Positions 1-37,974 of a stretch of 37,974 bases of DNA are shown here, piece after piece. The notes beneath the pieces were generated by a model. The model saw only the letters and a list, made by a program, of their open reading frames with translations. It was not told the DNA's origin and made no database searches. Where the stretch lies: the IMG/VR virus record IMGVR_UViG_2778261505_000008, positions 1-37,974 of that record, one strand, 5' to 3'. Within the stretch, counting starts at the first letter, position 1, and every line of letters starts with the position of its first letter. The stretch is from a virus (taxonomy: Duplodnaviria; Heunggongvirae; Uroviricota; Caudoviricetes). Both the position numbers and the translations under genes were made by a program.

Positions 1-1074
1 TCATTTGTCGATTTCAATTTTGTCCCATTCCCGTCCACGGCTGTCCCTATACCGCGCCGCCATTGAGTCTGATTTATGCCCGAGAAGACGTTGAGCAAAC
101 TTATCGCCAATCTGGTTCCGGTATAGCCTCGCTGACAGGCTACGCAGTTCATGGAATGTTGGCGGGTTTCCATCAAATGAGAGTCCAGATGCATTTCTCG
201 CCTTTGTAAAATACTTTGATACTGTTTTCGGGGAAAGCGGATCGTGATGCTTTGATGCGATTATAGTTTCACTGCTGCTGGCCTCCCTGCATTTCTGTAG
301 TGTATCAGCCAATGAGATATTGAGCGCGTCAATCGTTAGCGTTAGCGGAATGGCGAGTTTAGCCCCTGTTTTACTCTGTTCAATGTGAAGATGGTTGTCG
401 TTTATGTCTGACCATTTCATTCTGCACAAATCGCCGACTCTCTGCCCTGTAACGACGGCCAAATCCATCGCCAGCCTTAGCCAGATAGGGAGAGGTTCGG
501 CTGCATGGTAAATCTCGACATACTCATTAGCTGTCAGCCTTGAGCGCCTTACTTCTGACTTTGCTGTACGGGTTGCTGTTACCGGATTCGTTGCCACATA
601 CCCCTCGGCTATTGCTTCACGAAAAACGTCAACAAGGGTTGACCTGATTAATTTTGCGGAAGCTGCTTTACCTTCTGCTACGTAGGTGTTTAGCATTGCT
701 GCCACTTCTTTCGTTGATATGTCAGTGAGCGGTTTGTCCGGCAATTTTCTTCGGATTGCCCTGATTTTGCTGGCGTAGTCGAGTAGAGTTTTCGGCCTGA
801 TCCCCCTTTCGGTGAGGATTGTTTCATATCGGTCAAGCCACACATGAAGAGTGATTGCGTCACCGCCTTTAATTCTGTCTATTAGTGATTTGCGTCCGCT
901 GTCTGAGAGTAACTCAATATTGGCCTGTATTGCTTCAGTAATTGCTATCCTCCTGTCTCTGCCTAATCCGAACTCTTTACCCGTCCTTGGGTCCCTGTAG
1001 CAGTAATATCCATTGTTTCTTATATAAAGGTTAGGGGGTAAATCCCGGCGCTCATGACTTCGCCTTCTTCCCAT
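1..1074 (-). CDS. int: Tyrosine integrase, phage lambda Int-like
   Basis: ORF track 1..1074 (-). Translation MGRRRSHERRDLPPNLYIRNNGYYCYRDPRTGKEFGLGRD... matches my recollection of lambda Int almost throughout. The stop codon is nt 1-3, so the att site lies outside the window. Confidence 0.95.
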   Translation of the reverse strand: MGRRRSHERRDLPPNLYIRNNGYYCYRDPRTGKEFGLGRDRRIAITEAIQANIELLSDSGRKSLIDRIKGGDAITLHVWLDRYETILTERGIRPKTLLDYASKIRAIRRKLPDKPLTDISTKEVAAMLNTYVAEGKAASAKLIRSTLVDVFREAIAEGYVATNPVTATRTAKSEVRRSRLTANEYVEIYHAAEPLPIWLRLAMDLAVVTGQRVGDLCRMKWSDINDNHLHIEQSKTGAKLAIPLTLTIDALNISLADTLQKCREASSSETIIASKHHDPLSPKTVSKYFTKARNASGLSFDGNPPTFHELRSLSARLYRNQIGDKFAQRLLGHKSDSMAARYRDSRGREWDKIEIDK

Positions 1075-1270
1075 TTCTGATCCTCTTCAAAAGGCTACCT
1101 GTTACTGGTCGATTTAAGTCAACCTTTACCGCTGATTCGTGGAACAGATACTCTCTTCCATCCTTAACCGGAGGAGGGAATATCCTGCACTCGCGTACCC
1201 ATCGACGAACTGTTTCAAGGCTTCTTGGGCGTCGCTGGCGAGCGTTCCACTCCTGAAGAGTCAAGTACAT
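1052..1270 (-). CDS. xis: Excisionase, lambda Xis-like (72 aa)
   Basis: ORF track 1052..1270 (-). MYLTLQEWNARQRRPRSLETVRRWVRECRIFPPPVKDGREYLFHESAVKVDLNRPVTGSLLKRIRNGKKAKS matches remembered lambda Xis. Overlaps the int start, as in lambda. Confidence 0.95.
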   Translation of the reverse strand: MYLTLQEWNARQRRPRSLETVRRWVRECRIFPPPVKDGREYLFHESAVKVDLNRPVTGSLLKRIRNGKKAKS

Positions 1271-1375
1271 CGCAAAGTCTCCGCAATTACACGCAAGAAA
1301 AGCTGCATTGATGCAGCAATGGTAGGTCTGGATATCTTGAGAAATGAACAGGCCTCATCGAGTGTGAGACTGTGG

Positions 1376-1720
1376 TTAGTCCTTTCGTAACTCGCTGATT
1401 CTCCTGTAAGTCTCTGGTGCTTTGTTCCCGTACGTCTTCATTTCAGACTTCAACAGAGCAACGAGGGAATCCCATTCATTGAGGATTCCTTTGAATGCCT
1501 GAACGCGCTTTGCAACTTTGTTGAATGAATCTCTGATTTCTGGAATCTGCTCAACAAGTGCAACGCATCGTCTGAAATCGGCTGCGTCATGTGGAGCGCC
1601 GAAGTGATGACCATAGATATTCTTTTTCAGTCCACATGCGATTGAGGCAAGAGTTGCGCTACTAATGCCAACATCGCCAGTCGATTGCCATTTCAAAACC
1701 TTCATAGCCAAATCTGACAT
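1376..1720 (-). CDS. Hypothetical protein (114 aa)
   Basis: ORF track 1376..1720 (-). GGAG about 7 nt upstream of the ATG. Co-oriented in the leftward operon. No family recognised. Confidence 0.55.
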   Translation of the reverse strand: MSDLAMKVLKWQSTGDVGISSATLASIACGLKKNIYGHHFGAPHDAADFRRCVALVEQIPEIRDSFNKVAKRVQAFKGILNEWDSLVALLKSEMKTYGNKAPETYRRISELRKD

Positions 1721-1792
1721 TTCTTGTCTCCATAAAACAAAACCCGCCGTAGCGAGTTCAGATAAAAGAAATCCCCGCGAGTTCGAGGATTG

Positions 1793-2077
1793 TTATTCAT
1801 TGCCGATATTCACCTTTATCGCGAACACCTTTACCGGTTTATCGCCGAAGTGGGGATGTGTGATTGTCTTGATTTCATATCCGTCATACGGGACGTCAAT
1901 TCTGCGGCTGGAATCGTCGCGCTTCGGATATCCCTTTGTGATAATCAGGCGGTCATGCTTACGGTTAACGAGGCGCTTTTTCCAGTAGTCATTAACAAGG
2001 CGATACTCTTCCGTTTTCTCTCCGCGAATCATGGCATCGAAGTATTCACCTTTAACGGCTAGTTGCAGGTTAGCCAC
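1793..2077 (-). CDS. Small ASCH/PUA-like domain protein (about 95 aa), GTG start
   Basis: In-frame GTG at 2075-2077 preceded by AGGAGG with a 6-nt spacer (reverse complement of 2078-2089). The track's longer ORF would overlap the upstream gene by 66 nt. ASCH-like assignment is from sequence pattern only. Confidence 0.5.
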   Translation of the reverse strand: MANLQLAVKGEYFDAMIRGEKTEEYRLVNDYWKKRLVNRKHDRLIITKGYPKRDDSSRRIDVPYDGYEIKTITHPHFGDKPVKVFAIKVNIGNE

Positions 2078-3038
2078 GGTTAACCTCCTGCGGCGGTTCC
2101 GGTAGCGGCATCCAGTGTGACGGCTCACATACCCCCTCAACACCGTTCATGTAAAAGAATTGAAATAACCCTTTACCTTTGTGAAACCCTACCATCTGCT
2201 CTTTTGTGTCTGAACAATAAACCAAAACATCTTCTTCGTTTGGCATTCGCTCACTACAGCTTATCCAACCATCCGGAGTTACCGGATAGTTGCCAGCCAG
2301 TCTACGCAAAACAGCCTTAACCGCCTCAATACGGTCATCATCGCAACTTTCCAGCGTATCTATGCGATCGAGCATGATGATGGCGTTATCAATATCAGGA
2401 TTGCCGGTCCACTCATTACCGCGATTGGATTCGGCAGCCTGGTTGCCGTGTACTGTTTGATTCTCGGCTTTACCCAGTCTGTCGTCGCTGCATGAATGCC
2501 CTTCCAGCCAGGCCAATGCTTGTCGCATGAAATACGCAATATGTTTGCCGTGGTAATCGTCTTCATCGATGTGAAAAGCGATACTGCGGATGTATTCAAT
2601 TGCGTTTTCAATGGCCTCCGGCGTTATCGGCGCTGACATATTTTGATTTTGGAGTGCCAAGACGCGGCTGGCATCCTCAACATCTTTAACTGCATCTGCG
2701 CAGTAGTTATAGCGATTGCACTCCACTAACTTCTGCTTGAGATTTTCAATTGCTTGCGCGACATCAGCCTGTATTACGGGAACTGGCGGAACGGCGTAGA
2801 CCTCAATAATTCCATTATCAATAGGCCATTCTCCATCCTTGAGGTAGTCACTTGTACCGTCAACTTGCTGTTCTGCAATGTGGAATGCACCTATTGGTTT
2901 TGCTTCCAGCGATGCCAGCGCGATACGAAACACATTGGCAAGCAGGCTGTCTGAAGATTGGTTATCGTGCGCCGAGTCGCTCAGGAAACCAGTGATGAAT
3001 GATTTAATTTCCGCGTTTTCTCTGGTAATAGTGGTCAT
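2070..3038 (-). CDS. DUF551-domain phage protein (about 322 aa)
   Basis: ORF track 2070..3128 (-), trimmed to the ATG at 3036-3038 which has AGGAGA 6 nt upstream. C-terminus ...CEPSHWMPLPEPPQ is the hallmark of DUF551 proteins. Confidence 0.6.
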   Translation of the reverse strand: MTTITRENAEIKSFITGFLSDSAHDNQSSDSLLANVFRIALASLEAKPIGAFHIAEQQVDGTSDYLKDGEWPIDNGIIEVYAVPPVPVIQADVAQAIENLKQKLVECNRYNYCADAVKDVEDASRVLALQNQNMSAPITPEAIENAIEYIRSIAFHIDEDDYHGKHIAYFMRQALAWLEGHSCSDDRLGKAENQTVHGNQAAESNRGNEWTGNPDIDNAIIMLDRIDTLESCDDDRIEAVKAVLRRLAGNYPVTPDGWISCSERMPNEEDVLVYCSDTKEQMVGFHKGKGLFQFFYMNGVEGVCEPSHWMPLPEPPQEVNRG

Positions 3039-3039
3039 A

Positions 3040-3258
3040 TCAGTTCTCCTTATACGGATTAATTTTATTGTGCAGTGTGTTGAACGACGCCCATACCACG
3101 TCGTTATACAATTCAATAACTGGCTCAATTATTTTTCCGATTCCCCATACCAGAATTAACGGGGATATCGGTATCAGCAACACGATAAACAGAATGAGAA
3201 ACAGGAATCCTGTTGTTCTACTCCTTCGCGGATAATTTTTCCTGAATAGTGTAGGCAT
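3040..3258 (-). CDS. Small membrane protein (72 aa)
   Basis: Internal ATG at 3256-3258 with GGGAGAG upstream. MPTLFRKNYPRRSRTTGFLFLILFIVLLIPISPLILVWGIG is one strongly hydrophobic helix. Starts 1 nt after the upstream gene's stop. Confidence 0.45.
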   Translation of the reverse strand: MPTLFRKNYPRRSRTTGFLFLILFIVLLIPISPLILVWGIGKIIEPVIELYNDVVWASFNTLHNKINPYKEN

Positions 3259-3259
3259 A

Positions 3260-3835
3260 TCACTCTCCCTTGATGCGAATGCCAGCGGCGCGCTCGGCTT
3301 CACTTTGTTCCCAAAACCACTTGTGAAGCTCCATGAGCTTTTCGTCAATCTGTGCATATTTGCGATTAAAGTAGGCCTGAGCATCTTTCTCAGATTCGTT
3401 CGGCAATTCGCCTGGGCAAAACAGTGTGTTATAAATCCATGCCAGTCCGCTCTTAGCGTCGCCAGTTGCCTGCCATTCGATAATGGCAGCCTGCATGACC
3501 AGAATGTTTTTCCCGATTAATAGGTCCAGTTCTTTATACCGGTTGCGGATGTATGCATTCTCGCTTTGTAATTCAGCGTTGCGCTTCTCTGCTGCTTCCA
3601 GCTTCTTGTAGAGAGCATCCCAACTTGTCGAGTTATCCATAACCAGCTTTGTAACCCGCTCTTCGCGTGATTTGTAATGCTTCAGTTCATCCAGTAGTGC
3701 CAGCACAATGTGTGGCGTTATCAAGGACTCAAATTCGGCAACAGTTTGCTCGCCTCGCTTGTAATTCTTAATCCCACCTAAATTTTTCGCGTTCTGTGCC
3801 GCCTCACGCAGTGCCTGGTAATTAATTTCGCTCAC
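3260..3835 (-). CDS. Ea22-like coiled-coil protein (191 aa)
   Basis: ORF track 3260..3835 (-). N-terminus [21 protein letters not shown] and heptad-rich body resemble the ead/Ea22-like family common in lambdoid b-regions. Remembered similarity only. Confidence 0.55.
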   Translation of the reverse strand: MSEINYQALREAAQNAKNLGGIKNYKRGEQTVAEFESLITPHIVLALLDELKHYKSREERVTKLVMDNSTSWDALYKKLEAAEKRNAELQSENAYIRNRYKELDLLIGKNILVMQAAIIEWQATGDAKSGLAWIYNTLFCPGELPNESEKDAQAYFNRKYAQIDEKLMELHKWFWEQSEAERAAGIRIKGE

Positions 3836-4314
3836 TGGTTTCCTCCTTTGCGAAGCTGGTCGGCGAACAAACGTACACCAGACGCTTCACTGCGTAGAAA
3901 CTTAGCGGCATAATCAAAACCACCTCGTTCTGCGTCGTCTGCTCCGTTGTCGAGGTTATCTGCGTACATCTCTACCCCCTGCGCCCGCACTTCAGCCAGG
4001 AAAGCGTCGGTGGCTGACATATTTCCTGTTGCCTTCATGGCCTTCAAAATAACCAGAACGCCATCTTGCCCAACCAACTCGGAGATAATCTCAGTGTTGT
4101 CGCCAACAACATCACAGAATGCCTGAACAGCTTTACGAGCAAGTGCATTCTCCGCCGCCAGCGCCGCGCACTTGGCCTCCGCTTCAGCAAATTTACGCAC
4201 CAGATATTCAGCGTTTGTTTCGTTAACCTTTAAATCTCGTGGGATGCATTTACCTTTCAGAAATCCATCCATCTCAATTAGTGACATTTGTTTCATTTCT
4301 TCCCACTCCGCCAC
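3832..4314 (-). CDS. Hypothetical protein (160 aa)
   Basis: ORF track 3832..4314 (-). ATGA-type overlap with the downstream gene. Start could instead be at M7 or M10. Confidence 0.5.
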
Positions 4315-4467
4315 ATCGCATTCAGATATTTGTTTTGATTTACTGAAGGAAAAGAATTTCTCTTAAGCAATTCCTCTCTCGATGGCATTGGCTTTACGCG
4401 TTGGCGAATAATCATTTCTGCCGGAAGAATGCCGGGATTGTATGCAAGTCCTCTCATGGTAAATTCC

Positions 4468-4764
4468 TCAGTCATTACTGATAGCGCCATAACGTGAGCG
4501 GTAATTACGCAGGCGCGGGTCGATATATTCAGGGAAGTGGGTATATGTGGCTTTGCGGAATGGTCGGATTGATGTCTGGTAAATTCGCTCGTGTTCTTCT
4601 TTCTCTGCAAGCCATATACAGTGGCGAAATTCCTTTTCCTCTTTCGTTTCCTGCGGTAGAGACATTATTCGATCGTAGTTTTTTCTGAATTTATCCAGCA
4701 CCTCCGATACGGAATTGCCGGAACAGCGGCGCGGGTCATCCGCACCATACAGAGGCGCTGGCAT
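4468..4764 (-). CDS. Hypothetical protein (98 aa)
   Basis: ORF track 4468..4764 (-). ATG at 4762-4764 preceded by AGGAGG with a 5-nt spacer. Lies immediately downstream of ssb. Confidence 0.6.
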
Positions 4765-4777
4765 GATTTCCTCCTGA

Positions 4778-5293
4778 TTAAATTGCGTGAATAGCGTGAC
4801 GAGGGAAGGGGAGAGTTACTGGCGCAAATGGTATATCGTCGTCAAACTCCATAGGTGGTTCGCTGTGATTTCCCTGCTGCTGAGGTTGCTGTCTTTGTTG
4901 CTGACCGTTATTTCGCTGAGGTGAAGACTGTTCATTGCCTCCTTGCTTGCCACCAAGCATTTGCATGGTTCCACCAACGCCCACGATGACTTCGGTAGTG
5001 AACCGATCCTGTCCGCTTTGATCCTGCCATTTTCTTGTCCGCAATTTGCCTTCAAGATAAACATCAGAGCCTTTTCGCAGATATTCGCTGGCAATTTCTG
5101 CCAGTTTCCCGCTCATTACCACGCGGTGCCACTCCGTCTGCTCCTTTTGCTCTCCAGTTTTCTTATCACGCCATTGTTCTGACGTAGCAACGGTAAGGTT
5201 TGCAAATGCCGTTCCTGATGGTGAATATCTGATTTCTGGATCATGCCCAAGGCGACCAATAATGATCACCTTATTTACGCCTCTGCTTGCCAT
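4778..5293 (-). CDS. ssb: Single-stranded DNA-binding protein with a 15-residue extension after the DDDIPF motif
   Basis: ORF track 4778..5293 (-). [16 protein letters not shown]...WHRVV...[12 protein letters not shown] is a canonical SSB OB fold, Gly/Gln-rich linker and acidic tip. The frame continues [15 protein letters not shown] before TAA, verified codon by codon on 4778-4849. Confidence 0.9.
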
Positions 5294-6001
5294 TTATGCC
5301 GCCTGTTTTAGTTCGTTAACTCTGATGTTCATTACCTGAACGCATTTAGCCTGCGCCTCCTCGTTGCCAGCCATTAATTGCCAGTCACGCTGATAACGCT
5401 CGATGAGTTTTTTCTTGTCAGTTTCTGTTGACGCATAATCGCTGAAGTCTTTCAGGATTTGTTCGCAGTCAACCGATGGAGATTTCTGGTTGGTATTTTC
5501 TGGTGATGGTTTGTTATCTGATGCTGGGATTGCCCATCCCGGAAGCGATGGAGGGAGCCAGTAAAATCCTGTTCCATCCTTCAGTTTTGCCCTGTGCCAC
5601 CCCTGCTTTTTATCGAGAGATGTTTGTGCGAAACCTTCCTCAAGGTTATACAGATACCGACCGATTCCCCACTGAACGGCAGCGCGCTTCATTGCACCGG
5701 AACGACCACCTTTGACGGCTTCTACCTGCGTGTTTTCAGCAGCATCCCATTTGGTTACCCATTCGGAATCAATCTTTATTGATATGCCGCATTCAACGCC
5801 GCCGTTGTTGGGAATATCGCGGTATTCATTGCGCCATCCTGCTTTGCCGCAAACATCGTCCAGGCGTTTCATGATTGCCCGGTTCGTGACATAAGCCAGC
5901 ACCATAGCCCACACCTTGCCATCGCGTGTTTTACCGCTTTGCTGTATTCGCCATTCGATATCTTCAGGGCTGAATGGCTCATCGAATTTATTCAAATCCA
6001 T
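5294..6001 (-). CDS. Single-strand annealing protein, Rad52/Sak-like
   Basis: ORF track 5294..6001 (-). Motifs RDGKVWAMVLAYVTNRAIMKRLDDVCGKAGWRNEY and GGRSGAMKRAAVQWGIGRYLY resemble Rad52-fold phage recombinases. Directly upstream of ssb, a typical recombination pair. Confidence 0.55.
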   Translation of the reverse strand: MDLNKFDEPFSPEDIEWRIQQSGKTRDGKVWAMVLAYVTNRAIMKRLDDVCGKAGWRNEYRDIPNNGGVECGISIKIDSEWVTKWDAAENTQVEAVKGGRSGAMKRAAVQWGIGRYLYNLEEGFAQTSLDKKQGWHRAKLKDGTGFYWLPPSLPGWAIPASDNKPSPENTNQKSPSVDCEQILKDFSDYASTETDKKKLIERYQRDWQLMAGNEEAQAKCVQVMNIRVNELKQAA

Positions 6002-6009
6002 AATTCACC

Positions 6010-6198
6010 TCAGAATGGTAATTCGGATGGGGAGGAAAGAAATTCGCGCTCACTCATGCGCTCTCTTTGTGCTTGCCATAAACAAAGTTGTTTCTTTGAT
6101 TTATCTCCCGCTTTACGCCAGTAACGAGCCTCAGCAATGTGATATTCTCTTTTTAATCGACTTAACTCTGGAGTTTTCGCCAGCTCTACCGTAATCAT
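6010..6198 (-). CDS. Hypothetical small basic protein (62 aa)
   Basis: ORF track 6010..6198 (-). Tightly packed between the Kil-like ORF and the annealing-protein gene. Confidence 0.4.
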   Translation of the reverse strand: MITVELAKTPELSRLKREYHIAEARYWRKAGDKSKKQLCLWQAQRERMSEREFLSSPSELPF

Positions 6199-6308
6199 TT
6201 AGACCTCCATTTTCTGTAGGCTTCGACGGCCTCACGAAACATCTTTTCATCGCCAATAAAAGTGGCGATAGTGAATTTAGTCTGAATAGCCATAAGTGTT
6301 TTATCCAT
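6195..6308 (-). CDS. kil: Kil-like small protein (37 aa)
   Basis: ATG at 6306-6308 with AGGAG 9 nt upstream. MDKTLMAIQTKFTIATFIGDEKMFREAVEAYRKWRSK resembles my recollection of the lambda Kil N-terminus. The ATG overlaps the cIII stop. The track's 79-aa ORF 6195..6434 is probably an artefact. Confidence 0.5.
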   Translation of the reverse strand: MDKTLMAIQTKFTIATFIGDEKMFREAVEAYRKWRSK

Positions 6309-6441
6309 TTTTTGGAACTCCTGGCTGATTAAGTACGTCGATGAGTCGTTTCCATCCGTCACGTAATTTACGGGTGATTCGTTCAAGTAAAGATTCGGAA
6401 GGGCAGCCAGCAACAGGCCACCCTGCAATGGCATATTGCAT
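6301..6441 (-). CDS. cIII: CIII (FtsH inhibitor), 46 aa
   Basis: Not in the ORF track. Hand translation of the reverse complement of 6301-6441 gives MQYAIAGWPVAGCPSESLLERITRKLRDGWKRLIDVLNQPGVPKNG, matching remembered lambda CIII. AAGGAG sits 6 nt upstream of the ATG. Confidence 0.7.
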   Translation of the reverse strand: MQYAIAGWPVAGCPSESLLERITRKLRDGWKRLIDVLNQPGVPKNG

Positions 6442-6513
6442 GGTGTGCTCCTTATTTATACATAACGAAAAACGCCTCGAGTGAAGCGTTATTGGTATGC
6501 GGTAACGCCGCGC

Positions 6514-6882
6514 TCAGGCGGCTTTGATAGTCATATCATCTGAATCAAATATTCCTGATGTATCGATATCGGTAATTCTTATTCCTTCGCTACCATCCAT
6601 TGGAGGCCATCCTTCCTGACCATTTCCATCATTCCAGTCGAACTCACACACAACACCATATGCATTTAAGTCGCTTGAAATTGCTATAAGCAGAGCATGT
6701 TGCGCCAGCATGATTAATACAGCATTTAATACAGAGCCGTGTTTATTGAGTCGGTATTCAGAGTCTGACCAGAAATTATTAATCTGGTGAAGTTTTTCCT
6801 CTGTCATTACGTCATGGTCGATTTCAATTTCCATTGATGCTTTCCAGTCGTAATCAATGATGTATTTTTTGATGTTTGACAT
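6514..6882 (-). CDS. ea10: Ea10-like protein (122 aa)
   Basis: ORF track 6514..6882 (-). MSNIKKYIIDYDWKAS...; length and position next to cIII match my recollection of lambda Ea10. Confidence 0.65.
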   Translation of the reverse strand: MSNIKKYIIDYDWKASMEIEIDHDVMTEEKLHQINNFWSDSEYRLNKHGSVLNAVLIMLAQHALLIAISSDLNAYGVVCEFDWNDGNGQEGWPPMDGSEGIRITDIDTSGIFDSDDMTIKAA

Positions 6883-6900
6883 CTATTCATATCCTCACAG

Positions 6901-6927
6901 AAAAAAATCGCCCTCACACTGGAGGGC
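6901..6927 (-). terminator. Rho-independent terminator on the minus strand (tL1-like)
   Basis: Plus strand aaaaaaa-tc-gccctc-acactg-gagggc. On the minus strand this is a 6-bp GC stem, 6-nt loop and a 7-T run. Confidence 0.55.
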
Positions 6928-7050
6928 AAAGAAGACTTCCAATAATCAGAACAAGTCGGCTCCTGTTTAGTTACGAGCGACATTGCTCCATGTATTCACT
7001 CGTTGGAATGAATACACAGTGCAGTGTTTATTAGTATGCCTGTCTTTTAA

Positions 7051-7948
<898 letters not shown>

Positions 7949-8058
7949 CTGGATTCTCCTGTCAGTTAGCTTTGAGTAACGCGCCGTGATGCTTATCTCC
8001 ACGGTTGCTGTCTTGCAGCTGCATTTCGCGCTACTCAAAGCCTTCTGCTTTGAATGCT

Positions 8059-8089
8059 GCCCTTCTTCAGGGCTTAATTTTTAAGAGCA
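8059..8089 (-). promoter_or_regulatory. nutL (boxB hairpin and boxA)
   Basis: Plus 8059-8073 gcccttcttcagggc is the reverse complement of the lambda nutL boxB GCCCTGAAGAAGGGC. Plus 8082-8089 reverse-complements to TGCTCTTA, one mismatch from boxA CGCTCTTA. Confidence 0.8.
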
Positions 8090-8128
8090 TCACCTTCATG
8101 GTGGTCAGTGCGTCCTGCTGATGGCTTA

Positions 8129-8157
8129 AAATTACAAGAAAGATTGTATGTTGTAAA
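8129..8157 (-). promoter_or_regulatory. pL-like promoter
   Basis: On the minus strand, -35 TTTACA (8152-8157), 17-nt spacer, -10 TAATTT (8129-8134). The downstream leader ...CATCAGCAGGACGCACTGACCACCATGAAGGTG matches the lambda pL leader as I remember it. Overlaps the operators. Confidence 0.55.
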
Positions 8158-8201
8158 CAAGAAATATTGTAAAAAGGGGCGTGAAAAACAAACTCCATTG
8201 T
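8134..8201. promoter_or_regulatory. Left operator set, three 434-type 14-bp sites
   Basis: ACAAGAAAGATTGT (8134-8147), ACAAGAAATATTGT (8157-8170), ACAAACTCCATTGT (8188-8201). All fit ACAA-N6-TTGT; the third is the reverse complement of the 434 OL3 sequence as I remember it. Confidence 0.8.
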
Positions 8202-8250
8202 TTTTAAATGAAAAATAGTTTGTTTTTGGTTATCGAGATTGAGGTGGGGA

Positions 8251-9603
<1,353 letters not shown>

Positions 9604-9611
9604 GACATTCC

Positions 9612-9643
9612 CGCTCTTACACATCCAAGCCCTGAAAAAGGGC
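9612..9643 (+). promoter_or_regulatory. nutR (boxA and boxB)
   Basis: boxA CGCTCTTA at 9612-9619. boxB GCCCTGAAAAAGGGC at 9629-9643, identical to lambda nutR boxB. Confidence 0.85.
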
Positions 9644-9667
9644 ATCAAATTAAACCACACCTATGGT

Positions 9668-9687
9668 GTATGCATTTATTTGCATAC
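9668..9687 (+). terminator. tR1-like hairpin
   Basis: gtatgca-tttatt-tgcatac: perfect 7-bp stem, 6-nt loop, between nutR and cII. No strong T-run, so possibly Rho-dependent as in lambda. Confidence 0.4.
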
Positions 9688-9722
9688 ATTCAATCAATTG
9701 TTATTTAAGGAAATACTTACAT

Positions 9723-10016
9723 ATGGTTCGTGCAAACAAACGCAACGAGGCTCTAAGAATCGAGAGTGCGTTGCTTAACAAAATCGCAATGCTTGGAACT
9801 GAGAAGACAGCGGAAGCTGTGGGCGTTGATAAGTCGCAGATCAGCAGGTGGAAGAGGGACTGGATTCCAAAGTTCTCAATGCTGCTTGCTGTTCTTGAAT
9901 GGGGTGTCGTTGACGACGACATGGCTCGATTGGCACGACAAGTTGCTTCGATTCTCACCAATAAAAAACGCCCGGCGGCAACCGAGCGTTCTGAACAAAT
10001 CCAGATGGAATTCTGA
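9723..10016 (+). CDS. cII: CII transcriptional activator (97 aa)
   Basis: ATG at 9723. [97 protein letters not shown] matches remembered lambda CII. The track ORF starts upstream at 9663. Confidence 0.9.
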
Positions 10017-10048
10017 GGTCATTACTGGATCAATCCACAGGAGTCATT

Positions 10049-10195
10049 ATGACAAAACAACTCAGTCCTTACCAGGACAAAATTCACAAACACATACTAC
10101 GTGATCGCTTCCTGTCCAGCTTCAAGCAGCCTGGTCGATTCCGGGCTGAGTTGGAAAAAGTGAAGCTGATGCAGAAGGAGAAAGGTCATGAGTAA
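10049..10195 (+). CDS. Small basic protein (48 aa) between cII and the O-like gene
   Basis: Not in the ORF track. ATG at 10049 with CAGGAG 5 nt upstream. [48 protein letters not shown]. Stop overlaps the ATG of the next gene. Confidence 0.4.
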
Positions 10196-11048
10196 TCTTG
10201 CAACCGTAACACATTTAAGGCCTTCACAACGGCCTGTGGAGCGTCGTGTGGCAGAAGTTGAAGATGGTTATACCCGTCTTGCAAATGCCCTGTATGAAGA
10301 GCTTATCGGCGCAGATTTAACGAAAAATCAGAGCAAGGTTGCCCACGCCATATGCCGTAAAACATACGGCTACGGTAAAAAGATGGATCGCATCTCTGAT
10401 AGTCAGTTAGCTCAAATTACCAGGCTGCCAAGACAGAAGGTAAACAAGGCCAAGAATGAGCTTATCGCGATGAAGGTTATCCTTCGCGAAGGCCAGCAAA
10501 TCGGGCCTAACAAGAACATCGAGGAATGGCAAATCGAAGGGTGTCACTACTCTGGTGATAATGTCACTGCATTGGTGACAAAAAGTGTCACCAAAACGGT
10601 GACAGCCCTGTCACCAAAACAGGGACACACAAAAGAAACTATTACAAAAGAAAAAAGAAATAATAAAAACACTATGTCCGAAAGTGTTCGGACGGAGTGT
10701 GAAAAATCACCTGACCGTCACGAAGAAACCGACAAGGCATTCGAGGAAATATTCTGGTGTGCAGGCATGCGGAAAGCCGGGAAGAAAAACGCAGCTTCGG
10801 CATTCAGAACACAGTTCAGGGAATGGCGTAAAACTACCAGGGGTACGGCAAGCGAGTTTGCCACGATGCTGGCAGAAGACATCGCATGCAGGAATGGTAA
10901 GCAGTTCGGATTCGACAGGTTGTTACCATCGAGCTACCTGAACGGTCAACGCTGGAACGACGAGAAGCCAGAAACTATTCAACCACAATCCAAACCATCA
11001 TCCGCAATCACCGTATCGAAAACTGGCTACGTGTTTTTCGACAGGTGA
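10188..11048 (+). CDS. Replication initiator, lambda O-like N-terminal domain
   Basis: ORF track 10188..11048 (+). N-terminal [68 protein letters not shown] resembles the phage replication protein O N-domain. Origin-like repeats sit in the central linker. Confidence 0.75.
10562..10675. other. Candidate replication origin inside the O-like gene
   Basis: Dyad repeats ggtgaca-aaaag-tgtcacc (10574-10592) and ggtgaca-gccc-tgtcacc (10598-10615), plus tgtcact at 10562-10568, followed by an A-rich stretch at 10622-10675. Same layout as ori-lambda inside O. Confidence 0.55.
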
Positions 11049-11155
11049 ACCATGAAATCAAAAATCAAATCGCTACTGGTCGCTGGTTATAACCACGGTT
11101 GGTTAAGTATTTCGTTTGTCGATTTCTGGTTTAAAAATCTCAATCTGAGGGAATC

Positions 11156-13036
11156 ATGACGCCAAGTGAACTCAGCGACCTGCTTTGGGCGCAGGTTGAC
11201 AGGGTGGCTCCGCACCTGTTGCCAAACGGCAAGAAAGAGGGGCATGAGTGGGTTGCCGGTAACGTCAACGGTGACAAGGGAAACAGCCTTAAGGTCAACC
11301 TTAGCGGCAAGAAAAAATGGGCTGATTTCGCTGAGGGAGACGGCGGTGACATGCTTGATTTGTGGATGGCATGTCGTGGAATTAACCTGCATCAGGCTAT
11401 GCAGGAAGCGAAAGCATTTCTCGGTATCAAGGATGACGATCACCATTTCGATGCCAAACGTGAGAAAAAATTCTCCAGACCTGATCGCAAGAAAATCGCC
11501 CGCTACGTTACCAGAACAGAATCCCATCTTGAGTACCTGCAATCGCGTGGCATATCGCCAGAAATCGTAAAGCGCTACGAGGTTGTCAGCGGCAAGGTGT
11601 GGAATGGAGAACGAGAACTGGATGCCCTGGTGCTTCCGTACAAACGCGATGGTGAGTTGTTGCAGGTCAAGCGAATCAGCACTGAGCGCCCGGACGGGAA
11701 GAAAGTCATTATGGCAGAAGGTGATTGCGAACCTTGTCTGTTCGGATGGCAGGCTCTGGACGCTGGCGTGAGGGCGGTTGTACTTTGCGAAGGCGAAATT
11801 GATTGTATGAGCTATGCGCAATACGGCATCTCGGCGTTATCCGTGCCGTTTGGTGGCGGGAAAGGTGCTAAGCAACAGTGGATTGAGTTTGAGTATCACA
11901 ACCTCGACAGGTTTGAGGAGATATTCATCTCGATGGACGTTGATGATGTTGGTCGTGAAGCCGCAAGGGAAATCGCAAGCCGACTCGGTGAACATCGTTG
12001 CCGTCTTGTTACTCTGCCGTACAAAGACATCAACGAATGCCTGATGAACGGTGTTACCGAGGATGAAATCTGGCAGTACATCGGCATGGCATCCTACTTC
12101 GATCCTGAAGAACTCTACAGTGCGCGAGAGTTTTACCAGGACACTATCAACGCTTTCTACGGCAAGCAGCAGTATCTGTTTAATCCACCGTGGGAATCTC
12201 TGGCAGATAAATTCCAGTTCCGTGAGGCAGAGTTGACGCTGGTCAATGGTGTGAACGGCCACGGAAAAACGGAGGTTGTCGGGCATATGGCACTTGAGGC
12301 AATGCGTCAGGGTGTGAAGACGTGCATCGCGTCACTTGAGCTGAAGCCTGGTATTCTCCTTAAGCGCCTTACCCGTCAGGCGACGTGCTGCAAGATGCCG
12401 CCAGTGCTGGAAATTGACTCTGCATTTAAATTTTATGACGAGAGACTTTGGGTGTTTGGTCTGACCGGAACGGCGAAAGCCGACAGGCTGATCGAAATAT
12501 TCGACTACGCTCGCCGCCGATACGGTATCCAGTTATTCATCATCGACAGCCTGATGAAATGTGGCATAGGCGACGATGACTATAACGGGCAGAAGGCGTT
12601 TGTTGACTCGATTTGCGACTTCAAAAACAAAACAAACTCCCACGTCATTCTCGTTACTCACTCGCGAAAAGGAGACAGCGAAGAAAAACCAACCGGGAAA
12701 ATGGACGTAAAAGGCTCTGGAGCGATAACAGACCTGACAGACAATCTTTTCATCATCTGGCGTAACAAGGCTCGCGAGAGAGCGTTACAGAGAGTTCAGA
12801 GTGGTGAAAAGATGTCAGAGAAGGACGAACAGCTACTGGCATCTCCGGCATCTGTTTTGATGCTTGAAAAACAACGTAACGGCGAAGGTTGGGAAGGTGG
12901 TGTCCCGTTGTTCCTTGACGAGCAATCGCACCAGTTCCTGCAACTTGAATCAGGATCGCCATATAGCTACATCGCTAATATGCCGAAATCGGAATATGAC
13001 GAGGCGTGGCGACAGGAAAACGTGACGGAGTATTAA
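11156..13036 (+). CDS. Primase-helicase fusion: Toprim primase domain plus DnaB-like helicase C-terminal domain (626 aa)
   Basis: ORF track 11156..13036 (+), GAGGGA upstream. Toprim-like VVLCEGEIDCMSYAQYG; Walker A GVNGHGKT and Walker B-like LFIIDSL in the C-terminal half. Occupies the lambda P position. Confidence 0.8.
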   Translation: MTPSELSDLLWAQVDRVAPHLLPNGKKEGHEWVAGNVNGDKGNSLKVNLSGKKKWADFAEGDGGDMLDLWMACRGINLHQAMQEAKAFLGIKDDDHHFDAKREKKFSRPDRKKIARYVTRTESHLEYLQSRGISPEIVKRYEVVSGKVWNGERELDALVLPYKRDGELLQVKRISTERPDGKKVIMAEGDCEPCLFGWQALDAGVRAVVLCEGEIDCMSYAQYGISALSVPFGGGKGAKQQWIEFEYHNLDRFEEIFISMDVDDVGREAAREIASRLGEHRCRLVTLPYKDINECLMNGVTEDEIWQYIGMASYFDPEELYSAREFYQDTINAFYGKQQYLFNPPWESLADKFQFREAELTLVNGVNGHGKTEVVGHMALEAMRQGVKTCIASLELKPGILLKRLTRQATCCKMPPVLEIDSAFKFYDERLWVFGLTGTAKADRLIEIFDYARRRYGIQLFIIDSLMKCGIGDDDYNGQKAFVDSICDFKNKTNSHVILVTHSRKGDSEEKPTGKMDVKGSGAITDLTDNLFIIWRNKARERALQRVQSGEKMSEKDEQLLASPASVLMLEKQRNGEGWEGGVPLFLDEQSHQFLQLESGSPYSYIANMPKSEYDEAWRQENVTEY

Positions 13037-13065
13037 ATGACCATCTACATCACTGAGCTAATAAC

Positions 13066-13097
13066 AGGCCTGCTGGTAATCGCAGGCCTTTTTATTT
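13066..13097 (+). terminator. Rho-independent terminator after the primase-helicase gene
   Basis: aggcctgc-tggtaatc-gcaggcct: 8-bp perfect stem, then ttttatttg. Confidence 0.7.
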
Positions 13098-13113
13098 GGG
13101 GGAGAGGGAAGTC

Positions 13114-13701
13114 ATGAAAAAACTAACCTTTGAAATTCGATCTCCAGCACATCAGCAAAACGCTATTCACGCAGTACAGCAAATCCTTCCAGACCCAACC
13201 AAACCAATCAATCAAATAACTCAGCAGAGACTTAAAGAAGTCCTTCTCTACGATGAGTTAACAGGGAAATTCACATGGAAAGTAAAGAAATGCCAGAGAA
13301 TGAATGCTGGGGATATCGCAGGGCATAAGAGTAGCGAAGGCTACTGGGTAATAAAAGTCGATGGAAAACTTTATAAGGCACACAGGCTGGCGTGGCTCTA
13401 TATGAATGGCAGTCTACCAAAAAGTGATATCGACCACATAAATCTCGTTAGGGATGACAATCGTATAGCAAATCTTAGATTGGCAACTCGATCTCAAAAC
13501 ATCCAAAACGTAAACAAAAAGGCAAATAACAAATCAGGATATAAAGGCGTTTCATGGGATAAGAAATCAAGAAAATGGAGGGCGCAAATCGTAATCAACA
13601 AGAGGAAAGTTAATCTTGGGTTTTACGATGACCCAAAGGAAGCTCATAAAGTATATGCAAATAAAGCGGATGAATGTTTCGGCGAATTTGCGAGGTATTA
13701 A
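13114..13701 (+). CDS. HNH endonuclease with a NinB-like N-terminal segment fused in frame
   Basis: ATG at 13114 with GGAGAGGGAAG upstream. HNH/AP2-type core ...[35 protein letters not shown]...GYKGVSWDKKSRKWRAQI.... The first 32 aa MKKLTFEIRSPAHQQNAIHAVQQILPDPTKPI match my recollection of the lambda NinB N-terminus and are absent from the paralog at 36510-37010. Confidence 0.85.
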   Translation: MKKLTFEIRSPAHQQNAIHAVQQILPDPTKPINQITQQRLKEVLLYDELTGKFTWKVKKCQRMNAGDIAGHKSSEGYWVIKVDGKLYKAHRLAWLYMNGSLPKSDIDHINLVRDDNRIANLRLATRSQNIQNVNKKANNKSGYKGVSWDKKSRKWRAQIVINKRKVNLGFYDDPKEAHKVYANKADECFGEFARY

Positions 13702-13702
13702 A

Positions 13703-14131
13703 ATGAAATGTGTCAAATATCACCTTACTAATGAATCTATAAGATATAACGCCATTCAGTATCTTAGGACATGCGATTTAGACATCATTGTCGAGTTTAA
13801 GCAGCGCAACCGCAGCTTAGACCAGAATCGAAAGCTTTGGGCCTGCTTAGGTGACGTCTCTCGTCAGGTTGAATGGCATGGTCGCTGGCTGGATGCAGAA
13901 AGCTGGAAGTGTGTGTTTACCGCAGCATTAAAGCAGCAGGATGTTGTTCCTAACCTTGCCGGGAATGGCTTTGTAGTAATAGGCCAGTCAACCAGCAGGA
14001 TGCGTGTAAACGAATTTGCGGAGCTATTAGAGCTTATACAGGCATTCGGTACAGAGCGTGGCGTTAAGTGGTCAGACGAAGCGAGACTGGCTCTGGAGTG
14101 GAAAGCGAGATGGGGAGATCGGGCTGCATGA
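13703..14131 (+). CDS. ninB: NinB (Orf-family recombination mediator) with a divergent N-terminus
   Basis: ATG at 13703 with GAGGT upstream, 1 nt after the HNH stop. From ...KQRNRSLDQNRKLWACLGDVSRQVEWHGRWLDAESWKCVFTAALKQQDVVPNLAGNGFVVIGQSTSRM... to the end it matches remembered lambda NinB. The first 28 aa are a diverged version of the NinB N-terminus. Confidence 0.85.
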   Translation: MKCVKYHLTNESIRYNAIQYLRTCDLDIIVEFKQRNRSLDQNRKLWACLGDVSRQVEWHGRWLDAESWKCVFTAALKQQDVVPNLAGNGFVVIGQSTSRMRVNEFAELLELIQAFGTERGVKWSDEARLALEWKARWGDRAA

Positions 14132-14655
14132 CTATCAAATCAAATACGCCAGCACACGACAAGGACTGCTGGCAAACGCCGCTTTGGCTTTTTGATGCAC
14201 TGGATATTGAGTTTGGATTCTGGCTGGATTCGGCAGCGAGCGACAAAAATGCTCTGTGTGCTCACTGGCTAACTGAGGCCGACGACGCGCTCAATTCTGA
14301 GTGGGTAAGCCACGGTGCAATCTGGAATAACCCACCGTACAGCAATATCAGGCCGTGGGTGGAAAAAGCCGCTGAGCAGTGCATACAACAGCGACAGACG
14401 GTAGTTATGCTTGTGCCAGAGGATATGTCTGTCGGATGGTTCAGCAAGGCTCTGGAGAGTGTTGACGAAGTTCGCATTATCACTGATGGACGGATTAATT
14501 TTATCGAACCATCGACAGGGCTGGAGAAGAAGGGAAACAGCAAAGGTTCCATGCTGCTGATTTGGCGACCGTTCATCAGTCCTCGACGGATGTTTACTAC
14601 CGTATCCAAAGCGGCATTGATGGCGATCGGGCAGGGCGTCAGGAGGGCGGCATGA
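14128..14655 (+). CDS. Phage Dam-like DNA N6-adenine methyltransferase
   Basis: ATG at 14128 overlapping the ninB stop. NPPY catalytic motif ([11 protein letters not shown]) and Dam-type N-terminus [13 protein letters not shown]. No adjacent restriction gene, so an orphan methylase. Confidence 0.75.
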
Positions 14656-14834
14656 GGCGACAGCGACGAAGTTTCACCGACATAATCTGCGAAAACTGCA
14701 AATACCTTCCAACGAAACGCTCCAGAAATAAACGCAAGCCAATCCCAAAAGAATCTGACGTAAAAACCTTCAACTACACGGCTCACCTGTGGGATATCCG
14801 GTGGCTTAGAGAACGTGCGAGGAAAACAAGGTGA
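14652..14834 (+). CDS. ninE: NinE (60 aa)
   Basis: ATG at 14652 with AGGAGGG upstream. [60 protein letters not shown] matches remembered lambda NinE. Confidence 0.85.
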
Positions 14835-15001
14835 TTGACCCAAATCGAAGTTACGAACAAGAAAGCGTCGAGCGAGCTTTAACGTGCGCTAACTGCGGTC
14901 AGAAGCTGCATGTGCTGGAAGTTCACGTGTGCTCAGATTGCTGCGCAGAACTGATGAGCGATCCGAATAGCTCAATGTACGAGGAAGAAGACGATGAATG
15001 A
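14831..15001 (+). CDS. ninF: NinF-like Cys-rich small protein (56 aa), GTG start
   Basis: Not in the ORF track. GTG at 14831 overlaps the ninE stop. [56 protein letters not shown]. Stop overlaps the next ATG. Confidence 0.65.
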
Positions 15002-15716
15002 GTTAATAAATGGCAATGTCATCAAAATGACAAGCATTGAAATCGCTGAGTTGGTGGGTAAGCGTCATGACAATGTGAAACGTACCATCGAAACGCTGGA
15101 TAAAAATGGTGTTATCCGGCTTCCTCAAATTGAGGATTGTGGAAGAATCAATGGGTTAGGCTTAAATCAAAGTTTTTGTGTGTATGTATTCGAAGGCGAA
15201 CAAGGAAAGCGAGACAGTATTGTCGTTGTAGCCCAGTTGTCGCCGGAATTCACCGCTCGTCTTGTTGACCGTTGGCGAGAGCTTGAAGAATCTGCGGTTA
15301 ATATCCCAAAAACGCTACCAGAAGCGTTGCGCCTTGCTGCTGACCTTGCTGAGCAGAAAATGCAACTGGAAAACCAGCTCGCAATTGCCGCACCTAAAGT
15401 TGAGTTTGCCGATCGCGTTGGCGAGGCCAGCGGAATTTTGATTGGAAACTTTGCAAAGGTTGTTGGAATTGGTCCAAACAAACTGTTTGCGTGGATGCGC
15501 GATCACAAAATCCTTATTGCTTCAGGTTCCCGGCGCAATGTGCCAATGCAGGAATATATGGATCGCGGCTATTTCACAGTGAAAGAAACAGCGGTCAACA
15601 CAAATCACGGGATACAGATATCGTTCACCACAAAAATCACCGGGCGTGGTCAACAGTGGCTGACCAGAAAGCTTCTCGATAACGGAATGCTGAAAGTAAC
15701 AGGGGAGGCTGCTTAA
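14994..15716 (+). CDS. Rha-family regulator with KilA-C-type antirepressor C-terminal domain
   Basis: ORF track 14994..15716 (+). N-terminus MTSIEIAELVGKRHDNVKRTIETL is Rha-like; the C-terminal half resembles antirepressor KilA-C domains. Confidence 0.75.
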   Translation: MNELINGNVIKMTSIEIAELVGKRHDNVKRTIETLDKNGVIRLPQIEDCGRINGLGLNQSFCVYVFEGEQGKRDSIVVVAQLSPEFTARLVDRWRELEESAVNIPKTLPEALRLAADLAEQKMQLENQLAIAAPKVEFADRVGEASGILIGNFAKVVGIGPNKLFAWMRDHKILIASGSRRNVPMQEYMDRGYFTVKETAVNTNHGIQISFTTKITGRGQQWLTRKLLDNGMLKVTGEAA

Positions 15717-16006
15717 TGGCTAATCTACGCAAAGAAGCACGCGGCAGAGAATGCCAGGTACGTATTTACGGCGTATGCAATGGTAATCCTGAAACTACAG
15801 TTCTGGCACATTACCGGATGGCTGGAATTTGCGGAACGGGAATGAAGCCTGACGACATGATCGGCGCATGGGCTTGTAGCGCGTGTCACGATGAAATCGA
15901 CCGACGCACCCATAATATCGACAACAAAGACGCCAGACTTTACCACCTCGAAGGCGTAATCAGGACGCAGGCGGTATTGCTGAAGGAGGGGAAGGTTAAG
16001 TCATGA
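15716..16006 (+). CDS. DUF1364 (YbcO-like) protein
   Basis: ORF track 15716..16006 (+). MANLRKEARGRECQVRIYGVCNGNPETTVLAHYR...CSACHDEIDRRTH resembles E. coli DLP12 YbcO. Confidence 0.75.
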   Translation: MANLRKEARGRECQVRIYGVCNGNPETTVLAHYRMAGICGTGMKPDDMIGAWACSACHDEIDRRTHNIDNKDARLYHLEGVIRTQAVLLKEGKVKS

Positions 16007-16365
16007 ATGAATATCGGTTTGTGCTTCCATACCCGCCGTCGGTGAACACCTACTGGCGAAGACGGGGAAGCCAATACTACATCAGCGATAAAGGCCAGAA
16101 ATACCGAAAAGATGTACAGCAAATAATCCGCCAACTCAAGTTAGATATTTTCACCAAATCACGACTCCGCATCAAAGTCATCGCAGACGTTCCAGACTCC
16201 CGCCGCCGCGACCTCGATAACATCCTGAAAGGTTTACTCGACTCCCTTATCCACTCCGGATTTGCGGAAGACGACGAGCAATTCGATGACATTCGCGTAA
16301 TTCGTGGCGTGAAAGTACCAGGCGGAAGGCTTGGAATAAAAATCACCGAACTGGAGAACGTATGA
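16003..16365 (+). CDS. rusA: Holliday junction resolvase RusA
   Basis: ORF track 16003..16365 (+). ...DVPDSRRRDLDNILKGLLDSL... and ...VPGGRLGIKITELENV align with E. coli RusA motifs (RRRDLDN). Confidence 0.9.
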   Translation: MNEYRFVLPYPPSVNTYWRRRGSQYYISDKGQKYRKDVQQIIRQLKLDIFTKSRLRIKVIADVPDSRRRDLDNILKGLLDSLIHSGFAEDDEQFDDIRVIRGVKVPGGRLGIKITELENV

Positions 16366-16550
16366 ACGCCACAATTCAAACGATACCAGAGCTTCTTATC
16401 CAGACACGAGGCAATCAGACCGAAGTGGCGAGGATGCTTTCCTGCGCAAGAGGAACGGTGCTCAAGTACAACCGAGACAGCAAAGGCGAACGTCACGTAA
16501 TAGTTAACGGCGTCCTGATGGTCAAACAGGGCAAGAGGGGAAGACGATGA
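16362..16550 (+). CDS. ninH: NinH-like protein
   Basis: ORF track 16362..16550 (+). ...TIPELLIQTRGNQTEVARMLSCARGTVLKY... resembles remembered lambda NinH. Confidence 0.7.
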   Translation: MNATIQTIPELLIQTRGNQTEVARMLSCARGTVLKYNRDSKGERHVIVNGVLMVKQGKRGRR

Positions 16551-17065
16551 GCATAAGAGAACTAAACCTCACCAAAGAACAGCACGATTGGCTGAATGGC
16601 TGGCTTGAACTGTGGGGCGCATGGGTTTATTCAGGTCGTCTGGAAAAGCGCATGAGCAGCGTAATAGCGAAGTTCATGGAGAGCGTAGAGCCGGGAAGAG
16701 TTATGACAAGGCCAATGTGTAATGATGATGATGGAATGTTGATTTCTCAGGTCGTCGATTCCGTCATGTGCATTGACAAGAAAGCCTTTGGCATCCTCCT
16801 CAGCTACTACGCTCATGGTTCATCTAAGCGAGCAATTGCATCCTACTATCACGCGACTGCAAAGCCACGCAAGATGTGTGGACGTGGTGGTGAGGGATGG
16901 AGAAAACCTTCACTGGCAACCTGTAGAAATGAAATTGACGACATCCTGAAAGCGTCGTTATTTGTTTTGTACCAACCAATGCAAAATGCTTTCAAAATGC
17001 GTAAACGTGTTGAGAAAGTTAAGCATGTTGCTGTTAAAAGCCTTGACATGCAATTAGCCATTTAG
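16547..17065 (+). CDS. Q: Late antiterminator Q (phage 21/82 type, not lambda type)
   Basis: ORF track 16547..17065 (+). ...LELWGAWVYSG...RPMCNDDDGMLISQVV... matches the Q-antiterminator family signature remembered from E. coli QuuD. Confidence 0.8.
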   Translation: MSIRELNLTKEQHDWLNGWLELWGAWVYSGRLEKRMSSVIAKFMESVEPGRVMTRPMCNDDDGMLISQVVDSVMCIDKKAFGILLSYYAHGSSKRAIASYYHATAKPRKMCGRGGEGWRKPSLATCRNEIDDILKASLFVLYQPMQNAFKMRKRVEKVKHVAVKSLDMQLAI

Positions 17066-17072
17066 CCATAAT
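17043..17072 (+). promoter_or_regulatory. PR'-like late promoter
   Basis: -35 TTGACA (17043-17048), 18-nt spacer, -10 CATAAT (17067-17072), overlapping the Q 3' end as PR'/qut does in lambdoid phages. Confidence 0.5.
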
Positions 17073-17082
17073 TAGAGGGTAA

Positions 17083-17126
17083 GCTGCCGTTAGTGACTCT
17101 TAAGTTGCAACGGTGGCTTTTTTTAT
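17083..17126 (+). terminator. tR'-like terminator
   Basis: Imperfect stem gctgccgtt...aacggtggc followed by ttttttta (17118-17125), about 45 nt downstream of the putative promoter. Confidence 0.4.
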
Positions 17127-17128
17127 TT

Positions 17129-17203
17129 GGGTCAGTCGTATAAAGGTCATTACGGAAGGCTGTTAACCTTCTTATCGTGGTTCGAGTCCACGCTGTCCCG
17201 CCA
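17129..17203 (+). tRNA. tRNA-Asn (anticodon GUU) candidate, 75 nt
   Basis: Hand fold: acceptor gggtcag/ctgtccc (one U-U mismatch), anticodon stem gaagg/ccttc with loop CUGUUAA, T-arm cgtgg-TTCGAGT-ccacg, discriminator G, encoded CCA. Confidence 0.6.
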
Positions 17204-17208
17204 AATAT

Positions 17209-17284
17209 GCTGGTTTAGCTCCAATGGTAGAGCAGTCGCCTTGTAAGCGAATGGGTAGCGGTTCAAGTCCGTTAACCAGCACCA
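17209..17284 (+). tRNA. tRNA-Thr (anticodon UGU) candidate, 76 nt
   Basis: Hand fold: perfect 7-bp acceptor gctggtt/aaccagc, D-arm gctc-caatggta-gagc, anticodon loop CUUGUAA, T-arm agcgg-TTCAAGT-ccgtt, discriminator A, encoded CCA. Confidence 0.7.
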
Positions 17285-17372
17285 TAACTGAGCCGTAGCC
17301 ACTGGCTATCATGAATTCATCGGTGATAGTTACGCTGCGGCCTTCTACACATGACCTTCGTGAAAGCGGGTG

Positions 17373-17406
17373 GCAAGAGGTTGCGCTAACAACCTCCTGC
17401 CGTTTT
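17373..17406 (+). terminator. Hairpin downstream of the tRNA pair
   Basis: gcaagaggttg-cgctaa-caacctcctgc: 11-bp stem with one mismatch, then cgtttt. Weak T-run. Confidence 0.3.
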
Positions 17407-17506
17407 GCCCGTGCATATCGGTCACGAACAAATCTGATTACTAAACACAGTAGCCTGGATTTGTTCTATCAGTAATCGACCTTATTCCTAATTAAATAGA
17501 GCAAAT

Positions 17507-17522
17507 CCCCTCAATGAAGGGG
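17507..17522 (+). promoter_or_regulatory. Stem-loop occluding the holin Shine-Dalgarno
   Basis: cccct-caatga-agggg. The 3' arm is the SD (aagggg, 17518-17522) for the holin ATG at 17529. Analogous in position to the lambda S sdi structure. Confidence 0.35.
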
Positions 17523-17528
17523 TAGAGC

Positions 17529-17732
17529 ATGTACCGTATGGACAAAATCAGAGAATGGTTCAGTTACAGCTTCGGAGGACTGACTGCGATGGGTGGCATT
17601 CTCTCCCTGAATGACTGGGCTGTCATCATTGGTATTCTTTGTACTGTCGGCACATTTGGCATCAACTGGTACTACAAGCGCAAAGAGCGCGAGGACAGAT
17701 TGAATGGCAATGTCACCGGCACTACGAAATAG
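17529..17732 (+). CDS. Holin (67 aa) with dual-start motif
   Basis: ORF track 17529..17732 (+). MYRMDK... gives Met1 and Met4 with a basic residue between. Two hydrophobic segments, charged C-tail. Immediately precedes the endolysin. Confidence 0.8.
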
Positions 17733-18207
17733 CGTAATAGCGGCGATAAGTGGCGGGGCTATTGCTATAGCATCTGTGTTAATCACTGGACCAAGTGGTA
17801 ACGATGGTCTGGAAGGTGTCAGCTACATACCATACAAAGATATTGTTGGTGTATGGACTGTATGTCACGGACACACCGGAAAAGACATCATGCTCGGTAA
17901 AACGTATACCGAAGCAGAATGCAAAGCTCTCCTGAACAAAGACCTTGCCACGGTCGCCAGACAAATTAACCCGTACATCAAAGTCGATATACCGGAAACA
18001 ACGCGCGGCGCTCTTTACTCGTTCGTCTACAACGTGGGGGCTGGCAATTTCAGAACATCGACGCTTCTTCGCAAAATCAACCAGGGCGATATCAAGGGCG
18101 CATGTGACCAGCTGCGTCGCTGGACATACGCTGGCGGTAAGCAATGGAAAGGGCTGATGACTCGTCGTGAGATTGAGCGTGAAGTCTGTTTGTGGGGGCA
18201 GCAATGA
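17704..18207 (+). CDS. SAR endolysin (T4-lysozyme family), phage 21 R-like
   Basis: ORF track 17704..18207 (+). Signal-anchor-release helix [21 protein letters not shown], then ...[25 protein letters not shown]... matching remembered P21 R. Confidence 0.9.
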
Positions 18208-18671
18208 GCAGAGTCACCGCGATTATCTCCGCTCTGGTTATTTGCATCATCGTCTGCCTGTCATGGGCTGTTAATCATTACCGTGATAACGCCATCGCCT
18301 ACAAAGAACAGCATGATAAAAAAGTCAGTGAGCTGAAGCAGGCGACCGCCACCATTACTGACATGCAACAACGCCAGCGTGCTGCTGATGCACTCGATGC
18401 TAAATACACGAAGGAGTTAGCTGATGCGAAAGCTGAAAATGATGCTCTTCGGCGCAAGCTTGATAATGGTGGTCGGGTGCTCGTCAAAGGAAAATGCTCT
18501 GTGCCATCCTCAGCCGAAACCTCCAGCGCCTCCGGCATGGGCAATGATGCCACCGTCGAACTCTCTCCAGTTGCTGGACGAAACGTTCTCGGTATCCGGG
18601 ACGGAATTATCCGCGACCAAACAGCACTGAGAACGCTTCAGGAATACATCAGGACGCAATGCCTTCGATGA
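18204..18671 (+). CDS. Rz: i-spanin Rz
   Basis: ATG at 18204 with GGGGG upstream, overlapping the endolysin stop. [31 protein letters not shown]... matches remembered lambda Rz. Confidence 0.9.
18424..18630 (+). CDS. Rz1: o-spanin Rz1 lipoprotein, embedded in Rz in the +1 frame
   Basis: ORF track 18424..18630 (+). [22 protein letters not shown]... has a lipobox (VVGC) and a proline-rich mature region. Confidence 0.85.
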
Positions 18672-18844
18672 TAACGATAATTTTACTCATCATCCTTCAC
18701 ATCTGGCTCTGTAGACAGGGTGGTGATCACTTCTGGAGTGAATCCAGATTAAACATCTCATTGCTGATGCTTGATATTGAGCATCTGGCGCGCGGTAAGG
18801 GGCTGCGTTGAGATAAGAGCCAGTCATCACAAACACCAGGATTT

Positions 18845-18869
18845 AGCCTCGCATTCGCGGGGTTTTTTT
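18845..18869 (+). terminator. Rho-independent terminator downstream of Rz
   Basis: cctcgc-attc-gcgggg (6-bp stem including one G-U pair) followed by 7 T (18863-18869). Confidence 0.55.
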
Positions 18870-18893
18870 ATTCCCAACTCCATAGGTAATTTT

Positions 18894-19373
18894 ATGACCC
18901 AGCATATTGGCGTAAAACTGATTAACGCCTTTCCGATGACGAGACAGGCATATAACGATTTTCGTGGCTGGCAGCTTCCTGCCGGAGAAAACGGCGAGGA
19001 CGAAGGCTATCTGGTTGAATATCTGGATGGCGGAAAACCTAACACCGATCGCTTTGATGGCTACGTTAGCTGGAGTCCAAAAGAAGTATTCGAAAAGGCT
19101 TATCGTCCGGTATCAGGGCTAAGTTTCGGCCTTGCCATGGAAGCGTTAAAACAGGGCAAAAGTTTGCAGCGGGCAGGATGGAATGGGAAAGACCAGTTTG
19201 TTTATCTCGTGAAAGGGGAAAAATTAGCGTCTGCGTTGGGTTATGGCTTTGGCGAATATGTTGGCGAGCCAACTTTCAATGACACGCTTGTATTGAAAAA
19301 CTCACAGAACCGCCTTGCTACATGGGTTCCATCCATTGGCGACCTGATGGCTGAAGACTGGCAAATCATTTAA
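18894..19373 (+). CDS. Two-domain protein with C-terminal DUF2829-like domain (160 aa)
   Basis: ATG at 18894; the track ORF starts upstream at 18771 and would span the terminator. C-terminal LSFGLAMEALKQGKSLQRAGWNGKDQFVYLV...WVPSIGDLMAEDWQII fits the DUF2829 pattern as I remember it. Confidence 0.6.
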   Translation: MTQHIGVKLINAFPMTRQAYNDFRGWQLPAGENGEDEGYLVEYLDGGKPNTDRFDGYVSWSPKEVFEKAYRPVSGLSFGLAMEALKQGKSLQRAGWNGKDQFVYLVKGEKLASALGYGFGEYVGEPTFNDTLVLKNSQNRLATWVPSIGDLMAEDWQII

Positions 19374-19676
19374 CCATGTAGGCATTACAAAGCCTATCTA
19401 CGGGTGGGCTTGATAATGAAACCGGAGTTAATTTCTGGTCACTAATTAACGGCAGTACCGCGAAACAACCCAAGCCAGAAAGTGGGGAAATAACACTGGC
19501 AGCCACTGAAAGATGAACCTCCAGCCTTATGGCAAAAAAGATTCTTTGTGGTGGCGGACTGATGGAAAGACATCGGTTATTGCAGATGCCATTCAATGAG
19601 TGGTCTCGACAATGGCTTATACCCTACACGGGATAACTTAACTGATATCCCTTTTAACGGATAAACGGAGCCAACA

Positions 19677-19919
19677 ATGGCAGAGATTATTCCCATGACT
19701 GAAGAACAGAAATTCCAGTTAGAGATTTACAAACTGGTCATGAACCAGAACGCAGCCGCAGAAGAAGCATTTCAATTCATTGGCACTGACGAGCTGAAGC
19801 TTGAGCTATTTAAAATTCACTTCCAGTCAGGCGGCGCTAATTCAGATATCACGACCCGCACAATCGAAGCGGTGCGTAAATCGAAGGAAGCGTTAGACCT
19901 GTTCACCACCGGAGCATGA
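19677..19919 (+). CDS. Hypothetical protein (80 aa) upstream of terminase
   Basis: ORF track 19677..19919 (+). ACGGAG upstream. Acidic, helical. Confidence 0.55.
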   Translation: MAEIIPMTEEQKFQLEIYKLVMNQNAAAEEAFQFIGTDELKLELFKIHFQSGGANSDITTRTIEAVRKSKEALDLFTTGA

Positions 19920-19948
19920 TGCTCAACCTGAAATAACAACTAAGTGAG

Positions 19949-20443
19949 ATGAATATGGTAGCACCAAAGGGCAACCGATTTTGGGAGGCCCGCAGTAGTC
20001 ATGGGCGAAATCCTAAATTCGAATCGCCTGAGGCGCTGTGGGCTGCTTGTTGTGAATACTTCGAGTGGGTAGAAGCTAACCCGCTATGGGAGATGAAGGC
20101 GTTCTCGTATCAGGGGGAAGTGATACAAGAGCCTATCGCCAAGATGCGAGCGATGACCATTACCGGCCTCACTCTGTTCATTGATGTGACGCTTGAAACA
20201 TGGCGCACATATCGCCTGAGAGAAGATTTATCTGAAGTCGTTACGCGAGCAGAACAGGTCATCTACGACCAAAAATTCTCTGGCGCAGCCGCTGACCTTC
20301 TCAACGCTAACATCATCGCCCGTGATTTGGGCCTCAAAGAGCAGTCGCAAGTTGAAGACGTGACACCTGATAAGGGAGATCGCGATAAGCGGCGCTCTCG
20401 TATCAAGGAGCTATTCAACCGTGGAACTGGACGCGATTCTTGA
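19949..20443 (+). CDS. Terminase small subunit
   Basis: ORF track 19949..20443 (+). Directly upstream of and overlapping the large-subunit gene. Basic C-terminus. Assignment by position and size. Confidence 0.7.
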
Positions 20444-21917
20444 TAACCTGAGCGACGAAGAGCAAATCGAATTGCTCGAGCTACTCGAAGAAGAAGAGAA
20501 CTACCGGAACACACACCTGCTATATGAATTTACGCCATACAGCAAACAGCGTGAGTTCATCGACGCCGGGCATGACTATCCAGAGCGATGTTTTATGGCT
20601 GGTAACCAGCTTGGCAAGTCATTTACTGGTGCTGCTGAAGTCGCGTTTCACCTTACCGGGCGTTATCCGGGAACAAAAGGCTATCCGGCTGATGGTAAAT
20701 ATGGCGGGGAGTGGAAAGGTAAGCGTTTCTATGAGCCTGTTGTCTTCTGGATTGGTGGCGAGACAAACGAGACTGTAACCAAAACGACTCAACGCATCCT
20801 GTGCGGTCGTATCGAAGAGAATGGTGAGCCAGGCTACGGTTCCATACCGAAAGAGGACATCATTAGCTGGAAGAAGTCTCCTTTCTTTCCGAATCTTGTT
20901 GATCACCTTCTGGTTAAGCATCACACGGCTGATGGCGTTGAAGATGGCATTTCAATCTGCTACTTCAAACCATACTCGCAAGGCCGTGCTCGCTGGCAGG
21001 GTGACACAATCCACGGCGTGTGGTTTGACGAAGAGCCACCATACAGCATTTATGGCGAAGGGCTTACCCGTACCAACAAATACGGGCAATTCTCAATCCT
21101 GACGTTTACCCCGCTGATGGGGATGTCTGACGTTGTTACCAAGTTCCTGAAGAATCCCAGCAAGTCGCAGAAAGTGGTCAACATGACCATCTATGACGCT
21201 GAGCACTACACCGACGAGCAGAAAGAGCAAATCATCGCATCCTATCCTGAGCATGAGAGAGAGGCGCGTGCTCGCGGTATTCCTACGATGGGTAGTGGTC
21301 GAATCTTCCAGATACCGGAAGAGACTATTAAGTGTCAGCCGTTCGAGTGTCCTGATCACTTCTACGTCATCAATGCAATGGACTTCGGATGGGATCACCC
21401 ACAGGCACATATCCAGCTTTGGTGGGATAAAGACGAGGACGTGATTTATCTCTCTCGCGTCTGGAAGGCCAAACAGAAGAAGGCGACAGAGGCATGGAGT
21501 GCTGTTAAAGCATGGAGCAAAAACACCCCTACGGCTTGGCCTCATGACGGGCATCAGCACGAAAAGGGAGGCGGCGCTCAGCTCAAGGAACAATACGCCG
21601 ACGCTGGGTTCGACATGTTGCCAGAGCATGCAACATGGCCTGATGGAGGTAATGCGGTCGAACCCGGGATAGCAGAGATACGCGACATGATGCTCGACGG
21701 TCGCTTCAAAGTATTCAACACCTGTGAGCCATTCTTTGAAGAGTTTCGCCTGTATCACCGCGATGAGAACGGGAAGATCGTCAAGCTAAATGACGACATC
21801 CTTTCTGCTGTTCGCTATGGCTACATGATGAGGCGTTTTGCAATACAGATGCGAGACATCAAAGATCCTAAAGAGATTGATTACTCAAGCTACAACATAC
21901 CTTGCGGAGTTGGATGA
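20421..21917 (+). CDS. Terminase large subunit
   Basis: ORF track 20421..21917 (+), GTG start. Walker A-like [11 protein letters not shown] in the N-terminal ATPase domain; C-terminal nuclease domain. Confidence 0.9.
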
Positions 21918-24118
21918 TGGCTGATGATAGAAAGATGACTGACTGGCATCGCAAGGTGCTGTGCAACTTTGATAATGCCTGGTCAGCAACGCAGGATATG
22001 CGTGAGCAGATTATTGAGGCTCAACGTTTCGTCAGGGTGTCCGGCGCACAGTGGGAAGGCAGCACAAACGCTGGTTACTCATTTGATGAAGGCAGGTTTG
22101 AGCATTATCCGCGTTTTGAACTGAATAAGATTTCCCGTGAATGTGATCGCATCATTGGCGAGTATCGACAGAATCGCATCAGCGTTAAATTCAGGCCGAA
22201 GGATGACAAGGCATCGGAAGCGTTAGCCGAAAAGATGAACGGCAAATTCCGCGCTGACTATCAGGAAACATCCGGTGGTGAAGCGTGTGACAACGCATTT
22301 GATGATGCTGTAACGGGCGGATTCGGTTGTTTCCGCATGTGTGCCGATTACGAAGATGAAATGGACCCAAGTAACGAGCAGCGACGCATCAGCCTTCTTC
22401 CTGTTTACGACCCGGCGACATGCGTCTTCTTCGATCAGGACAGCAAGCAATATGACCGCTCTGATGCTATGTGGGCTATGGAAATGTTCTCCATGACGCC
22501 TAAAGCGTTCGAGGCTGAATACCCTGATTCCATTGCGGCAAGCCTTTCTCGTGATGACACTGGCACTCAATATGACTGGTCAACGCCTGATGCCATCTAT
22601 GTTGGACGCTACTACGAAGTTCGCATAGAGAAGGTGAAGCTCACAGCATGGCGTAACCCTGTTAGCGGAGAAACGGCAATCTATGATGAAGAGCAAATCA
22701 AAGATATTGTCGACGAGCTGACCGATGGCGCATTCGAACTGATTGGTGAGCGGACAGTGAAGAAACGCCGAGTTTATTGCGGTCTTCTTTCTGGCGCTGA
22801 ATGGCTGGAAGAACCGAAGCGTATTCCGGGCGAACATATTCCTCTCATCCCGGTATATGGGCGTCGCTCATTTGTTGATAATCAGGAGCGAATCGAAGGC
22901 CACGCAGCAAAAGCGATGGATGCACAGCGTCTTGAGAACCTGATGGTTTCCATGATTGCAGATAACGCTACTCAGGCTGGCGGTGATGGCATTCCTATCG
23001 TGGATGTTGATTTCATTCCCGGCCCATTAATGAATCACTGGGCAGAGAGGAATAAGAAAAGACCTGCAGTTCTTCCCATGACCAGCAAGAAGGACAAAAA
23101 CGGAACGGTCATTTCAGAGGCTCAGGTTGCTGGCTGGACACCTCCGACACAAATGCCTCCTGCTCTTGCCGGGCTATTGCAGTACACCGGAACGGCTATT
23201 CAGCAAATTACAGGTGCGTCGCAGCTTGAGAACATGCCGAGCAACGTCGCCACCGATACCGTTGATAGCATTTTTAACCGGATGGACACGCAGTCCTATA
23301 TCTACATGGACAACATGGCTAAATCCATGCGCCGCGCTGGCGTCGTGTGGCTTTCTATGGCTCGTGAAGTCTATGGCAGCGATACGCCAATGCGCATCGT
23401 TAATGAGGATGGCAGCGATGACGTGGCGCTGATGACTGGTGAAGTGGTTGACCGTCAGACAGGACAGGTTATCGCGCTTAATGACCTTTCGCAGGGTAAC
23501 TATGAAGTGACTGTCGATGTTGGTCAGTCGTTCGCTACTCGCCGTGATGCAACGGTTAAGTCGTTACTTTCCATGCTGGCACTTATCCCACCAGGAACGC
23601 CGAAGCACGACCTTGTATCGTCGATGATTCTCGACAATATGGACGGCGAAGGGATGGAGGAACTGAAAGAATACAACCGCAATCAGTTGCTTCTGTCTGG
23701 AGTTATCAAGCCGAGAACACCAGAAGAACAGCAAATGGTTGAGCAGGCGAAACAACAACAGGCCAGTCAGCCAGATCCGGCTATGGTTGCAGCGCAAGGT
23801 CAGCTTCTTGCTGGTCAGGCTGAATTGCAGAAAGCGCAGAACGAACAAGCAGCCATTCAGGTTAAAGCATTCCAGGCACAGACGGATGCTCAGGTTGCAG
23901 CGGCAAATGTTGTGAAAATACTCGCATCTGCCGATAGTCAGCAGAAATCTGATATCCGCGAGGCTCTGAAACTGCTCGGACAGTTCCAGCAACAGCAAGG
24001 AGACAATGCCCGTGCTGATGCAGAGCTTGTCCTGAAAAGTCAGGCACAGGGCCATGCGCAGCGCATGGACATCAGCAGCATCCTGCAAAAATCAACTCAG
24101 CAACAACCACAGCAGTAA
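21914..24118 (+). CDS. Portal protein, P22 gp1-like
   Basis: ATG at 21914 overlapping the terminase stop. ...GEHIPLIPVYGRRSFVDNQERIEG... and C-terminal ...TPEEQQMVEQAKQQQASQPDPAMVAAQGQLLAGQAELQKAQNEQ... parallel the P22 portal including its glutamine-rich barrel. Confidence 0.9.
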   Translation: MMADDRKMTDWHRKVLCNFDNAWSATQDMREQIIEAQRFVRVSGAQWEGSTNAGYSFDEGRFEHYPRFELNKISRECDRIIGEYRQNRISVKFRPKDDKASEALAEKMNGKFRADYQETSGGEACDNAFDDAVTGGFGCFRMCADYEDEMDPSNEQRRISLLPVYDPATCVFFDQDSKQYDRSDAMWAMEMFSMTPKAFEAEYPDSIAASLSRDDTGTQYDWSTPDAIYVGRYYEVRIEKVKLTAWRNPVSGETAIYDEEQIKDIVDELTDGAFELIGERTVKKRRVYCGLLSGAEWLEEPKRIPGEHIPLIPVYGRRSFVDNQERIEGHAAKAMDAQRLENLMVSMIADNATQAGGDGIPIVDVDFIPGPLMNHWAERNKKRPAVLPMTSKKDKNGTVISEAQVAGWTPPTQMPPALAGLLQYTGTAIQQITGASQLENMPSNVATDTVDSIFNRMDTQSYIYMDNMAKSMRRAGVVWLSMAREVYGSDTPMRIVNEDGSDDVALMTGEVVDRQTGQVIALNDLSQGNYEVTVDVGQSFATRRDATVKSLLSMLALIPPGTPKHDLVSSMILDNMDGEGMEELKEYNRNQLLLSGVIKPRTPEEQQMVEQAKQQQASQPDPAMVAAQGQLLAGQAELQKAQNEQAAIQVKAFQAQTDAQVAAANVVKILASADSQQKSDIREALKLLGQFQQQQGDNARADAELVLKSQAQGHAQRMDISSILQKSTQQQPQQ

Positions 24119-24208
24119 TTAACCCATAACGTGCAATGGCTGTCTTTATGAGGCCTGGCACCCTATTGCCTTCCGATGGGCTGAACATCGAGTAAACAGG
24201 GGTAACAA

Positions 24209-25102
24209 ATGGACCAGATGGCAGAAAACACACCAGAAGTTGAAATCGAAACCGACGCGTCAGAGCAGATTCCTGATGATGTCGAACTGGCTGAAGAAGT
24301 CGAAACAGAAGATGGCAGTGAGTCCTCTGGCAATGATGCAGAGGAAGCTACTGAAACTGATGACGACGAATCAGAACAGGAATTCTACTTTGGTGACGAA
24401 AAGCTGGATTCGCCAACCAGCGAAGATAGCGCAGAGCATGGACTGGTAAAACACCTGCGCAAGACGATTAAAGAGAAAGACCGCGAGCTGAAAGAGCTGA
24501 TGCGTCAGTCTCAGAAACCCGTCGAGCAGCAGCCGGTAATCACTCAACCACCGCGAATGCCAAAACTGGACGATGAGGACATCGGTTTCGATGAAGAAAT
24601 CTACCAGCAACGCATGGCTAAGTGGGCAGAGGATAACGGCAAATACCAGGAGCAAGTACGAGAGCGGAAACGAGAGGAAGAGGCGCGTACCGCAACGCTT
24701 CAGCAGAAAGCAGCCAATTACATGCAGAGAGTAAAAGCACTGAAAGTGGCTGGCTACCAGGATGCAGAACAGGCTGTACGCGAAGATGTTCCTGTTCATA
24801 TTCAGGACATGATCCTTCTTGAGTCAGAGAAGCCGGAAATCGTTGTTCTGGCGCTTGGTCGCAACGCTGAACTGCGCAAGCAACTGGCAGAAGCTACCAA
24901 CCCCGTAGCAATTGGTCGTCTGCTGGAACGTATCGAATCTAAGGCCAGAATCATGCCAAAAGCAAAAACCACGGCAGCCACAACCCCGAGAGTTAAGGGG
25001 AGCAACGGCGCAGTAATCAATAACCTCGACAAACTGAAAGCCAAGGCGCTGGAAACTGGTGACTGGACGCCGTATTTCGCCGCTAAAAAGGCAAAAAAAT
25101 AA
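24209..25102 (+). CDS. Scaffolding protein, P22 gp8-like
   Basis: ORF track 24209..25102 (+). Very acidic N-terminus, helical middle, basic C-terminal ...WTPYFAAKKAKK. Position between portal and coat. Confidence 0.8.
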   Translation: MDQMAENTPEVEIETDASEQIPDDVELAEEVETEDGSESSGNDAEEATETDDDESEQEFYFGDEKLDSPTSEDSAEHGLVKHLRKTIKEKDRELKELMRQSQKPVEQQPVITQPPRMPKLDDEDIGFDEEIYQQRMAKWAEDNGKYQEQVRERKREEEARTATLQQKAANYMQRVKALKVAGYQDAEQAVREDVPVHIQDMILLESEKPEIVVLALGRNAELRKQLAEATNPVAIGRLLERIESKARIMPKAKTTAATTPRVKGSNGAVINNLDKLKAKALETGDWTPYFAAKKAKK

Positions 25103-25120
25103 CCTATCGGAGCATTAAGC

Positions 25121-26374
25121 ATGGCTAACCAATTAGCAAAAGACCTTGAAATCATGTTCGAAAACTACGTTGAAGGCTTTGAGGCCGCCTGCGTAGTTTC
25201 CCGTAACGCTAAAAAATTCCGTCCCGGTGATACAGCAATGCAGCGAGCAGGTGATGTTCTGTATCGTCCGCAGCATTACCACATGAACATTGAGGAAGGC
25301 CTAGACCTCAGCGGCAAAACGCCAACAGCACTGGTTCAGCGCCTTGTTCCTTCTGTATTCAAGGAGCCGAAAAACATTCTGTACACTCTGGATGCGCGTG
25401 AAATGCGTGACCCTGAGCATAAAACTGAAGCTGGTCGCGCCGCAGGTATGCGCCTTGCTGCACAGATTGACTCTGACCTAATTTCCATGGTTACGCAGCG
25501 TGCTACTAACGTGATCACAATGGCTGACTCAACCACTGGTTCACAGGGCCGTGATTTGTGGAACTGTGCGGCAGGTATTGATGCCACCATGACGGCGATT
25601 GGTGTACCTCAGGGTATCAACCGTCGCTCTTTCTGGAACCCCTTCAACTACAAAGACCTTGCTGGCGAGCTTGGTCACCGTGCCTATGCTCAGGGCGCAA
25701 CCCTGACAGCATACGAAAAAGCGCAGATCCCTCCGGTTGCGTCCTTTGATAGCTACAAGACCGATATTTCTGGTCGATTACCGAAAGGAAGCACTGAATC
25801 CTTGACAGTATCAGGCCAACCTGAACACAAGGTTGAAGCGAAAGATTCAAATGGTATGCCAGTTGATAACCGACAGGGGACTATTACGGTATCTGCATCT
25901 GGCTTGCAGGTTGGTGATGCGTTCACCATTGCCGGTGTGAATTCCGTACACCAGATCACAAAAGATACCACCGGTCAACCGCAGGTATTCCGTGTTCTGG
26001 CTGTTAGCGGAACTACCGTAACAATTTCTCCAAAGATTCTCCCTGTTGAAAATACTGATGTTGCGAGTCGTCCATATGCAAACGTCGATGCCAAACCGGC
26101 AGAATCAGCAGCAATCACCATTCTCAACAAGAACGCAGCACCTGCTAACCTGTTCTGGGCTGATGGTTCTGTTGAGCTGATGTACGGCAAACTGGCGTTC
26201 CCGACTGGTCAGGGTCCACAGGTAATGACAGCAACCACCGAGCAGGGCGCTACGCTGATCATGTCTTACGCCTTCGACCACATCAAAGGCGTAACCACTG
26301 CGCGTTTCACCACTCTGTACGGTTGCTCTGTACTGGTTCCTGAATATACGGGCATCGTTATTGCCGGGCAGTAA
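25121..26374 (+). CDS. Major coat protein, P22 gp5-like
   Basis: ORF track 25121..26374 (+). Size and position; ...ILNKNAAPANLFWADGSVELMYGKL... parallels a P22 coat segment. Followed by a strong terminator. Confidence 0.9.
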   Translation: MANQLAKDLEIMFENYVEGFEAACVVSRNAKKFRPGDTAMQRAGDVLYRPQHYHMNIEEGLDLSGKTPTALVQRLVPSVFKEPKNILYTLDAREMRDPEHKTEAGRAAGMRLAAQIDSDLISMVTQRATNVITMADSTTGSQGRDLWNCAAGIDATMTAIGVPQGINRRSFWNPFNYKDLAGELGHRAYAQGATLTAYEKAQIPPVASFDSYKTDISGRLPKGSTESLTVSGQPEHKVEAKDSNGMPVDNRQGTITVSASGLQVGDAFTIAGVNSVHQITKDTTGQPQVFRVLAVSGTTVTISPKILPVENTDVASRPYANVDAKPAESAAITILNKNAAPANLFWADGSVELMYGKLAFPTGQGPQVMTATTEQGATLIMSYAFDHIKGVTTARFTTLYGCSVLVPEYTGIVIAGQ

Positions 26375-26378
26375 TTTT

Positions 26379-26404
26379 GGTGGGGCTTCGGCCCCATTTT
26401 TATT
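26379..26404 (+). terminator. Rho-independent terminator after the coat gene
   Basis: tggggc-ttcg-gcccca (6-bp stem, tetraloop) followed by tttttatt. Confidence 0.7.
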
Positions 26405-26415
26405 GGGAGAAGACA

Positions 26416-26604
26416 ATGGCACGAACAATGCTCTATAAGCCTGGCAACATGATCACCTGTGGTCAGTTTGCTGTCGATTACATCATTGTTGATGACGAAG
26501 AAGTTAAATCTCACCTGAAAAAAGGTTGGGTAAAAACTCCTGAAGAAACCGCAACGAAGCAAAAAGTGGCTAAGGCGGAAGAAGATGGCGAAAACGAAGG
26601 GTGA
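26416..26604 (+). CDS. Small hypothetical protein (62 aa)
   Basis: ATG at 26416 with GGGAGAAG upstream. MARTMLYKPGNMITCGQFAVDYIIVDDEE.... The track ORF starts at 26377, inside the terminator. Confidence 0.5.
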   Translation: MARTMLYKPGNMITCGQFAVDYIIVDDEEVKSHLKKGWVKTPEETATKQKVAKAEEDGENEG

Positions 26605-27046
26605 TCTCGTTCTAAAGGCTTTACGAAAAGCCGGGCTGTATTCCAATGCCACGTTGACAGATGCTGACCCTCAGGCAATTGAAGATGCCATTAATGACCT
26701 CGAAGACATGATGGCAGCATGGCAGGCGAAAGGTATCGAGCTTGGATATCAGTTTGCGGATACAGAAAACGGCATCATGCCGTTACCTGACGATGATTCA
26801 GGTATCCCTGCATGGGCAAATGATGGCGTCGCTTTGAAACTCGCTGTGCAAGTGTGCATGGATAACGTCATTCAGCCGTCAGACGCTCTCCTTACCGCTG
26901 CTGACAGTGCATATCAGACAATCTGTATCGCTTTAACCAAAATACCACCACTTGAGCGACGAAATGACATGCCTCGCGGGGCGGGGTTAAAAAGCGCGTT
27001 TACGTGGAATCGGTTTTACATCGAGAAAGATGATCCGAGTACGTGA
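26585..27046 (+). CDS. Head-to-tail adaptor, P22 gp4-like
   Basis: ORF track 26585..27046 (+). MAKTKGDLVLKALRKAGLYSNATLTDADPQAIEDAINDLEDMMAAWQ parallels the remembered P22 gp4 N-terminus. Confidence 0.8.
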   Translation: MAKTKGDLVLKALRKAGLYSNATLTDADPQAIEDAINDLEDMMAAWQAKGIELGYQFADTENGIMPLPDDDSGIPAWANDGVALKLAVQVCMDNVIQPSDALLTAADSAYQTICIALTKIPPLERRNDMPRGAGLKSAFTWNRFYIEKDDPST

Positions 27047-27055
27047 GGTGAATAA

Positions 27056-28474
27056 ATGCCGATTCAGCAACTTCCGCTTATGAAAGGTGTCGGCAAAGAT
27101 TTCAGAAACGCCGACTACATCGACTATCTGCCAGTGAATATGCTGGCTACACCCAAAGAAATACTCAACAGCAGCGGATATCTTCGCTCATTCCCGGGCA
27201 TTGCAAAACGTTCCGACGTGAACGGTGTATCGCGCGGAGTCGAGTACAACATGGCGCAGAATGCTGTTTATCGCGTTTGCGGTGGCAAGTTGTATAAGGG
27301 CGGAAGCGAGGTCGGTGACGTCGCCGGAAGTGGTCGCGTATCAATGGCTCATGGTAGGACATCACAGGCTGTAGGCGTTAACGGGCAACTGGTCGAGTAT
27401 CGCTATGATGGCACGGTTAAAACCGTCTCAAACTGGCCTACAGACAGCGGATTCACGCAGTATGAGTTAGGCTCAGTACGCGACATTACGCGCTTACGTG
27501 GGCGTTATGCGTGGTCAAAAGACGGCACTGATTCATGGTTTATCACTGACCTTGAAGACGAATCACATCCTGACCGATACAGCGCACAATATCGCGCAGA
27601 ATCGCAGCCTGACGGCATCATCGGCATCGGAACATGGCGAGACTTCATCGTCTGCTTTGGTTCATCGACGATTGAATATTTTTCCCTGACTGGTGCAACC
27701 ACTGTTGGTGCCGCTTTGTATGTCGCCCAGCCATCGTTGATGGTGCAAAAAGGAATCGCCGGAACCTACTGCAAAACGCCGTTTGCTGATTCGTATGCGT
27801 TCATCAGCAATCCGGCAACAGGTGCGCCGTCTGTTTACATCATCGGTTCCGGTCAGGTATCACCAATCGCCAGCGCGAGCATTGAGAAAATACTACGCTC
27901 CTACACTGCTGATGAACTGGCTGATGGTGTGATGGAATCGCTGCGATTTGATGCTCATGAGTTGCTGATTATCCACCTTCCGCGCCATGTTCTCGTGTAC
28001 GACGCATCTTCAAGCGCCAATGGTTCGCAATGGTGTGTGTTGAAAACTGGCTTGTATGACGATGTGTACCGCGCTATCGACTTCATTTACGAAGGCAATC
28101 AGATAACGTGCGGCGATAAGCTGGAATCCGTGACCGGGAAATTGCAGTTCGATATCAGCAGCCAGTACGACAAGCAGCAGGAACACCTGCTGTTTACTCC
28201 GTTGTTCAAAGCGGATAACGCCAGAGTTTTCGACCTTGAAGTTGAATCGTCAACTGGAGTTGCGCAGTATGCTGACCGCCTTTTTCTCTCTGCAACCACT
28301 GACGGCATCAATTACGGGCGTGAGCAGATGATTGAGCAGAATGAACCGTTCGTTTACGACAAACGCGTTTTGTGGAAGCGGGTCGGACGCATCAGGAAAA
28401 ATGTCGGCTTCAAATTGCGCGTTATCACTAAGTCACCTGTCACTCTCTCAGGCTGCCAGATAAGGATTGAGTAA
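27056..28474 (+). CDS. Tail hub protein, P22 gp10-like
   Basis: ORF track 27056..28474 (+). [49 protein letters not shown]... is near-identical to remembered P22 gp10. Confidence 0.9.
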
Positions 28475-29175
28475 TGGTTGATTCATCACTGAATGATCCT
28501 GTCGTGGTTCAGGCTACGCGCCTTGATGCTTCAATTTTGCCACGCAATATATTCAGCCAGTCTTACCTGCTGTATGTCATAAATCAGGGAGCTGATGTCG
28601 GTGCAATTGCTGGGAAGGCAAATCAGGCTGGTCAGGGCGCTTACGATGCCCAGGTAAAAAACGATGAACAGGACGTAGAACTGGCTGATCACGACGCAAG
28701 AATCACCGCAAACACAAAAGCGATAAATCTCCTTGAGGTCAGGTTAACAACCGCCGAAGGGAAGATAGTCGTACTGCGTAGCGATGTTGATTACTTGCTG
28801 GATGAGGTTATCGATATTCAGGGGCATCTGGTCACTGTTGACCAAAGACTGGATGACGTAGAAAACGATGTCTCTGGCATTAAGAGTGATTACGTATCGA
28901 AAACCGTAACAGAATTGCAGTCTCTTGCGTCACCGCTGGATGTAAAAACATCATATTCAGTTGATGGAATTCAGGTTGTTGGAGCAAGAAATACCGGATG
29001 GACTGCAGCCACAGGTACACCTCTTCTTGGCTCATTCAACGCTAACCAGTCATACACAGTCGGCACTACGTACACACAATCCGAAGTCGCAGCCCTCGCT
29101 ACAGGTTTGCAGCAGGCGCGGCAGCGTATTCTGGCGCTTGAAACGGCACTTAGATTACATGGGCTGATTGACTGA
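28474..29175 (+). CDS. Tail needle, P22 gp26-like
   Basis: ORF track 28474..29175 (+). N-terminus ...[32 protein letters not shown]... and C-terminus ...[14 protein letters not shown] match remembered P22 gp26. Confidence 0.9.
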
Positions 29176-29630
29176 TGATTACATTCAAACCAACGCGAAA
29201 CATCGACCTGATAGAAGCCGTAGGAAATCACCCTGACATTATCGCCGGGAGCAACAACGGTGATGGATACGACTACAAACCTGAATGCCGTTACTTTGAG
29301 GTGAACGTGCACGGGCAGTTCGGCGGAATTGTTTACTATCAGGAGATTCAGCCGCTGACCTTTGATTGCCACGCCATGTACCTGCCAGAGATTCGCGGCT
29401 TCAGCAAGGAAATCGGGCTGGCGTTCTGGCGATACATTCTGACTAACACCACCGTTCAGTGCGTCACATCGTTCGCTGCACGCAAATTCCGCCACGGGCA
29501 GATGTACTGCGCAATGATTGGCCTTAAGCGTGTAGGAACCATCAAGAAATACTTCAAAGGCGTGGATGACGTGACGTTTTACAGCGCCACACGCGAAGAA
29601 CTAATCGACTTCCTGAAGCACGGGAGATAG
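29175..29630 (+). CDS. P22 gene 14-position protein (151 aa)
   Basis: ORF track 29175..29630 (+). ATGA overlap with the gp26 stop. Called by synteny (26-14-7-20-16). Confidence 0.65.
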   Translation: MITFKPTRNIDLIEAVGNHPDIIAGSNNGDGYDYKPECRYFEVNVHGQFGGIVYYQEIQPLTFDCHAMYLPEIRGFSKEIGLAFWRYILTNTTVQCVTSFAARKFRHGQMYCAMIGLKRVGTIKKYFKGVDDVTFYSATREELIDFLKHGR

Positions 29631-29632
29631 CC

Positions 29633-30325
29633 ATGTTATATGCATTTAAGCTGGGCAGAAAACTGCGCGGCGAGGAACCTTATTGCCCTGAAAAAGGCGG
29701 GAAAGGTGGCTCCGATAAAAGCGCAAAGTATGCAGCAGAAGCTCAGAAGTATGCCGCAGACCTGCAAAATCAGCAGTTCAACACCATCATGAACAACCTG
29801 AAACCGTTTACTCCTCTGGCTGAGAAGTATGTCGGCAGCGTCGAGAACTTATCGTCTCTGGAGGGGCAAGGTCAGGCGCTTAACCAGTATTACAACTCTC
29901 AGCAGTACAAAGACCTTGCAAGTCAGGCTCGTTATCAGAGTCTGGCGGCAGCGGAAGCAACAGGTGGATTAGGTTCCACCGCAACCAGTAATCAGTTAGC
30001 AACAATCGCACCAACGCTTGGTCAGCAGTGGCTGTCTGGTCAGATGAACAACTACCAGAATCTGGCAAATATTGGTCTTGGCGCGCTTCAGGGGCAGGCA
30101 AATGCCGGGCAGACATATGCCAACAACATGAGTCAGATTTCGCAGCAAAGTGCGGCTCTTGCAGCGGCAAATGCCAACAGACCATCAGCAATGCAATCTG
30201 CTATTGGCGGGGCTGCCTCTGGAGCAATTGCTGGAGCACAGCTTGGCAGCATTGTTCCCGGTATTGGTACTGGTATTGGTGCCGCTGTTGGCGGCGGTCT
30301 TGGTCTTCTTGGTTCACTGTTTTAA
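29633..30325 (+). CDS. Ejection protein, P22 gp7-like
   Basis: ORF track 29633..30325 (+). MLYAFKLGRKLRGEEPYCPEKGGKGG...QQWLSGQMNNYQNLANIGLGALQGQANAGQTYANNMSQISQQSAALAAANANRPSAMQSAIGG... near-identical to remembered P22 gp7. Confidence 0.9.
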   Translation: MLYAFKLGRKLRGEEPYCPEKGGKGGSDKSAKYAAEAQKYAADLQNQQFNTIMNNLKPFTPLAEKYVGSVENLSSLEGQGQALNQYYNSQQYKDLASQARYQSLAAAEATGGLGSTATSNQLATIAPTLGQQWLSGQMNNYQNLANIGLGALQGQANAGQTYANNMSQISQQSAALAAANANRPSAMQSAIGGAASGAIAGAQLGSIVPGIGTGIGAAVGGGLGLLGSLF

Positions 30326-30335
30326 GGGTTAATCA

Positions 30336-31685
30336 ATGGCTACGTGGCAACAGGGTATTAATTCTGGTGGTTTTCTGGCTGGCATTGGTGCGCAAAATGA
30401 GAATGCGCCAAAAGCAAGCGACATTAACGCAACGCTTGGTCTGATCCGCGAAAACAATGAGTTGGCTCGCTCAGGTGCAAATAACGTTGGCCTGACCGCG
30501 TTACGTGGTCTGGCTGGAGTTGCTGATATTTACAATCAGGAACAGCAACAGAAAGCTATTAGTGCGTTCAATAAGGTTCACGCTGATGCATGGGCTTCTG
30601 GTGATCCATCGGGACTATTTAAGTTTGCCCAGGAAAATCCAGCGTTTGTTGCACAGGCACAACAGGCGTTTTCAGGTCTTAATGATCAGCAACGCAACGA
30701 TATGGGCGATTTAGCCATGAGAGCTAACGTCGCTCTTTCTCAGGGACCGGAAGCCTACAGTAAATTCATTACTGACAACAAGGACAGGTTAAATCGCGTT
30801 GGCGCTAATGCTGACTGGATGATTCAGACAGGTATCCAGAATCCAGAGCAGCTATCACACATGCTGACTACTATGTCTCTCGGTGCGCTTGGACCAGAAA
30901 AGGCGTTTGCTGTTCAGGATAAGATGGTTGGTCGCCAGCAGGAGCAGCAAAGAATTAACGAAACCATTCGCAATAATGACATGACGAATGCGAGGGCTAT
31001 TAGGGGGCAGGATCTTTCCTATAAGGCTCAAATGGCAAGACTGAATCACGACAAGTATGTGTTTAAGCAGTCACAGGCGGCCCTTGAAAGAGCAGGACAA
31101 CTTCAGGATATGGATGTTTTGTCTCTTAACTCACAGATAGCAGCGACGGGAATTGATCCTCTAACCGGTAAAGCTGCAACGTCAGCCAGAATGTCTCAGG
31201 CTAAGAGATGGCTTGATGGCAACAATAATTACAACAATGCGTTGATTACTGGTGAGCGAGGGATAGAGAAAATTGATTCTTTGCTTGGTAAGAAGGAGCT
31301 TGAAGGTATCGGTCGCTTCGAAGGAAGAAATATAGATGGCTTCACAAGTGCTGAAGGGCTTGCAAACCGTAATGCGATAGAAGAATTAAAGTCGGGTGCG
31401 TTTGTCCAGAACGTGCAGACTATGCGAGGTATGGGTAGCCTCTCCAATGCTGAAGGCCAAAAACTGGAAAACCTGATCGCGAAACTCGATATAACACAGC
31501 CTGAAGAGGTCGTCAGAAAACAGTTATCTGAAATCCGATCGCAATATTCTGTATTTCAAAAGGTTGCAGCAAGGGAGGCTGAATCAATGGGATATAGTTC
31601 ATCAGGTTATGACACATATGTTAGTGAGCGAAAATCAGGAAGCGACAGCAATAAGTCCGGTTTCTCGTCTTTATGGGGTGATTAA
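30336..31685 (+). CDS. Ejection protein, P22 gp20-like
   Basis: ORF track 30336..31685 (+). Synteny plus Gln/Ala-rich composition typical of P22-group gp20. Confidence 0.8.
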
Positions 31686-33844
31686 TGGCTAAAGCATGGA
31701 AAGATGTTATCGCTTCTCCACAGTATCAGGCGTTAACTGAAGAACAGAAAGCACAGGCTCAAGCGCAATATTTTAATGAGGTTGTTGCCCCTAAGGCTGG
31801 TGACAAATGGGCTGAAGCAAGAGATCAGTTTTATGCAGCATACCCTCCGCCTCAGCAGCAGAAAGAAGAACCATCATTGATGCAACAAGCTGGTGATTGG
31901 CTCACAGGTGGTCAAAGTGCAGGGCAAATTGCAGAACAGGCTGGTCGTGGTCTGGTAAACATACCATTTGACGTATTGCAGGGTGGCGCAAGTCTGATTA
32001 ATGCAATCAGCCAGGGGCTTGGCGGCCCCAAGGTTTTGGATGATGTTTATCGCCCTGTCGAGCGACCGACAGACCCTTACGCGCAAGCCGGTGAAACAAT
32101 TGGTGGGTATCTCCTGCCAATTGGCACAGCGGCAAAAGCTGCTGGAGCGACAGCAAAGCTCGCTGGAGATATCGGTTCCGCAGGAAACATGATTGCAGGT
32201 TCTCTTGCTGATGCTGCAAATCAGGAGGGCGACTTTGCACAAAATGCTGCCATTAACGGTGGTATCAATATTGGTGCTCAAGGCGTTCTTTCAGGTGTCG
32301 GGCGCGTTATTGCGCCAAGGGTTTCACAGGCTCTTGGTGGTGCAGCACTGAATTCTGCTAATGATGTTTCCAGGATGGCAAAGTCAGGTGCTGGGCGTCA
32401 GTCAATTGCCAGTCAGGCCGCTAATGTGTCCGAAGATGTAGCAAAAGCGGCTGAGTCTGCTGGAATTGATATAAACGCATTAACACCAGGAATGCGATCT
32501 GGAAGTCGTGGAATTGCACAAGCCGAAGGCGCATTGGCATCAACACCAGGAATTGTTCAGGACGCCCATCAGGCAGCATTTAACGAAATATCATCAAAGT
32601 TAAGTCGAAACCTTGATGAATTTGGGGCCGCATCTGGAACGGCATCAGAAAAAAGTGCGGCTATAAAACAAAGGATTCTTCAAAATCTTGATCAGATGAA
32701 GGATGCCGAGCGCGCGGCATGGGATGACGTGCGGTCAACGATGCCAAATCAAAAAGCAAGAATGCTAAATGGTAATGCCGTTATTCAGGCAGAGCGATCT
32801 GCTGGCATACCGCTTACTCCTGAAATGAAACAGTTTGTTCAGGCAAACAATCAAGGTGGAGTAACATTTGATGGCATGAAAGCATGGAGAGCGAAATTTG
32901 CTGATGCGGAGCAAAAATATAAGCGTAGCGGAGAGGCAAATGCGGCAAGGAGAGCAGGGGAAATACGCCGGGCAATTACTGATGATATGCGCACAATGGC
33001 GGAAAACGGCGGATTTCTTGATGACTGGCAAAAAGCTAATGATCTGTCTAAAGCGAGGTTATCAGCACAAGAGAGTGCAGAGTCTGTTTTCGGGCGTGAT
33101 TTGGCAACAGATGCACTGATTACGAATGGAGTAAAATCCCTTCAATCATCGTCAGCTAAAGGTCTTAATGGTCCTGCTGGATTCCATTCTATGATCCGCG
33201 CGCTGCCAGAATCAGAGCGTGTTCCTGCTATATCATCAATGTTGCAGGATGCCATCTCGCATGGTGTACGTGGTGGCAAAGCTGATGCAGCAGGAATTAA
33301 CCATATCGCAGGGATACTTACCCCACAAAATGTAAAAGCCATTAGCAGATATTCCTCAGATCTCGGAAGAATTGCTGATGCATATGGCACTCTTGCAAGA
33401 GCAGCAGTGAAACCTCAGCAGTATATTGAAAGAACAGGGAGAACTGCCAATGTACTACGCGATCTGGATGCTGGTTTATCCAACGTCACATCAACAGTGT
33501 TAAATGCAATTGCCAACTCAACATCAGGTGCCATTGTTGGTGGCGCTGGAGGGGGCATTGCAGGCGCTGCCGCGGGTGCTTTAGTTGGCGCTGGGTTAAA
33601 AGGCGCTGTATCTAAAATTGCCACCACACGTAGTGGCCGATATGCGATAGAGAAAGCTGTTCAGGAAGCCACCAAAGCAGTAAGAGCAGGCGGAAGCAAA
33701 GAAGCATTAGCGGCTGCGGAACGCAGATTTATAGCAAATAAGGCCGCCGTAAAAGCGATACGTGATGCAGTCGGAAACGAAGAGTTTCAGCGCTTAGCGA
33801 GGGCTGGTATTGTGGCATCGCTAAGCGGAATGGCACAGGAGTAA
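31685..33844 (+). CDS. Ejection protein, P22 gp16-like (719 aa)
   Basis: ORF track 31685..33844 (+). Last of the three ejection genes by synteny. Ala/Gly-rich. Confidence 0.75.
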
Positions 33845-34168
33845 TCAATCATCCATGGATGGATTGAGCTTATCTCGTGTTGATGTGGCGATTTGCCCTA
33901 CATTCCCAAGCCAAGCTTTCAAATCCTTGATGTTGTCATTGATTTCATGAATATCTTCTTTTTTTAATCTGTCAATATCATTGACAATGATTTCAATGGA
34001 TTGCTCAATATCAGATACAGCGAATGATAGTTTGCTCTTCTCATCTTTTATTGACTTTTTAAGTAATTCGTTCTCAGTCTTGAGGTCAGATATCTTTTGC
34101 TTTAAAGATGCCAGTTGGTACTGAACCACAATGAGTGCGATAGCTATCACGATAACTGTTGTATACAC
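33845..34168 (-). CDS. Cassette gene C: N-terminal single-pass membrane anchor plus coiled coil (107 aa), GTG start
   Basis: ORF track 33845..34168 (-). GTG at 34166-34168 with AAGGAG 6 nt upstream. (M/V)YTTVIVIAIALIVVQYQLASL, then Lys/Glu/Asp-rich heptads. AT-rich. Stop abuts the gp16 stop. Confidence 0.55.
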   Translation of the reverse strand: MYTTVIVIAIALIVVQYQLASLKQKISDLKTENELLKKSIKDEKSKLSFAVSDIEQSIEIIVNDIDRLKKEDIHEINDNIKDLKAWLGNVGQIATSTRDKLNPSMDD

Positions 34169-34189
34169 ACAAATCTCCTTAGTTAGTAG

Positions 34190-34525
34190 CTATTTGGTAA
34201 CCAAGGCAATAAACAGCGGAGCAAGGATTGCAGATATCATGAGGGCGATAAGCCACTTCTGATTCTCGTCCATCTTATCTGCTAGGCGACGCTCCATTCC
34301 GTGCATGTCGCCACGGATGCCAATCAACTCTTTTCTAGTTTCTAATATTAGCTTTTCTTGGTTGGCGGCAATCGTTTCAATGCGGGTCATTCTACTGTTC
34401 ATATCTGATCCTCCTCCATTGCCGCCTCCATGTGCTGGCTCTTCTGAGTCTTCAATTCCGATGGGGGCAAATTCGCTATTCGGGAAAGGATTGTCAGCAT
34501 CGTAAGCCAACTTCAACTTAGACAT
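34190..34525 (-). CDS. Cassette gene B: tail-anchored membrane protein with coiled coil (111 aa)
   Basis: ORF track 34190..34525 (-). Soluble N-terminus with Gly-rich linker, helical core, single C-terminal TM WLIALMISAILAPLFIALVTK. Architecture reminiscent of XhlA-like proteins. Start overlaps the gene A stop by 8 nt. Confidence 0.55.
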   Translation of the reverse strand: MSKLKLAYDADNPFPNSEFAPIGIEDSEEPAHGGGNGGGSDMNSRMTRIETIAANQEKLILETRKELIGIRGDMHGMERRLADKMDENQKWLIALMISAILAPLFIALVTK

Positions 34526-34883
34526 TGCTGTTTTTCTCCCTTAGATACCAGCTTAACACAACACCTGTGTTGTACTGCATAATGTATCCGCAATGCTTGC
34601 AAATTACATGATAAGAGTAATTTATTGGGTTGAATGATTCATCTTCGTTTTTTATATATTCACCATAATGGGCATGCCTACCCATGATGTCTTTTCCATT
34701 ATCCTGATTTACAAATTGAACTTGAGGGACAACCATTTCAGACTGCCCGCACATTGGGCATTCGTCTGGAACACCTTTAGCTCTCAAGAAAGAGTCGAGA
34801 ACCTTTGTAGTTATAGACGATAGCGCCTTGCGATATTCACCCTCTCGCAGTTGATCGTCTGAGTATCCTGAATTGTCACTCAT
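34518..34883 (-). CDS. Cassette gene A: zinc-ribbon protein (121 aa)
   Basis: ORF track 34518..34883 (-). Two CxxC pairs (ECPMCGQ and ICKHCGY). ATGA overlap with the mnt-like stop. No TM segment. Confidence 0.6.
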   Translation of the reverse strand: MSDNSGYSDDQLREGEYRKALSSITTKVLDSFLRAKGVPDECPMCGQSEMVVPQVQFVNQDNGKDIMGRHAHYGEYIKNEDESFNPINYSYHVICKHCGYIMQYNTGVVLSWYLREKNSNV

Positions 34884-35131
34884 TTTTCATCCTTACCATA
34901 CATGGTCTTTAGCGTCTCAACATCGCGTTCAAGATCTATCAATCGTGATGCTATAGTTGCAAGGTCTAGTGCTTGAATGTGTTTATTTTTTTCGGTCCAC
35001 GCTTCAAGTGCCGCGACCATCTCAGCATTTAATGAACGAGAATTAGCCTCAGCCAGTTCAATAAGACGTTCCTTTATCTCTACAGGAAGCCTCAGATTCA
35101 CTTGAGGGTTTTTGTACTTACGATCAGACAT
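34880..35131 (-). CDS. mnt: Mnt-like ribbon-helix-helix repressor (83 aa)
   Basis: ORF track 34880..35131 (-). ...VNLRLPVEIKERLIELAEANSRSLNAEMVAALEAW... parallels the remembered P22 Mnt RHH motif. Same length as Mnt, divergent from arc/ant. Confidence 0.8.
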   Translation of the reverse strand: MSDRKYKNPQVNLRLPVEIKERLIELAEANSRSLNAEMVAALEAWTEKNKHIQALDLATIASRLIDLERDVETLKTMYGKDEK

Positions 35132-35236
35132 CGGCGCATCCTGAATAATTTTTTACCACAGGATATGTAGGTATCTATTGACTATCAATGCGTACCTAAA
35201 TACTATGTATGCGTACCACATACAACGGAGGATGCA
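35132..35236. promoter_or_regulatory. Divergent promoter/operator region between mnt and arc-ant
   Basis: 105-bp AT-rich intergenic region with a direct repeat tgcgtacc (35189-35196 and 35210-35217) and several short imperfect dyads. Individual operators not resolved. Confidence 0.4.
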
Positions 35237-35377
35237 ATGAAGGTAAAAACACTGCGTATGCCAGAGAAGCTAGAAAAAATTCTTGAAGAAAAAGCAAAGG
35301 AAGAGTGTCGCTCATTCAGCGCAGAAGTAATTAAACGGGTGCTGGACAGCCTGAGGAGAGAGGGGATAACGGTGTGA
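35237..35377 (+). CDS. arc: Arc-like ribbon-helix-helix protein (46 aa)
   Basis: Not in the ORF track. ATG at 35237 with GGAGG 5 nt upstream, frame verified codon by codon to TGA at 35375-35377. MKVKTLRMPEKLEKILEEKAKEECRSFSAEVIKRVLDSLRREGITV. Confidence 0.6.
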   Translation: MKVKTLRMPEKLEKILEEKAKEECRSFSAEVIKRVLDSLRREGITV

Positions 35378-35475
35378 TTCGCTTGGATGCGGCAAAGAAA
35401 TCAAAACAGTGAAGCCCCAACTGCGGGAACAGTCAGGGCTTCGGTATCGTAAAACCACGCATAGGAATTAACGAC

Positions 35476-36399
35476 ATGAAAAGTATAGCAACAGCAGTAT
35501 CTACTATCAATGTACCATTCCACGGCGCAGAGCTTTATGTTGTCAATCACAACGGCGAACCGTATACCCCAATGAAACCTATCGTTGAGGGAATGGGGCT
35601 AGACTGGAAATCTCAACATAAGAAGATTTCTCAACGCTTCTCGAAGGGTATGGTGGAAATCACCATACCTTCTGCCGGTGGGGTGCAAGCCATGATTTGT
35701 ATGGCTTTACGAAAATTGGCAGCTTGGTTGAACAGCATCAGTCCTAACAAAGTCCGCCCTGAAATCCGCGACAAGGTAATCCAGTATCAGGAAGAGTGTG
35801 ACGATGTGCTCTACGAGTACTGGACTAAAGGCCATGTAGTTAACCCACGCAAAGCTAAAAAGGCGTTGCCGGGTAAAATCACCACTGAACAGCAGGAAGC
35901 CATTAAACAACTCGTCATGAGTCGCGGTCAGTCTCTGCCAAAAGAAAAACAGGCTAAGGCGATGATCACCATGTGGTCGTCACTGAAATCCCATTTTGGA
36001 TGTTCGTACAAAGAAATCAGTGAGGAGCAGTTTACCGAAGCACTATCACTTGCAGCTCGAGTTCCACTTGAAGGTGAGTTCATTGGCAAACAAGAGAAGA
36101 AAACAAACGAGCTTTCTGCAAAAGAAGCAAACAGCCTTGTATGGTTATGGGATTATGCCAACCGCTCACAGGCATTATTCCGCGAACTGTATCCGGCGCT
36201 AAAACAAATTCAATCGAACTATTCCGGCAGATGCTACGACTACGGTCATGAATTCTCGTATGTTATCGGAATGGCGAGAGACGTTTTAATAAACCACACA
36301 CGAGATGTTGATATCAATGAGCCAGATGGACCAACGAATCTTTCCGCATGGATGAGACTTAAGAATAAAGAATTACCTCCTTCAGTACATAACTACTGA
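35476..36399 (+). CDS. ant: Antirepressor Ant
   Basis: ORF track 35476..36399 (+). Size about 300 aa, position after arc, N-terminal antirepressor-like domain. Confidence 0.8.
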   Translation: MKSIATAVSTINVPFHGAELYVVNHNGEPYTPMKPIVEGMGLDWKSQHKKISQRFSKGMVEITIPSAGGVQAMICMALRKLAAWLNSISPNKVRPEIRDKVIQYQEECDDVLYEYWTKGHVVNPRKAKKALPGKITTEQQEAIKQLVMSRGQSLPKEKQAKAMITMWSSLKSHFGCSYKEISEEQFTEALSLAARVPLEGEFIGKQEKKTNELSAKEANSLVWLWDYANRSQALFRELYPALKQIQSNYSGRCYDYGHEFSYVIGMARDVLINHTRDVDINEPDGPTNLSAWMRLKNKELPPSVHNY

Positions 36400-36417
36400 C
36401 AGATAAACAATGCAACG

Positions 36418-36441
36418 ACCCAGCTTCGGCTGGGTTTTTTT
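36418..36441 (+). terminator. Rho-independent terminator after ant
   Basis: acccagc-ttcg-gctgggt (7-bp perfect stem, tetraloop) followed by 7 T. Confidence 0.7.
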
Positions 36442-36509
36442 ATGCCCAAAATTCACCGTAGCCATGCTGCGGCGATTCCTTGCATCTGGAGCAAATTAAA
36501 TGACAGACA

Positions 36510-37010
36510 TTACCTACTCAACAGATGGTCAGCAACCATGTTTGCTGCCTTATAAGCTATAGCCGCTTCATCAATGGTGTTGAATCTCCCAAGGGTTATG
36601 TTTTTACCTGAGACATTTATCTGAGCTTGCCATTGATTTCTGGCTTGACAGAAAGTTACCCCCTTGATTCCAGCATTGCTATTTCGAGGTCCGACATTTA
36701 ATGCATTTACGACTCTGCTGACATCCCTAAGGTTTGAGATTGCGTTATTTCTTCTGTTTCTATCAATGTGGTCAATCTCTTGTTTGGGCCATTCGCCATA
36801 TACATACAGCCAGGCAAGTCTATGTGCAAAATATCTTACGCCATCAATATTAATTGCGTTATATCCATAAGAAATTGTGCCAGCAACTTTCCCAACAGCA
36901 CCTCTGGCGCTTAATTTCTTTTTCCAAGTGAAAATTCCTGTTTCTTTATTGTAATCGAGAACCTCCATAAGGCGCTCCCGAGTTACTACCTCGTGACGTC
37001 TCTTACTCAT
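36510..37010 (-). CDS. HNH endonuclease, paralog of the ninB-associated one
   Basis: ORF track 36510..37052 (-), trimmed to the ATG at 37008-37010 with GGAG 6 nt upstream. ...TGIFTWKKK...[35 protein letters not shown]...[18 protein letters not shown]... is collinear with the 13114-13701 protein. AT-rich. Confidence 0.8.
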
Positions 37011-37032
37011 TATTTTCTCCGGAATGTTTATT

Positions 37033-37974
37033 ATGCCAGAACAATTATACAACGTAGTTGTTTCACAACCAAGTCAGTTATTTACTTTAGCTCGCTCGTT
37101 TAAAGCAAATGCCAATGGCAAAATTTATATCGGTAAAATTGACACTGACCCAGTAAATCCAGAAAACCAGATTCAGGTTTATGTAGAGAACGAAGATGGC
37201 TCTCACGTTCCTGTTTCGCAACCAATCATCATTAACGCTGCTGGATATCCGGTATATAACGGGCAGATTGCCAAGTTCGTTACTGTGCAAGGGCATTCTA
37301 TGGCTGTTTATGATGCATATGGAGCGCAGCAGTTTTATTTTCCGAATGTGCTGAAGTATGACCCGGATCAGTTAAGACAAGAGTTAGCAACAGAGGGTAA
37401 TGAAATACTTGTTGACGACTCCCGTATTGCAGTTAAAAGTGTTCATGTAAATTCAAAACTTAGAACCCAGCACAATAAAAACGCAGAAATAATCACGCCA
37501 AATGATTTTATATCAAATTATGACATGATATCTGCAGCTATTAACTCTGGAGATAGTGCCGCAGTATTTAATTCCAGGTATGCATTCACAATAACAGTTG
37601 GGGAATATGGTAATTTTAAATCTATTAGTGATGCTCTAAACTCGGCTGTTGCACTGCGTCCACTATGGAAAAATGGCATTGACTTTTGCATAATTAAAAT
37701 TCTTTCCGGTTTTGTGCTCAATGAGCAAATAGAAATTTCAGCAGGATGTGACTTATCATGGATTAAAATAATATCAGAAGACTCAGTGGTTTTCTCTGAC
37801 ACTCGTTTGTTTACTAAAACTGTTAGGACGTATTACGAATACAAATATTTATTTTACATTTGCGATGCAGCAAAAAGTCCTGTATTTGCTATTCAGATTG
37901 AAGAAAATAGAGATGATAGCGATGTTTGTGCATTTATTGTAACTCAAAAAGCTGAACTTAATTTCTATCCGTAT
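37033..37974 (+). CDS. Tailspike protein, 5' partial (314 codons, runs off the window end)
   Basis: Not in the ORF track because no stop lies within the window. ATG at 37033, open frame to 37974. N-terminus [97 protein letters not shown]... matches the conserved head-binding domain of P22/Sf6-group tailspikes. Later sequence diverges and is AT-rich. Confidence 0.85.

Follow-up and report, generated by a model that had tools for sequence, protein, structure and literature searches.

The window (the whole stretch of viral DNA analysed, 37,974 nucleotides) contains near its right end the terminator of the ant gene, a predicted HNH endonuclease gene on the opposite strand, and the beginning of a P22-like tailspike gene; a second HNH gene is located at ninB. 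The features of these two regions are the following.

36417-36436, plus strand: intrinsic terminator of ant, a hairpin with a T-run, present in filled and empty loci
36488-36513, plus strand: remnant of the ancestral tailspike start, collinear with the tailspike start of CUS-3 and HZ41 until 36513 and divergent thereafter
36510-37010, minus strand: predicted HNH-AP2 endonuclease gene, 166 aa, from Pfam, PHROG and alignments with I-HmuI and plant AP2 domains
36514-37110, no strand assigned: putative mobile cassette (HNH1), delimited by BLAST and MAFFT against the empty sites of CUS-3 (L002) and HZ41 (L003)
37011-37032, no strand assigned: divergent spacer of 22 bp, read from the sequence
37033-37110, plus strand: surrogate, recoded tailspike 5' end, from comparison with empty alleles
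37033-37974, plus strand: tailspike gene, extending past the end of the window (Pfam Head_binding, E = 1.2e-64, profile positions 1-113 of 113)
37111-37340, plus strand: variable co-conversion zone, in which identity among HNH1 loci drops from ~97% to ~88%
13114-13701, plus strand: NinB-HNH-AP2 fusion, NinB codons 1-32 being in frame with HNH-AP2, from comparison with the empty site of Sf101

In the ancestral tailspike ORF, the insertion point follows nucleotide 14, as comparison with the HNH-free phages CUS-3 and HZ41 shows. The remnant on the left includes a ribosome-binding site (GGAG, 36488-36491) and nt 1-14 of the old ORF (ATGACAGACATTAC), whose ATG (36500) now opens just a 20-codon leftover ORF (36500-36562). 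The cassette, which lies downstream of the ant terminator and does not include it, puts 597 bp in place of 64 bp (nt 15-78 of the ancestral ORF), a net gain of 533 bp, and consists of the HNH gene and a surrogate tailspike 5' end, with the 22-bp spacer between them. In the spacer are the ribosome-binding site of the HNH gene (GGAG, complement of 37017-37020) and, for the tailspike gene, a weak candidate (GGAA, 37021-37024). The first-pass annotation had put a real HNH ORF between the ant terminator and the tailspike start, 22 bp from the tailspike ATG (37033); the ORF, the distance and the terminator are all confirmed, but the position is not simply intergenic, because the tailspike gene now starts within the insert and its ancestral start (36500-36513) is found beyond the HNH gene, so that the insert interrupts the ancestral tailspike ORF. 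The HNH gene had been described as AT-rich, and the cassette is modestly so (GC 0.39-0.425, versus 0.455-0.48 in ant).

The surrogate 5' end (the new ATG at 37033 and 26 codons) differs from the empty alleles at the third position of nearly every codon, restores a full-length tailspike ORF and eliminates the ancestral sequence near the insertion point. Within nt 1-110 of the tailspike gene, every filled/empty pair has 35-39 mismatches. In IMG/VR, the recoded segment is confined to the same 20 contigs that contain the HNH gene (linkage 20/20), and a search there for HNH-less alleles with a recoded 5' end, which would represent resistant sites after nuclease loss, found none. The predicted target is thus altered in the carrier, being split at nt 14 and recoded at its 5' end. 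The head-binding domain comprises residues 1-113 (37033-37371) and is followed by the receptor-binding part, which in the window is ~99% identical to that of the HNH-free phage HZ41.

The longest HNH ORF listed is 36510-37052 (minus strand), opening with TTG, but translation probably begins at the ATG at 37010 (166 aa), because GGAG is found 6 nt upstream, conservation with the ninB paralog begins at residue 9, and the record of phage Kapi1 has the same 501 nt as its HNH CDS, the product (Kapi1_066) being identical; the PGAP annotation is mostly shorter (152 aa). The stop codon, TAA (36510-36512), is part of the ancestral tailspike remnant. For annotation, this means that the start codon and first 26 codons of carriers' tailspike genes are those of a mobile element, that the HNH stop derives from the old tailspike start, and that HNH starts given by PGAP and for Kapi1 differ.

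The gene product is predicted to be an HNH (beta-beta-alpha-metal) nuclease by its Pfam HNH_3 domain (residues 60-103, 59.7 bits versus a cut-off of 24.8, E = 2e-16) and its candidate catalytic residues; it also matches PHROG 99, "HNH endonuclease" (E = 7e-63). The candidate catalytic pattern D-H...N...N (D80, H81, N93, N102, all invariant in the ninB paralog) falls in a stretch that aligns with VDHKDGNKDNNLSTNLRWVTQKIN of I-HmuI, and from the literature on that enzyme we take these residues to be the catalytic Asp-His pair and metal-binding Asn residues. C-terminal to the HNH domain, an AP2-like domain (residues ~114-156) is suggested by separate signals that are weak yet concordant: a Pfam AP2 match (E = 3.6e-6, 27.6 bits, under the cut-off of 33.3), phmmer matches to the plant AP2 proteins WRI1 and TEM1, and a predicted fold of three strands and a helix (pLDDT 68-81) closest to the AP2 domains of TEM1 and WRI1. 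The fold comes from an AlphaFold2 run on a two-sequence alignment that gave a poor overall model (pLDDT 56), and the Foldseek comparison with the PDB (rmsd 1.5 A over 38 columns, E = 0.03) is informative for the AP2 part alone. HNH-AP2 homologs are present in 2577 phage records.

Selection on the gene is evident in the aligned copies: 30 of 31 retain an intact ORF, and the variant sites comprise 18 synonymous and 6 non-synonymous (pN/pS ~0.09), indicative of strong purifying selection. A scan of both strands from 36300 to 37400 for sigma-70 consensus promoters found none. The HNH gene is probably detectable in RNA-seq of the Kapi1 lysogen; Kapi1_066 is not among the genes listed as undetected there, which is the sole hint of expression.

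The ninB-side ORF (13096/13114-13701) encodes the same two domains (HNH_3 and AP2) by Pfam, in a cassette at ~13210-13800 with a surrogate ninB start at 13703. As had been proposed, the two HNH proteins of the window belong to one family, with 44% identity over 147 aa (E = 1e-36) that extends far past the catalytic motif. The further proposal that they are two copies of one spreading element does not hold: both are ~46-47% identical to HNH-AP2 proteins of T5-like, Klebsiella, Yersinia and Ralstonia phages, and none of the E. coli genomes has both cassettes, the ninB cassette being found in 8 of 5426 at 99% identity or more. Because the two proteins are no closer to each other than to those of other phages, and the genome sets do not overlap, they are independent acquisitions of one family, with different targets and the same design. 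No motif common to the ninB and tailspike target sites was seen by eye.

The tailspike cassette is sporadic, as the first-pass annotation expected, and not a universal, fixed component of this junction: 15 of 5426 complete E. coli genomes possess it, versus ~1105 with P22-like head-binding DNA, of which ~97% have neither HNH1 nor a second cassette, HNH2. Occupancy of the site is ~1-3%. When the cassette was compared by blastn ("distant") with 50,697 phage records, Kapi1 was the sole carrier; the only other match was one of 71 nt to the HNH core in a Salmonella phage. All 33 HNH1 loci, including the window, have the same junction nucleotide, and 217 empty sites are found among the loci compared; genomes that are otherwise homologous thus differ in having or lacking the cassette at a single fixed site.

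The element is more conserved than its flanks and polyphyletic relative to them. Among 23 haplotypes, the median pairwise identity is 99.6% in the HNH part and 98.7% in the recoded part, dropping to 96.7%, then 93.5% and then 88.2% from one flank segment to the next, beyond which the flanks are unrelated. The left edge is sharp, with similarity gone within ~27-60 nt of the cassette in several loci, whereas on the right the decay of flank identity is gradual. In the head-binding domain, HNH1 loci are as diverse as empty loci, and the nearest neighbours of their flanks are mostly empty loci (these raw-slice distances take in a few loci with indels, L014 and L024; the identity measure was repeated without L014). 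Tailspike genes of at least 15 different lengths follow the cassette, which also occurs in several upstream contexts. This population pattern fits the active horizontal spread previously suggested.

Six near-isogenic pairs of filled and empty loci (L010/CUS-3, L010/L206, L012/L248, L031/L195, L019/L040 and L009/L068) differ essentially only from nt 1 to ~200 of the tailspike gene. Co-conversion is observed with variable tract ends, on the right side only, at ~nt 120-126 (L012/L248), ~nt 198 (L010/CUS-3) and ~nt 303 (window/HZ41), and no left-side conversion was seen at HNH1 loci. On the left, a second remnant allele (ATGTCAGATATCAC) takes its place in 10 further HNH1 loci, the junction being unchanged, so that two recipient alleles, A in 23 loci and B in 10, meet the common junction (starts ATGACAGACATTACAGCC... 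and ATGTCAGATATCACCGCA...), and the recipient-specific remnant allele is retained up to 2 nt from it. Two further insertions, HNH2 (a different HNH-AP2 cassette, found on both remnant alleles) and HNH3 (unclassified), occupy the same nucleotide as HNH1. All three insertions have the junction and a final AGG codon in common, which may reflect one ancient insertion instead of repeated site-specific ones.

We consider the segment 36514-37110 very probably to be a free-standing HNH-AP2 homing endonuclease cassette, with the 5' end of P22-like (Lederbergvirus) tailspike genes as its home, that spreads by intronless homing. Upon an encounter between a cassette-bearing phage or prophage and a cassette-free relative, the AP2 domain would bind the conserved tailspike start of the latter, and the nuclease would cut or nick it at, or within a few nucleotides of, ORF position 14. 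The left 3' end of the recipient, intact to the break, would pair with the remnant of the donor and prime copying of the cassette, while the right end would be resected across the ~64 nt that lack a good donor match, until homology is reached past nt ~110. The one-sidedness of co-conversion is proposed to arise because the right end must be resected to this distant homology. The recoded 5' end, together with the split site, would render the carrier immune to its own enzyme. We infer cleavage, the position of the cut and the strand that is cut from sequence comparison; the cut is not necessarily at nt 14, because in phage T4 the cut made by a free-standing endonuclease is often hundreds of bp away from its gene (PMC2988022).

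It is possible, although doubtful, that the tailspike start is a contested homing site with at least two to three rival nuclease-type cassettes, where nuclease made by the lysogen cleaves the tailspike gene of superinfecting cassette-free relatives and long repair tracts occasionally carry host-range modules. If so, the HNH gene would be both a selfish gene and an exclusion weapon.

The first-pass annotation had also suggested that this endonuclease could promote tailspike swapping, i.e. that breaks made at the tailspike border favour exchange of the receptor (host-range) module, which the cassette would both mark and drive. The association of an identical cassette with so many tailspike lengths is compatible with this, as is the mosaic structure of the window, in which the flank is Kapi1-like to 37151, the receptor domain is HZ41-like from ~37336 and the sequence between resembles neither; nuclease genes have been reported at exchange boundaries in other phages (PMC10448857). 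However, converted tracts stop at nt ~110-340, inside the head-binding domain, in all filled/empty pairs examined, and the receptor-binding domain in these pairs is that of the recipient's own lineage. The near-isogenic pairs are 98.8-99.6% identical beyond nt ~110-200, over up to 1.5 kb compared, and therefore entry of the cassette left the receptor module unchanged. The breakpoint between head-binding and receptor domains (~37340-37390), 300 bp away from the insertion, is found equally in HNH-free phages, CUS-3 and HZ41 among them, and the great majority of genomes with P22-like head-binding DNA manage without either cassette. Promotion of receptor-domain swapping is thus not supported, and we think it unlikely; for host-range engineering, the relevant point is that the cassette moves and the receptor module stays as it was.

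Ordinary recombination at conserved module borders could in principle produce the same distribution. A passive accessory gene might be moved by homologous recombination between the ribosome-binding site and start on one side and the head-binding domain on the other, and be kept for a benefit to the lysogen, for example because it damages superinfecting relatives as a nuclease or acts in regulation as an AP2-type DNA-binding protein. Purifying selection is likewise expected of a useful gene; the HNH gene is antisense to the late operon, as are the lysogen-expressed immI genes, and its transcript is probably detectable in the lysogen, as mentioned above; and a module-exchange boundary sequence (bsq1) is annotated here in CUS-3. 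Such a history is nevertheless quite unlikely. Left homology amounts to just ~27 nt in some loci, and the retention of the remnant allele to within 2 nt of the junction is an outcome that a break there can yield and a homologous crossover cannot. Two to three different insertions at one nucleotide, the destruction of the target sequence in carriers and a domain family of the classical homing type also argue against it. Descent from an ancestral P22-like component that was repeatedly lost instead of gained, for which three diverged insertions sharing one junction and a final AGG codon would suggest old residence, is extremely improbable given the low occupancy, the ~99.6% identity of HNH1 copies beside head-binding DNA that differs by 5-17%, and the exact restoration of a non-recoded 5' end that each loss would need.

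With intronless homing as the preferred reading, the cassette is a clean natural instance of an already known type of element. The closest parallels are SegF, SegG and MobE of T-even phages (PMC2988022), which are likewise nuclease genes without an intron or intein. They are present in some related phages and absent from others, flanking markers are co-converted with them, and sequence differences shield the allele of the carrier. Those enzymes are GIY-YIG or other HNH types of lytic phages, whereas the cassette encodes an HNH_3 and AP2 protein in temperate P22-like prophages, with cleavage predicted. The T-even genes are usually intergenic, co-oriented with their neighbours and often cut far off; the cassette gene is antisense, interrupts the target ORF within its 5' end and, unlike them, takes its stop codon from the target and gives the target a substitute start. 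HNH-AP2 homing endonucleases have been described in phages, cyanobacteria and protists, with relatives in the "IPA-HNH" proteins of ICP1 (PMC10448857). Members of the family have the same order of an N-terminal HNH and a C-terminal AP2 domain and are often beside or inside essential and structural phage genes, but the IPA-HNH domains of ICP1 have diverged too far to be recognised by the Pfam HNH_3 model (PMC10448857), which the cassette protein matches directly.

Within P22-like phages, gene 31 of epsilon34 (PMC2629481) joins the EaE N-terminus in frame to an HNH homing endonuclease, a layout exactly as in the ninB copy, although its target gene and HNH lineage (related to Lactobacillus phage enzymes) are different, and the tailspike copy is antisense and unfused. 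MobE in nrdA of Aeromonas phage Aeh1 similarly is located within an essential coding region whose function is kept, but nrdA is split into two polypeptides, whereas the tailspike protein stays whole through the replacement 5' end. No description of an HNH-AP2 cassette at a P22-type tailspike start was found in the literature searched, and the endonuclease is not mentioned in the Kapi1 genome paper. As a natural homing system of temperate enterobacterial phages, the cassette is compact and well sampled, and the cultured phage Kapi1 has an identical copy. Since alleles with and without it, two types of recipient allele and competing cassettes at one nucleotide can all be obtained, direct tests are possible of the cleavage site, of one-sided co-conversion and of how homing genes compete.

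The only solved HNH homing enzyme found by sequence was I-HmuI of Bacillus phage SPO1 (PDB 1U3E), a weak match (E = 0.07, ~70 residues) in which the spacing of the D-H...N...N pattern is alike; I-HmuI is a nicking enzyme encoded by a group I intron, with different DNA-binding modules, whereas the HNH gene of the cassette is not intron-borne. An intron- or intein-encoded HNH was rejected: an Rfam scan of 34800-37974 returned no intron family at E ≤ 1, only 22 bp of the cassette are non-coding, and the ORF is on the strand opposite to the tailspike gene. A terminase-associated HNH (the HK97 gp74 type of cos phages) was likewise rejected on the location between ant and tailspike and the HNH_3 and AP2 domains; the gene is ~15 kb from the putative terminase ORFs (~19949-21917, named by position and size), and P22-like phages package by headful. 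The Rfam scan identified the sar RNA at 35408-35474 and a sub-threshold match to RsmY, and nothing else.

The window, a P22-like (Lederbergvirus) genome, carries an HNH endonuclease gene on the strand opposite to the tailspike gene and 22 bp from the tailspike ATG, as the first-pass annotation had correctly spotted.

Features of the ant-tailspike region
35476-36399: ant, with P22_AR_N and P22_AR_C domains
36417-36436: ant terminator
36488-36513: remnant of the ancestral tailspike start (RBS plus ATGACAGACATTAC), beyond the HNH gene as seen from the present tailspike start
36500-36562, plus strand: leftover ORF of 20 codons, opened by the RBS and ATG of the former tailspike start
36510-36512: HNH stop codon (TAA), inside the remnant
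36510-37052, minus strand: HNH ORF as listed mechanically, TTG start, between ant and tailspike
36510-37010, minus strand: HNH gene from its credible start (ATG at 37010), 501-nt CDS, 166 aa
37033: start of the tailspike gene (residues 1-113 cover the entire Head_binding profile), a surrogate ATG that the insert supplies together with 26 codons

As in P22, the immI-region antisense RNA sar (35408-35474, minus strand; Rfam RF00262, 76.6 bits) lies just upstream of the start region of ant and overlaps it.

The ATG at 37010, which leaves the 22-bp gap, is credible because GGAG lies 6 nt upstream, similarity to the relative at ninB begins at residue 9, and phage Kapi1 (L001) is annotated with the same 501-nt CDS. 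The PGAP annotations of loci L004-L014 in RefSeq usually place the start at an internal methionine, giving 152 aa (MEVLDYN...), and the 166-aa form is used by Kapi1 and one RefSeq record; the long form is favoured because conservation with the paralog extends upstream of where the short form begins. The protein matches HNH_3 above the Pfam cut-off (E 2e-16), AP2 below it (E 3.6e-6), and PHROG 99 'HNH endonuclease' (E 7e-63). Its HNH core aligns to I-HmuI (1U3E) with D80, H81, N93 and N102 at the expected spacing, and plant AP2 domains align to its C-terminal part, for which a low-confidence AF2 model (pLDDT 56) predicts three strands and a helix, with the AP2 domains of TEM1 and WRI1 as best PDB matches. 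Of 31 full copies of the ORF, 30 are intact, and its 24 variant sites comprise 18 synonymous and six non-synonymous ones (pN/pS ~0.09); judged from these substitutions, the protein is under purifying selection. Two decayed copies of the insert were observed: one in E. coli EC06 (L013), where the HNH gene has a nonsense mutation (Y60*) and the terminase genes of the prophage are broken, and one in E. coli 30COLEC (L015), where the HNH 3' end and the remnant are missing and an unrelated integrase island adjoins the copy. A scan found no consensus promoter for the HNH gene; in an RNA-seq study of the Kapi1 lysogen, the gene is not on the list of undetected genes.

The first-pass annotation had placed the gene between the ant terminator and the tailspike start; alignment to the HNH-free phages CUS-3 (L002) and HZ41 (L003) puts it inside the tailspike 5' end. 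Identity to these empty sites extends up to 36513 and returns gradually after ~37081-37110. In empty genomes, TCTGGAGCAAATTAAATGACAGACATTAC runs on into AGCCAATGTG; together they hold the tailspike RBS, ATG and first codons (MTDITANV). From codon 7, the peptide encoded by the surrogate codons is close to that of the empty allele, with almost every third position changed. From the insert boundaries and the surrogate start, the cassette (HNH1) spans 36514-37110, 597 bp in place of 64 bp; the tailspike is nevertheless full length, and the ancestral sequence that flanked the insertion point is gone from the carrier. This anatomy is more interesting than that of a merely intergenic gene. In IMG/VR, the recoded 5' end was never found without HNH1 (linked in 20 of 20 contigs). 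The leftover ORF, which runs antisense into the HNH 3' end, would be translated from late transcripts, provided that the old RBS still works.

The cassette is sporadic. Among 50,697 phage records it occurs only in Kapi1 (100% identity, annotated 'HNH endonuclease'), and among 5426 complete E. coli genomes in 15, always at ≥99% identity and adjoining a tailspike; IMG/VR holds 20 further copies. Since 1105 of the same E. coli genomes contain DNA of the adjoining head-binding domain, occupancy is ~1.4%. The HNH gene is not a fixed component. Across 12 E. coli loci and the IMG/VR loci, this one cassette is joined to tailspikes of at least 15 lengths (446-981 aa), and its upstream contexts vary (ant, Arc/Mnt-type genes, an ejection-protein gene, an integrase island). 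Identity declines gradually to the right of the HNH gene.

Median identity in pairwise comparisons of 23 distinct haplotypes
36514-37032, HNH part: 99.6%
37033-37110, recoded part: 98.7%
37111-37170, flank: 96.7%
37171-37262, flank: 93.5%
37263-37372, flank: 88.2%

Past ~37390 the tailspikes of carriers are unrelated, and to the left of the junction similarity is lost within ~27-60 nt at several loci. In the head-binding domain, carriers and non-carriers are equally diverse, with mean distances of 0.12-0.17 and 0.11-0.15, respectively, and the closest relative of a carrier in this domain is usually a non-carrier. E. coli 23CRST044 (L010, with a K1 endosialidase tailspike) and CUS-3 have no mismatches over 319 nt left of the cassette and, on the right, nine mismatches at 37149-37230 followed by 1.5 kb at 99.6% identity. 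The other near-isogenic filled/empty pairs, L012/L248, L031/L195, L010/L206, L019/L040 and L009/L068, show the same pattern, with differences only in the first ~200 nt of the tailspike. Between the window and HZ41, identity is ~99% from 37336 to the window's end, and the two differ upstream of 37336. The suggestion that the endonuclease could promote tailspike swapping finds no support: conversion tracts stop within the head-binding domain, carriers and their non-carrier relatives have receptor modules that are ~99% identical, and the classical breakpoint between head-binding and receptor modules exists without the cassette. Rare long conversion tracts are possible. The receptor-binding part of the window's tailspike (37461-37974) has 98.2% identity with a 'tail fiber protein' from Escherichia phage 92CQ (130 kb) and ~99% with podovirus HZ41, so this module is common to very different phage types.

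The junction nucleotide is identical in all HNH1 carriers, on two remnant alleles, ATGACAGACATTAC (23 loci, including the window) and ATGTCAGATATCAC (10 loci), each paired with its own upstream sequence and each common as a real tailspike start in empty genomes (116 and 101 of the loci analysed, respectively). The two alleles differ as close as 2 nt to the junction, a placement of the cassette that ordinary homologous crossover could not have produced. A different insertion, HNH2, occupies exactly the same nucleotide (L118; also L120, L124, L056, L066, L081 and L214) on both remnant alleles. It encodes an antisense 169-aa protein (HNH_3 with a weak AP2 match) that shares 42% identity with HNH1 over 92 aa. 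Like HNH1, it terminates in AGG followed by the stop codon of the remnant, but it replaces just ~21 nt of the tailspike start. Of the 5426 E. coli genomes 15 carry it; no record of a cultured phage does. A third insertion (HNH3, in L161), of which 154 nt are visible at the locus end, has, at the same junction, an antisense ORF whose product ends in ...HGEFACFR, followed by the stop codon of the remnant; the 47-aa fragment has no Pfam match.

The comparative evidence for mobility is strong, and the cassette is best explained as a free-standing HNH-AP2 homing endonuclease gene that uses intronless homing to spread among P22-like prophages, with the conserved tailspike start as the probable target. 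A break at the junction position would leave a recipient 3' end to prime on the donor, and the right end would be resected past the recoded stretch before meeting homology, which would account for conversion to the right only; the split site, together with the recoded 5' end, would shield carriers. The cassette could possibly be a useful accessory gene moved by passive recombination, but this fits poorly with the junction data and with several insertions at one nucleotide. Ancestral presence with repeated loss is contradicted by the mismatch between cassette and flank divergence. An intron or intein was rejected (no ribozyme found; HNH ORF on the opposite strand), as was a terminase-associated HNH gene (wrong location and domain type).

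Free-standing homing endonucleases are a well-known class, to which the cassette adds a new member. The Seg and Mob enzymes of T-even phages show co-conversion and marker exclusion (PMC2988022), and HNH-AP2 genes are reported to lie close to or inside essential phage genes (PMC10448857). Homologs of the HNH protein are found in 2577 phage records; in the literature searched, neither the cassette nor its surrogate-start design is described.

The ORF at ninB (13096/13114-13701) encodes the same two domains (44% identity over 147 aa, E 1e-36), which bears out the proposed shared family. Relative to the empty site of Sf101 (L016), ~590 bp (13210-13800) inside ninB replace 13 bp; the HNH ORF (13114-13701) is an in-frame fusion that begins with the native start and codons 1-32 of ninB, and ninB is restored by a new ATG at 13703 and 33 diverged NinB codons. 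Judged by this layout, the design is that of the tailspike cassette. Phage epsilon34 has a comparable in-frame fusion of HNH to a resident gene's N-terminus, EaE::HNH (PMC2629481). The idea of paralogous copies of one spreading element is only loosely right: the tailspike-side HNH protein is 46-47% identical to HNH-AP2 genes of T5-like, Klebsiella, Yersinia and Ralstonia phages versus 44% to the ninB protein. The ninB cassette occurs in eight of 5426 complete E. coli genomes, none of them among the 15 with the tailspike cassette, and in none of the 50,697 phage records. The two cassettes travel independently, and, with the ninB protein no closer than outside relatives and no co-occurrence in the complete E. 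coli genomes surveyed, they are two independent invaders. The late-region leader holds tRNA genes for Asn (GTT) and Thr (TGT), at 17129-17284 on the plus strand.
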